From Picochlorum sp. SENEW3 (Eukaryota), in assembly GCA_034226945.1 (NCBI GenBank), contig CP120454.1:1426001-1490000 (forward strand): DNA of 64,000 nucleotides, read 5' to 3'. The notes under the pieces were generated by a model. The model did not search any database and had not been told where the DNA came from. It worked only from the letters and a program-made list of their open reading frames with translations. The number at the start of each line of letters is the position of its first letter. Position 1 is the first letter of the stretch. The translations under genes were made by a program, and so were the position numbers. Of this stretch, positions 1 to 64,000 are shown in pieces.

Positions 1-602
1 GGACTGGTTTGTTTTCAGAGATGACGTTGTTTGCATCCGAGTGGATTATTTCCTGTGTATTGGATTCTATGAGAATATTGGCACGAGATAATGTTGGAAG
101 GAAGACGCAGAGGGTGGCTGTGAGGTGTGGCATGCATGGTGCTCGCTGTGTGTCCTTGTGGTTGGCTGTGTGTCTTGGGAACGGTATGGGAGCGAGCGCT
201 CCTCGACTGCAGCCAGTCTGCATGCTGGCGTGTGCGAACGTGTCATCATTCTTAGTGAACATGTTTTACGCGTCTCTGACAGCTCGCGTTGAAGATGCAG
301 TGTTCAGCAAAGATGATGATGGTTCAGATGATGATGCTGGAGAAGACGGACAGAATGATGAGCAACCTTATTCTCCTCCTGCTGCAGCTTCCTCTTCGAG
401 AGATATGTCTCAATATGGCCCCGAGTCTCCTGATATGACTCCTATGCCGACCCAGGAGATTGACAAGTCCGTCATGATGGATGGGGATGAAGGTCAGACT
501 GCAACACCACGTGATGATGGGCCATCTGCTGCTTCAGTGACACACGTTGTCTCGTCGAGAGGACCCAGACTGCCGCCACGGCGACGTCTTGTTAAGAAAT
601 GA
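1..602 (+). CDS. 3' end of an unidentified protein with an acidic, S/P-rich disordered tail (partial)
   Basis: The frame is open from the window edge to TGA at 602. A probable in-frame 99-nt intron lies at 184-282 (G|gtatgg...ctgacag|CT). The C-terminal basic patch PPRRRLVKK resembles an NLS. No family recognised. Confidence 0.5.
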   Translation, partial: TGLFSEMTLFASEWIISCVLDSMRILARDNVGRKTQRVAVRCGMHGARCVSLWLAVCLGNGMGASAPRLQPVCMLACANVSSFLVNMFYASLTARVEDAVFSKDDDGSDDDAGEDGQNDEQPYSPPAAASSSRDMSQYGPESPDMTPMPTQEIDKSVMMDGDEGQTATPRDDGPSAASVTHVVSSRGPRLPPRRRLVKK

Positions 603-615
603 TTATTACATGCCA

Positions 616-3447
616 TTATATATCTGATGGAAGACCGCCCAGAAAATATCCCTGGTGGGCCTTTGCTCTAGACAGAATGAACTCAAATGATGGAATCCCC
701 TTGCTCAGACTGTGAATGTTTCCTACAAGGAGGAGATGATGTTTGGCTCTAGTCAGGGCGACATTCAGTCTACATGCATCTGATGCAAATGAGGATGGCT
801 TGGAGGTGGCCGTGGACAAGATGATAATGTCCTTCTCAGCACCCTGAAATGAGTCTACAGTGGCAATGTGAATGCCGTCAGCTTGGATGTGTGACACAGC
901 CCTCACCAGGGCGTCCACGTGGGCCTTATAAAATGCAATTACTCCTATAAAGTCTGGAGGAATACCGTGTCCTAGTAATTTCTGTATTATAGTTGCCACT
1001 GCCCGTGCTTCCATATCATTGTAAATACTGCGGTGGGAATAGCTTTCCTGGCCCAACATGATATCAACAACAGACACAGCTGGCAGAATCTTTGCCAGGG
1101 GTGGCCGTTGCTCAGGTGTTATTCCATCTAAGAGTTTATTCTCATAGAAGAATTTATTGGATACGCATGCAATGTCTGGATGGCATCGATACTGTGTTCT
1201 CAATAGATGGGGGATGTGGCCCAAATCAGTCAGCCTGACAAATAATGGCCTGGCAACACTGTGACCTTCGCGCACGTGTTCTGGTGAACAGACCACAGGA
1301 GGCAGCTGATTTGGATCACCTGCAGCAATAACATACTTGCATTTGGATCGAATAATGGGCGCCAAGGATAAGGGTTCCGTTAGCTGAGATGCCTCATCAA
1401 GGATGAGGATATCAAATGTTTGGTCTTCGAGGATTGACAGAGCTGTCGAAACGCATGTCACGCCTACGATGGGACAAGTTTTCAGCATCTTTTTTCTTTT
1501 CCGATCCGATCCGCGCTCTGCTTCTGCAATTTCAGCCTGAAGTTTCCTGAGAACTTGCCCAGATGCAGCCTTGGCCATTTCCTTGAGCTCTCCTAATGCT
1601 GTGTTGTGAGACTTAGATTCTGATGCGTGAATGGAGTACTCCAGTATCTCGTGATGTATTTTTTTAAGTGCACCCACTCGAAGGAAATCAGAGACACCAC
1701 TGCGCATGAGCCCGATCAGCACTCTGTCCACAGCAATATTGGTGTGCGAACACACAAGAACCCTAGCATTTGACAGACCACCCGTCGACTCCTTCGAACG
1801 CCTGAGCGCAAGAATTAAATGTAATATTGAAACCATAAGCTGACTTTTACCGCTCCCAAATGGTCCATGCACTAAGCAGATGGGCTGGTATGTTGGCTGC
1901 CTATGCCACCTGGCTACATGGCTGAGCACCTCCAGTTGGTGCGTGTTCAGATTAAATGTCGTGCTCACCTGCTTGAACTCTTCCATTGCACCCTCAGACT
2001 CTTCACTATCTGTCACATCTGATCTATTCAATTGCAGCAGATGTGACACCATTGGTGCTGTCATAGACTGGTGATCGCCCAACAGGGATAGCAAGCCAAG
2101 TTCAATACTTGCCTCTGGTCCTTGAATGGCATACACTCTGGCAGATTTACCCATCTGGAGTGGTCTCCTCGATATAAACTCCACCTCAAATCTACATGTA
2201 CAGAAAATAGTCAGCCTTCATCCATATAATTAAAAAACTTCATGCAACATGAAAACATACTTTCCATCCTTATTTGGACCATGCCACACAGATTTTACAA
2301 AACACGTCCACACACTCTGACCCTTTTTGAATCCAAACGCGGGGGAATTGGACAATATCCATACATCTGATTTATGATACGATGAAGCTTTTCCTCTGAA
2401 TTCACCGAGAATCAAATACACCTGCTCCTTCTTTGTTTCTTGTTCGCTGCAATCCTCTTCTTCCTCTTCATGCGCACGCCGTTTATTCTTTTTCGTCCTT
2501 GAAAAATACTCTTTATTATTATTGCTGTTTCTATATATTTTGATCTGGCATTCTCCATGATATGGGATTCTGGCCTTGCGACACAGGGTGTCCACTTCTG
2601 CATGACCCAGCATGTTTGAACTACTTGAAAAGGCATCATACAGGTCTGTAAACGTGTTTGCAATCATTTTCAAAAACACTTCCTCAATCATGGATTTCTT
2701 CATGACATCCATATACTCAAGCGCTGAGGCGAACGCCGTGGGAACCTGAACATGCCTCACTGGATGCTTCACCTGCTCGACAGTAGGGCAGACGAGATTG
2801 CAGTCGCCCTGCATGCAATCCATACTAGCATTCTTTACAGGTGACGCATGAGCACCTTTCATGCCAAAATTGCTATTATTGCTGCTCTTCAAAATCTTCT
2901 TCACGGGCTTTTTCCACGTCGTCTCATGCACCACACTGCCCAGCTTTTCTACAGATGCATCCTCTTTGCAAAGGACATGTTCCTTCTTCTCTTTCGTCTC
3001 CTCCACCATTTTAGACGTATCTGGTAGACCATGATCAACTTTCTTTACTGGAATCCCTAAAATCTCCAGCAGCTCCGAAGGTGTTCTTTTCCTTCTCGTT
3101 GTACTAGGCTCTACACGGTCATCCCTTGTGATGAGCGTCCGCGCATTCACCAGTCCGGAGCTCACCTTTGCACGCTGCTGTACATCTTGATCCTGACACA
3201 CATCATCCACTTGGACCAGATACGCTACCTTTCCATCCGTGGACATCACAAATGCCTCCCCTCCTCCCCTATCCAAGCTCACGTCAGTAGGCAGACTATC
3301 AATCCAAGCGAGCGTCTTCTTCCCCTCCTCATCCATCAACCGACCCCTTCTCGTAGTTTTATCGACAATTAATTTCCCATCGATCCATTTCTTGTTCCTC
3401 TTTTTCCGCACGTCTTTTGTAAACGTCACCACCAGTTCAACCGACAT
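616..3447 (-). CDS. ZGRF1: ZGRF1/Mte1-like protein: N-terminal DUF2439 plus C-terminal SF1 (DNA2/NAM7-type) helicase
   Basis: The N-terminus VTFTKDVRKKRNKKWIDGKL resembles DUF2439. Helicase motifs are HGPFGSGKS, CSHTNIAVD, LILDEASQ, GDPNQLPP, QYRCHP, TVDSFQGAE and LNVALTRAK. A 69-nt intron at 2260-2192 (gtatgt...tgtag) joins the two ORFs in frame. Confidence 0.85.
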
Positions 3448-3755
3448 GGCCGTTGTGGTTAAATAAATCGCCTTCCACAACCACACGGGATCAAAAACCT
3501 ACCATTGGACATATAGTACACGTAGAAATTCGTCTCATAATAGATTTGGCTTGAATCCTGCTTCTATCGAGCCAAGGAGTATGTTTGAATTCGTCTTAAT
3601 TGTCTATTAAGGAATACATGACTGCGTGCATGGATCTGTGCCTACAGAGCACCTCAGTGCATGCATTATTTCCTCAATTTTTTTAATGATATGAAGTTCA
3701 TGTCAGAATTCTTGCGGTGAGGACTGAAGGCCTGGTTGAAAGGACATGCATTACC

Positions 3756-5420
3756 ATGCCACGTTTTAGTCTCGCTTGTGAAACGATGAGGCCATTTTGC
3801 GAATCTGTCCTTCATATGAAGCATAGATGTACCCATATTTGTTACAATGGCGTAGGGTTGCTGGGGAATAGAGGTGAATGTATGCAGTCTCACATATTTA
3901 GGACACCTGGTGTGTCTACCCACACTGTGTCCATGCATGGGCGGGTCCATGCATTAGAAAATACTGATACCCTATCTGATACGTACGATAGCAATTCTGA
4001 TGGCGATGAATATCAAGCTGATGGGGATACAATCGTTGCTATTGTGACTGGGGGACAGCAGGGTGCTGTGAGTATTGTGCGTGTGAGTGGGGAGGAGGCT
4101 GTGGAGACAATTGGTCGCATCTTTGTGGCCGCAGGGTCGGACAAGAAATGGAAACCAGAGTCCCATAGAGTGTATTATGGCCATGTGGTTGATAAGGGTG
4201 CAATTATAGATGAAGTGTTGGTGATTGTGATGCTTGGTCCAAGATCATATACAGCAGAGGATGTGGTAGAGATTCACACGCACGGCGGAGGGATTTGTGC
4301 CCAACGGGTTCTGCAATGTTGTCTTGAGCAGGGAGCTAGGTTAGCGAGTCCGGGAGAATTTACTCTCAGGGCGTATTTGAATGGGAGATTGGATCTTTCT
4401 CAGGCTGAGAGTGTGGCAAGTTTGGTGTCTGCCAGGACTGCAGCTGCTGCAGATTGCGCATTAGCTGGATTATCCGGGGGATTAGGGGACGAGATAACTG
4501 ATATTAGAAATGAATGTTTGTCTTTGGTTTCTGAAATAGATGCGCATATCGATTTTGATGATGATTTGCCTCCGTTGGACTGTGATGGTGTGTCGGAGAG
4601 GGTTGGGCTGGTTCTGGATCAAGTCGAGAGGGCCTTGTCGACGGCCAAGCAGGGCAGGCTCTTGTCGTCTGGAATTCAAGTAGTACTTGTTGGGCAGCCA
4701 AATGTTGGTAAGAGTAGTCTTTTGAATGCATTATCTGGGTATGAAAAGGCAATTGTGACAGATGTTGCTGGAACAACCAGGGATATTGTGGAAGCTGATG
4801 TTATCATTGGTGGAATCCCTGTCACATTGTTGGATACCGCTGGACTCAGAGATACAAAAGATAAAGTAGAGATGATTGGGGTGGAGCGCACCAGGGCTGC
4901 ATCGCAAGCAGCTGATGTCTTGCTCCATGTTGTTGATGCATCCTGTGGATGGACAGCAGAAGATGAAGCCATTCTGAAGGGGGTCGTTGGAGACGACGGC
5001 CAATCGTTTGTGCCGCCGATGATGCTACTTGTAAATAAAGTAGATCTTGTGGAGGAGGATCGTGTGGACAGGTTGATCCCGAAAGATGTGAGGAAATACT
5101 TTTCTCGGACTGTGTCAACATCGGCAAGCACTGGCAGCGGCATGGCTGCCTTACATGATGGCTTGCTCGAGTTGGTGGGTGCTCCAACCATGTCTCCAGG
5201 TGGAGTATCCTGGGCAGTGAATGATAGACAAGCTGAAGCGTTGACACGAGCCTATGATTCATTGGTTCAGGCGCAAGATAGTATTGAGAGCCAACTCCCT
5301 TTGGATTTCTGGACAATTGATCTCCGATCTGCCTTGCTCTCCTTGGGAGAAATTTGTGGAGCAGAAGTCACTGAAGAAGTTTTGGATGATGTTTTCTCTA
5401 GATTCTGTATCGGAAAATAG
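3756..5420 (+). CDS. mnmE: tRNA modification GTPase MnmE/TrmE, organellar
   Basis: Motifs DTIVAI, PRSYTAEDVVEIHTHGG, GEFTLRAYLNGRLDLSQAE, GQPNVGKSS, GTTRD, DTAGLR, NKVD and C-terminal FCIGK. The N-terminal extension resembles a transit peptide. Confidence 0.95.
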   Translation: MPRFSLACETMRPFCESVLHMKHRCTHICYNGVGLLGNRGECMQSHIFRTPGVSTHTVSMHGRVHALENTDTLSDTYDSNSDGDEYQADGDTIVAIVTGGQQGAVSIVRVSGEEAVETIGRIFVAAGSDKKWKPESHRVYYGHVVDKGAIIDEVLVIVMLGPRSYTAEDVVEIHTHGGGICAQRVLQCCLEQGARLASPGEFTLRAYLNGRLDLSQAESVASLVSARTAAAADCALAGLSGGLGDEITDIRNECLSLVSEIDAHIDFDDDLPPLDCDGVSERVGLVLDQVERALSTAKQGRLLSSGIQVVLVGQPNVGKSSLLNALSGYEKAIVTDVAGTTRDIVEADVIIGGIPVTLLDTAGLRDTKDKVEMIGVERTRAASQAADVLLHVVDASCGWTAEDEAILKGVVGDDGQSFVPPMMLLVNKVDLVEEDRVDRLIPKDVRKYFSRTVSTSASTGSGMAALHDGLLELVGAPTMSPGGVSWAVNDRQAEALTRAYDSLVQAQDSIESQLPLDFWTIDLRSALLSLGEICGAEVTEEVLDDVFSRFCIGK

Positions 5421-5593
5421 CACGTAGAGTGATTGATGGGGTCGCAGTTGTCCATTTCTCTTGGTGATTTTATTGGATGGCCCAATTTCTGAATCAAGCC
5501 GAGTATACGCGGCGGGGAGATATCAATACATTCCGGTGTAAACATTCTATTTTACTTTTGAATACCAATGATAATATTCTTGGGACCATTGTG

Positions 5594-6481
5594 ATGTGGC
5601 ACTTGTTTTCTATGCGCATTTTCAGCGTGTCATGCCTCCTCTCTTCTCTGCAACCAGTTGCTGGGATGCTAGATATCAAGCTCGATCCACGTGCGCAGTC
5701 TAGACATCTGCAACAGTACGAAGGGACTGCTTCCAACGTCCCACTATTCAATGGAGGTGAGGGATACGTCAGGGGACCAGTGGATCCTGGTGTCCTTGAA
5801 GTGCCAGAGCCATGTCTGACAATTGGTGAGGTCCTAGATTTAATACCAGATGCTTCCATATGGAAGCAGCTGCTGATAGATGCGGGCATGAAGATTGTTC
5901 TGCTAAATGATCAAAAAGTGCAGACAACGCTGCTGGTGCCAAAAAATGATGCTTTCTTCAAGCCTCTCGAGGATGCAACATATGGAGCAGACATGTTTGA
6001 ATTGATCAATGCAAGGCCAGACATTATCAATTCTCTCGTGGGAGCCAGTGTTTTGAAAGGGCTGTACCCATCCAATGCATTAGCTCCTGGCGAGATCTTA
6101 CCGACAAGCAATACGATCGACAAGGTAAATCCTCTGACTCTTGAGGTTGTCGGATCACCAGAGGGTCTCCGGATTCAAGCACAGGGCAGCTCTGCCCTGA
6201 TGGTTACGCAGAATATTGCTGCTTGTGGGCCTTCAGTCATTCATCTGTTAGATACAGTTTTGCTTCCTTTTCGATTCGATGATGAACCTCGTGATGCGGT
6301 TACAGGAACTCATTTTGGTGCTACGGCGCAAAATGGAGTGCAGCCACCCCCTATAGAGCAGCAGCCACCGCCAGTGCAGCCACCACCTATGGAACCGCAG
6401 CAACCATTCCGGCCAGTAGAAGATCAAGTACCCAGTTCGAGCTTCTTTGGGAGGTTGCCGTTTGGGCAATTTTTTGGCTGA
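5594..6481 (+). CDS. Secreted fasciclin (FAS1) domain protein with P/Q-rich tail, paralog A
   Basis: Signal-peptide-like N-terminus. FAS1 H1 motif TTLLVPKNDAF and H2 motif ACGPSVIHLLDTVLLP. Start codon uncertain (5477, 5594 or 5612). Confidence 0.8.
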   Translation: MWHLFSMRIFSVSCLLSSLQPVAGMLDIKLDPRAQSRHLQQYEGTASNVPLFNGGEGYVRGPVDPGVLEVPEPCLTIGEVLDLIPDASIWKQLLIDAGMKIVLLNDQKVQTTLLVPKNDAFFKPLEDATYGADMFELINARPDIINSLVGASVLKGLYPSNALAPGEILPTSNTIDKVNPLTLEVVGSPEGLRIQAQGSSALMVTQNIAACGPSVIHLLDTVLLPFRFDDEPRDAVTGTHFGATAQNGVQPPPIEQQPPPVQPPPMEPQQPFRPVEDQVPSSSFFGRLPFGQFFG

Positions 6482-6697
6482 TTCAAAATTTTCATAGGAA
6501 ATCCATCATCTCCTCAACCATGATTGTCCCAAGTTGAGGGTCTTCTTGGACTGTACAACAGAGGCACAGCCAGTACATTTCTACGTCAATCAAGTAATAT
6601 ATAGAGAGAGTAGATTAGAATACCATCCCCTATTGAATCGTGAATATTTCATGTAATTTATAAAACGGTGTTCCTGCGACATTGTTCCGTCTTTGGG

Positions 6698-7613
6698 ATG
6701 CCCTCTCAAGTCAGCATGATTGGCTGCAAGCACATACAGGCCGCAGTGTTGCTCTCAATCGTGTTTCTGTCTGATCAAATAGGTAGAACATGTGCCTCCT
6801 ATAGAAGTTTGAAACGAGATTTGGATTTTGTGCCAGGACCATCGTCCTCTGAAGGGGTCACAATCTTGGCCAGTGTGTATTATCCACCGCCACCCAGTGA
6901 AATTCCAACCAAGCCAGAGCTGCCCATAAAGAACATTCCACGCTATAATAGGACAGAATGGTATACACAAGGGCCTGTAAAGCCATCCAATATCAAGAAA
7001 AGTGCTCCCTCTGGAGAATGCATGACAGTAGGAGACGTTTTAAAAGCAATCGGGGCAGACAAATGGTACGACATCCTGGCAGATACAGGACTCAAATCGT
7101 CCGTACTTGATGACCCAAAAGTCCAAACGACACTTTTGGTTCCACTCGACTATACATTTTTTAGAGAAATAGACGCAACACCCCTCCGAAATGAATCCAC
7201 GATGGATGAGCTCGTCTTCTATGCTCCTGAGATTCAGAGACCTCTTGCAGGAGCAAGCATTTTAAAGGTACAGAGTATCTGCAAAAACTTTTATGAGAGA
7301 CATGCGTGTAGTCATGGATAGATACTTACAAGAATGTATATCTGTACAGGGATTGTGGCCAACGGACTCACTGGGCACCTCTATGAAAGTTCCGACCAGC
7401 AACACCATGGACAAGGTGACTCCTCTCTACATCATCGTGGAAGAGGACAAAGTACTACAGGCACAGAATGGTAACGCTGTAAACATTTTGCAGGGTGACA
7501 TAGCAGCGTGTGGTCCGTCCATCATTCATATTGTGGATGACATTGTCCTCCCCTTTAGATTCGATCAGAAACCTGTGGATGCGGTATCAGGGACTCAGTC
7601 AGTTAAACCGTAA
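6698..7613 (+). CDS. Secreted fasciclin (FAS1) domain protein, paralog B
   Basis: Clear paralog of the upstream gene (DPKVQTTLLVP, GASILKGLWP, PTSNTMDKVTPL, ACGPSIIHIVDDIVLPFRFD). An 82-nt intron at 7268-7349 joins the two ORFs in frame. Confidence 0.8.
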
Positions 7614-7653
7614 TCAGAATAGTCATGTCATTGTCATCAAGTCAAATATAAAT

Positions 7654-8408
7654 TTAAGCATCCTTTTTGGAATCTAAGGACTTGAGCGCGTCCATAATAC
7701 CACCAGGGACTGCAGGTGGGGGCGATTCCCCTCGCCCTGGTGACACGAGAACATTTCCTTGTGGGCTCTTCCTCGGAGATAGGAACGTGTTGGGGCGCGA
7801 TGTCACCTCTTTCGACACAGAAACATCTCTCGTTGTGTCAATAGTCCCCGTGCAGTCGCTCGTTTCAAACTCCGCCAGCCTCTCCTCCAGTCTTAACCGT
7901 GTCGCCATCTCTCTATAAAACATGGCAAGCACAGTCCACATCGTGAATGCAAATGCGCTCAGCCATAGGTTCCTTTCCGCTCTCCATCTTTTATTCAATC
8001 TAACTGTATCATACATTGGATTCATGGATGGACCCTCACCCATACTGTTTTCTTGATCCTGAAGACGTTGCAACACACGGCCAGTAGAAATGAGGCTCAG
8101 GCCAAGAATAACCAGCATGACATGCAGCAATTTGAAAGCACCAAGCAGGGGAACTTCAAACACTCTTGCTACAATACTAACAGCACTCTTCTTGAACGGT
8201 CTGCATTGAATAATCACCACACAGGTAGAAGATCACTGAGACTGAAGAAAGCTGAGCCGTCTATGCAGAACACAGCCTACTCATGCATTCCTACAAATAC
8301 CAATTCGATAGAATAAACCTACTTTGGAACAGGTAAATTGAGTAACAATAGCAGCCCCAAGGGCGCCGGAAGTGCAAACGTGGCAATAAACTGCCAAATC
8401 GTTGACAT
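7654..8408 (-). CDS. BAP31/Bap29-family ER membrane protein
   Basis: Exon 1 (8408-8323) encodes MSTIWQFIATFALPAPLGLLLLLNLPVP, followed by intron 8322-8201. Family motif RAERNLWLSAF, three hydrophobic segments, and a C-terminal KKxx ER-retrieval signal (KKDA). Confidence 0.8.
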
Positions 8409-8851
8409 TGTATTCCTTGTCCACCACTACCACCAAACCATGTATTGCAATGGTTTTCTTTATTTTAAAATATTTTTTCTTGCCTTTGTAGTTGCTATTT
8501 TCTCTCTCTGAAGTATTGTGAGTCATCCTGTGCCGTTGGATGCGAAATTCAAACATCGCTCGGTCGTCTAGATATTTGATGGGAACATACGCTGTCTATG
8601 AAGGTTTTGTTGATTTTCAACAATGATTTTCAACAATGTGTCTTTGTGACCGCTACGTGCAATATGCAGCCCCATCTTCTATAACAATTAAATTCATTTC
8701 ATCCTCTGATACATATTCTAGGGGAGAGGGGGTATTTCAAGCAAGAAAGAGAGTGTCCACTTTGTACACAATTTGAAACACACCCGTCACTGAGCGCGAG
8801 GTTGACTATACGACTCATCTCAGCGCCCCGTTTCTTTTTATTACTGTCAAA

Positions 8852-9850
8852 ATGATGGCTATGGAACGTTCTCGTCCTGCTCCAGTGGATCAGCGCGAGT
8901 CGGAGGAGGCAGCAGTTGGGGACGAGCGAGACCTTCGACGAAATCTCCATAAATTGTTGAACGATACAAAGGAGAGACAGCACGAGATTGCATCGTGCCC
9001 TTTCAAGCTTCGTCAGCAAATTCACGAAGCGAATGCTCTTATCACTCGAGTGAAAAAGCCCACGGATGCTTCTCTGGACTCTGAGGTGCTCAATTTACTA
9101 GCACATGGAGGTGTGGAGATTGTGAGGAAGGCTGCCCATGGGAGCATCAAGTACAATGTAGAGGACTATATTCGTCGTCTGAAGCACAAATACGTGGATG
9201 ATCCTGAGAACGTGGATGTCTCTGCCCATCCACATGCATTCAAGTGGGAGGAGATTGGGCGTGGCCAGTTTTCAGCATGGTTGCGCCCAGCTCCTGGAAC
9301 AACGCATATGCTCGGGCCAATGGATGCGGCACCGCCACCGAAGCGGACAGTAGTCAGGCAAAAGAAGAGGCGCGTGGTCGTGGGAGATGGTGTACGTCCT
9401 GACTTGTTGGATGAGGGGGACATTTTGCATGGTGATGCTGCCAGCAAGGAGACTGACAAGAATATGGAGCAGATGTGGAAGACTCTCGGGGAACAGCCGC
9501 AGTCGAAAGCGTTCATGGTTGAGCTGTGCCTGAATCATGATAGTTTCTCGCAGACGGTAGAAAATATCTTCTCTCTGTCCTTCTTGGTGAGAGATGGAAA
9601 AGTGTGCCTGAAAAAGCACCCAGAAGGTATTGTGGTGACCAAAGTATCGCAACCGAAACACAAGGATGGTCAAAAGAATAGCAAGGAACGATTGCAGTTC
9701 GTAATGTCACTGTCCATGCGGGAATGGAATGAATGGAGAAAAAGAGTGAGCAGGGAAAATACATTGATGCCACTCCGAGTGGAAGGAGATGCAGCAGCTG
9801 CTGCTCCAGGGCCATCATCTGCAGACAAGAGGGCAAAAGTGGCCGAATAA
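8852..9850 (+). CDS. NSE4: Smc5/6 kleisin subunit NSE4
   Basis: Nse4 C-terminal motif SFSQTVENIFSLSFLVRDGKV; also DASLDSE and MLGPM. Confidence 0.88.
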   Translation: MMAMERSRPAPVDQRESEEAAVGDERDLRRNLHKLLNDTKERQHEIASCPFKLRQQIHEANALITRVKKPTDASLDSEVLNLLAHGGVEIVRKAAHGSIKYNVEDYIRRLKHKYVDDPENVDVSAHPHAFKWEEIGRGQFSAWLRPAPGTTHMLGPMDAAPPPKRTVVRQKKRRVVVGDGVRPDLLDEGDILHGDAASKETDKNMEQMWKTLGEQPQSKAFMVELCLNHDSFSQTVENIFSLSFLVRDGKVCLKKHPEGIVVTKVSQPKHKDGQKNSKERLQFVMSLSMREWNEWRKRVSRENTLMPLRVEGDAAAAAPGPSSADKRAKVAE

Positions 9851-9962
9851 TAATGACCATGTGTGATGCCCTAATTCAAAAAAAATAAATTGTAAAATTT
9901 TTAGACGGGTCATGATACAGTAACTCTAGTAAGGGAATTACCGTTGACACTATTTGGAAGAC

Positions 9963-10982
9963 ATGAAAGTTTTGGTCAAGAGAGCAGGGCAAAAGGGATA
10001 CGCGTCTGTCGACGTGGAAGCCCATGCCACTGTGGAGGATATTATGGCTCATATACTACGGGAATATTCAGTCAATTATGCTCGAAGGGTCTTCCGAGTG
10101 ACGAGCGCTGGAAATTCTTTAGATTGGTCCACTCCGCTTGCGGAGCAGGTGGCCCTCCGACCGTCCCAATCCCCTATTGTGGATATTCTTCCACGCGTAT
10201 GTGGTGGTGGAGGAGATGGGGGTTCCACGGGGGCAGAGGACAGGGCAGCATATTTGGCCATGTATGCTGGGAAGAAGCATGACAAGGTTGACCCAGCAGA
10301 GCAACGCTTGGCACAGTATACAACATGCCATATGTCTGGGAAGCCTTTACAGCCTCCTTGTGTGTGTGATGAGCTAGGAAATATCTATAACAAGGATGCT
10401 GTCTTGACGGGGCTACTATCAAAGACTGTTCCAAAGGGTCTGCCTCATATCACGTCTCGAAAGAGCGTGTTTGACGTGACTTTATATCCATTTGGTGATT
10501 CTAAAGGGAACGATAAAGATCATGTGATCAAGTATGGGTGTCCTGTGACGCAACTCCCACTGAATGGAAAGTATAGATTTGTGGTGGTCCGGCACACTGA
10601 GAGTGGCACGGGGCACATTGTTAGCGAAAAGGCGGTGAAAGAGATGGGTTTGGTTGTTGAGGAAACTATCGGAGGGCGATATGAAGATCCTTTACTCATA
10701 TACCCGCAAGGAGACGAGTTGGATGCCATGTTGGACATTGTGATGGAAAAGCACCAACAGCAGAAAAAGGACAAGGCTCTGAAAAAAACTAGAAAGAACA
10801 AGCATGCTCGTTCAGAAGCGGCAGCTGGCATGTCACATAGTAAAAAGTCAAAGGTGGAGGCGTTGAAACCAAAGGATGCGGATGCTGGCGTCTGGGCATC
10901 CTTGTTCACAAAGAAGAAGGATGTGGAGATTTCCAATACTACAAAGGATTACATGACTCGAGGAGGAGTGAAATATATCTGA
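9963..10982 (+). CDS. RTF2: Replication termination factor 2 with N-terminal ubiquitin-like extension
   Basis: Motifs GGDGGS, CHMSGKPL, DELGNIYNKDAVL, CPVTQLPLNGKYRF, GHIVSEKAVKE and WASLF. The first ~80 aa are UBL-like and end in RVCGG. Confidence 0.9.
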   Translation: MKVLVKRAGQKGYASVDVEAHATVEDIMAHILREYSVNYARRVFRVTSAGNSLDWSTPLAEQVALRPSQSPIVDILPRVCGGGGDGGSTGAEDRAAYLAMYAGKKHDKVDPAEQRLAQYTTCHMSGKPLQPPCVCDELGNIYNKDAVLTGLLSKTVPKGLPHITSRKSVFDVTLYPFGDSKGNDKDHVIKYGCPVTQLPLNGKYRFVVVRHTESGTGHIVSEKAVKEMGLVVEETIGGRYEDPLLIYPQGDELDAMLDIVMEKHQQQKKDKALKKTRKNKHARSEAAAGMSHSKKSKVEALKPKDADAGVWASLFTKKKDVEISNTTKDYMTRGGVKYI

Positions 10983-11018
10983 GATAATTTATCAGTAATA
11001 CAAATATACGCAATCCGT

Positions 11019-12071
11019 TCATCTATGCTGACCCGTTTCGACCCTATGTAGGGCATCATCATCATCACTATTGGTATTATTATTATTATTATTGGTGGTG
11101 TTGCCATCATCATCATCATGACCTCGTGCAGATGGCATGGCATTGGAATCACTGTCTATAACTACATGATGATCCACGCCATCCCGTGCTTCATGCGCAT
11201 CACTAGCAACTGTATCTGCCTCCACATCACGGACTTCTATGTGTGGCTCATTCTCACTGCTCATTTCAGCAACAGCCAATGTCCTGCAGAGCGGACACAG
11301 CACAGCCACGGTGTTCGAGTTCACCCGCCTCGACGAATGCCGCAGCAGATCGTTCACACATAACGTACAACTACCATGCCCGCATGGAAATTCTGACCAA
11401 ATCCCTGTATGCACGGGCACAGTATCCAAACAAATCGGACACTCTTTTGCCTCTCCATTCTCCTCATTCTCAGGCACCTGCTTAATATGAATTTCTTTCA
11501 ACTGATCATTCGGTATCTCTATCATCTGCACACTCGGCCTATTCGCCTGGCTCGCAGGCACATGCCCACTCACAAACTGATCCAAGGTCACCCGACGCTG
11601 TCGCCTCCTCCGAGCCATAAACACCCCCGTCACACATATCGTCACCGCAAGCGTGCCTATCAACGCAGACATCAACAGTAGAATGCCACAAACCTGCCCA
11701 CTACCGCACACAGACCCGAATGCATTCGATTCAGAGCACAGAGTGCACACGTCTGTCGTGTTACAGCAACACCCAGCTGACGGGGGAGGGTACTCGTACT
11801 TGTACGCCCTATACTGCCCTGCTCCGATAGGACAACAACATATCATATCAAATGGAGTGTCGTCCTGTGTCGTGTTCTGAAATACCTGCCGTAAAGTAAA
11901 ATCCCCTACCGACGCATTGCTGTCGGCAACTCGTTCCTCCTCAATATCCATTAATTCCCTCCCTTGAAACATATCTTTCTTTAAAAAAGACCCAATTGAC
12001 CCCCTGCATAGTACCACAAGAATGCAGAAGACCTGCAGACAACCTCGGAGGGTCGCCCTGAGACTGTCCAT
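11019..12071 (-). CDS. Single-pass membrane RING (C3HC4) E3 ligase-like protein with Cys-rich ectodomain
   Basis: Signal peptide, then a 10-Cys segment, a TM helix followed by RRRRQRR, then the RING pattern CPIC...PCGHGSCTLC...CPLC. Confidence 0.75.
   Translation of the reverse strand: MDSLRATLRGCLQVFCILVVLCRGSIGSFLKKDMFQGRELMDIEEERVADSNASVGDFTLRQVFQNTTQDDTPFDMICCCPIGAGQYRAYKYEYPPPSAGCCCNTTDVCTLCSESNAFGSVCGSGQVCGILLLMSALIGTLAVTICVTGVFMARRRRQRRVTLDQFVSGHVPASQANRPSVQMIEIPNDQLKEIHIKQVPENEENGEAKECPICLDTVPVHTGIWSEFPCGHGSCTLCVNDLLRHSSRRVNSNTVAVLCPLCRTLAVAEMSSENEPHIEVRDVEADTVASDAHEARDGVDHHVVIDSDSNAMPSARGHDDDDGNTTNNNNNNTNSDDDDALHRVETGQHR
11053..11119. repeat. CAT/TAT trinucleotide microsatellite encoding a D/N low-complexity tract
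   Basis: catcatcatcatc and tattattattattattatt runs inside the 3' end of the RING gene. Confidence 0.7.
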
Positions 12072-12143
12072 GGAGCGATGTCTACCAAGGAGAATCCTGT
12101 ACTCTCAAACCCATACTACGGAATATATACAATGACATGTGAT

Positions 12144-13380
12144 TTATAATTTACAAGGGTGATCGGAGAGCGCAGATGAAAGTTGAAGTTCATCCTGTGG
12201 ACCGAGGGAATCAAAGTATTGCTGGACCAGATGGGAATCCACGTGGGCAAGACTGGGCAGATTCCACCGTGGCACTTCATCCGACCTTGTGATGAGCTTT
12301 GCTCGCACTCCTATGTAAAATTCAGACTCTGGATCCCAAGTTAGTCGTCTGACGAGTCTATTTTCCATCTTGAAGCATTCGGAGAGCGACATGGAGGTTC
12401 CTCGACGTATGAGTTCAAAGGTGAGTTTCAGAGACAAGGGAGAACATCTGCAGTGTGAATGTGTGTCAGTCAGGGCATTGTCAGTCATCACTGCATCACC
12501 AGATGATACACGCGTACCTATGGAGCAATTCTAATGTCGTATCGTAAAATGATGATGTCCCTCGGTGCTGTTCTAACACGTTGAAGACGTCTTCAACGCT
12601 GGTCACCTGTGAACCAAAGGCAGCCTCAATATCCCGACACATGCCATCATCATCCAGCAGTCCCACTGGACAAGGATGAGACGCATTCTCATACCGTCGT
12701 AGTACAATGCCTATCTGTCTCTCAGCATCATACGCTGTATATGATATATCCATCTCGGATAAATCCCGCAGCAGGTCTGATATGAGCGAGGAATGAATGT
12801 AGTGTGTTGCTAGCCCTGCTCGCTTAACATCAATTCCATGCAGTCTGGCACCAGTCAGTCCCAGATACATGCCCAACCCACGACGCTGTCGGGATAAAAA
12901 ATACGATCCGCCTATATCAGGAAATAAGCCTATAGCGCACTCTGGCATGGCAAAGATGGTGCGCTCCGTGGCGATCTGAAATGTCCCATGGATGGCCAAC
13001 CCCACCCCACCCCCAAATGTGATGCCATCCATGATGGCCACATACGGCATGGGGTACTGAAATATCATGTAATCTACATGGTACTCTTTATTAAAATACG
13101 ATATTCCATACTCTGTATCCCCTTTGGACCCACGTTGTACAATCTGCTTCACATCTCCTCCAGCGCAAAAGACTGCTCGCTGTGATGGCATACCCTTGGA
13201 CATGATACACACAGCCCGTGGTGACGTTCCCTGATGATCACGTGATGATGCCCACATCCTAAGAATACGTCCAATCTCGTCAACCATGGGGACATCCAAG
13301 GCATTCAGAGATCGTGGTCTGTCCAAGACGATCAAACCCACATGGCCACGCTGGCTTTGGTGGACAGTAGGAATACCCAT
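12144..13380 (-). CDS. 3-hydroxyisobutyryl-CoA hydrolase (crotonase family), probably peroxisomal CHY1-type
   Basis: Motifs LDRPRSLNAL, FCAGGDVK, MDGITFGGGVG, FAMPECAIGLFPDIG and EFYIGVRAKLI. A 70-nt intron lies at 12517-12448. The C-terminal CKL is a PTS1-type signal. Confidence 0.9.
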
Positions 13381-13793
13381 ATTGGTATCGAGCCTGATGG
13401 ACGTGCTGTCCAAAATTGCAGCCCCCTCTTAGTACCTTTTTACTGATACAGTGGTAGTCTCTCGTGACCGTGATGGGGGTGGTAGAAAGAGAGAATGGTC
13501 GTTTACTAGCAAAATTCTTCTTGAATTCAACTACATCCGAAACCGCCAACGGAACGATTGATCTGCATTGTCCATCGCTGCAGTATGTATTTGCCTGAAA
13601 ATTGTTTGTTTATCTCTATTACCATGGGGATGGTAGAATTGCATCGAAAAACTCATACAATTTTGGTTGGTCACACAGCAGCTGTGTTTAATTAAATACG
13701 GAGAATCCCCTCGATACAGCCTCCATGGTATTCGTATCTGCATTGCATTTGTACAAACACAAAAAAATTTGAAGAATTTTCATATCAAGAATC

Positions 13794-14873
13794 ATGTCGG
13801 CGTTTGAAGATCTGTCTCGGCGCTTTTCTGAGCAACAATTGGAAGGTGGGTTCCTGTAATCCATGTCGGTGGTATTTGGTGTCGAATGGCTCTAATCCAG
13901 TGCATATATCTGTATAGGAAGGAGAAGTAGTAGTATCAAAGGGCCACCGTCTGGTGCTGTGCATAATGATGTGGTGGTGAGAGAATTCCATGAAGCTTTG
14001 GCTCGGTCCAGCGATATGGCTGTTGCGGTGGCGGCGATTCATGCGCTTACGACAGTGATTCGAAATAGTACTTCGACGACAATGATGGGTTTGGAGAGGG
14101 AGATCAAGGATGGGGCGAGCTCTTTGCAGCGGTATAATCCCACGGCGATTTCGCTGCAGACTGGGTGCGAGTTGTTCCTTCGATATACGACGCGGACCTC
14201 GGCGTTGGAGACAGAGTCGTTCGAGGTGGCGAAGAAGAAGCTGATTGAGCGCGGTAGGAGGTTTGCCGAGACGTCGAAACGGGCGAGGAATATTATTGCT
14301 GAGAATGGGGAACGGTTTATTCGTCCAGGGAATAGAATATTGGTTCATGGGCATTCTAGAGTCGTGCTGGCTATTCTGCGGAAGGCGGCTGCGTCTGGTC
14401 AACAATTTAGTGTGGTTGTGACGGAAGGGCGTCCGGATGAGACTGGGTTCACGATGGCCAAGGTGTTGGCAGATTTGAACATCCCCACGACGGTTGTGCT
14501 GGACAGTGCTGTGGGGTATGCCATGGAGCGTATAGATATGGTGTTGGTGGGTGCCGAAGCGGTGGCCGAGAGTGGCGGCATTGTGAATAAATTAGGGACG
14601 TATAGTGTTGCTTTGGTGGCGAAAGCGCATGGGGTGCCAGTGTATGTGGCAGCGGAATCATATAAATTTGCACGCCTGTTTCCATTGTCTCAGAGTGATT
14701 TGCCATTGGAACGGAAGCAATTTAATGTGGGGCCTTTATTGCCTGCATCTGTTAAAGTGGACAATCCTTCCAGGGATTACACGCCTCCATCATGTATATC
14801 ATTATTGTTCACAGATTTGGGGGTGTTGACACCGGCAGCAGTATCGGATGAGTTGATTCAATTGTATTCTTAA
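13794..14873 (+). CDS. EIF2B1: Translation initiation factor eIF2B alpha subunit
   Basis: Motifs MAVAVAAIHAL, GCELFLRY, HGHSRVV, VGAEAVAESGGIVNKLGT, AESYKFARLFPL and TPAAVSDELI. Short exon 1 at 13794-13845 and intron 13846-13917 splice in frame. Confidence 0.93.
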
Positions 14874-14891
14874 ACACCATTTAGTGTGTTA

Positions 14892-16502
14892 TTATCTGGT
14901 TGGAACGATATCATCAATTTTGAGAATCATTTTAACACATTCTGTGGCAAGTGAGAGAGCGCTTGTGGAAACGAGTAGTGGTTGCACCACGTTTTCCTGC
15001 ATCATGTCAGATATCGTATTCTTTCTGACATTGATGCCATGGTAGGTGTTGCCCTGTGCATGAAGATTACGAAGCTCTGTTACCAATTGGATTGGGCTGA
15101 GCCCTGCATTCTCTGCAAGTGTATATGGAATCACCTCAAGCGCATCAGCATACGCACGAATGCAGTAGGAATCCATCCCTGTCAATGTTTTAGCCCATGC
15201 TGTGAGCTGCAGAGACATTTCCATCTCTGGTGCACCTCCCCCTGCAATCAAGGCCCTCTTCTGCATGAGACACCGAACGACACACAGAGCATCGTGGAGG
15301 GATCTCTCTGCTTCTTCCAGCACCAGTTTGTTGCTACCTCGTAGCAACACAGATGCCGTATGTCCTGGGTGGGCCACCTCTGTGATTTTCACCACCTTGC
15401 CCTTTCCAACATCATGCATCTCCACCAAGCCTGCAGACCCTAATTTTTCTGGCTTCATGTGGTCCACATGTGAAATTGGAAGACATCCTAACGACTTTGA
15501 GATGAATTCAATTTCTTCTCGTTCTATGTTCTGCACAACCATAATCTTGGCCTTGGCCAAGTAGTGCAACGACAGATCAGTCACAGCATCCCTCAGAATG
15601 GATTTCTGAATCAGCAACACGTTGCATCCAGACGCTTTGATTTTCTTCACCATTTTCAGAATATAATTCCTTTCTTCTTTCAGGATACGATCCATGGCTG
15701 CGTAATCACCAACCACGACATTATTCTCCAAATCAGTCTTTGGTGGAGAAACCTGAAATTGGATCAATGCAATCTTTGCATTTTCCACTCGAGTGGGTCC
15801 TCCTGCAGCCTTTGACGCTTTTTGATCCAAAACAATACCATCAATCATTTCTGAGTCATCAATCGTCCCACCAGTCTTGCATACCACCTTGATATTCTTC
15901 AGATCAATCATCTCGGGAGCCTTGACATTGGCAATCTTCAAGAGGCAATCAACAGCCATGGGGGATAATAAATTAGAGTATTGTGAAACAATTTTAGAAG
16001 ACAACGACGTATTTGCTGCTTTCAATAAAGAGTCCCGATCATCTATAGACACTGCTTTGGCAATGGTATTTTCCAGGTAAGACACAGCAAAAGCACACGC
16101 CTTGTCAAAAGCATCAGACACGAGCGTCGGATGAATTCCCTTCTCCAATAATTCCAAACTCTTTTTCAAAAGCGCGCCACAGATGATAACAACTGACGTG
16201 GTACCATCTCCAGCAACGACATCCTGAGACTTGGACAGCTCCACAAGCATCTTGGCTGCTGGCTGCTGCACCTTCATCTTGTTGAGAATAGTCGCCCCAT
16301 CATTTGTAATGATCACCTCCCCACTCGCCTGAGATACCATTTTATCCATACCACGAGGACCCAAACTTGTTCTCACAGCGTCAGCTACTGCCTTTGCAGA
16401 TTCAATGTTCAATATCCTTACATCCTTCTTCTTTGAATTGTCCCTCAGAGTCTCCCCCTGAGCAGCCCGAGGGGGTGCAGCCACGGTAGCAGCTTGAGCC
16501 AT
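14892..16502 (-). CDS. CCT4: T-complex protein 1 subunit delta (CCT/TRiC)
   Basis: Motifs RTSLGPRGMDKM, ITNDGATIL and AGDGTTSV, plus the delta-specific IQFQVSPPKTDLEN and MDRILKEER. Confidence 0.96.
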   Translation of the reverse strand: MAQAATVAAPPRAAQGETLRDNSKKKDVRILNIESAKAVADAVRTSLGPRGMDKMVSQASGEVIITNDGATILNKMKVQQPAAKMLVELSKSQDVVAGDGTTSVVIICGALLKKSLELLEKGIHPTLVSDAFDKACAFAVSYLENTIAKAVSIDDRDSLLKAANTSLSSKIVSQYSNLLSPMAVDCLLKIANVKAPEMIDLKNIKVVCKTGGTIDDSEMIDGIVLDQKASKAAGGPTRVENAKIALIQFQVSPPKTDLENNVVVGDYAAMDRILKEERNYILKMVKKIKASGCNVLLIQKSILRDAVTDLSLHYLAKAKIMVVQNIEREEIEFISKSLGCLPISHVDHMKPEKLGSAGLVEMHDVGKGKVVKITEVAHPGHTASVLLRGSNKLVLEEAERSLHDALCVVRCLMQKRALIAGGGAPEMEMSLQLTAWAKTLTGMDSYCIRAYADALEVIPYTLAENAGLSPIQLVTELRNLHAQGNTYHGINVRKNTISDMMQENVVQPLLVSTSALSLATECVKMILKIDDIVPTR

Positions 16503-17020
16503 GTTCACTACACAAGACGAATGCTTTATCTTGTATTCTTCCCCGCGATTTCAGAAGAAGAAGAGAACAATGCACTGTCAATCCTACACACAGGAAGGAA
16601 GACAATACCAGTGAGACAAGTCCCTCCAACCAATGAATGAATACCCACACATGGCGTGGTATATTTCATCAAACTAAGATGGACAAATACATCTCTATGA
16701 TAGAGACAGAGAAACACCGAGTCCCGTGAGACCCATCGCCGTTTAAAGACTTTGAACAAACTCTGTCAATCTATCCCCAACCCCACCATATACACCACTA
16801 TATCCATAATATAGCTTATCTGTGTGTATCTATGTTACAGAGATGTGTTATGGCCACCAAAGGACAGTGCCGATTCACCGAGTCAAGACTGACTGATCGG
16901 CTGATGGGTAGAACGACAGGATACACCTACCTCTGACTACAAATACTTACTATTATACATATAATATTGATTAACAATGCTGTAAGGCTCCCTTGTGGGA
17001 GGACAAGTTCGTTTTCTCAT

Positions 17021-18367
17021 TTAGTCACTCGTCTTTTCTTTTTTACCACCATGGTGGCCATGGAACAGCGACAGAGCTTCATCGTACAAGACACGATCGA
17101 CATCGGTGTACTTGAGAACATGCGCAGCTTCCTTTGGATTCAATTCATCAAATGCTTTTGTCAATCCTTGAAAGTCGACCGGTTTTACCTCGACAACTGT
17201 TCTACTCTCCCAAACAAACTGCTTGTCCTCTTTCTTCATCAGTTCAGGAATCTCTCTCAGAGAAAAAAGGTCAATGTACTTTTCAATAAAATCCTCATAA
17301 TATTCAGAAAATCCAATCTGCATGGCCAGCAAGATGACATATATAGTACAAGTACCAAGAAACAACCAATAGGTATACGCACGCACCAATAGGTAATTTG
17401 AAATCAATCTGTGCCGAATGATGGCTCGACATCCATGATCCAGATGATGATCCCTGCAATACGACACGACTTCCTCTCCCAAGAGCATTTTCGCCATTTG
17501 ATTCTCCTCAATTATTTCAGGCTTTAGGAAATCAATGATAGAAATGGCATCTCTCTTGAATCCAATGGCTAACAGGTCTGAATACGTGACGCCGCAACAG
17601 GCACACTGCTCTTCATATTTGTTCGACCCAAGGACACACACCTTGCCTATTGCCTTTGAATTTCTATATGCTGATAGGTATCTCTCCTTGGGATCCCGCA
17701 GTATGGTGATCACCGCCCCATCGACGCAGCCACGTGGGTCCCCAGAATGACCCATTGTCTCATATGTCACATCTGGCCCCAACAGGGGGCCCATATGGAG
17801 AGGCATCTCTCCATTCTCAAGTTCTTTCCAGTGAAACAATACCTTGAAAATATTCTTAAACCCAAAGTTTGTCCCTCCCGTCTTGGGGATGTGATGAAAG
17901 CACAGTTTTCTACGGGACATTCCTGCTATAAAATCACGTCTCTCTGGTGTTGTGGATTGAGCCATTGCCATATCATACATTGTCGGCATCTGTCTAGGCC
18001 AGTCCATTCCCACCTTCTCCGCCTTCACGGCAGTAGTATCATAATCATTTGATGCTGTGTTCTGCTTGCGTTTCCACGCACGTATCTTTTCCAGCACCTC
18101 TGGCTTGGACGTTGGAGAGCCTGTTCCATCATTCTTGCCCACATCACTCGGCTTCTTCTCCTGCTCTCTCCCCTTCTTCGTGATAGCATACGTCCTCTCA
18201 CCTGTCGAAGCCTCATTATAGTCCTTTTTCGCCCCAGTAGATATGCTACTCGTGGGCGCCGAAGAGGAAGGAGCCCGTACCAGTCCACGTGTGCGTTGAC
18301 CATAAAAGGCAAACACCGCCACCAGGACCACTATAAATATGAAAAATGGAATTATGCCAGTTCGCAT
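17021..18367 (-). CDS. Golgi type II membrane sulfotransferase-family protein
   Basis: N-terminal TM anchor and stem. 5'-PSB motif FHHIPKTGGT and 3'-PB motif ITILRDPKERYLSAY. Probable in-frame 69-nt intron at 17386-17318. Confidence 0.8.
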   Translation of the reverse strand: MRTGIIPFFIFIVVLVAVFAFYGQRTRGLVRAPSSSAPTSSISTGAKKDYNEASTGERTYAITKKGREQEKKPSDVGKNDGTGSPTSKPEVLEKIRAWKRKQNTASNDYDTTAVKAEKVGMDWPRQMPTMYDMAMAQSTTPERRDFIAGMSRRKLCFHHIPKTGGTNFGFKNIFKVLFHWKELENGEMPLHMGPLLGPDVTYETMGHSGDPRGCVDGAVITILRDPKERYLSAYRNSKAIGKVCVLGSNKYEEQCACCGVTYSDLLAIGFKRDAISIIDFLKPEIIEENQMAKMLLGEEVVSYCRDHHLDHGCRAIIRHRLISNYLLVRAYTYWLFLGTCTIYVILLAMQIGFSEYYEDFIEKYIDLFSLREIPELMKKEDKQFVWESRTVVEVKPVDFQGLTKAFDELNPKEAAHVLKYTDVDRVLYDEALSLFHGHHGGKKEKTSD

Positions 18368-19238
18368 GATTGTATTCAGCTTAATGGCGAAGAAGTACCA
18401 GAACTGGACAGAGGAAGGAGTCGACCTCGGTCAAAAGTTCTACCACGCCACAAGTGGTCGATTGGGGCATCATCCACTGGTTTCTTCCAAAATGGTATTC
18501 GAGGAATGCCTGAAGAGAGAATGAGAGGCTGCAAAAAGGCATCTAGGAGGCAAAGATGCACGGCAAGGGGGTCACCTTGTTCGCTGTACGGTCCGAGGTG
18601 GAGTGTGACCGGGTAGTGCCCTTTCAAAGGGCTTTTACTCGGGCCTATCCAATTGGTGCTTTGACCGAACTACAAACCTTGACAGGAGACTGTTGACCCG
18701 AGGCACCAGATCTGGACTGGTTGTTCCTCCTTCTGCTGTGCCTCCATCGATCCATATGCAATGTGATTCGTGCCCTTGATGAAGAAGACACCGCAGCTAC
18801 CGTGGTCATGGTGATGTGGATGAGACTCGTGGGACGAGCCAATCTTGGTAGGACTAATTGAGTCTCCCAGGACGTGCATTGCAGGAAGCATGACGCTACG
18901 CATGAGCATGGCACCTCCGGAATCCAATGTAGCGCCCCTTCCATCCCGAAATAACCACATTGTATATTTCCAAGTACATATTCGCTACCTTGTATAGTCT
19001 GAAAGGAGAGTAGCGTCACGTATTGTTGCTAACAAGTCGGAAACTGTTGGCTCTTGTCACGGAAGACGTTCCTCATCGGAGTGCGAGTATCATCGTGTAA
19101 ACGAATACAAAATAGTATGGATACAGTCTATCATCCCTTCGAGTCGTGTTGAGGGATGCCCGAGAGCGTGATACGCAAAGATAGTTTCTCTTTACTGGCG
19201 TGGCGGGCTTTGGTATTCGTAGCATACCAATCATAGCC

Positions 19239-22200
19239 ATGACATCGAGGATGAATGGACATGAAAAAATACATGGGGATGATTCCATGGACCTGAGGGA
19301 TGATGGTGGTTTGTTGATGCGATTTTTTGAGAGCGAGTTTTTCGATGCGTGGATCGCTGTCAGGTATGTGCTGCGACGTGCGCTTGTACTATTGCGTATT
19401 CCTGACGTTTATCTCATGTGTTTTCAGCTACCTTCACAAGGACCTTCCCACTGCAACCAGAGAGTACTTGTGCCGCAGAATGTACTCGTTGCCAGAGTGT
19501 GAAGTTGAGTCATATGTGTCACAGCTCTGCCAACTGTGTGTCTCAAAGGGAGGCGATCCAGAGGTGGAGAATTTATTAGTTGATCTCAGTTCGAACTCTC
19601 TGAATATTGCGGTGAAGATATATTGGATACTGTTGGCGATTTCTCAGGATAGGCCTGTGGACGAGGGTCTTGCCAAGTTGCGGGATCGATGTGAACTGGC
19701 AGGGTTGGCTGGGCATTGGCAGCTTCCTTTCAAAGATGCAGCGTTGCCTGCTCCTTTGCCAAGACGAATGAATAGATTTATGAGGTATTCCCAAAATGGG
19801 CAGCCAATTGTACACAGCTCTGTGGAGTTGCTGGGGGGCTCTCCTGATCCGCTGATGGAGAGGCGGCATTCGCTGGAAACGGGTGGAAGAGACTCGAGTC
19901 CTGATGGATTGGGGACAGGAGTGTTTTCGTCTGTTTTTGTTGATACTGGTGTGGAAGGGCTGCTGTACGACGAACCTGGGCCTCTTATTGATGAGGTGCA
20001 CGAGAGGCAACAGCAGAGAGTCAGTGTATCAGGCTCTGGAGTATCACAGGGTTCCGATCGATCAAAAATGTACGAGAGCATTGACTCGTTAAACTCTGAT
20101 GGCAGTACTGTGATGTTTGTGAAATCGAGTCTTACGAGCCCCTCGACATTGGTTGATGTTCCAAGTCCACCTAGCTCTCCTAAAAGAAGGGAGACGACGT
20201 TTGGAGCCACCCTGGATTTTGTGGAAGCATTATGTTGCGCTTCGAGTTTTCTGACGTCCTTTTCTGAAGGAGAACGCCAATGGGCTCTGCACAAGTCCCT
20301 GAAGAATATCAATGCAGAGATTGACAAGGCAAGTTCTACAGGTGTAGCTATATGGTTTCCAATGAGAAGAGCAGCACCACAGCGAGTTGTGAGGCTCGCA
20401 TATAGAGAATCGAGACTCCTAAATTCTAGGGAGAAGGCCCCATTCACGCTCTACGTGGAGGTTCTGAATGAGGACATGTCTGTCTTGGAGGCTGAAGGAA
20501 TCCTCTCGCCAGGGACTAGTGTGGCAAAGTCACGCACTGTATCCGGGGATATTAGTTTGGGAGAACTTGATAATCTTTCTAAATCACTCGAACACGAGTT
20601 ATCGGGATATCACATGAAAGCAGCGGCGAGAGAAGCTGCTGCTGCAGGTATAGCGTGGATGCCCCAGCATCACAGAAAGAATTCATCGCATGATTTTTCA
20701 GCATCAAACCTTGCACCGATTGCTCTTGCCGCGGTCAATGGAAGCAGTGCAGCAGAGAATGCATATGATCCACCAGTAAATCAAAGTGATTCTCTTCAGT
20801 TGACACCATCTGTTACGAGCCAGAAATCTGATGCATCCCTGCTGGCAACAGAATTATCGCTGGCAGATTTTGTGGATTCTGGAGAGGGAAGTCCTGTCAG
20901 TCACGTTTCTAAACAGAGTTATGGTGATGAAGAAGCTGGCAAACAAAAGTCAGTACAGTTGCCGAGGCCACCTGTGCAAGGTGGAGGCACTTGGTTGGGA
21001 GGGCTGTCAGATACCTGTAATGGCAGGACGGCTGTTCCTGGACAGAAAAGTATATCTTCTCCGAGAATCAAAGCGACTATTGACGAGATCAGAGGGGAGT
21101 CATCCCTCGTAGCCCTCTCCATAGTTGTGAATCCAAGGCAGATTGTATCATCAAATGGCTCAAAATGCACCAACTCTGGCCTCCTCTGCAAAGTTGGCAT
21201 TTGCCAGTGCCCAAAGGTGAATGAAACGAAAGAAAGTGACAAGGCTGTGCAAGTAAGTATAAAACTCCGGCAAGGACTAGATTTGACCGTCAAACCTCAA
21301 AAAAATAGGCACAGGAGGATGCCATCAAGGGAGGCCTTGTTGCAAGTTGCAAAGCAGCATAAATTGCCACCTCCTGCTCTCCCAGCTACAATTGAATCAA
21401 GCGCAGAATATGAGGACATGGACAGAGAGATAGCAAAGTATAAGGAAGAGGCCTGTGAAGTATATGGAGAAAAATGGGAGGATAGGAGGGATAGAATACG
21501 CAAAAAATCTCCTCATGGGAATAGGCCTGGATGGGACCTTAGATCCGTGATTGTCAAGTCCGGGGACGACTGCAGGCAAGAGCTTTTGTCGATGCAACTA
21601 ATAAGGACGTTTCACTCGATTTTCCTTGAGGCAGATCTACCTCTGTGGTTGCGGCCATACGAGGTGTTGGTGACATCAAATCTTACAGCTCTGATTGAGA
21701 TGATCCCCAATGCTCCCTCAATTCATCACGTCAAATCATCTTTTAGCAATCAGAGGATGTCATTAAGGGATCATTTTGTGGCCAAATTTGGATCCAACAC
21801 CCGAGAGTTTGAGCAAGCTCAGAATAATTTTGTTGAATCCATGGCAGCGTATTCTTTGGTCTGCCACCTTCTTCAGATACGGGATCGACACAACGGAAAT
21901 CTATTACTAGATGACTCAGGACATATTATACATATTGATTTTGGATTCATGCTGTCAAACTCCCCGGGCGGGGTGAATTTTGAGTCAGCGCCATTCAAAC
22001 TAACGCGGGAGCTGCTGGAAATCATGGACTCTGATAGTGAAGGCAAATCCAGCAAAGCGTTTGATTACTTTAAAATACTAATGATTCAAGGCTTTATCGC
22101 AATTCGAAAACATTCAGATCGGCTGCTTGAGCTTGTGAGCATGATGAGTGACAGTGGATGCCCTTGTTTCAAAAACAAAGTACTAGCAGTTGAAGGCCTC

Positions 22201-22335
22201 AGGAAGCGGCTGGCCCCTGGCCTCTCTGAAGAAGCACTCGTCAAGCATGTACTTAACTTAATAGGTGACTCTCTTGACGCATGGAGAACGAGACAATATG
22301 ACTATTACCAACGAGTATTGAATGGAATAATGTAA
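19239..22335 (+). CDS. PI4KB: Phosphatidylinositol 4-kinase III beta
   Basis: Exon 1 encodes LLMRFFESEFFDAWIAVS, followed by intron 19364-19427. Motifs LNSREKAPF, VKSGDDCRQE, DRHNGN, HIDFGF, FESAPFKLT and RQYDYYQRVLNGI. Confidence 0.95.
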
Positions 22336-22341
22336 CAAAGA

Positions 22342-23382
22342 TCATTCATCAGCATCTGTGGACATCACTGACAGTCCCACTTTATCGGCAACATCTGGGT
22401 AGTTGGCAACCAAGGCCGCCGCTACAATGGATGCACTTATATTTGCTATCAAAGGCACGGGATCATCCGTCCTAGACACCACGGGCCCCAGGCCAAAGTT
22501 GATTGACAATGTCCCCCAGAGCGGGGAAAAGAGCAGAGCCCAGACCCATGACCTCCGAACAAATCCCTGAGGCTTGATCCTCAGGGTTGCTCCACAGATA
22601 AAGCCACCAACAATCGATGTGCCTAGTGTGAATATATACTGATTGTATGGCAGTCCAGGCGGCACAGCACAGCCCCCTTTACGAAGACAGACATCCAGAG
22701 CATCGAGTGCTTCTTCTACAGCTCTTGCCTCGCCATTTTCTCTCACATAAAACAGATTGCCATAACGACTCTGAAGCTCAGTAAAGAAGGGTCTAGACAA
22801 TATTTTCTGGATCTCTGGTCCGAAATTGAACACCAAAATATTTGGTGAGCTGGGGTCCACAAACACCACAATCGTTCTCTCATCAGTCTGCCACCCTTTT
22901 CGGATTTCCTCAATAGACGGAGAGTCCGAGGGACCATACCTACTGAGGACTCGTACTTTATACCCCGTGTCTCTCTCCAAACTCCGCAGCTGCTCTTGTT
23001 TAGATTCAATCACACCTTTGGGGAGCACTTGTGCTGCATCTGCAATTGGGACCCGCGAGTCTATTTCAATCGCCTGAGCGTCCATATCCATCCCAGGTAC
23101 AGGATTCATCGTCAAAGCAGCGAAAGCGGCAAGGCTACACAGCGATGCCTTGAGCTTGTCCAGGCTTGCTTTCCTCTGTGGTGCCCAAGTGGTACACGTA
23201 TCCGAGTCTTTACCCTTATTTATGCCAGAAAAAGCACTCGCCAGGACCTTCATTTGACATCTACTGCCGGTCAAAATAGATTTGTTCCTATCAATCGCAC
23301 TCATGCAAACATTCGAAAGGAAACCGACACGCAGTGTTGGCCTGGACAACACTTTTTGAGTCACAGCTCCTGATAACTCCAT
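22342..23382 (-). CDS. Thylakoid TPM-domain (TLP18.3/Psb32-like, TL15-type) protein
   Basis: Bipartite transit peptide ending AQA. TPM core LRSLERDTGYKVRVL, FFTELQSRYGNLFYVRENGE and CLRKGGCAVPPGLP. C-terminal TM helices. Confidence 0.8.
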   Translation of the reverse strand: MELSGAVTQKVLSRPTLRVGFLSNVCMSAIDRNKSILTGSRCQMKVLASAFSGINKGKDSDTCTTWAPQRKASLDKLKASLCSLAAFAALTMNPVPGMDMDAQAIEIDSRVPIADAAQVLPKGVIESKQEQLRSLERDTGYKVRVLSRYGPSDSPSIEEIRKGWQTDERTIVVFVDPSSPNILVFNFGPEIQKILSRPFFTELQSRYGNLFYVRENGEARAVEEALDALDVCLRKGGCAVPPGLPYNQYIFTLGTSIVGGFICGATLRIKPQGFVRRSWVWALLFSPLWGTLSINFGLGPVVSRTDDPVPLIANISASIVAAALVANYPDVADKVGLSVMSTDADE

Positions 23383-23738
23383 CTTTGTCGATATCAGGGC
23401 ACCTATTTACGATCAAAAATAAAATAACAATGTCTATAAAAGAATAGAATACAGATGGTGAGGGGTTTTGTAACAAATGATGAATATCGACAAGAACCTT
23501 TCGTATTTTATATTTCATTTCACGGAACTTTTCTGACCGAAACCGTTCGTCCCATTTTGTCCTCCTGAATGGTATAAGACAATGAATTCAACACTATATT
23601 AATTCATTATGGGGTATAAAGGTGCAGACGTGTACAGGAGTACAGTCTATACGCGGGTGTCTGCTCAATGAGGAATTAATACCGTTTAGATTGGCAAAAA
23701 GATGATACAGAGGATTTGATAGAAAGACAAGGACAATT

Positions 23739-26700
23739 ATGTCTAATAAAGATGGTTCACAGGCGAGGACATCATCTAGGCCCAGTTATTCTCAAAGACA
23801 CTCGATGCTTCGGCATTTGGGAATTGAGTTTGACTCGCAACCTACCAGTGAAGCAGGGGACAGGAAGCGTTCAAGGTTGTCGTTATCATCCGGATCTGGG
23901 GCAATGCAATCAAAGGACGGTCCTCAATCGAATGGTACCCCTAAGCGGCAGAATATAGGGAGTGAAAGGCTAGAAGGTGAACCAACTTTTGTTTCTGGCA
24001 GGAGGCAGAGTGATGATGCCTTGCAAGGCCTTCGAGTCGACGGCTTGATGGCCCATGCAGCTATATTGCACTCTCCTTCTGCCTCTCAGCAAATGGTTGA
24101 AAGATCCATGGCTGAGGACGGTGCGCAGGAGAATGGGAGTCTCCAGAACAGAAGTGGTCTTGCCAGGCACACCCCTGCCATGAAATATTTCGATGGTTTT
24201 GATTCTCTAAAGGGTGCTACAACAGCATATGAACAGGTGAATCATTCAGGAGGGGGCTCTGGGAAGGTTGGTAGCCTTCGCCATCCAGCTGCCATCATGC
24301 CAGATGTTCGTAGTTTTTTTCTCCACCGTAGCAGGTTGTTGTTAGATGAGGATAATAGTCCCAGGAATCCGAGGGATGATGTTCGATTATATGACCCATT
24401 TTCCTCGAATAGCTCTCCTCCTCTTGTTTGCAAGTCCCAGGGTAACGCAGAATTTGGGGATGCCAGTAGGTATAATAACACGGTGCTTTATAGGAGGGCT
24501 GTTGCACTAGGTAAGGCTTTCTGTTATCTTCTCGTTGATGAAGCGTTTGCGATTTACGTTTCTGTGATATTATTATGTAGGATATGAATCTCTAGGAATG
24601 GAGAAGAAAGAAAATGAGAGCGCAGGCAGTGTGGAGCATACAGAGAATCTCACTCCTTTAAGGCAGCATGTGTCACATTCTCTCACAATGTCACCGCATA
24701 GTTCTGCAAGTTTGCAGCCTCCTCTTTCTTTAAATTCATATCTGTCGGAACAATTATGCGATATTTTACACAGGTATGATGTTCTTTTCCTCTCATGTTC
24801 TCCAGGTGCTTTGGCATGACATGTGATGCTGGTATTTCACTGATGTAGATCTGGGATCCCAGAAAATATGTATGAATGGCAAGCAAAATGTTTAACTATC
24901 GATGAAGGCATATTGAGCAATCAGAGAAACCTGGTTGTTTCTGCTCCAACGTCTGGGGGAAAGACGTTGATAGCTGAAATACTCATGCTGAGGGCAGTTG
25001 CGAACGATCCATGCCGCCGCAAAGTTCTGTTTATACTGCCATACGTATCTCTCTGTGATGAAAAAGCCGCAAAGCTATCCAAATTATTATCTCCAATGGG
25101 AAGAGAGCTGAAAAGAGCGTACGGCAGCGAGTATTCCGAGTCACTGTTTAGTCCTGAGACGGGCATTATCATTTGCACACCAGAAAATGCCAATTCCATG
25201 TACGTATAATTGGATCTGATGTTCCCCTTAGACTCGATTTTTTGATATCACGCATCGTACACTTTGTATTTCTGCAGCATCAATAGAATGTTGGATGCAA
25301 ATATAGATCTAAGTGACGAGATCTGCTGTGTTGTTGTTGATGAACTCCATCTAGTTAGCAGTTCGGATAGAGGTGCATTGTTGGAGATTGTCATTTCTAA
25401 ATTGCGCTACCACTGTGGCGCCCATAAGGATTCAAAAAAGACACATAGTATTGGCAGCGGAAGCTTGTCTCCTCCAACATTGGAAAGGACTCTAGCAACA
25501 TGGACACCCTCAATGATAGATCCTAGGAAGGTGCAGTTGGTTGGTTTAACTGCCACATGTCCCAACATACAGGATATTGGCGCCTGGCTCGATGCTATCA
25601 CATTCGTCAGTGAATTTAGACCCGTTCCATTAACAGAGTATCTGATAGAAGGAGAGGCATTAAAGAAGAAGAACCTGGATGGATCCCTGACAACTGACAG
25701 ATCGCTCCCGCCAGCTGAAGTGGGGGATGGAGACCATGTTGGCTTTCTCACCAAAGAAGCCGTGGATATGGATCGCTCTGTCCTTGTATTTTGTGCAACC
25801 AAACGCAGATGCCTTGAAGAGGCATCGAGACTGGCAAAATATTTCAGTGCGCATAGCTTGAGATCTGAAGTGCGGCCTGAGATCAAATCATTCCGTTCTA
25901 ATCTATCTTCAACCTTGCTGTCTCAACAATTCCAGTACAGCAAACAGTTAGCGTCCTTTGTCTTGTCAGGAATTGCCTTTCATCATAGTGATTTGTCCAT
26001 GAAAGAGCGCAAACTGATCGAAGATGCTTTTAGAGATGGCCACCTTAAAGTCTTATGTGCAACAGGCACTCTTGGAACTGGGGTGAACCTTCCTATATTT
26101 CGAGTTATTTTCAAGGATGTCCATCATGGTGAGTTCAAGCACAAAAACTTTTTGCCTCCAGCAAGCTATCGGCAAATATCTGGAAGAGCAGGAAGAACTG
26201 GCATAGATACCCATGGAGAATCCATCTTGATTCACCGCAAAATGAATTGCAGCAAGCAATTGGGCAGAAGTCCACCGCTTGAGTATTTGAAAAAGCTTTT
26301 GATTGGTGAGCTGGATCAGGTACATTCAAGTATCTTGGAATCTGGGAATTCTCGCAGAATGGATCGGCTCATGCTTGAAATGGTGTCGACATCTGAATCA
26401 GTTTCAAAGGAGGATGTGAGATTGATCCTGAAGTCAACATTTATCGGCTCTCTTTCCGCCCACCAACGGGAGAAGCTGGATGAGCTATATAGCAGTGCAA
26501 TAAAAGCTTTAGATTATCTTGCCTCAGTAAATCAGGGTGATCCAGCGAAATCCGGGGGAAGAAAGGTCTCATCAGTCGACCGGCAGCCTATGATTTTGAA
26601 ACAAATTGCTGCTGGCATGGATCAAATTGCTTATGGACCGTCTGACATGGGCAAGGCCGTGGTCGTGTCTGGAATGTCACCGGACGAAGCATTGAACTAT

Positions 26701-29655
26701 TTGGAGGATTTGAAGATCGCTCTGAACGAAGGCCTGATTATGAGTTCTGATTTGCATGCCTGCTTCCTGTGTGTACCAATCAACTTTACAGGCAATTACC
26801 ACTTGGGAAGGGACGAATATGGCATCTTATACTCCAAAGTCACGAATCTGGAAAGTTCAGAAAACCAAGTCATAGTGCGAGTGAAAGTGAGTATCCCATT
26901 CATAAGGGAAATGGGAGTAGGCCAGGGGTATAATAGCACCATTATGTCAAAGCGCTCTGATCTCCAGCATCAGAACAGACTGTGCACAAGATTGTACATT
27001 GCATTCTTCTTGCAAGAATTGATCCAGGAAACCCCACTTTTAGAGTGCATGAATCGTTACCTCATCAAATCAGGAAGGATTGTGGAGGAGATTAGAGATG
27101 ATGTGAGCAGGTTTGCGGCTAAAGGCAGTGCCCTCTGTGAGAGGCTTGAATGGCATTTGCTGGCTGGAACGCTCAAAACCTTTGGGTCGCGAGTTTGGTT
27201 CGGAGCACGACAAGAAATCATTTCGCTTGCATCTATCTGTAGGATTAATCCAAAGGATGCTCGGATCCTCTACGAAGGGGGGCTTGAGAGACCGCAAGAT
27301 ATCGTGTCCCATTCAGCAGCCGATATTCACGCCATCCTGCTCACAAGTGCACAGCAGTCCAACGTTCTCTTAGGTGATAGCAGTGCATACCAAAAGTATC
27401 AGGCACTGGCATCTCATATTTTGGAATCGTGCAAGGTTTATCTGACAGAAGGGTCTGGAGAATTTTTATCGCGCGGCTTGACAAATAATCTCAGCAGTCC
27501 CTCAAAATTCTCCCCTGTGAAGCCTCAAAAGCAGCAGCAACAACACACCTCACCTGCAAGCATCCCTGAGCAAAATAGAAAGAAAGATGAGACACCTGAG
27601 AGCGCTTCTGTTCTGAAAAAATATTCTAAAATCTTCGAGGCTATCAAATCAGGAGCACATGTAGGTATCTACCTCAGTGTAGAAAATGAGAAGAACAATT
27701 CTATTGACCAGCAACAGAATGCACGAATGCCTGCAGCCCCATCAAAACGGCGAAAGAAAGCTCCAACTGGAGAGGACAAACATCCAATACATGAATCAAC
27801 AGTGCGAGGGATCGCTGTGTCTTGGGAAGGTGGGTATGATTACATCAGGTTTCATGGTAAGGATGAGCTTACTCGAGACGCAATAGCACAGCACCTATGC
27901 TTGTCTTTGGCAATGCGAGGTGAATTCCACAGGGATGCATTGATTGCGTCTTTCAAATGGAAAGATATAACATTGAAGCTGGATCAATTTCTATCAAAGT
28001 ATACGAATGCTAGCGTTAAGCTGGCCCTGTCGAGAGTGGTTGATGTCAGGCTTGGTGCATGGATGCTTGATCCAGATGCTGCTGTCGTAGCTGACGGGTT
28101 GAGCCATTTCTCAAGGTACGCTAAGACGTCAAAGAGGGCCAAAATCTCGTTAGGAGTGTCCACGAGTCTCACCATTGCGTATCAGCATTGTCGGGATGTA
28201 CACAAATACGTCTGCTCCGAGCAAATGAAGGAGAAGTACTCTCAAATGGGCCCAGACCTTCAATTTGAAACAGACAGTAGTACCTATGTGGTTTCACAAA
28301 TATCAAACATGAGCCTCGCTATCCTCGTGAAAATCCTGCCTCCTTTATTATCATCTAAAGTGTTAGATCCTCTCCTGCTCATGGACATGCCAATCTGCCG
28401 AATCCTAGGAGCCATGGAGGAGAGGGGTATCGGTGTGGATGTGGAAATGCTGAACTCTCAGTATGGCACCTTGGTCAAATGGAAAGGGCTAGTTTCCACG
28501 GCAGCTGCAGAGATGTATGGCAAGCGATTCAATCTTAATTCGCCTGCTGATGTCCAACGAGTGTTGTTCACTGAGTTGCGCCTGAGGCCCCCTGGAAGTG
28601 CATACAGGAAGAGAAAGGATGGAAAATCGACTCTGTCTGTTGACAAGAGAGTACTGAACGATTTAAAAGATAGTCATCGTATAATACCTCTCATATTGCA
28701 GTACAGAAAACTAGTGGATACCATGGAATACATAACACCTCTGCTTTCCTTTGCCACATCTTCTGGAGGGAGCACACTTGCCATTCATGCAAAATTTTTG
28801 CAAACTAGTGCAGGAACTGGCCGGCTTGCCATGGAAGAGCCTTCCCTCCAATGCTTACCAAAACCATTTACATTTGAATTCGAAGATATTCATGCAGAGG
28901 TGAATCTCAGAAACGCCATCGTGCCCAAATTTGCAAACAGAGTAATGATCAGTGCTGATTTCCGTCACATTGAACTTCGGGTGATGGCCCACCTGTCCAA
29001 AGACAAGTCAATGATTGACTTGTTTCAAAAGAAAGAGTCAGATCCTTTCAAGCTTTTGGCCTGTAAATGGCTCAAGGTGGAGGATGAGGACAGTGTCACA
29101 GACTCACAGCGCCAGCAAGTGAAACAACTGACATATGGCCTCTTATACGGAATGGGGGAGAAACGATTGGGCGAGAACCTGGAAGTTTCTGCTGCAAAAG
29201 CTAAGAGTTTAAAACAAGAATTCTTAGAGAGCTTCCCTGACCTTGGTGCATGGATTGAACAAATCGTCCATGACTGCAGAGAAACTGGGCGAATTGTCAC
29301 CCTCCTTGGTCGTTACAGGTGGATGGAAAATATTAATTCCCAGGACCCATCAAAACGTGCTGCAGATGAGAGAGCAGCAGTCAACAGCGTCTGTCAGGGT
29401 TCAGCAGCTGATATCGCAAAGATGGCCATGGTGAAGATCGAAGAAAACCTGAATGCAAAGTACAATGGAAATCCACCATGCGCATCTGTTTTACAAATCC
29501 ACGACGAACTTCTCTTTGAAGTCGACCAGGATGCATTGCATGATGTCGTCGATACCATCAAAGTTTCCATGGAAGGGGCATGCAAGCTTTTGGTGCCCCT
29601 GCCCGTCAAGTTCAAAATGGGCAGATCATGGGGTGAAGCATTACAAGAAATATAG
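23739..29655 (+). CDS. POLQ: DNA polymerase theta (Ski2-like helicase plus family A polymerase; POLQ/TEBICHI)
   Basis: Helicase motifs APTSGGKT, DELH, LTAT, GVNLP and GRAGR. Pol A motifs TGRL, SADFRHIELR, KQLTYGLLYG, NSVCQGSAAD and QIHDELL. Introns at 24511-24580, 24774-24848 and 25200-25277 all splice in frame. Confidence 0.93.
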
Positions 29656-29671
29656 CAGATTAGATTCATAT

Positions 29672-31339
29672 TCACTCGCTTTCTTTTTTCATATACGTTT
29701 CTAGTAAATATTTTCCAGCCGGATGTGTTATCAGGTGGTTCACCAGCCTAAACTTGATGTTGAAAGGTGCAATGGCAAACGTCAGAAGGGCAAACACCAA
29801 TAAATCAACAGATGACAACTTGCTCGCCAGAAAACCCTCCCACTGATTCTTTGGCAACGCAAAAAATGTTGTGAAAAAGTCAGATGTGTTCAACAAATCC
29901 AACTGGCACAAGAGTTCCATCCCAAATATATGGAATGATGCCTGTCTCCTATTCTCAAGTGACCACAAGGCATCCCACACCCGCTTGGAGGCATCGAGAC
30001 AAGTCGTTTCTTCAGTAATTGCATCCTTAATCGCCTCTGCCATTTTTGGAGAGTGACCAAGTGTCCTGACAATAGAATACCCCGTCGCTGGGTGTACAAG
30101 ATTTGCAGCTGCACCAAAGGCTGTGATTCTCTGGGACCCAGAAGGCAGGGGTCCACCAGTAGGAATATAACTCCACTCTTCCTCATACACCTTGTGAATT
30201 TTGATTCCCAGAGCCTCACAGCGCCTATACAAACGCCTCTTAAGCACTGAAAACGGCAGAGCAGGCTTTGTCACCAGACACGTCTCTTCCAAGAAGACCC
30301 GTGTCTTGGACTCTGGCATAGCATACAAAAACGATGGGGCTTCTTTTTCAGTATCCCACAAGCCCCGACCACCATTTGGATGCTCCCCATCCACCTGTCT
30401 TGTAGCTGTTCCGGGATACAGCCCCGTATGATGTCTCCTAAAATCCATAAACAACATCTTCTCTGGATCAAACGCATCCTCATACCCAGACACCTCAGCC
30501 TCTATTCCATACGCAGTCTGCGCAGCCGTACCTGGAGCCTCTGATTCATATTCCAAAAACCTTCCAGCAGCCCCTCCAGACGCCAATGTCACCATCTTTG
30601 CAGAAAAGGTTGCTCCGTCCTTGAGAACAACAGTGCTCTTTGAATCATCACTGCTATCAATTGACATCACAGTTCCGGGATGAAAACTCACCCCATGTTC
30701 CTTGCATCTCGACAGCAACTCATCCCTCAATTTCTTCCTATTCACTCGACCATACGCTCTCGCAACTGTCGTCTCTGTCCCCTCCCTAAAATAACACATG
30801 GACGTATCCCACACTCTATCCAGCGTGTGTTCCAATCCCAACTCTACAAACTCATCTTCCCATACACCATAATTATTCACAAAAGGCACATCATGTCCCA
30901 CAAGTATCACGCGACACCCTCGAGCCCCCAATTCAGATGCCAGTGACAGACCAGCCGGCCCACACCCCACCACCACCACATCCACAACCTGATCTGGCAT
31001 CTGCTCTGCCTCGTCCAACACAGAAGCAATCCTCGCCTGCTCTTCATCACTTTTACTCGCCTGTCGAACCACAAGAGGAGATTCATGAGACCCCTCCCGC
31101 ATATGCTGATTCAAATCCTCCACCCTGTCCTCCACCTTGTCCAGTCCTGAAGACGATGTGGTCATCATCCCATGGCATACCCATCGTCCATCCACCTCTC
31201 GTCTCCTACCATCCAAAAGTAGTCTTCTTCTCTGCGCTACAGATGATATCCAATCCCCACCACCGCAGATCCTCGTCGATTCGACCTGTGTTGCTTGCTG
31301 TGGCAGTGTCGCCCTATTCATGGATGAAATCAACCACAT
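29672..31339 (-). CDS. LCYE: Lycopene epsilon cyclase, plastid
   Basis: FAD motif VVVGCGPAG. The motifs PFVNNYGVWEDEF and AFGAAANLVHPATGYS are epsilon-type rather than the beta-type GGTAGMVHPSTGY. Also FLEETCL. Confidence 0.88.
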   Translation of the reverse strand: MWLISSMNRATLPQQATQVESTRICGGGDWISSVAQRRRLLLDGRRREVDGRWVCHGMMTTSSSGLDKVEDRVEDLNQHMREGSHESPLVVRQASKSDEEQARIASVLDEAEQMPDQVVDVVVVGCGPAGLSLASELGARGCRVILVGHDVPFVNNYGVWEDEFVELGLEHTLDRVWDTSMCYFREGTETTVARAYGRVNRKKLRDELLSRCKEHGVSFHPGTVMSIDSSDDSKSTVVLKDGATFSAKMVTLASGGAAGRFLEYESEAPGTAAQTAYGIEAEVSGYEDAFDPEKMLFMDFRRHHTGLYPGTATRQVDGEHPNGGRGLWDTEKEAPSFLYAMPESKTRVFLEETCLVTKPALPFSVLKRRLYRRCEALGIKIHKVYEEEWSYIPTGGPLPSGSQRITAFGAAANLVHPATGYSIVRTLGHSPKMAEAIKDAITEETTCLDASKRVWDALWSLENRRQASFHIFGMELLCQLDLLNTSDFFTTFFALPKNQWEGFLASKLSSVDLLVFALLTFAIAPFNIKFRLVNHLITHPAGKYLLETYMKKESE

Positions 31340-31736
31340 TGTGACTATATATGTCTAATCATAAATCTAATGGCCCATATCAGGGTTGGAGATGCAGCAA
31401 AATGCTATTCCTTGGATTGGTTCCTTATCCGTATCAATGAACCTTCCGTCGACGGACCTGACGTCAGCCAGGAGCATATGACCCATCAATAACACTGTTT
31501 GACCGAAGATGGGTGAATCAGGGACGTATGCTGTGATTCTCTGTGATCTCTTTCTGCGCTGCATTTGGGACAGTATTTGTTTACGAGTACTGTATTCATG
31601 TTTGATAAGGGTTTCCAGGGGGACCAGTTGTGCGACTATTTGTGACGAACGTTTGCCATGCATGGCATGTCCATGTGATGATGTCCATCTCTCCACGATT
31701 GTGTATACTACTGACCTAATCTAACAGATACTAGAG

Positions 31737-32612
31737 ATGGAAGAAACTAGTAAAGATGACCAAAAGCAGCAGCAGCAAGAGGAGGAGCTTGGAGGAACAC
31801 AGCAACAAGAGCCCACTATGACAAAGAAACAGATGAAGCGATTGAAAAAGGCCCAGTATCTGGCGGAGAAGAAAAAGATGAAGAAGCAAGAGCGCAAGGC
31901 CAAGAGGGCTGCCCATATAGAAGACGTGAGGGCTCGCAAAGGTCCTCTCACACCAGAGGAATTGGACAAGGTGCGACAGGCAGCGATGGACAAGGTGAAT
32001 GCGAGGAGGGCTCGGCGAGAGGCGTTGCGTGAGAATGTAAAGAAATCATTGGTGGATGGTCAGAGGATTGTGATTGATCTGGATTTTGAGTCCTACATGC
32101 ACGAGGGAGAGATCAAGAGCATCATCCAACAGATTGCCTTCTCCTACGGGATGAATAAAAACGCGGCGCATCCATGTCATTTGATTTTGAGCAGCGTCGC
32201 TGGTGCCATACGACAGGCGTTTGATCGCCAATTCAAAGATAATGGAGCATGGTATGTGACCCAGACAGACACGTCCTACCTGGACTATTTTTCCGAGGAA
32301 AAAGACAAGCTCGTGTACCTGACGGCCGAGTCTGAGAATGAAATTAGAGAGTTGGATAAGGATCGCATCTATGTCGTGGGCGGCATTGTGGATAAGAATA
32401 GGCACAAGGGGCTGTGCTACAAGAGAGCTGTGGAGCATGGGATTGAAACAGCACGCCTCCCAATAGGCGAGTACATCAAACTACGGCGTTCGAATGTCAT
32501 GTGTACAAACCACGTTGTTGAAATGCTGGTTCGATGGCAGGATACAAAAGACTGGCAGCAGGCTTTTGAAAGCGTTGTTCCAGAGAGAAAAAGGGAAACT
32601 GCATCATCATGA
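31737..32612 (+). CDS. TRM10: tRNA m1G9 methyltransferase Trm10 (SPOUT family)
   Basis: Motifs IVIDLDF, LVYLTAES, YVVGGIVDKNRHKGLC, TARLPIGEY and TNHVVEML. Confidence 0.93.
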   Translation: MEETSKDDQKQQQQEEELGGTQQQEPTMTKKQMKRLKKAQYLAEKKKMKKQERKAKRAAHIEDVRARKGPLTPEELDKVRQAAMDKVNARRARREALRENVKKSLVDGQRIVIDLDFESYMHEGEIKSIIQQIAFSYGMNKNAAHPCHLILSSVAGAIRQAFDRQFKDNGAWYVTQTDTSYLDYFSEEKDKLVYLTAESENEIRELDKDRIYVVGGIVDKNRHKGLCYKRAVEHGIETARLPIGEYIKLRRSNVMCTNHVVEMLVRWQDTKDWQQAFESVVPERKRETASS

Positions 32613-32656
32613 TGGTATCATGTTATTTATACATGCACGCAGTGGCAGTGATACAG

Positions 32657-32910
32657 TTACTGACACTATGTAACAACAACGCAAGCACATATCAATCACT
32701 CTTGCACTACCGGCATGTCTCAGGCAGTACGAATACATGGTGCAGTCATCTACTCCAAACTTCACAATGGAGCTCAGGTTCTGCCATATCATGGTGTACA
32801 TCATCGACACGCCATATCACGATTTCTTGCCGAATAGAATGCAATCATTGTCTTTCTCGACGTACCAATCGCTGCCAACAAGACTCCACCGCATGCATGC
32901 GCTTGGCCAT
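32657..32910 (-). ncRNA. Putative snoRNA host transcript with a 200-nt intron (32865-32666) and only a 17-codon spliced ORF
   Basis: Donor TTG|gtacgt at 32865 and acceptor tacatag| at 32666 bracket the snoRNA. The spliced ORF is MAKRMHAVESCWQRLCQ*, starting from an ATG in an A-rich context. Confidence 0.5.
32712..32813 (-). ncRNA. Box C/D snoRNA, candidate dual guide (25S site equivalent to yeast Um2729; possible 18S site)
   Basis: Minus strand reads GGCGUGUC-g-AUGAUGu(C)...CUGA(D')-GCUCCA/UGGAGU stem-AGAUGA(C')...GUAUUCGUACUGc-CUGA(D)-GACAUGCC. It has an 8-bp terminal stem. The D guide is complementary over 12 nt to the conserved LSU rRNA segment CAGUACGAAUAC, recalled from memory. Confidence 0.8.
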
Positions 32911-33306
32911 TGTTTTTTCTTTATCTCTCACCTCTGCAATGGGTGAAACATATTCACATGTATGTGTAGTTGGAAGTGAACAAATAGTGGTCACAAATAC
33001 GTGTGACGCCAGGGAGTGTGTGTGATGGATGCATAAGGACATGGGGCCATCCACCGTGGATGTCCAAAGTAATTCGGGGAAATTCAAATTCGTTGACAAA
33101 CAGTTGGTTCCATTCCTACAATTCTTCACCCGTGGTACACATACAATTGATATTTTACAAATATATATTGCAACCATGGGCATAACGGGGGCCATGGCGG
33201 GGTTGCACGGTGTCTCGAAGAAAGGTGCGGTATGAACCATTGAGATGTGCGATCTATCTATCGAATTTGCCATTGACGGAGTCTGAATGCAGATCGAGGA
33301 AAGCAA

Positions 33307-34923
33307 ATGTTGAAAATGGCAGTGTCTAAGAGGCCGCAGAGTGCTCCGTCTCATGATGCGAGGAACCGCGGGGTCTCGACGCAGCAGAGGCCAGGAAGAG
33401 GAGGCACGGTGCAATCGATACGAGATCATCAGTATAGCCCCAAGCTCGGGAGTCGTCCAAAGGATGATGGGTCAGAGGTGGATGCCATGAAGAAGAGAAA
33501 GAGTGGAATATTGTCATCCATGCGTGGGGTGGCTCCATTTTCTCATCAGGCAAAGAGGGAGCGGTTGTTTGATTGGAATGTTGGACATGAGGAGGCGGAT
33601 GCTGCCACGAATGCAACAGTGGCATTGTCTGATGACGATACTAATGCGCCTGCTGCATTGTCTCATGAGGATGATAATGCGCCTGCTACATTGTCTCATG
33701 ACGATACTAATGTGCCTGTTGAGACTCCAAAGGTGGTGCCTGCAATCAAACAGGAAAAGTACCCTGACAAGACAACAACAGGGAGGTTATTGTTTGGGAG
33801 CAGCACTGAGAAGGAGAAGAAGGAAGAATCGAATAAAGACGCACATCGTCCCCCTGTAGATGGCATGATGACGTTGACGACATTTCGGTCGAGGCGCACC
33901 ATGCGGCATAATCCTGAAGCACCGCCAGGCTTTTTCAACATTGGCAACAGTTGTTACCTGGGCGCAACCCTTCAGGTGTTGTTGAATGTGTGCGAGTTTG
34001 TGAATGAAATTAGTCGTTTGACTACATATATGCAGCAAAAACAGGTGCATGTTGGCGACTATGCGCTACTCCATGCGCTCTATACCATCATCCAGGAGAG
34101 AAAAACTCCTGCTCAGGGCACCCAGGATATCACCTCTGTGAAGAAGGCTCTAGAAGAGCATTTTCCCTCGGTATTCGCCGGATCTCATCAGCAGGACGCA
34201 CATGAATGTTTTGTACGAATATTAGAAGCTATAGAGACGGAAAGCAAGCGCGCAAGTGAGAGCGGCGCGCCAGTATACGAATGCCCATTTTCATTCTCTG
34301 TCATGGTGAGCATGGTGTGTACCAAGTGTAGACATAAGACTCGCATCGAGGAAGCAGGCAACGTCAACATTGGACTAGACCTCGGGGAAGATACAGACCA
34401 GCCCATTCCCATAGAAACCCTGATCTCAAAATTCTTCATGAATGAGAGAATAAGCAAGAATTGCGATGCATGCAAGGCCAAGGATGTCATTCATGCTGTC
34501 CGCAGGAGAATCAAGACATTCCCAAAAGCTCTCGTTCTGCACCTAAAAAGATTCGTGTGCAGCAATCATACCGTCATGAACAGAATGGTCTTTTCAAAAT
34601 CAAAAGTCCCAGTGCAGCCACGACGAGAGATTCCTACCAGCGTGCTCCCAACATCAGGTGCCATGAAGAAGATGCATGCTCCTTCTCCCACCATGTTGCT
34701 CAGTGGCATCATCCACCACCATGGGCCATTCATGGAATCAGGACATTACGTTGCTGATATCATCAGGAACAGAAAGAATCGAGAAGAATTCTATAGGTGC
34801 AATGATGCCTCTGTAGAAGACGTCAGCCCACATGATGATGATGTGGATCTCTACTTGGGTCGAGGTTGCCATGATTGCTACATGCTTGTTTACAAAATAC
34901 CAAGTGACACCACAGTGGTATGA
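33307..34923 (+). CDS. Ubiquitin-specific protease (peptidase C19)
   Basis: Cys box GFFNIGNSCYLGATLQ, QQDAHE, LVLHLKRF, His box HHGPFMESGHY and YRCNDASV. It probably extends upstream through an in-frame intron at ~33225-33292 (AAAG|gtgcgg...tgcag|AT) to exon(s) at ~32939-33224. Confidence 0.9.
   Translation: MLKMAVSKRPQSAPSHDARNRGVSTQQRPGRGGTVQSIRDHQYSPKLGSRPKDDGSEVDAMKKRKSGILSSMRGVAPFSHQAKRERLFDWNVGHEEADAATNATVALSDDDTNAPAALSHEDDNAPATLSHDDTNVPVETPKVVPAIKQEKYPDKTTTGRLLFGSSTEKEKKEESNKDAHRPPVDGMMTLTTFRSRRTMRHNPEAPPGFFNIGNSCYLGATLQVLLNVCEFVNEISRLTTYMQQKQVHVGDYALLHALYTIIQERKTPAQGTQDITSVKKALEEHFPSVFAGSHQQDAHECFVRILEAIETESKRASESGAPVYECPFSFSVMVSMVCTKCRHKTRIEEAGNVNIGLDLGEDTDQPIPIETLISKFFMNERISKNCDACKAKDVIHAVRRRIKTFPKALVLHLKRFVCSNHTVMNRMVFSKSKVPVQPRREIPTSVLPTSGAMKKMHAPSPTMLLSGIIHHHGPFMESGHYVADIIRNRKNREEFYRCNDASVEDVSPHDDDVDLYLGRGCHDCYMLVYKIPSDTTVV
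33622..33720 (+). repeat. 3 x 33-bp coding tandem repeat (ALSDDDTNAPA / ALSHEDDNAPA / TLSHDDTNVPV)
   Basis: Three near-identical 33-mers, read directly from the sequence. Confidence 0.9.
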
Positions 34924-35066
34924 ATACATTATTACATGTAAAAATACTACTACCAATGCGGTCGAATAGGCGTGAGTAGTATTCGTTTTTTTTTCACCTG
35001 TTTCTTCTTGTGAATGGAATCACCCGATTGACTTGGAGTGTCTGTTTACCTGTACACTGACCTAGA

Positions 35067-35984
35067 ATGATAGTACGTATGAATAGATGGATAATGATGC
35101 TGCTGTTGATCCTCTTTGGAGGTTGTTTGGTCGCTGGACAGTCGTCAATCGAATTTAGAACTATTCCATTGACAGACGACGATGCATCCACGAATGTCAT
35201 TGAATTGACAGATTTAAATTTTGATGCAATGGTGAACGGATCATCAGATTGGATGATCAATTTGCACTCGGAATGGTACGTCTTCCAAACCTCTGTGGAA
35301 ATGGAATCTCCCTTGGGGGGATATGGTTGAGGTTTGGATCTGCTCCGCTTTGTTGTTGGATGCGTAGTGAAGAAAGTGCGTTTGCCGGGCTGATACCATC
35401 ATGCTGTTGTAGGTGTCCAGCATGCCAGGAGATGAAGCCGGTGTGGAGTCGGTTGGGTTTGAAATCCCAGGGGCATGGGTATCGTGTGGGAAAGGTGAGT
35501 ATCTATGATGAGATGGTAGTAGTATTACTAGCCATTACATGTGGAGTCGGTGCACGAGAGCCGTACTAGTCTATCAATCATGACCATGATGTTGTAGGTG
35601 GATGTGACTGCTGAAAAAGTGCTCCTGTATCGGTTCCAAGTGACAAAACTTCCGACAGTGATGTTCATCTCAAAAGACTATGGGACCATGTACGAGTACC
35701 AGGGGGCGAGGACGGTGAACACCATGCATCACTTTGCCATCAAGGGATGGAGGAGGGCCACACCATTATCAGGCTGTAGTTCTCCAGTGTCGCGGTGTGG
35801 AAGATTGATGGGGGCTTTGCTGACGGGACCCAAGAGAATACAGAACGCATTCGTCTCTACCCGGAAAGATTTCAAGTACGGAGATGTGACGCTGATTGCA
35901 CTGATTGTGGGGGTTCCAGTCTGTATCGGAATTTGTAGCATTTTCCTGCTCGATGTATGGGTGACCAAGCGTAAACTACACTAA
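35067..35984 (+). CDS. Thioredoxin-related transmembrane protein (TMX1-like, WCPAC)
   Basis: Signal peptide and VIELTDLNFD. Splicing introns 35276-35412 and 35495-35597 gives SEWCPAC...VGKVDVT...RFQVTKLPT...YQGART. C-terminal TM and KRKLH. Confidence 0.85.
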
Positions 35985-36031
35985 TGTGATATCTTTCATT
36001 ATTATTTTAATTATTGTTGTATCATGATGTG

Positions 36032-37300
36032 ATGCGTGATATTGTTGCACTGAGCAATCGCATGCGTCATGGCATGCTGCCATGGACCCAGGGTGGATCT
36101 CGCTCTATCTCGGGATACCTATCAGGAAGCGATACTGAACATGATACATTTACAGTACTTCATCAATCGACGAAGAGTAACGCAAGGGTGGGGGTTCTGA
36201 AGACGGCGCATGGCAATGTCCTGACACCAAGCTTTGTACCGGTGGCAACGAATGCTGCTCTGAAAGCGATAGATTTTCACATGGCTGACACCGAGGGACT
36301 CCTTGATTTGGTATTTTGTAATACATACCATCTCATGCTTCACCCAGGGGCCGATGTTATTGCCGAGGCAGGGGGGTTGCATGCATTTACTGGGAGGAGA
36401 GACAAGCCATTCATTACCGATTCGGGAGGATTTCAGGTGTTTTCTCTCGCATATGGTTCTGTCCACGATGAGATTTCTTCAGGAGGAGGGAGTATTAAGA
36501 GAAAGGGAAGCATGTCATCCACCCGTGAGGGGAACAAGGTTGTTTCTATATCCGAGCAAGGGGTGACATTCAAATCCTATCGTGATGGTACAGTGATGCT
36601 CTTGACGCCCGAGACGTCTGTGGCAGCGCAGAAGAAGATTGGTGCAGATATCATCCTTCCATTGGATGAACTTCCTCCGTATCACGTAGAATCGGACAAT
36701 ATCCTGCGAGAAAGCACGCAACGAAGCCATCGCTGGGAGGACAGGTCTCTCCAAGAGCATGCAAAGAATCCACAGGGGCAGGCCATGTGGGGTATCATAC
36801 ATGGTGGGTCTAACCTCGACCTTCGGTCAGAGAGTGTCAGGTTTGTTGCATCGAGACCATTTGATGGGTATGCAATAGGAGGATCTCTTGGATCCAATCC
36901 ATCAGAGCTCTACACCATTATCAATCATGTGATGCAAATATTGCCAAGGGACAAGTCCTGTCACGTTCTCGGCATTGCAGATCCAAAAAATGTCAAGGCC
37001 CTAGCACAACTCGGATGCGACACATTCGATTCATGTTACAGCACAAGATGTGCCAGACACGGCTCCATGATGACAGACACTGGCATGATCAAGGTGAGAT
37101 CTGGAAAATACACCTCAGCCCACCACCCCCTGGAGGGATGCAACTGCTACACATGCACTCGGTACTCGCTGTCCTATCTGCATCATCTCGTCAAGGCAAA
37201 CGAACCTATTGCACAGACACTACTCTCGTTACACAATATTTCATATATGCGCAAACTGATGGACACTATGAGGGATGACATTCTTCAAAACAAACTGTAA
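36032..37300 (+). CDS. tgt: Queuine tRNA-ribosyltransferase (TGT), Chlamydia-like clade, with organellar presequence
   Basis: Motifs ARVG...TPSFVPVAT, CNTYHL, TDSGGFQVFSL, HVLGI and DTFDS. Zinc site CNCYTC...HN. Confidence 0.93.
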   Translation: MRDIVALSNRMRHGMLPWTQGGSRSISGYLSGSDTEHDTFTVLHQSTKSNARVGVLKTAHGNVLTPSFVPVATNAALKAIDFHMADTEGLLDLVFCNTYHLMLHPGADVIAEAGGLHAFTGRRDKPFITDSGGFQVFSLAYGSVHDEISSGGGSIKRKGSMSSTREGNKVVSISEQGVTFKSYRDGTVMLLTPETSVAAQKKIGADIILPLDELPPYHVESDNILRESTQRSHRWEDRSLQEHAKNPQGQAMWGIIHGGSNLDLRSESVRFVASRPFDGYAIGGSLGSNPSELYTIINHVMQILPRDKSCHVLGIADPKNVKALAQLGCDTFDSCYSTRCARHGSMMTDTGMIKVRSGKYTSAHHPLEGCNCYTCTRYSLSYLHHLVKANEPIAQTLLSLHNISYMRKLMDTMRDDILQNKL

Positions 37301-37314
37301 AAAAAACATACATC

Positions 37315-37935
37315 CTATTCATTCATTAAACGAGCTACAAGGTCAGCTTTCCTCCCAGACACCGGCAACCCACGCTCTTTGCACATCTGTTTCAATTCAG
37401 CAACTTTGAGGCCATTCAGAGTCGACTCGCGTGTTCCTGACTGGAGAGTCTCAGACGTGGGTGTTTCTGGTTCCGACAAAACCGTAGACGAAACAGCCTC
37501 AGTAAACGCATTTATATTCTTCACATCACTCTTTGTGTTTCCTTCTATCACAGTAAGGCTCAGAGCCTCAGGATCCTCGAATGAAGTGCTGCGAATGTGA
37601 ATTACCTCTGCCTGGGCGGGAACATCCAAGCATACGTTATCACCAGGCTGCCAAGAGACTACTTCTCCATCCCCCAAAACAATAAATTTGAATTCAACTG
37701 CACGAGGGACCTCTGCCTCCCCCTGCCAGAGATCGTCTTCGTTCCATGACAATGAGTGAGCGTGCAAGGGATCCCATGTCCCTAATTCCTCTGAAGACCC
37801 AACGACTGCCATTGTGTGACCATAATTCAGCTTTTGTTTGATTTCAAAACGTGCTCTGACTTTGCCAGTCGTTGCCTCCTTGCCAGACGCAAAGCACATT
37901 GGTTTGGAATGGCAACGGATCAGTCTCATTGTCAT
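37315..37935 (-). CDS. CBM20 starch-binding domain plus C-terminal SAP domain protein
   Basis: CBM20: VVGSSEELGTWDP...LSWNEDDLW...VEFKF...WQPGDN. SAP: LNGLKVAELKQMCKERGLPVSGRKADLVARL. Short R/S-rich N-terminus. Confidence 0.85.
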   Translation of the reverse strand: MTMRLIRCHSKPMCFASGKEATTGKVRARFEIKQKLNYGHTMAVVGSSEELGTWDPLHAHSLSWNEDDLWQGEAEVPRAVEFKFIVLGDGEVVSWQPGDNVCLDVPAQAEVIHIRSTSFEDPEALSLTVIEGNTKSDVKNINAFTEAVSSTVLSEPETPTSETLQSGTRESTLNGLKVAELKQMCKERGLPVSGRKADLVARLMNE

Positions 37936-37975
37936 TCTTCGATTACAATTTTTTATACATAATACTAGTCCATCA

Positions 37976-39207
37976 TCATGCAAGACTTTTGTGCTTGGAT
38001 GATGCAAAACTGGCAGCTCGTCTCATGGTGGCCCCGATCAATGATGTGGAATTCAATTCATACTTGGTCTCTAGGGATACAAGCACCAGACCAGCGACGA
38101 CGCCAACGGCCCCTGCATCCCACCACGACAGGCTTTCTCTCAGGATGAGGAATGCCAATAAACTCCCTAGGAATGGTTGGAGGCATTGGAATGCGGCTAC
38201 TTGAGATGCTGGTAGGTGGCGCATGGCCCAGGTGACAACAAAGTATCCACCCACAGAGCATATGAATATCCAATACAGGAGGGGGAACACGAGCGCCTTG
38301 GGAAAGTGCCAGTCTGCATGCGAGGTGAAGAGTAACGCTGCGATTCCCATCAAGGACGCTGCCACGACGTAGGCCCACGCGGCAACCTGGATGGGAGAAT
38401 ACTTGGCCACCATCGTCTTTGCCAAAATGTAGTAACAGGCCATGGCAAAGGTGTTGGTCAGAAGGCAGAAATTCCCCAGGTACATGTTGCTCGTTGCCTC
38501 CCTCGCCGTGTCTGCAGTCACGCCGTGTCCAGCGGAAGGCACGCCGCCGAGCACCATACAGACTGCCCCCATCACTGCCAATGAAATGCCAAATAGCTTT
38601 TGTGGATGGGCCGTCTCCATTTTCAGCACAATGCCCATCAACACCGTAAACACAGGTATCGCCGGCTGCATACACGATGCCACCACGACACCAGATAATT
38701 CTATACCTATGATGTACAATAACTGCGACGCGAACAGGCAGAAACCTAGCAATGCCACCTTGGTGGCATCCACCCGAGCTGGGAGGGAATACCCAGACAC
38801 ATAGACAGATATCCCGAACAGAATTGGAGCTGCGCTCGCCTCTCTCGCAAATGCGTATACTATAGGGTGAAATACCTCTCCTTTGGAATCATTCACGTGC
38901 TCTAAACTACCCTTCAAGTACACTGAACCGACAACCATGGCTGCCTGAGTCAACGCGACCGCTACCTGAAACGTCCATGTCCGCAGACCTGAATTTGGAC
39001 ATATCATATCAATTCATACCCACATGATCAAGATCAACACACAAGATATCACGTACCAGGAGTACTAGGAACAACGGCACTGGACGTGGTCCGCGCGATT
39101 CCATCCAAAAACTCTGGATCTTTTGCTGCCACTGATCCGGATGCTATTCGCAATTTCCCTGGGGTCTGATTCCTAGCGACACTTGTTGACGCAGCGGATG
39201 GCTTCAT
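37976..39207 (-). CDS. EamA/DMT-family (WAT1/UMAMIT-like) transporter
   Basis: About 10 TM helices, with ASCMQPAIPVFT and VAAFQCLQPFLG. Exon 1 at 39207-39057 and a 68-nt intron at 39056-38989 splice in frame. Confidence 0.88.
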
Positions 39208-39355
39208 TCTATCCGTCGTACAATCCTACAGACGAACAACAACAATGACATATACGGCGTTCACGATATCATGATCGACTAGTCCTACTACTTCTACTAT
39301 ATCATATAATTCATTTTATAGATGCATCTGGAAGCTACGGAGGAGGCATACAAGG

Positions 39356-40054
39356 CTAGGATGCCTTTCGCTTCGAAGAGGAGAATGAGGAGGGTGCATT
39401 GGGCCACCAGAATGAGTTGGTATCATTGTGGATTGGCACACCACACCAGGCGTAGAGTGCTTCACAGACTGCGTCTAATACCCCTCTTGAATGGAGTGTG
39501 GATGTCAGAGTCCACCAAATGAGGGCAAAGCCAATCCCCAAGAGGTATCCTGCCACCACCTGTATAACAGAGTGGTACCCAAGGTACACTCGAGCCCACG
39601 ATATAATCAATGATGCCACCCCCAGGATGAGTATTTCAATAGCAAACATGGTTGATGTCACCAGTCTCTCCGCGAATCCATCCTGGCTTCCCCTACAAGC
39701 AACCACCCTTTTCTTTGCACGGTATGAAAAAAAGGTCATGGCGAAGCAGAATGCCATAAACTGAGCGTGATTCGAAGGCATGCCGTACTCGTGGCAGTTT
39801 CCAAGACTCTCGCATCCATAGTCTGGGCGTGGCTGTCTAATAATCTCCTTGAGGCCCTTTGACACAACTGTATTCAGCCCGTACCCAAGGCATAAAAGCA
39901 CGTCATTGATATCTCTCGATGCATATAATACGAGAATGCGATATAATGACATGACATAAGGTATTTTACACATCAGAGATAAGAAAACGGCAATCTGGTC
40001 CCCGACAGGGTACGCAATGCTCGCAATGCAATGCGTTTCAAATTGCACTGGCAT
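39356..40054 (-). CDS. DOLPP1: Dolichyl-diphosphate phosphatase / PAP2 lipid phosphatase
   Basis: PAP2 motifs KEIIRQPRP, YGMPSNHAQFM and ARVYLGYHSVIQV. N-terminal YPVGD. Confidence 0.85.
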   Translation of the reverse strand: MPVQFETHCIASIAYPVGDQIAVFLSLMCKIPYVMSLYRILVLYASRDINDVLLCLGYGLNTVVSKGLKEIIRQPRPDYGCESLGNCHEYGMPSNHAQFMAFCFAMTFFSYRAKKRVVACRGSQDGFAERLVTSTMFAIEILILGVASLIISWARVYLGYHSVIQVVAGYLLGIGFALIWWTLTSTLHSRGVLDAVCEALYAWCGVPIHNDTNSFWWPNAPSSFSSSKRKAS

Positions 40055-40061
40055 GATGTTA

Positions 40062-41273
40062 TTACAATTCGTGAATTGATTTCACTTCTGATAAAATCTT
40101 TGAAACGCCATCTCGAGGCTCATCTCTGAGCCAATCACGATGCACCGAGTCGATGGGATCGTTGCCCACGATGGCTGAGAAACTACTTGTGACGCTCTCT
40201 CCCAATGCCTCGAGGTGATATCCTCCCTCCAGGACAAAGAGGCATCTTCCTGCACAGAGATCTTTAGCGGCATCCATGATATTCTGGGTGAGATGGAAGT
40301 ATGTGGTACCGCTATATTGAAGACCTCCAAGTGGATCCAAGACATGGGCGTCATAGCCAGCTGAAACAATGATAAACTCTGGCTCAAAAGCCTTGAGTTT
40401 GGGGATGATGATATCCTCAAAGGCTTGGAGCGCTGCCATATGACCCGAGTCTCCCGGCAAAGGGATATTGAGTGTGGTGCCAACCCCATCCCCAAGGCCT
40501 ACCTCTTGAACTTTTCCAGTACCTGGAAAACTCCCTTCTTGGTGTATGGACATGAAGAGAACACTGGGATCCGAGTAGAAGAGATCCTGCGTCCCATTCC
40601 CGTGATGGACATCGAAATCTAGTATCGCAATCTTCTTCAGATTATATGCCGACTGTACATACTTGGCTGCAATGGCTGCATTGTTCAGAATGCAGAAACC
40701 CATGGGTCGATTGTGTGTGCAATGATGTCCTGGAGGCCGGCTGAGAGCAAACCCCGCAGGAAATGACGGTTCTATGGTTTTCTGCGGATCCTCATCTTTT
40801 CCATGAGATTCCATCATGGCATCCACAGCCGCTTTGACCGCCCCAGCCCCTTGCATGGCATCAACATAACTACTCCTTGTAATGTAGGTCGACTCATCCA
40901 CCATCAGGCCAGACACATCAATAGCACTCTTTGTCTTTTCCTCAAGGGCAGCTAGATACCTTGGATCATGGATGGCACAGACATCCTCAAGCGTCGCAGG
41001 TTCCACGCCAGTCAACTCTCGGACCTGCCCGTGCCTAGCAAGACCGCTCGCTTCGAGGGCACGCTCGATAGACCCCAAGCGTTCATATGTTTCCGGATGA
41101 CCTGGCCAATCATGGACGGGAGAACTAGATTTGACGTATACAAGAGCACAGTCTGTCCCTGAATCACCGGTATGGGGCATGGCATTGGCCTTGACATGCC
41201 CATGCGTTCCTCCAACACACGCTATTGTTGGACAAGCAATGAACGGAGTCATTCTGACCATTTTTGTATACAT
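40062..41273 (-). CDS. Class II histone/lysine deacetylase, HDA14-like (probably plastid)
   Basis: Motifs HPETYERL, RPPGHH, GFCILNN, DFDVHHGNGTQ, SAGYDAHVLDPL and LEGGY. N-terminal extension. Confidence 0.88.
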   Translation of the reverse strand: MYTKMVRMTPFIACPTIACVGGTHGHVKANAMPHTGDSGTDCALVYVKSSSPVHDWPGHPETYERLGSIERALEASGLARHGQVRELTGVEPATLEDVCAIHDPRYLAALEEKTKSAIDVSGLMVDESTYITRSSYVDAMQGAGAVKAAVDAMMESHGKDEDPQKTIEPSFPAGFALSRPPGHHCTHNRPMGFCILNNAAIAAKYVQSAYNLKKIAILDFDVHHGNGTQDLFYSDPSVLFMSIHQEGSFPGTGKVQEVGLGDGVGTTLNIPLPGDSGHMAALQAFEDIIIPKLKAFEPEFIIVSAGYDAHVLDPLGGLQYSGTTYFHLTQNIMDAAKDLCAGRCLFVLEGGYHLEALGESVTSSFSAIVGNDPIDSVHRDWLRDEPRDGVSKILSEVKSIHEL

Positions 41274-41529
41274 TGTATCTCAAATATACAATGTATGCCA
41301 TAAACAATGGCAAGAATATGTCTTGGTGGTGAATTCAATTGTCATCAATATGGTTTCAACCAACCATATTTTATTTCTATTTTTAAAGACTACTTTTTGG
41401 TTCAGAATGGCCATTATCATCGTGATGGAATGTATATTTTGAATCTTGATTCAGATTCAAATAATATCGATATTGCAAGTTACATGAGCATGTGCATTGG
41501 AATATAGCTTTGGGTGTCGAAGAAATTCC

Positions 41530-42081
41530 ATGGACCAAGACAGCAGAAAGCTCTTTGGTGGGGCTATCGAGGCCACTATTCCAAGTAGATTTATAGATGT
41601 ATCAGATTTCAGGCCTGTCCCTGACCACCAAGAGGTTTTCAGCGACGAGGCTGCGGGTCAGTCGATCATTATCGAAATTGTAGAGTACTCCAAGACTGGG
41701 GAGGAGTGCCCGGCCCGGTTTTATTTCAACGACTTGGCAGCGATGAATGGCGCAATAGAGTGGGAAGAGACATCGGAATCCGAAGAATTGGCTGTGTCGG
41801 ATTCGGTTCCAAGGCTTGGAGGCAGTGGCCTGGTGCCTGCTGCGACACGGGTATTTTGTGTCAAGGGAGCCATGCTGGTGGATAGGAAGCGCAGTCAGCA
41901 TGCCGAGGGGCATCAACATAGGGTTCAGGTTGTTCTCGGGGTCATTCGATTGCCAGACAAGGATACAGATGTCCTACTGTCATTGAACACTCCAAGTGAA
42001 GAGCCGGCAGAGAGGGGCTACAGCCTGTTTCTCGAGATTCTTGCCTCGTTCCACATTGCCGATTGGAGTTTGTTCGGGTGA
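41530..42081 (+). CDS. MOG1: Mog1/RANGRF Ran guanine-nucleotide release factor
   Basis: LFGGAI...FIDVSDFRPVPDHQEVF, SIIIEIVE, RLPDKDTDVLLSLN and DWSLFG. Confidence 0.9.
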   Translation: MDQDSRKLFGGAIEATIPSRFIDVSDFRPVPDHQEVFSDEAAGQSIIIEIVEYSKTGEECPARFYFNDLAAMNGAIEWEETSESEELAVSDSVPRLGGSGLVPAATRVFCVKGAMLVDRKRSQHAEGHQHRVQVVLGVIRLPDKDTDVLLSLNTPSEEPAERGYSLFLEILASFHIADWSLFG

Positions 42082-42217
42082 CACATGTATATGATGATCG
42101 GTGTTACAACATCAATAAGGGTACCGACACGTGAGAAGAAGAAAAAGGTGCATTCCACATGAATGAAATACTCTTGAGATACGAGTTTCTCATCATCATC
42201 ATCATCATCATGGCAAT

Positions 42218-42819
42218 TTACAATCTTCCACGTGGTCCAGGCTGGGCCTCCTTCTGTGGTCCGATGGTGATTGGGAGGTTGGCATCCTTGGCTCCCTTGG
42301 CTCCCCAGATGAGGAGAGCAGCACCTCCTCCCAAGGCAACGAGGGCATTCAAGTACTCTCTGCGGGTGAGCCCACCAGCCGCACGCTCGAAGAATTCGCT
42401 CTGAAGTCCGTTATATCTCCTCTCGTCCTCCTGTCCATACATATCCCAGCTACCGACGGTGTTTTCCAAGTCGCTAAGATCAAAAAGGCGTCCCTCTTCG
42501 CCATATTTGGCCATCACGCGGGTCTCGCGACTACAAAAATAGATATCAGAAGAATACGGATTAGATCAGATCGGATCGTATATGATACGAGGGCGACACA
42601 AACACATTGGAAGGGTTGGGTCCATCGGTCACGGCTGGTGACTGGCTGCTCTATCCGCCATGATATGTCCCCCAAACCTTACACTATGGAGTGATGTTAC
42701 TATTACTACATGTAAGTATCATAGGTGACGTACACAGCCTTGGTGGCCTTGTTCTGGGAGACGATAGCCTTGGTTCCACGCACAAAGGTGCAGGTCTTGG
42801 TCGCGGCAAGAGCACTCAT
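42218..42819 (-). CDS. PSAH: Photosystem I subunit H (PSI-H)
   Basis: Mature region KYGEEGRLFDLSDLENTVGSWDMYG...YNGLQSEFFE...LPITIGPQ...GPRGRL. Transit-peptide exon at 42819-42734 and a 203-nt intron at 42733-42531 splice in frame. Confidence 0.95.
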
Positions 42820-42988
42820 TGTAATAATGATCTATGTTATACTGTTTTGAATTATATACTTTGGATACGGAGTGATTGACACGTATCTCTGTCGCTCTGA
42901 CGGATCGATCTCATAGGATAACATTGGATTCGCTCGACTCTTCCCATCATGGGCAGTGGTTGACAGGAGATGATGAATTCTTGTCCCT

Positions 42989-44679
42989 TCATGCGTTCTG
43001 CTCTGTTTTGGTCACACCACCAAACTGCCTCAGGAGGAGTTCCTCTCTCTGCTTCTGCTTTCTGATACGGACTTTTTCCAAGGCAACTCGAGACTTGTCC
43101 CATGCTCTGAGGATTCTAGAGAATGCAAAGTATGGGAGGGCTTCCTCTGGGTTTAGATCTGTTCTCTCAGAGTACATGGAATACCAGTCTGGTCTCGAGG
43201 TGGACCAATAGGTGAGGCAATTCTGGATGGGTCCCACGTCGAACGGATTGTAGAATAGAAGCTCTTTATCCTTCAGATAATCGTACTTGTTCCTCACGAT
43301 GAGTTCGTTCGGCGTGAGACCCGCAGCAATGCAAAACACCTGCCTCAATGCCTGGAACCCAGTTCCTGTAATGATGGGGAAAATTGCCAGAAACATCATG
43401 ATAGACCCTGCTCCAGCTGCCGTTGATTTTTCTACTATATTCTCAGATACTTGTATCTTTGCAATGTCGAATAAGTGCCAGATAATCTGGAAAAACGATG
43501 GTTGCACCTGGGCATCTGGCCAGAGCTCAGTGGCAGCCAGCAGCCTGCCAAGAGCTTTGATCGACAGCGCCAGCCAAAGCACTTCGGCTGCAAATAGAAC
43601 AAAGACATAGAAGGAGAATATTCTACGGTTACCCTCCCCGATACAGTTGATGACGACGGGGCAGTGGTGGTCAAATTCTGGTACACAGCGATTGCATACA
43701 GCACAATGCTTGGAGCGGATTGGCTTATAGATTCCGCAACTCACGCAATTGTAGGGATTGGCCTTTTGTATCTCTAAGAGCTGATCTAGTGGAATAGGTG
43801 GAGGAGGATGGCCCCGTGGAAGATATCCTGGTTTGCTCAATGCTGTAGCAATATGAGCTCCTATTGCTGCCAACCCTAATGCATACATGGCAATTGCCCA
43901 TGGCCATAAGTCTACATCGATGCGATCTAAAAATGTGTGAGTAAATACAGCGAGCGCCGTGATCTCCAGCGAAAACACCATACTTCCTGCCATCCTGCTG
44001 GCAGGTATCAATTGATATGGCAACCCAGCAATAAGGGTGTGAGAGACAATACCAAGCGCAATACATGCAACAGGTAACAGCCATATAGCAATCCCAAGGG
44101 GTATCAGTTGCAGCCAAAAGAATAGAGCGCATATGGAAATAAATACTGGGCCAAATGCTAAATCAGTATACGCTAAGAATGACCCTCTGTACAGGGTTAA
44201 AATATCTTGGCTCTTTTCCTCCTCGAACAAGTCAGACGCCTCATCTTTATACTCCTCATAGATGGGCAGAGACATTGGATTTGCTCCCCCTAAGGATTGC
44301 TGCATCTTTGCCATCACATCTGATGGGATGACAGGTATATGTCCGTCCTCTGCTGCCTTGAGTTGGGCTGCCAACTGCTCTGTTGGTACATTCAGTTGCT
44401 TGCCTACTCTCTCAAGCAAATCAGGCCTTTGTTCCACAATAGATGATACCATTGCTGTCATTTGTCGCATCGAGGCCTCGACCTCTGTGGCACCCGTCCC
44501 TCCCGACTCAGGTTTGACATGTTGGCCATGTTCCTCAGGTTTGGAGGGCTTCCTCTGCACCGATCAAACGGTATTAAGACACCTTCACTTTCACAACATA
44601 TAAAATCTACTAGTTTTGACTGCGTATCAAGGTAACTTGCCTTTTGTCTTGGAGGGAGTTTGGGTCCTCCAGGTTGCAT
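42989..44679 (-). CDS. DHHC protein S-acyltransferase
   Basis: [42 protein letters not shown] and NPFDVG. A predicted 13-codon first exon joins through a GC-AG intron at 44640-44555. Confidence 0.9.
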
Positions 44680-44838
44680 TCTCAAGAAACTCGTCAAATA
44701 CGTTCTCTCTCACACCAATCCATGCCTGTCAATACAAATCTTACATATAAATATCAAATTTTAAGGCTTTTCTTTGTACTTTAAACCTGGCTGCGCATGG
44801 AAGCCAAAATCCCATTGGAATGCTTGGTCCCTTGATCA

Positions 44839-44864
44839 AGTTCAAACATCATGATGTTTGAACT
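44839..44864. repeat. Perfect 26-bp palindrome AGTTCAAACATCA|TGATGTTTGAACT
   Basis: Read directly: 13-bp arms with no spacer. Confidence 0.9.
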
Positions 44865-44905
44865 CACTTCTGAATGAGGCTCTCGCTTCCACAAGACATG
44901 GATCA

Positions 44906-46705
44906 TCACGTTTCTGTTCTTGGTACTCTAAATTTGATTGCTCGCGGTAAAATCTCGAATGTAGCTGGCAATTGGCCGAACATTTCGCCATCACATTCGA
45001 TTGGATACTTTGACTTTAACAACTTCTTTTGCTGCTCCTTGATCTCCTGCTTCATCACTTTCAACGTGGATGGTGAGAGTTTTCGAGGCCTATGTTGAGT
45101 CTTTTGGGTGCTCCCACTCGTCACTTCCTCCTGCTCTCCGGTATTGCCCTTGAGTCTTGGATCCTCAGAATAGGACAGACTTTCCTCAGTCTCTGCCAGG
45201 GATTCCTCTCTGGACAATGTATCCTCTTGCTTCTGAGCACTTCCATGATCGACTTTTTCAATATCTAAAGGCTTCCCTTTCCTAGTGGCTGGGACCAAAT
45301 CAATCCTCCGACATTGTTTTGATGAGAGATACTTGGACTTTGAAGGAATGCCTCGAGCCATGGATGACATCAAATTTATCAAGCCTAGAACACCCCCTTT
45401 TCTACCGACCACAATATCCAGCGATCCATCATACGGTGTTGCCTTTGAAGATACACGTAAGCCGTCGCCAAAAATACCTCCGTTGCACGCGGCGATGACA
45501 TGAAACTTGGACAGATGTGACCACTCTCCCCCATCATATGACACCAACACATCTGATCTGGACAGCAGTGATTTGAGGCCACCCAAGAAACCCGCCACCT
45601 TGTATTTCATCAAACCGAGTATTTGGAATGGCTCGATTGTACCCGCGATTCGAGCCGACACGCCTACAGAGGAGATATTCATCCAGTACCTCACAATTGG
45701 CTCTCCATCAGGCCCTGCACATGACACTTTTCCCACATCCATCAAAGCAGTCTCTCCCCTCTTTCCAATCCTCCACATCGACTCTTCAAAATCGTCATTC
45801 CATCCAAGACTTTTGTGAAAATCATTCGCTGATCCAAGCGGCAACACTGTCAGGACTGCTCTGGGCAGGCCCATTTCATCCTTGACATGTGACCGCATTA
45901 TCCCATCAACCACCTCTTCGAGCGTCCCGTCGCCACCTACAGCGATAATCATATCAGCCCCTTTATTAGCAGCTCTATAAGCTAACTTGCGCGCATGCTC
46001 CTTGTACCGAGTCAGATACACTTTCCATTTCACAAGAGACAGTTGGTTCAGCAACCGAGCACACCTCTCTTCCCAAGCCTTTTTCTTCTGCCCATTCACG
46101 ATAATCACCCACAATTCGTCAAATGCATCACGCTCCCTCAACCTATACCCCTTTCTGCTTCCATTAGATGCAGCGCTCGCCTCCTGATTCGACGTCTCCA
46201 CGCTACTCTCACTGGGCCCAAGAGAGGCCTGTGACCCACTCCTGGGCAACCTCTTCTGTGTCCCATCCATTCCCACGACCACATGAGACCCATTCGACCC
46301 CACACCCCTCCTATTCGATTTCTTAATGATACTCCCATGCCGCAGCTTGCCCTGCTCCAGTAACTGCTGATAATGCTCTTGATTCTGCACAGACACTGGG
46401 ACCACCAAAGGGGGTGGCGTTCGCGTCCTCCCACTCTTTGGCCCACTGCAGCTGCTGCTCCGTGTATCACTATCTGTTGTCATATTAGACATACTGTTCG
46501 TCTTTGCTCGCATTGACAACACATCTTCAATCACAATGGAGTGAGACTCGCATGTGGTTGGCTGCTGCCCGGTCCTATCGACACCGCCAGCCCCTCCCTT
46601 TCCATTCAAAGATCCTAAGTCTCCTTCTTGTGACATATTTCCCGCAATCGAGGACGCATCATCCGTGACATCCTCAGCATTGCCCTGCCTACCCTTGTCC
46701 GCCAT
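44906..46705 (-). CDS. DAGK-catalytic-domain lipid kinase (YegS/sphingoid-base kinase-like)
   Basis: Motifs AVGGDGTLEEVVDG, LPLGSANDF, NISSVGVSA, CNGGIFGDG, PYDGSLD and ECDGE. Long disordered N-terminus. Confidence 0.85.
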   Translation of the reverse strand: MADKGRQGNAEDVTDDASSIAGNMSQEGDLGSLNGKGGAGGVDRTGQQPTTCESHSIVIEDVLSMRAKTNSMSNMTTDSDTRSSSCSGPKSGRTRTPPPLVVPVSVQNQEHYQQLLEQGKLRHGSIIKKSNRRGVGSNGSHVVVGMDGTQKRLPRSGSQASLGPSESSVETSNQEASAASNGSRKGYRLRERDAFDELWVIIVNGQKKKAWEERCARLLNQLSLVKWKVYLTRYKEHARKLAYRAANKGADMIIAVGGDGTLEEVVDGIMRSHVKDEMGLPRAVLTVLPLGSANDFHKSLGWNDDFEESMWRIGKRGETALMDVGKVSCAGPDGEPIVRYWMNISSVGVSARIAGTIEPFQILGLMKYKVAGFLGGLKSLLSRSDVLVSYDGGEWSHLSKFHVIAACNGGIFGDGLRVSSKATPYDGSLDIVVGRKGGVLGLINLMSSMARGIPSKSKYLSSKQCRRIDLVPATRKGKPLDIEKVDHGSAQKQEDTLSREESLAETEESLSYSEDPRLKGNTGEQEEVTSGSTQKTQHRPRKLSPSTLKVMKQEIKEQQKKLLKSKYPIECDGEMFGQLPATFEILPRAIKFRVPRTET

Positions 46706-47095
46706 GTCTTCGGTTTTGAAACAGATAGAAACCGGCAGATGGGATATGGCAGATCTTTTCTAGATCAATCTTTTAATATCTTACATGCGGATTGTTTAAC
46801 AGAAGAGAGAGAGAATTCTGGGCAACGTATTTGGCACTTGGTGGCAAATTGACTGCAAGATCTCGAGAGCACGCTGCTCAGATCTGAGCTTCACATGACG
46901 AAACTCTACTCATGACCACAATGCTCCGACAATAAAATACTTTTGAATCCGTATTTTTATTTTGAATCTCGTGTATTGGTGTTCTGCCTTGTGTGAACGG
47001 ACCTGATTGTTCATTTCATCACTGAAACGTTCGACGGTTTTCATCCACGGGAAAGACAGGAAAGGTCAGTCTAGGGAACGTATACGTGCTTGTGT

Positions 47096-50032
47096 ATGCT
47101 TTATACACGTTTGAATACATTTGCCTGGGGAATGCAGCGATATTTGCAATCTTCTCGCGTCTCTTTTCACCGAGTGGCTTGCAGTCGTCCAAAGTTGAAC
47201 CGTGCGTGTTTTGGACAGAGAGTGTGTCAGGGTTATTCACTGAAGAAGGAATTTATTTTGGGTGCCGAGAAAAAGGTTCAAGGGCTGAGGGGAAGAATGA
47301 CTGTGGCGAACGCGACGAGCGACGCTGTAGTAGTAGAGAAGAAGAAGCCAGTGGAAAAGTTTAGAAAGGATTACGAGCCCGTGCCGTATACTGTGGAGGA
47401 GGTTGAGCTTACGTTCAAGCTTGGTGAGGATGTGACCACTGTGGAGAGTTCCATGGCGATGAAGCCGTTGAATGTGAATGGAGTGGCCAGGAGTGTGTAT
47501 TTGAATGGCAGAGAGGATGTGGTGCTCAAGAGAGTTTCCATCAATGGGAGTGAGTTGGAGAAGGGTAAGCAGTATGAGGTGGCGTCTGATGGTATGACGA
47601 TTCATGCGGATGCGATTCCAAAGGATGATGGATGGTCTTTGGAGATTGTGACGGAGATCAAGCCTCAGGAGAACAGCCTGCTGGAGGGGTTGTACAAGAG
47701 CAGTGGCAATTTCTGCACGCAGTGTGAAGCTGAGGGTTTCCGAGGCATTACATACTTTTTGGATAGACCTGATGTTATGGCTATCTACACGACGCGTATT
47801 GAAGCTGATAAAGAGAAGTATCCTGTGTTGCTGAGCAATGGTAATCTGGTCAAGTCTGGTGATATGGAGGGAGGAAGGCACTTTGCCGTGTGGAAGGATC
47901 CATTCAAGAAGCCTTGCTATCTCTTTGCTCTCGTGGCAGGAAATCTTGCCATGAAGGAGGATTCGTACAAGACTGTTTCTGGAAAGGATGTGGCTCTGCG
48001 AATCTATGTCCAGGAGGAGAACATTGGTAAAGTTGATTTTGCCATGGAGAGTCTCAAGCGGGCTATGAAGTGGGATGAGGATACATTTGGGTTGGAATAT
48101 GATCTCAATATCTTCAATATTGTTGCTGTCGATGACTTCAACATGGGGGCTATGGAGAACAAGTCATTGAATGTGTTCAACTCCAGACTCGTGTTGGCCA
48201 CCCCAGATACTGCTACGGATGGAGACTTTGCCAGAATTGAGGGTGTCGTGGGACATGAATACTTCCATAACTGGACAGGAAATAGAGTGACATGCAGGGA
48301 CTGGTTCCAGTTGACTTTGAAGGAGGGTCTTACTGTGTACAGAGACCAGGAGTTCTCTGCAGATATGAACTCCCGTCCAGTCCAGAGAGTAACTGATGTC
48401 ATCAGGCTGAGAAGCGCGCAGTTCACCGAAGATGGGGGGCCTATGGCGCATCCTGTTCGACCAGACTCGTACATTAAAATGGATAACTTTTACACCGTGA
48501 CAGTGTATGAGAAGGGGGCAGAGGTTGTGCGCATGTATGAAACATTGCTTGGAAAAGATGGGTTCCGCAAAGGTATGGACCTGTACTTCCAGAGACACGA
48601 TGGGAATGCAGTGACTTGCGATGATTTCCTGGCTGCCATGGCGGATGCTAATGGGGAAGACCTCTCTGATCTGGCAAAGTGGTATGGGCAAGCAGGAACT
48701 CCTGTGGTGAAGGCAAAGGGCACCTATGATGCTGCAACAAAGACATATACACTGTCATTGTCCCAATCCACGCCTGCCACTCCTGGACAAGACAACAAGG
48801 TACCAGTGTTGATTCCTGTGAAAATGGCATTGCTTGGACAAGATGGGAAGCCAATATCTCTCCGTCTGAGAGGATCGAATGCATCACCCTCAGACGAGAT
48901 GGTACTGAGATTGGCCAAGGCGTCAGAGGACTTTGTTTTCGAAGGAGTCGAGGGCGAGCCAGTGCCATCGTTATTGAGAGGCTTCAGTGCTCCTGTGAAG
49001 ATTGATCTCGAGAACCAGAACGACGAGAACTTGGAGTTTATCCTTGCTCATGACACAGATCCATTCAACCGATGGGAGGCTGGACAAATCCTTGGACGCA
49101 AGCTCGTCATCAAGCTATACGAGGCAGCCATGAACCGCCAAGATAACGAAACTGTCGAGGAAGCCGCACAAAATGCAGGAGGGGTTTCTTCAAGCCTTGT
49201 CGAAGCATTTAGGTCACTTTTGAAGGCTCAGGACTTGGATGGTCAGTTCAGGGCATACGCCATTGGTCTGCCAGCTGCATCCGAACTCATTGGGGCAATC
49301 CCAGAAGCTGATCCAGTGGTGGTTCATAAGGTGAGATCATTTATCGTGAAGGAAATCGCTTCCCGGCTCAGGCCTGACCTGGAAGCCGCAATGAAGGAGA
49401 ATGAGGATGCCCCAGGAACAGCATATCACTTTTCAGCTGCAGAGTGCGCCAGAAGGGCTCTGAAGAACCGCTCTGTCATGTACTTGGCTTCTTTGAAAGA
49501 TGATACGATCTCAGAAAGCATTTTCAAGAGATTCAAGGAAGCGACCAACATGACTGATGAAATATCTGCATTGGCTGCATTGGATATTGCTGGCGGAAAA
49601 TACAGAGACGAGGCATTCGACTTGTTCTTTGAGAAGTGGAAAGGAGAGCCTCTAGTGCTTCTCAAATGGTTCACCTTGATGGCTGAATCAAACCAAGAAG
49701 GAAACCTGGAAGTCATGAAGAAGTTGATGGACCACCCATCCTTCAACATCAAGAATCCAAACAACAACTACTCCTTGTTTGGAGGATTCTCTCGATCAGC
49801 CGTCAACTTCCACGCAGCAGACGGAAGTGGGTACAAGTTCATGGCTGATGCCATCATCATACTTGACGGTATCAACCACCAGGTTGCAGCCCGTCTCGTG
49901 GCCCCCTTCACAGCATACAAACGCTATGATGCAGCAAGGCAAGAGCTCATCAAGAAGGAATTGGAACGCATCGTTAAGAAGGAAGGCCTGTCTGCCAATG
50001 TCTACGAAATCGTCAGCAAATCTCTCGCATAA
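47096..50032 (+). CDS. pepN: M1 aminopeptidase N (PepN/MPA1-type) with transit peptide
   Basis: Motifs TQCEAEGFR, GAMEN, HEYFH...LKE and TVYEKGAE, plus the C-terminal helical domain. Confidence 0.95.
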   Translation: MLYTRLNTFAWGMQRYLQSSRVSFHRVACSRPKLNRACFGQRVCQGYSLKKEFILGAEKKVQGLRGRMTVANATSDAVVVEKKKPVEKFRKDYEPVPYTVEEVELTFKLGEDVTTVESSMAMKPLNVNGVARSVYLNGREDVVLKRVSINGSELEKGKQYEVASDGMTIHADAIPKDDGWSLEIVTEIKPQENSLLEGLYKSSGNFCTQCEAEGFRGITYFLDRPDVMAIYTTRIEADKEKYPVLLSNGNLVKSGDMEGGRHFAVWKDPFKKPCYLFALVAGNLAMKEDSYKTVSGKDVALRIYVQEENIGKVDFAMESLKRAMKWDEDTFGLEYDLNIFNIVAVDDFNMGAMENKSLNVFNSRLVLATPDTATDGDFARIEGVVGHEYFHNWTGNRVTCRDWFQLTLKEGLTVYRDQEFSADMNSRPVQRVTDVIRLRSAQFTEDGGPMAHPVRPDSYIKMDNFYTVTVYEKGAEVVRMYETLLGKDGFRKGMDLYFQRHDGNAVTCDDFLAAMADANGEDLSDLAKWYGQAGTPVVKAKGTYDAATKTYTLSLSQSTPATPGQDNKVPVLIPVKMALLGQDGKPISLRLRGSNASPSDEMVLRLAKASEDFVFEGVEGEPVPSLLRGFSAPVKIDLENQNDENLEFILAHDTDPFNRWEAGQILGRKLVIKLYEAAMNRQDNETVEEAAQNAGGVSSSLVEAFRSLLKAQDLDGQFRAYAIGLPAASELIGAIPEADPVVVHKVRSFIVKEIASRLRPDLEAAMKENEDAPGTAYHFSAAECARRALKNRSVMYLASLKDDTISESIFKRFKEATNMTDEISALAALDIAGGKYRDEAFDLFFEKWKGEPLVLLKWFTLMAESNQEGNLEVMKKLMDHPSFNIKNPNNNYSLFGGFSRSAVNFHAADGSGYKFMADAIIILDGINHQVAARLVAPFTAYKRYDAARQELIKKELERIVKKEGLSANVYEIVSKSLA

Positions 50033-50101
50033 ATAACACAATATACGTGTAAGAAATACGTCTTCAATTCATGCCGAGGATCGGGTTCAAGTCGTGTCGA
50101 C

Positions 50102-53700
<3,599 letters not shown>

Positions 53701-53754
53701 TTGTTGTAATTATTTTTTCTATACTGACTGACGACTGACAAACAGCAAGGCGAT

Positions 53755-54792
53755 ATGGGAATTCCTCTGGCGCAACAGTTACAAGAGGAATTAAAACACG
53801 GTTCACCCCACCTCCGTGTGATATTGCCAGCAGCAGCAGCGATACTATGGACAATTAGAAAATTAACTGGTCATAAAGAACCTGCAAAGGACAAATCCCA
53901 TGGAAAGGTATGTCGCCGTTTGAGAGAAACAAACAACGACTGACGCATTTGGTCAACGCATGCATTCTTCTCTATGTAGGAGACTGGTAAGGCCATAGAT
54001 TTGAATTTCTCATTTAAGAAGAGGGGCAAGACCCCTCATCTACCCTACAAGCCACCTCAAGAAGGGAAAAGGGTGGTCTTGCTGGATATGGTTGTACAGA
54101 CCTCCATCAGAGACTTTTGGAACGATATGCTGTCTTCGTCGAGTACAGAATTAGTTGAATTTCATGCTGGAATGGGGGATCGTGATATCTATCTGGGGTC
54201 GTGGAAGGAACAGGCTGATGGTTCAAAGACAAGACTGTTGAAGTTTGTGAAACCTCTCAAGAATCCCTTGGGGCCAAAGAGCGCGAACAACTACCAAACG
54301 TTCACATTAGTTGACATGTCACCGAATGGATGTACCATGACGGCAAGGTGCACGTCGGAAGGGGTGCCATTTGCAAACTCCTTTGAGAACCACCTGCTGT
54401 GGGTGGTGAGCCAGGAAGATGCTGACCACACTCGAGTGGTCATCACCGGAGAATGCAACTTTACATCACCTGTGTTTGGGCCGTTGAAAGGAACTATATC
54501 GAGAGAATCTGTCAAAGGAATGCAAGCTGCCTATCAGACATTCCATGATGTCTTGAAGAACAAGTATGGAGAGGAAGAGGAAGAAGAGCAGATGATGAGT
54601 GACCCTCTGGATGCCCTATCCAAGTCAACATTTGTATCAGGACTGGCCAACTCGGCACAGACAAACCCTGCCATGCTCGTTGTCATCCTCGCATCCTTCA
54701 TCATTCTGTGGCGAATGGTCATGATGAACACCCTGTACACTCAATTGCTGAAAAGGCTCGCCCAGCAAGCACTCATGTCGCAAGCATCGTGA
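53755..54792 (+). CDS. VASt (StAR-like sterol transfer) domain membrane protein
   Basis: Exon 1 at 53755-53907 and intron 53908-53979 splice in frame. Motifs KPLKNPLGPK, GVPFANSF and LKGTISRES. C-terminal TM. Confidence 0.75.
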
Positions 54793-54794
54793 GT

Positions 54795-55111
54795 CTATTG
54801 TTTTAAAGTTGATATATACAGTACATTATTTCCTCTAATAAAGCAGTCCCCGTATTTGTTCTTCAACTGGCCTCCAACATATTCTTCAGTCTGCTCCATG
54901 GCAATGTTCATAAACCCATCCAAACAAGCCAGGATTCCTGTAATGATACACGGCAACGATTGAATGAATGGCTGTAATACCGTAGTGGTAGTAGTTATTG
55001 AGACGCACCTTTATAATCTACGCCAGAGTTGAGTTTTACGAGCACAGTTTTCCCTTTGATGCTCTTGAGAAAGTCTGTGGGACTCTTCACATGTCCATCT
55101 GTGTTTTCCAT
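54795..55111 (-). CDS. LSM6: U6 snRNA-associated Sm-like protein LSm6 (absent from the ORF track)
   Basis: Splicing intron 55008-54938 gives MENTDGHVKSPTDFLKSIKGKTVLVKLNSGVDYKGILACLDGFMNIAMEQTEEYVGGQLKNKYGDCFIRGNNVLYISTLKQ. Confidence 0.95.
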
Positions 55112-55298
55112 GATGATAATATATAGACAGACAATAATAGTCTAGACTGGATGTTGAGTGCTGTTCAAGATGTTTGCTTGAATCTTGCAAGATACTATAT
55201 ATTCATTTTAAGGAATATGCTGCATGATAAATGGGATGTATCTTCGGACAATGCCTTGGACTATATGTAAATGAGATATTATTATTATTTATGACACT

Positions 55299-55774
55299 AT
55301 GCCTGCAGCAGGAGTGGCGTATGATGGCTCTGTGTGGGTGACTGCAGTGAGCAGTGTTGCTCTGGGTGAGTAGATATTTTTGAGTTTTTTTTTTCCTTTG
55401 GTTTTCTTCTCTGCATTGGATGGACGCCTTGATCCACTCACCTATATACTACTACTGCTATAATAATTGGTATTATGCTGCGTGTCCAGTTGCCGGGACT
55501 GTCGGAATGGTTGCGGCAGGGGGAATTCTGGCTGCCAAGAGGGCCAAAGAAGGGGTGCGTCTTGTGGGTGTGATATGACGAGGTGGGTGCGCGGCGTGAT
55601 TGAAAAGGGTCTTTGATGATGCAGCTTATTCAATTGCCTGGACAAGAGGCGGGTCCAATCGGTGTGGTGGGGTCAAAGGGGAGGAGTCAGCCTTTGGAAA
55701 AGCCAGAGGCAGCATCCACCATGGTTGATGATGTTCCTCCCGGGCCAGATGATGTGGATCGATTTGACGGTTAA
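55299..55774 (+). CDS. Unrecognised 93-aa single-TM microprotein, 3 exons (absent from the ORF track)
   Basis: Exons 55299-55365, 55490-55554 and 55625-55774. Donors gtgagt and gtgcgt, both acceptors cag. The exons splice in frame to a TAA stop. Confidence 0.7.
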
Positions 55775-55787
55775 ATTATTATTATTA

Positions 55788-58700
55788 TTATTCACTTGAA
55801 GCAGGTTTTATAGTCAGCGGTACTTCAAACTCCTGATCAGCACCGAGGTATGAATCACACATGAGGAAGAGAGTGAGTTCTGTGGCTCCAGGTTCCTCTG
55901 GTGCTGCAAATTGTAGTTTAGCTGTCGCCTTGTTCTGTAATGAGATGCGTTTAATGGCCAAAAGTTGATTTTTCTCCACGTCACCGACGACGAGCCACCA
56001 GTTCTCGTCCTTTCTTCCTGGATACAGGGGAGCGTTGACTGGGGATGACCCTTGCTCTCCTGCACCTTCCCTCTCCAATGATACGGTTATCAACACGGGA
56101 TCTCCGGCCTCGATATCACCCTTGTTTGCGACTTCAAAGTCGACTCCAATATCTGGATAGCGTGCCAACCAACTATTGGCAGCGGCCATCTGCTCTTCTG
56201 TCAGCTGTAATGCTTCTTCTCTCTCATCTTCAGTCATCTCTGCAATGTCAAATATTGTTTCCGATCCGTTGGCCATGGCTGTTTTCGCCACTTCTCGGGT
56301 GACTTCAGGAATTTGCATCAGGACTGGATCCTTTTGCCATAGGGACTGAGTGATCATCTGGCTCAGTTCCATTGTTGCCAGGGCTGGATTCAGCCATCCA
56401 GAGGAAGATATCACATCAACCATTGCCTGCAGTAATTTTGGAGCAGCCAATACTGCTTTTTTCGTGTCATACTTGAAATCTGCATTCACTCGCGTTCTAG
56501 ATATGTGTGCCTGAAGAAGTGCATTGACCTTTGTATGGGGGTCTGCATATCTTGGTTTCTCCACAGACAGTGGTGCATGAGCAAGCAATTTTTGGACAGC
56601 CAACTCTTCTCCAGGCCGGACATGGAGATCATCGTATTCCGATGCAGCGGCGAGTATTTCCAAGAGTCCTTTGAGTTTTGTCTTTTTGCCCAAGGAGGCT
56701 GCAAAGACTTCCAAGGTTGTATATTTGACGCAGTAGTATGCTGCAATCATGCCCAGATTCATAGCCTCTACATCAAAGTCATTCTCGATGGAAATTAGTC
56801 CAGATTCTTCCAAATCGGATAGGACACTCTCTACCAGGTCCGACAAGTGATCACTCACATGGCGGTGAGTGACTCCAGTCATGTTGTAATAGTTCGGGTT
56901 TTGGGTCAATCTCCTGTAATAAAAACTCCATGTAATGTAATCTACAGCATCTTGCTTGTTTTGGACAGTTCGTGCAACTATTTCTGCACAGAGAGCATCA
57001 TGCAGTGAGGCATCTAAATGGGATTCGACTGGGAGGGGCTCGAAAAGGAACTTTTTGTAGTACTCTTTTCTTGGAGTGTGGCACATCAACGTGCACATTG
57101 CCCGTGAGTCTATTCCTGCTCTTCCAGCCTTTCCAACCATCTCAAGAAGATCGGACATGCTGTAGTCATTAGCCATGTGCCCTATGGTATCATAGTACTG
57201 AGTTCCCATGATGACAACCACTTTTGCACTCAAAGACAAGCCCCAGTTCTCACCAGCAGTTACTATTAGGAGCTGTATAGCCCCAGATGATAACAAAGCT
57301 TTCACAATGCTCTGCTCTTTTGCAGTTTGTGACTCGTGCAAAAATCCGACGCCGTGTAAGAGCGAGTGCTTTAATGCTGAATCCTTTACTGCGCCCAGGA
57401 AGGGCTCGATATCCTCCTCTGATGCAACCCTGAATTTTGCAGGATTGTTTTCCCCAGCAGCAAATGTAAGCATATCCAAGGCTGTCTTTTTTGCGTGTTT
57501 TCTTGTTGGAACAAAGATAATGGCAGGATCTTTTTCTCCAGCACCTCTAGATACTGCTCTGAAAGCTGGTCGAGCCATGGCTTGCATACGAGCTTCTTGG
57601 GAGCTGATATCGAAACCATTGATCTGAATTTCAACTGGCACAGGCCTAGATGCTGGAGGGAAATTGAAAATCTTTTGCGATGGTGCTCCAATCCAGTCTC
57701 CAATATCTCGAGCATTCGCCAGAGACGCAGACAAGCCGACAATCCTGATTGGAGACGCGAGCTGAGAAGAAATATATCGCACCCTCGAAATTCCAATTTC
57801 CATCGTGGGTCCATTTCTACCTCCAACAAGGTGCAACTCGTCTGCAATGAAAAGTGAGACCTTTTGAACAGCTTTTCGCTGTCTCCAGCGCCGCGAAAGG
57901 GCTTCCCATGCCAATGGGTTTGCCAATACAATATGAGATTTATCTAGAATCTTGACATCCACCAAAGGTTCGCCAGTCAAGCACTGGACTTCCAGGCCTA
58001 ATTTCCCAAACTTTGCAGACCAATCCTCAAATCTATTTTCTACAGTTGCACCAACCGGAGCGACATACACAACTTTGCCCTGGACACCTTGGTTGCCCTC
58101 GAGCAGGCGAAGAATGGCCAGTTCTGCTGCAATATACAGCCCACTCCCAGTTGGAGCTGCCAATAAAACAGAATCGTCTGATCCATACAAGGCATTGAAT
58201 GTCTGTGTCTGTATCGGATTGAATGTGGCAAAAGAATCTTTGTATAAATCCTCAAAGGTTTCATTCCTACAAAACAAGAAGGTGTCAACAACTGTGGCAT
58301 GCGACTGGATGGCAAATCCATGCAACGTACTTGAGAGATGATACAGGCAAAGGCTGTAAGTCCAGTAGATCTGTTGGAGAAGGATATTTCTCTGGAAGGA
58401 TTAAATGGCGGAAGGAAAGTGGCAGCGTGGCTTCGCTGCCGATCCATTTGTCTGAGACAACCCGGACAAAGTACTGGGGTGGCAATGGATCTGTAATTGG
58501 CAATGTGAAGGTCACAATTGAATCCTCTTCACACCTGGGTTGAGTAAGCAAGAATCCTTCCTGATGGATTATGAACTCAGAATCTGCATCTTCTACAATA
58601 ATGATGAATGGCTCCACATATCCATGGATCTTCTCATCCCATCTGAAATCAGGTGTAAGTGTCAGATCAACTTTCAAGAGTGTCCTCGTAATGGGCTGGA

Positions 58701-61700
58701 CGTGTGCAGCCAATTCCAGACGAGGAAACTGGTGAATAAGCCGATGCAACGTTTTCCCCATTTTGGGAAATCGAATCAGCTCGCCTATATCCTGTGAGGA
58801 CAGATCATACCACCGCTCCCATGGAAGTTCTTTTCGTTCAACCTTCATGAGAATTTCTGCAGGGATGCCTGCAAATTGTCTCAGTGGTGTTTGACTTGCC
58901 CACATTCTGACTTGAACACATTTACTCAAAGCCAACGCTTTGTCAGCTAGATTAGCCCATCCTCTTCTGCAACAGACTTCGTACAGACATCGCATCAGAC
59001 GACCAGCACTCTGTGTGACATAGACCATGTCTGCACTGAGAGAAAGGCCCTCGAGCTGAAGGCGGGAGATGTGAGCTTGCAAAAGCACGTTTATTTTTGC
59101 TGCGGGCTCATCAAGACCTTCTTTGATTGGTATAGGTACCCGATCAATCAGTTTTGCCAGCTCTAATTTCTCTTCTTCTCTCACAACCATGTACTTGAAC
59201 TCTTCGGCTTGCGTGAATAATCTCATCAATTCAATATCTCCCATTGTTGGTCTAAGATGCTCATTGAATGCTGCAATAGTATCAATTGAGACATAGTAAT
59301 GCGAAGCAATGCGCCCCAAGTCTGTGGATTGCAAGGCTCCACTTCTTCTATCATACTTGAGCAAATTATGTTTGTCAAGCATAGCTGCAGCAGTATGTGC
59401 TAAATCTAACCTTCTCTCCTTCAGTGTTGGGTCTGAATCTATGGCATCAAGAGGAACTCCATATAGCTGTGGGTTGCAGAGCATCCTAACGTAAAAGTAC
59501 GTGTATCCAAGCCAAGACGCAGCGTCATCAATACTCTGCACCGTACCCAGAACCACCTCAGCATTCAAATTGTTTGCCAAAGTCGATATCAATTGACTTT
59601 CAACCGGCAATTGCATGTTGAAAAGACTCAGGTAGAACTGAAGTTCTGAATGGGCAGTGATGATGATTCCCTCACCAAAAGTGTCGAATTGTGGGCGGCC
59701 TGCTCGACCAAACATTTGCATGACATCCAGAGGGGACAATTCAGTCCAGGCTGATTTCACAGGATTGTAAATCTGTGTTCCTTTAATAATTACCGTATGA
59801 GCGGGTAAATTGACACCCCATGCCAACGTAGCTGTGGACACAAGAACTTGAATGTGTCCATCTGCAAAGAGATCCTCCACGAGGGTGCGATCAGCCCTTG
59901 TCATGCCCGCATGATGTATCCCCAGACCAAACGGCAGCAAACTTTTCAAATCTGCTGACTTTACAGCCTCTGCTTCAGTCTGCAAAATTTCTCTTGAAGC
60001 AGAATCGTCCTTGAGTATCTTCAAAAGCGTTTCATTCTTCATAGCCTCATCCTTCAAAAACCTGGCTGTCTTGGCTGTCTCTTTCCTAGAGTGCACAAAT
60101 ATCAAGACCTGGTGCTTCCCAGCGGCTTCCATGACTTTGTCGTAACATATTTCGTTCATCAGCTGGAAGCGCTGCAATGGCTTTTTTACTGTCACCCCAA
60201 TGTATTGCTGAGCAAGGGGACAAGGCCTAAATGAGTTGTCAAAATGGAAGAGACCCTTCTCGGGCGAGACACGGAGGAATGCTGCCACATCCTCGTAATT
60301 TGGCAGCGTAGCTGAGAGTCCCACCAGGCGCACCATCTCTTGAGTGCTTTCTATTTGTCGGAGAGTCCTAGCAACAAGGCACTCTAGCACAGGACCTCTT
60401 GTATCATGCAGCAGATGAATTTCATCAATAATCACGAGTTTCACTAGCTGTGTATAGGCTCGTTCTCCTGATTTTCTCGTGATAATGTCCCATTTCTCTG
60501 GAGTCACAATAATCAGCTGGGTCTCCTCAATCTCTGATTTCGTCAAAGAAATATCTCCTGTCAGCTCCCTGACTTTGATGCCGTATGGTTCAAGCCGTTT
60601 AGAAAAATTACCCACCATTTCAGCAACCAATGCTTTCATTGGAGCCACGTATATCATCTTGAATGCACTGGTATCAATAGTTCCATCTCCTTTGCGATGC
60701 ATTCCAATCTCGTGAAGCATGGAGAGCATCGCCACGTTCGTCTTCCCCGCACCAGTAGGGGCACAGACAAGCATGTTCTCAGAAGAAAAGAGCGCAGTGT
60801 CATATACTTGAGATTGAATTCTATTGAGACTCTTCATTCCTTTGAACCCAGGCTGAGCCCACTCGGGAAGCTCCTTAATCCCTTTTAACTTTTCACCTTT
60901 CGCAAAAGGCTTGGCTTTCAGTGCTGGAACATGAACTTCTTCATAGCCTTTGTGCACAGTTCTGTACGACCCTTGGGGCAATGAGGTAGACTTGTTTGAG
61001 TTTAAATGACCTTCCTCTGCAAATTTCAGCGATTCCAAGTCCAATATCTTTCTGTTAGACACACCTTCATTTGAGATCCCTTGATGAAAGCCATTTTCCT
61101 GGCTTCTAAGCTTCCTAGCCTCCTCCCTGATGGATCTCTCCACAGCAGTCTCTCTGTCTCGTGCTGATGCCCGAGTCCCCTTTAGTTCGTTCAGAACAGC
61201 CTTGCCGTTCGCAGTCAGTCCCATCTCGTCCTCTATTTGTTTTCTTTCTGTTTCATTCTCCGCCCTTCCCAGCCTCATACACCACACAATACGATCTTTA
61301 TTGATGATGAGTTCTTTGACCAGATCAAACCTCTCAAAATCCAGCAGCATGACCAGCTTGTTTTCCATTTCTCTTGTATCACTAGATTGTAACTCTTGGA
61401 AAACTTGCTCGGCCAATTGCTGGGCTTGTGTTGCATCCAAATCATCGTAACGCCTTGAAATACGGCGCTGAAGCCAGAATGCATCAATCTCCTGGGCTGG
61501 GATGGTAGATCCACCACCCATTTGCCCATCAATCTCCATCTCATCCCCTCCATCAGCTCTCACAGCATTTCCTTCCTCAACTGGAATATCATCCGCTTCT
61601 TCCTCATCGTCAACAATAGTTCTCACCAACCCATCTTCATCCTCGTCTTCTTCATCCTCATCCTCAAATTCTACTGCCACGCCCAACTCCTCATCCATTT

Positions 61701-62487
61701 CATGGCCCCCGACTGCGACAGATGCTGCAATCGCTTCCTCAGACGTAAAATCGTTTATCAATTTCCCGATCGCCACGAACTCGGAGAACTTCTCATCGGA
61801 CACCTGCCCAAGCAACTTGCCTACTTCAGCCTGTCGCTCAGGGTCTCTCAGCGAGTCATTCTTAAGTGTCGCCAAAATCTCATCAGCTGCCCCACATAAA
61901 ACATCGTGAGGAGCATCCCCAAATTGACTACGTATCGACGACAATAAAGCTTCGTACGCGGCTTTAGTCTCCTTCGTCTTGGGCCTATAAAGCCCAGCAG
62001 TCTCCATGTCCAGCACACTCATAGCAGTCCCAGGCCTCGCCCTTTTCGCACTGAAATCTTCACTCTGACCTTTTTTAGCCCTTTTAGACGATCCTTTACC
62101 ATTTTTAATCGCTTCTGGCTTGGTCTGCTGCACCCTATCGCCCATATTCCCAGCCATATTACCCCACAAGCTTTGAGCACTTCCGTCTGGTTCCTTTCCT
62201 CCTCGAGTTCGTTGCTCTGCGGTGAGGACTAAATTCGAGTTCTGCAAACATTAAAAAAAACAAATAGTATCAACAGTGAAGCTTCAACCTGCAATGACGC
62301 CTCGGATGCGACCCAATGCTGACAAACATCAGACTTGGCCAACCCAAACGCAACAGGGGACGAACAGACACACACTCATGTCAATACATAAGTCATACAA
62401 CAGTATAAAACGTACCGCCATGTAGTCATACTGCTTATACCTCGCGAAATCCTCCGCTCGGGAGGATTTCTTATCAGCCCCGACCAT
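55788..62487 (-). CDS. BRR2: U5 snRNP 200-kDa helicase Brr2
   Basis: Exon 1 encodes ...RYKQYDYMA|NSNLVL. Tandem Ski2 helicase-Sec63 cassettes (APTGAGKT/DEIH and APTGSG/DELH). Introns at 62415-62242 and 58330-58267. Confidence 0.96.
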
Positions 62488-62737
62488 GCGGCCTTTCCTC
62501 GTGTACTATAAAGCCTCAAGAGGTTGGACTGTAGTATTTACGACACTTGTATACTATTTTTAAAATTTTAACAGCCTGCATGGACAGACTATCGAGGTGT
62601 ATGGCTTACATGCAGAATGCATACATACATCACAGCAGTATGGAGAGAGAAGAGCATGGAGCCTTTCCTGAAAGGCCTCGATCAAGGCATACATGTATGC
62701 CAAACATGCATCCAAGCTTGTTCTTGTCGAAAAGTCT

Positions 62738-63145
62738 TCACACTCCAAGCTCTGCCTTGGACTTTTCCAGCTCTGCTTTAGACTTTTCCAGCTCTGCCTT
62801 TGATGATTCCATCTTTTCTGAATCGATTCCGCAAGTGGAGCAACCTTTTTGACGCAATCCTTGGTAACTCCATCGCAATCACAGCTGCATTTGAAGTCAT
62901 CCCTAGTGATGTTTGCATCGCAGTCCTTGGAAGGACAGACAAAGCAATATCCATCCTTGAACAATGGGCATGCGGAATCCCCGGTTATGGAGGTATCACC
63001 AATAATTACCTCCCCAGCTGCACATAAAGTAGACGAAATAGTCGTTCTAAATGTTCATCATTACGTCAGCGCTTCGTTCATACAACGCACCAGCCAAGAC
63101 GACAGCCATAAGCATGGCCATCAGCATGAACCCAGTGTATTTCAT
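62738..63145 (-). CDS. Small secreted 8-Cys protein with C-terminal heptad repeat; apparent frameshift near 62815
   Basis: Signal exon at 63145-63091 and a 73-nt intron at 63090-63018. The Cys-rich core reads CPLF...CFVCPSKDC...CSCDC...C. The 21-bp repeats read SKAELEK only in a shifted frame. Confidence 0.6.
62747..62803 (-). repeat. ~3 x 21-bp tandem repeat (SKAELEK heptad)
   Basis: TCAAAGGCAGAGCTGGAAAAG / TCTAAAGCAGAGCTGGAAAAG / TCCAAGGCAGAGCTT on the minus strand. Confidence 0.85.
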
Positions 63146-63504
63146 GGTTCCTGTTCAATTTTTTGGCAAATATTTCAAAACCATATGCAAGAAAATGTAT
63201 TTGTGATTTATTCTCTGATTTTGTACAGAGAAAAGGATGGGATTATCAATATCAAGAGTTTCTTGTAGGAGATGATCCATCCAAGAGGACTCATGGGCTG
63301 GGCAGCCATTCCGGTCCATGCAATGCTTGCATGGACATGGGTGAGCACCTCGGTTCAATCGACAACAGGACGCGGATAAGCGCGTTGGTCGATCAACAGC
63401 CGGTTCCATCCACCGACGTTGGTCGACCACATATATTCGTAGAGCACCGTGAGGTATAGTACATTGTCAATTAAATCAATATACTCGTGAAATCAGTCCA
63501 AAAT

Positions 63505-64000
63505 ATGAGAGTATACTTGCTTGCTGTCTTATTGCTCAGTGCCACATCCTACGGAGCGGCAGAGTGCCCTCCTCCTGGCTTTGATTCCGTGTCCCCTGAT
63601 GTGTTTGATCTGGACGCGTACATCGCCAAGCCTTGGTATATTCAGGAGCAAATCCCTGTTGCGTACCAAACTGTGGATCAGTTGTATTGCGTCCGTGCTG
63701 CCTATCAGAGATTGGAGGACGACCTCGTCCAGGTCTATAATTATGCCAATCAGGTGCGCATTTTATGTTGCTATCAACCATGGACGTACAGTAGTTGATG
63801 TTTTTTGAACAATGTACGCATGCAGGGAGAAGTGAACGGGCCAAATCAAGTCACAGACGATAGCTTCAAGCTCTTGGGAGAAATTCCTGATCTGAGTGAC
63901 CCTGCCAAGCTTCAGGTGGGTATTTCAGGTCCATTCGGCAATGGGCCAATCTTTTCAGGACCATACTGGGTCGTGGCCATCGACGAGACGGATATCACGG
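63505..64000 (+). CDS. Secreted lipocalin-like protein (partial)
   Basis: Signal peptide, SCR1-like FDLDAYIAKPWY and YCVRAAY. After intron 63754-63825 comes the SCR2-like GPYWVVAID. Confidence 0.75.

Follow-up and report, generated by a model that had tools for sequence, protein, structure and literature searches.

The question raised by this locus is whether the 694-bp spacer between two plus-strand open reading frames (ORFs), one TRM10-like and the other ubiquitin-hydrolase-like, holds a gene for a small nucleolar RNA and, if so, which rRNA positions such an RNA would serve. The original prediction had placed a dual-guide box C/D snoRNA on the minus strand of this spacer. Our analysis of the window, i.e. 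the whole 64,000-nucleotide stretch of DNA under study, concluded that the 102-nt element is, judging from its sequence, a real box C/D snoRNA gene of a Picochlorum-like green alga. As a whole, the locus is very probably best explained as a dual-guide box C/D snoRNA with a K-turn, with one target in LSU rRNA and one in 18S rRNA, and with release from an intron. Sequence anatomy, conservation, covariation, synteny and complementarity are the basis for this explanation, and from them we infer protein binding, both methylations and intronic processing. The snoRNA most likely guides methylation of one LSU rRNA position, as predicted from its D guide, and probably guides methylation of one SSU rRNA position as well, as predicted from its D' guide. 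The kind of gene is an ordinary one, and by analogy its mode of action is that of any methylation-guide box C/D snoRNA.

All boxes, stems and coordinates of the original prediction were found on the minus strand, reading from 32813 to 32712 (Table 1). The single mismatch noted in the C box was confirmed and lies at position 7, which is the least structural position of the K-turn. The terminal stem consists of 8 bp, one of them G.U, and its 3' strand begins immediately after the CUGA of the D box. This geometry fits a K-turn, with a 3-nt bulge (G9 A10 U11) followed by G12-A13, which are able to face G93-A94 of the D box. Joined by the terminal stem, the C and D boxes would form this K-turn, which would, as in other members of the snoRNA class, recruit Snu13, Nop56, Nop58 and fibrillarin. 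A spacer of 20 nt between the C and D' boxes holds the D' guide, and a spacer of 22 nt after the C' box holds the D guide. The fifth nucleotide upstream of each D-type box is an A (32782 for D' and 32728 for D). The C' box, read as UAGAUGA, agrees with RUGAUGA at five of seven positions, with GA retained. Both the terminal stem and the internal hairpin were recovered by RNAfold, the fold having an energy of -29.9 kcal/mol and a z-score no better than -1.68.

Table 1. Positions of the snoRNA, its parts, the putative host intron and neighboring ORFs in the 64,000-nucleotide window.
Feature	Position	Strand	Basis or remark
Lycopene epsilon-cyclase ORF	29672-31339	-	99% identical to a protein named Picochlorum sp.
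TRM10-like ORF	31737-32612	+	Label given by eye
Putative host intron, GUACGU...UGCAG, 267 nt, with 1 nt of uncertainty in the boundary	32599..32865	-	One contig of run X2
Whole box C/D snoRNA, 102 nt	32712..32813	-	Sequence; model R1 matches exactly these coordinates
Terminal stem, 5' strand GGCGUGUC (RNA 1-8)	32806..32813	-	Pairs with 32712-32719
C box AUGAUGU (RNA 10-16), mismatch at position 7	32798..32804	-	UGAUG does not vary in the alignment, but belongs to the search pattern
D' guide UGAUAUGGCAGAA (RNA 23-35)	32779..32791	-	12/13 with 18S UUCUGCCCUAUCA; same register in 11 distinct relatives
D' box CUGA (RNA 37-40)	32774..32777	-	Exact; CUGA in 11/12 aligned sequences, CCGA in one
D'-C' hairpin GCUCCA/UGGAGU with 10-nt loop (RNA 41-62; stem 41-46/57-62)	32752..32773	-	Predicted fold
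C' box AGAUGA (RNA 63-68), degenerate (UAGAUGA vs RUGAUGA)	32746..32751	-	Sequence
D guide UGUAUUCGUACUG, 13 nt (RNA 77-89)	32725..32737	-	13/13 with LSU fragment L141; equals the Rfam SNORD41 consensus guide
D box CUGA (RNA 91-94)	32720..32723	-	Sequence
Terminal stem, 3' strand GACAUGCC (RNA 95-102)	32712..32719	-	Pairs with GGCGUGUC
Ubiquitin-hydrolase-like ORF	33307-34923	+	Label given by eye

The window is compact and contains few introns, and the next best named relatives of its lycopene epsilon-cyclase ORF, after Picochlorum, are from other green algae. Assignment of the window to a diatom was considered and rejected in view of the 99% identity of this ORF to the Picochlorum protein.

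Both guide pairings were tested against the rRNA of other organisms. The D guide is complementary at all 13 positions to UUUUCAGUACGAAUACAGACC in a contaminant contig of 260 nt (L141), which is recognized as LSU_rRNA_eukarya in Rfam with 259 bits; the segment expected in 25S rRNA is CAGUACGAAUAC. The perfect pairing with LSU rRNA that had been claimed therefore stands, with its length corrected from 12/12 to 13/13. L141 was the only hit for the LSU target among the genome contigs, and the genome from which it comes yielded no 18S piece with the 18S motif, the single match there being on a large bacterial contig. In viral contigs, a 14-mer for rDNA matched at 115 loci, all in non-rRNA contexts, a 20-mer LSU motif and a 24-mer 18S motif had no matches, and the D-guide pattern occurred at 25 loci, none with box C/D features.

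Pairing of the D guide with LSU rRNA would place fibrillarin on the U of CAG-U-ACGAAUAC, the position of yeast Um2729 guided by snR51. The D+5 rule leads to the U of CAG-U-ACG, which is U2730 of Arabidopsis 25S rRNA, where rows 2725-2746 read UUCAGUACGAAUACGAACCGUG in the available part of Table S4 of PMC8053127. In the same material, Arabidopsis numbering runs one ahead of yeast around the site (Gm2620/Gm2619 and Um2922/Um2921; PMC8053127), and because this offset holds on both sides, Arabidopsis U2730 corresponds to yeast U2729. The assignment to the snR51 position made in the original prediction is thus upheld, as is its statement that yeast snR51 combines this LSU site with A100 of 18S rRNA, both of which are assigned to snR51 in the accessible text of PMC3938493. 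The tabulated Arabidopsis data score U2730 as unmethylated and assign no guide to it (PMC8053127, as far as available). Identification of the LSU target with Arabidopsis Um2736, the site of SnoR68, was considered and rejected, as rows 2725-2746 place Um2736 6 nt downstream. According to the available part of PMC8053127, SnoR68 acts on the same LSU hairpin as the D guide but methylates another uridine, in CGAA-U-ACG, 6 nt downstream of the D-guide site.

Among known guides, the closest likeness was to vertebrate U41, i.e. SNORD41 (Rfam RF00588, clan CL00058), likewise a box C/D snoRNA. The D guide and D box match its consensus at 16 of 17 positions (CAUGUAUUCGUACUGCCUGA in the window versus cucGUAUUCGUACUGGCUGA in the consensus), and GUAUUCGUACUG-N-CUGA stands in the same register and thus points to the same LSU uridine. 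In human rRNA this uridine is presumably 28S U4276. The window nevertheless scored only 16.6 bits against a gathering threshold of 41 for this family, in a local match confined to model positions 46-65, and is not assigned to it. SNORD41 itself is about 70 nt long, and its consensus has no recognizable 18S guide upstream of D'. Yeast snR51, compared by its targets, is also a dual-guide box C/D snoRNA and shares the LSU target (25S U2729) by numbering, but its second target is A100 of 18S rRNA instead of the U of UUC-U-GCC, as given in the accessible text of PMC3938493. A literature search returned no paper naming both SNORD41 and snR51.

Conservation was examined by scanning metagenome contigs with a pattern consisting of UGAUG and, after a gap of 45-75 nt, the D guide and D box. 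With this pattern, 70 matches sharing the D guide were obtained, distributed over 67 loci. A stem of at least 4 bp in the strict K-turn register, ending 2 nt before UGAUG and starting right after CUGA, was present in 48 of the 70; the other 22 had no in-register stem and look like chance matches in unrelated DNA. Fifteen loci, representing 11 distinct sequences and all included in the 48, also hold GAUA-N-GGCA with a D' box after it, in the register seen in the window, so that conservation of both guides and boxes in relatives, which had been suggested as a check, was found. It should be noted that the D guide, D box and UGAUG of these relatives were bound to match, since they form the search pattern, and that eight D'-guide positions were used for picking the 15 loci, whereas no selection was made on the D' box, the spacing or the stem.

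An alignment of 12 sequences was made from the window and the 11 environmental sequences (L144, L148, L150, L152, L154, L180, L186, L190, L201, L204 and L205). In this alignment, 93% of the terminal stem cells were paired, compared with 57% in shuffles, none of 500 of which reached the observed value, and with 37-47% when the partner strand was slid by 1-3 columns. Compensatory changes were found at all six terminal stem pairs compared. A covariance model, R1, built from the 11 environmental sequences with the window left out, matched the minus strand of the window from 32712 to 32813, over model positions 1-90 of 90, with 66.1 bits (E 1.3e-13); about 22 of these 90 positions (UGAUG, D guide and D box) match by construction. 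The next best match in the window had 12.2 bits. The snoRNA is a member of this previously unmodelled environmental family, in a comparison outside of which the Chlamydomonas snoRNA catalogue lies. The family and the window are alike in both guides, the boxes, the spacing and the position of the stem, and they differ in that seven of the 11 environmental sequences lack the hairpin after D' and have a G at D' guide position 9.

A hairpin directly after D', with differing stem letters and followed by a C'-like box, was present in five of the 12 members (the window, L180, L190, L150 and L152), and in the other seven a short spacer without structure takes its place. By eye, the C' boxes after the hairpin are GUGCUGA in L180 and GUGAAGA in L150 and L152, at the same place as that of the window and better than it. 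The hairpin loop CAUUGUGAAGUUUG, a 14-nt conserved block, is identical in four of the five hairpin-bearing members.

The neighborhood of the gene is conserved as well. In both L180 and L190 a TRM10 homologue (64% and 51% amino acid identity, respectively) lies on the opposite strand, convergent with the snoRNA as in the window, and ends about 100-280 nt from it. When the DNA of these two loci was aligned with the window, only coding sequence and the snoRNA could be aligned (the L180 snoRNA at 82.5% over 103 nt), and the remaining spacer was unalignable. This synteny, together with a spacer in which only the snoRNA aligns, indicates that the snoRNA is a conservation island, apparently kept at its place across fairly distant relatives. 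L152 has a different neighbor, an ORF resembling queuine-tRNA-ribosyltransferase (TGT) that is 49% identical to the product of window positions 36014-37300. Because the same pair of guides occurs in organisms whose neighboring proteins are only 49-64% identical, the suggestion that this pairing of targets may be lineage-specific has to be restricted: it is not peculiar to this species, as 11 distinct environmental sequences have it, and could apply at most to a wider clade. Taken together, the covarying stem, both guides in register in relatives and the conserved neighborhood support the call of a dual-guide box C/D snoRNA.

The D' guide pairs with UUCUGCCCUAUCA of 18S rRNA at 12 of 13 positions, as originally predicted, and the sole mismatch is a U (32786) opposite C at guide position 9 counted from D'. 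The 18S segment is printed for two green algae and a haptophyte in appendices A, D and E of PMC8125830, for Arabidopsis in the available part of Table S3 of PMC8053127, and in a diatom 18S primer in PMC12048817. The perfect complement of the D' guide, GCCATATC, did not occur in the printed algal 18S sequences of PMC8125830. Literature strings for variant 18S targets (CTGCCATATCA, TTTTGCCCTATCA and others) led to unrelated papers only. Through this pairing, the D' guide would direct methylation to the U of UUC-U-GCC (18S context UUC-U-GCCCUAUCA), five nucleotides from D', which by hand count is U310 of Arabidopsis 18S rRNA. The human 18S site of U14 we take to be C462; since the Arabidopsis U14 site, C418, is aligned with it at an offset of 44, Arabidopsis U310 corresponds to human U354. 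The use of C418 as the U14 site, as well as rows C309, U310 and G311, which agree with the hand count, are given in the available tables of PMC8053127, where U310 is scored as unmethylated with no guide. The approximate equation with human Um354 in the original prediction is accordingly supported, in part through the human U14 position assumed here.

Um354 is documented in human, mouse and zebrafish, with SNORD-90 as its cognate guide, in the available parts of PMC8393311 and PMC7668251. Compared by target, vertebrate SNORD90 thus guides the 18S uridine that the D' guide would reach, but it is a separate RNA that is not joined to a SNORD41-type guide. It was absent from the results of permissive Rfam scans.

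Variation within the family bears on the D' guide. At position 9, the window, L180, L150 and L152 have a U and L190 has an A; the other seven members have a G, which gives a perfect match. Position 4 is G in six members and A in six, and an A at this position would be an A.C mismatch adjoining the target if the 18S rRNA of these members is standard. The D' block of 13-14 nt, AUGAUAUGGCAGAA, does not differ among the window, L150 and L152 and is almost unchanged in L180, although the stems and spacers of these sequences differ, and for this reason the D' guide, including its mismatch, looks constrained.

How the snoRNA would be produced is suggested by one contig of run X2 (depth 59.6), a run that is not recorded as RNA and whose RNA nature is a guess. 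This contig connects window position 32599 with 32880, with 13 letters in between. The first eight of these letters are identical to window positions 32867-32874 (8/8), which means that the actual skip is one of 267 nt, from 32599/32600 to 32865/32866. Read on the plus strand, the skip has CT..AC ends, which on the minus strand become GT..AG, within G|GUACGU and UGCAG|. In this putative minus-strand intron, known from this single contig, the snoRNA would lie 52 nt past the 5' splice site and 113 nt ahead of the 3' splice site, which by analogy is the classic arrangement for intronic snoRNAs. Candidate 5' splice sites 60-75 nt upstream of the snoRNA were also seen by eye in L180 (AAG|GUAUGG) and L190 (AAA|GUGAGU). 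The snoRNA would thus probably be released from a GT..AG intron of a minus-strand transcript that is spliced and apparently does not code for protein, and that would overlap the TRM10-like gene at its 3' end in antisense orientation. An intronic origin is, in our judgment, somewhat favored.

The same X2 contig also lacks 33225-33292, with plus-strand GT..AG ends, corresponding to an intron upstream of the hydrolase ORF. Because the two introns are opposed in strand, the contig must combine transcripts from both strands that overlap; another possibility is that the two skips are deletions in a different strain. The flanks of the contig show 36 letter differences and 10 gaps in 343 nt relative to the window, and it must on this account come from a diverged strain or species. 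Several sequencing runs contain the 4.5 kb around the element, and none of them is recorded as RNA. Among these, contigs of X2, X7 and X10 do not cover 32648-32863. In run X1, which is probably DNA, a 168-nt contig lies at 32711-32878.

Three other explanations of the locus were weighed against a dual-guide, intronic snoRNA. That the element is a chance cluster of short motifs in intergenic DNA, with no RNA gene at all, gains some credit from the boxes and stem taken by themselves: a scan requiring a C box with no more than one mismatch, a CUGA and at least 8 bp of flanking stem found three sites in the window, compared with a mean of 0.8 and a maximum of three in 40 dinucleotide shuffles, which is not significant. 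The other two sites, 36029-36138 on the plus strand and 60053-59975 on the minus strand, lie within ORFs and were taken as chance occurrences. A search with Rfam, proposed as a check of the prediction, is also in line with chance, since no family reached its gathering threshold anywhere in the window and permissive thresholds gave weak matches only. What places the snoRNA beyond chance is its guides and its conservation, and not the boxes and stem alone. A match of 66 bits to a model derived from other organisms, compensatory changes at every terminal stem pair compared, synteny kept where spacers are otherwise unalignable, and a D guide that pairs completely, and in the right register, with a known methylation site all argue against a chance cluster, which we consider extremely improbable.

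It is also conceivable, though we regard it as rather unlikely, that the snoRNA is real but effectively single-guide for rRNA, with the D' guide being inactive on 18S rRNA, directed to another RNA, or engaged in a chaperone-type contact that brings no methylation. The U.C mismatch falls within the 10-bp maximum for guide-substrate duplexes given in the available part of PMC8053127, position 9 varies within the family (U in four, A in one and G in seven members), position 4 is A in six of 12, the 18S site is unmethylated in Arabidopsis, and the printed algal 18S sequences have no perfect complement, all of which speak in favor of such an RNA. Against this, the window, L150 and L152 share one D' block, from which that of L180 departs little, in spite of their divergent stems and spacers; the unselected D' box CUGA follows in register in 11 of the 12 sequences; seven members have the perfectly matching G at position 9; and an Nm at the predicted nucleotide is documented in vertebrates. 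With respect to biogenesis, the alternative is an independent snoRNA gene driven by a promoter within the 694-bp spacer, the X2 junction being a 267-bp deletion, a product of strain divergence or an assembly artefact. The junction occurs in one contig of one run, that contig is diverged and also holds an intron of the opposite strand, and the spliced minus-strand product has no convincing ORF, observations that fit an independent gene. On the other hand, the re-registered skip has canonical GT..AG ends on the strand of the snoRNA itself, the second skip is canonical too, so that two chance canonical deletions are unlikely, and syntenic relatives retain the snoRNA here, which speaks against a dispensable indel. 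An independent gene was therefore judged to be an improbable, though by no means negligible, alternative to release from an intron.

A more far-reaching interpretation of the dual-guide snoRNA, which we put forward as doubtful, is that a single RNA present in chlorophytes and other eukaryotes carries guides for two ancient sites, that both methylations have been lost in Arabidopsis, and that the mismatch found in the window's subgroup of the family (U in the window, L180, L150 and L152; A in L190) is maintained under purifying selection. If this were true, the fixed mismatch at position 9 could mean a deliberately sub-stoichiometric, tunable 18S methylation or a second, non-rRNA target, and the hairpin loop after D' could be an accessory pairing or protein-binding element.

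Knowledge of the mechanism of box C/D snoRNAs is unchanged by these findings. Because Rfam at curated thresholds misses it, the snoRNA gene would fill a gap in green-algal annotation, and model R1 together with the 48 stem-bearing environmental matches is usable for annotating this guide family in protist genomes. The conserved D' mismatch may serve as a small natural experiment on how far box C/D guides tolerate mispairing. Two ribose methylations are predicted for the ribosome of this alga, both absent in Arabidopsis; the LSU site is known in yeast and, from the guide consensus, in vertebrates, and the 18S site is known in vertebrates. One RNA would thus unite two targets that vertebrates divide between two snoRNAs, and the predicted sites bear on the question of which rRNA methylations eukaryotes inherited from their common ancestor and which disappeared in land plants.

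Three tandem SNORD41-like copies at the environmental metagenome locus L172 are spaced ~230–290 nt from one another, and this triplet is a snoRNA cluster of a eukaryote. Another such locus, L199, has two copies with ~150 nt between them. The consensus of sno_ZL2 (Rfam RF02724; loci L157 and L154) terminates in GuauuCguACugUCUGA, and thus a second Rfam family, which is outside the SNORD41 clan, seems to share its LSU guide with the snoRNA described here.

Within the dual-guide family, the hairpin loop CAUUGUGAAGUUUG is unchanged in four members, while the underlying stem varies (CUCCA/UGGAG versus CGCA/UGCG); the loop might serve as an additional site for pairing or binding. A search by eye of nearby rRNA identified no pairing target for it. 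Position 4 of the D' guide, which adjoins the target nucleotide, is A rather than G in six members (L144, L148, L186, L201, L204 and L205). With the standard 18S sequence (UUUC-U-GCC), this A would form an A.C mismatch; either the 18S rRNA deviates for these members or their guide aims at another target. Two further box C/D-like sites in the window, both inside long ORFs, were taken as chance occurrences.

Coordinates of the features discussed in the text
Feature	Location	Strand	Observation
Hairpin loop CAUUGUGAAGUUUG	window 32759–32772	-	same letters in window, L180, L150 and L152
GT..AG intron, 68 nt	window 33225–33292	+	absent (spliced) from an X2 contig
C box, D box, stem of 8–9 bp	window 36029–36138	+	within long queuine tRNA-ribosyltransferase-like ORF
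C box, D box, stem of 8–9 bp	window 60053–59975	-	within long helicase-like coding region
Three tandem SNORD41-like copies	L172 550–1142	-	34–36 bits each, slightly below 41-bit gathering score

A 168-nt contig from sequencing run X1, which was flagged as probably DNA, covers window 32711–32878 at a depth of ~6 with three differences from the window. It starts 1 base past the predicted snoRNA 3' end and terminates 12 nt past the 5' splice site of the putative host intron; the proximity of its ends to these borders may be a coincidence at low coverage.

Among the strains sampled, coding sequence is 98–99% alike, whereas the DNA between genes changes rapidly. The spacer at 32880–33222 has ~10% differences and 10 gaps relative to the window in run X2 (taken as RNA by guess), and in the X10 strain small deletions alter the 3' UTR that follows the TRM10-like ORF (32632 onward, plus strand; loose-end consensus). 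The 68-nt intron ends shortly before the start codon of the ubiquitin-hydrolase-like ORF (33307–34923), and its splicing in X2 indicates that this gene has a 5' exon inside the spacer. The real start of the gene may therefore be farther upstream than the ORF ATG.

Both predicted targets of the snoRNA, 25S U2730 and 18S U310 in Arabidopsis numbering, were scored as unmethylated in Arabidopsis (PMC8053127 Table S4), whereas yeast carries the methyl group at the LSU site and vertebrates carry the one at the 18S site, which suggests that both methylations were lost in land plants.
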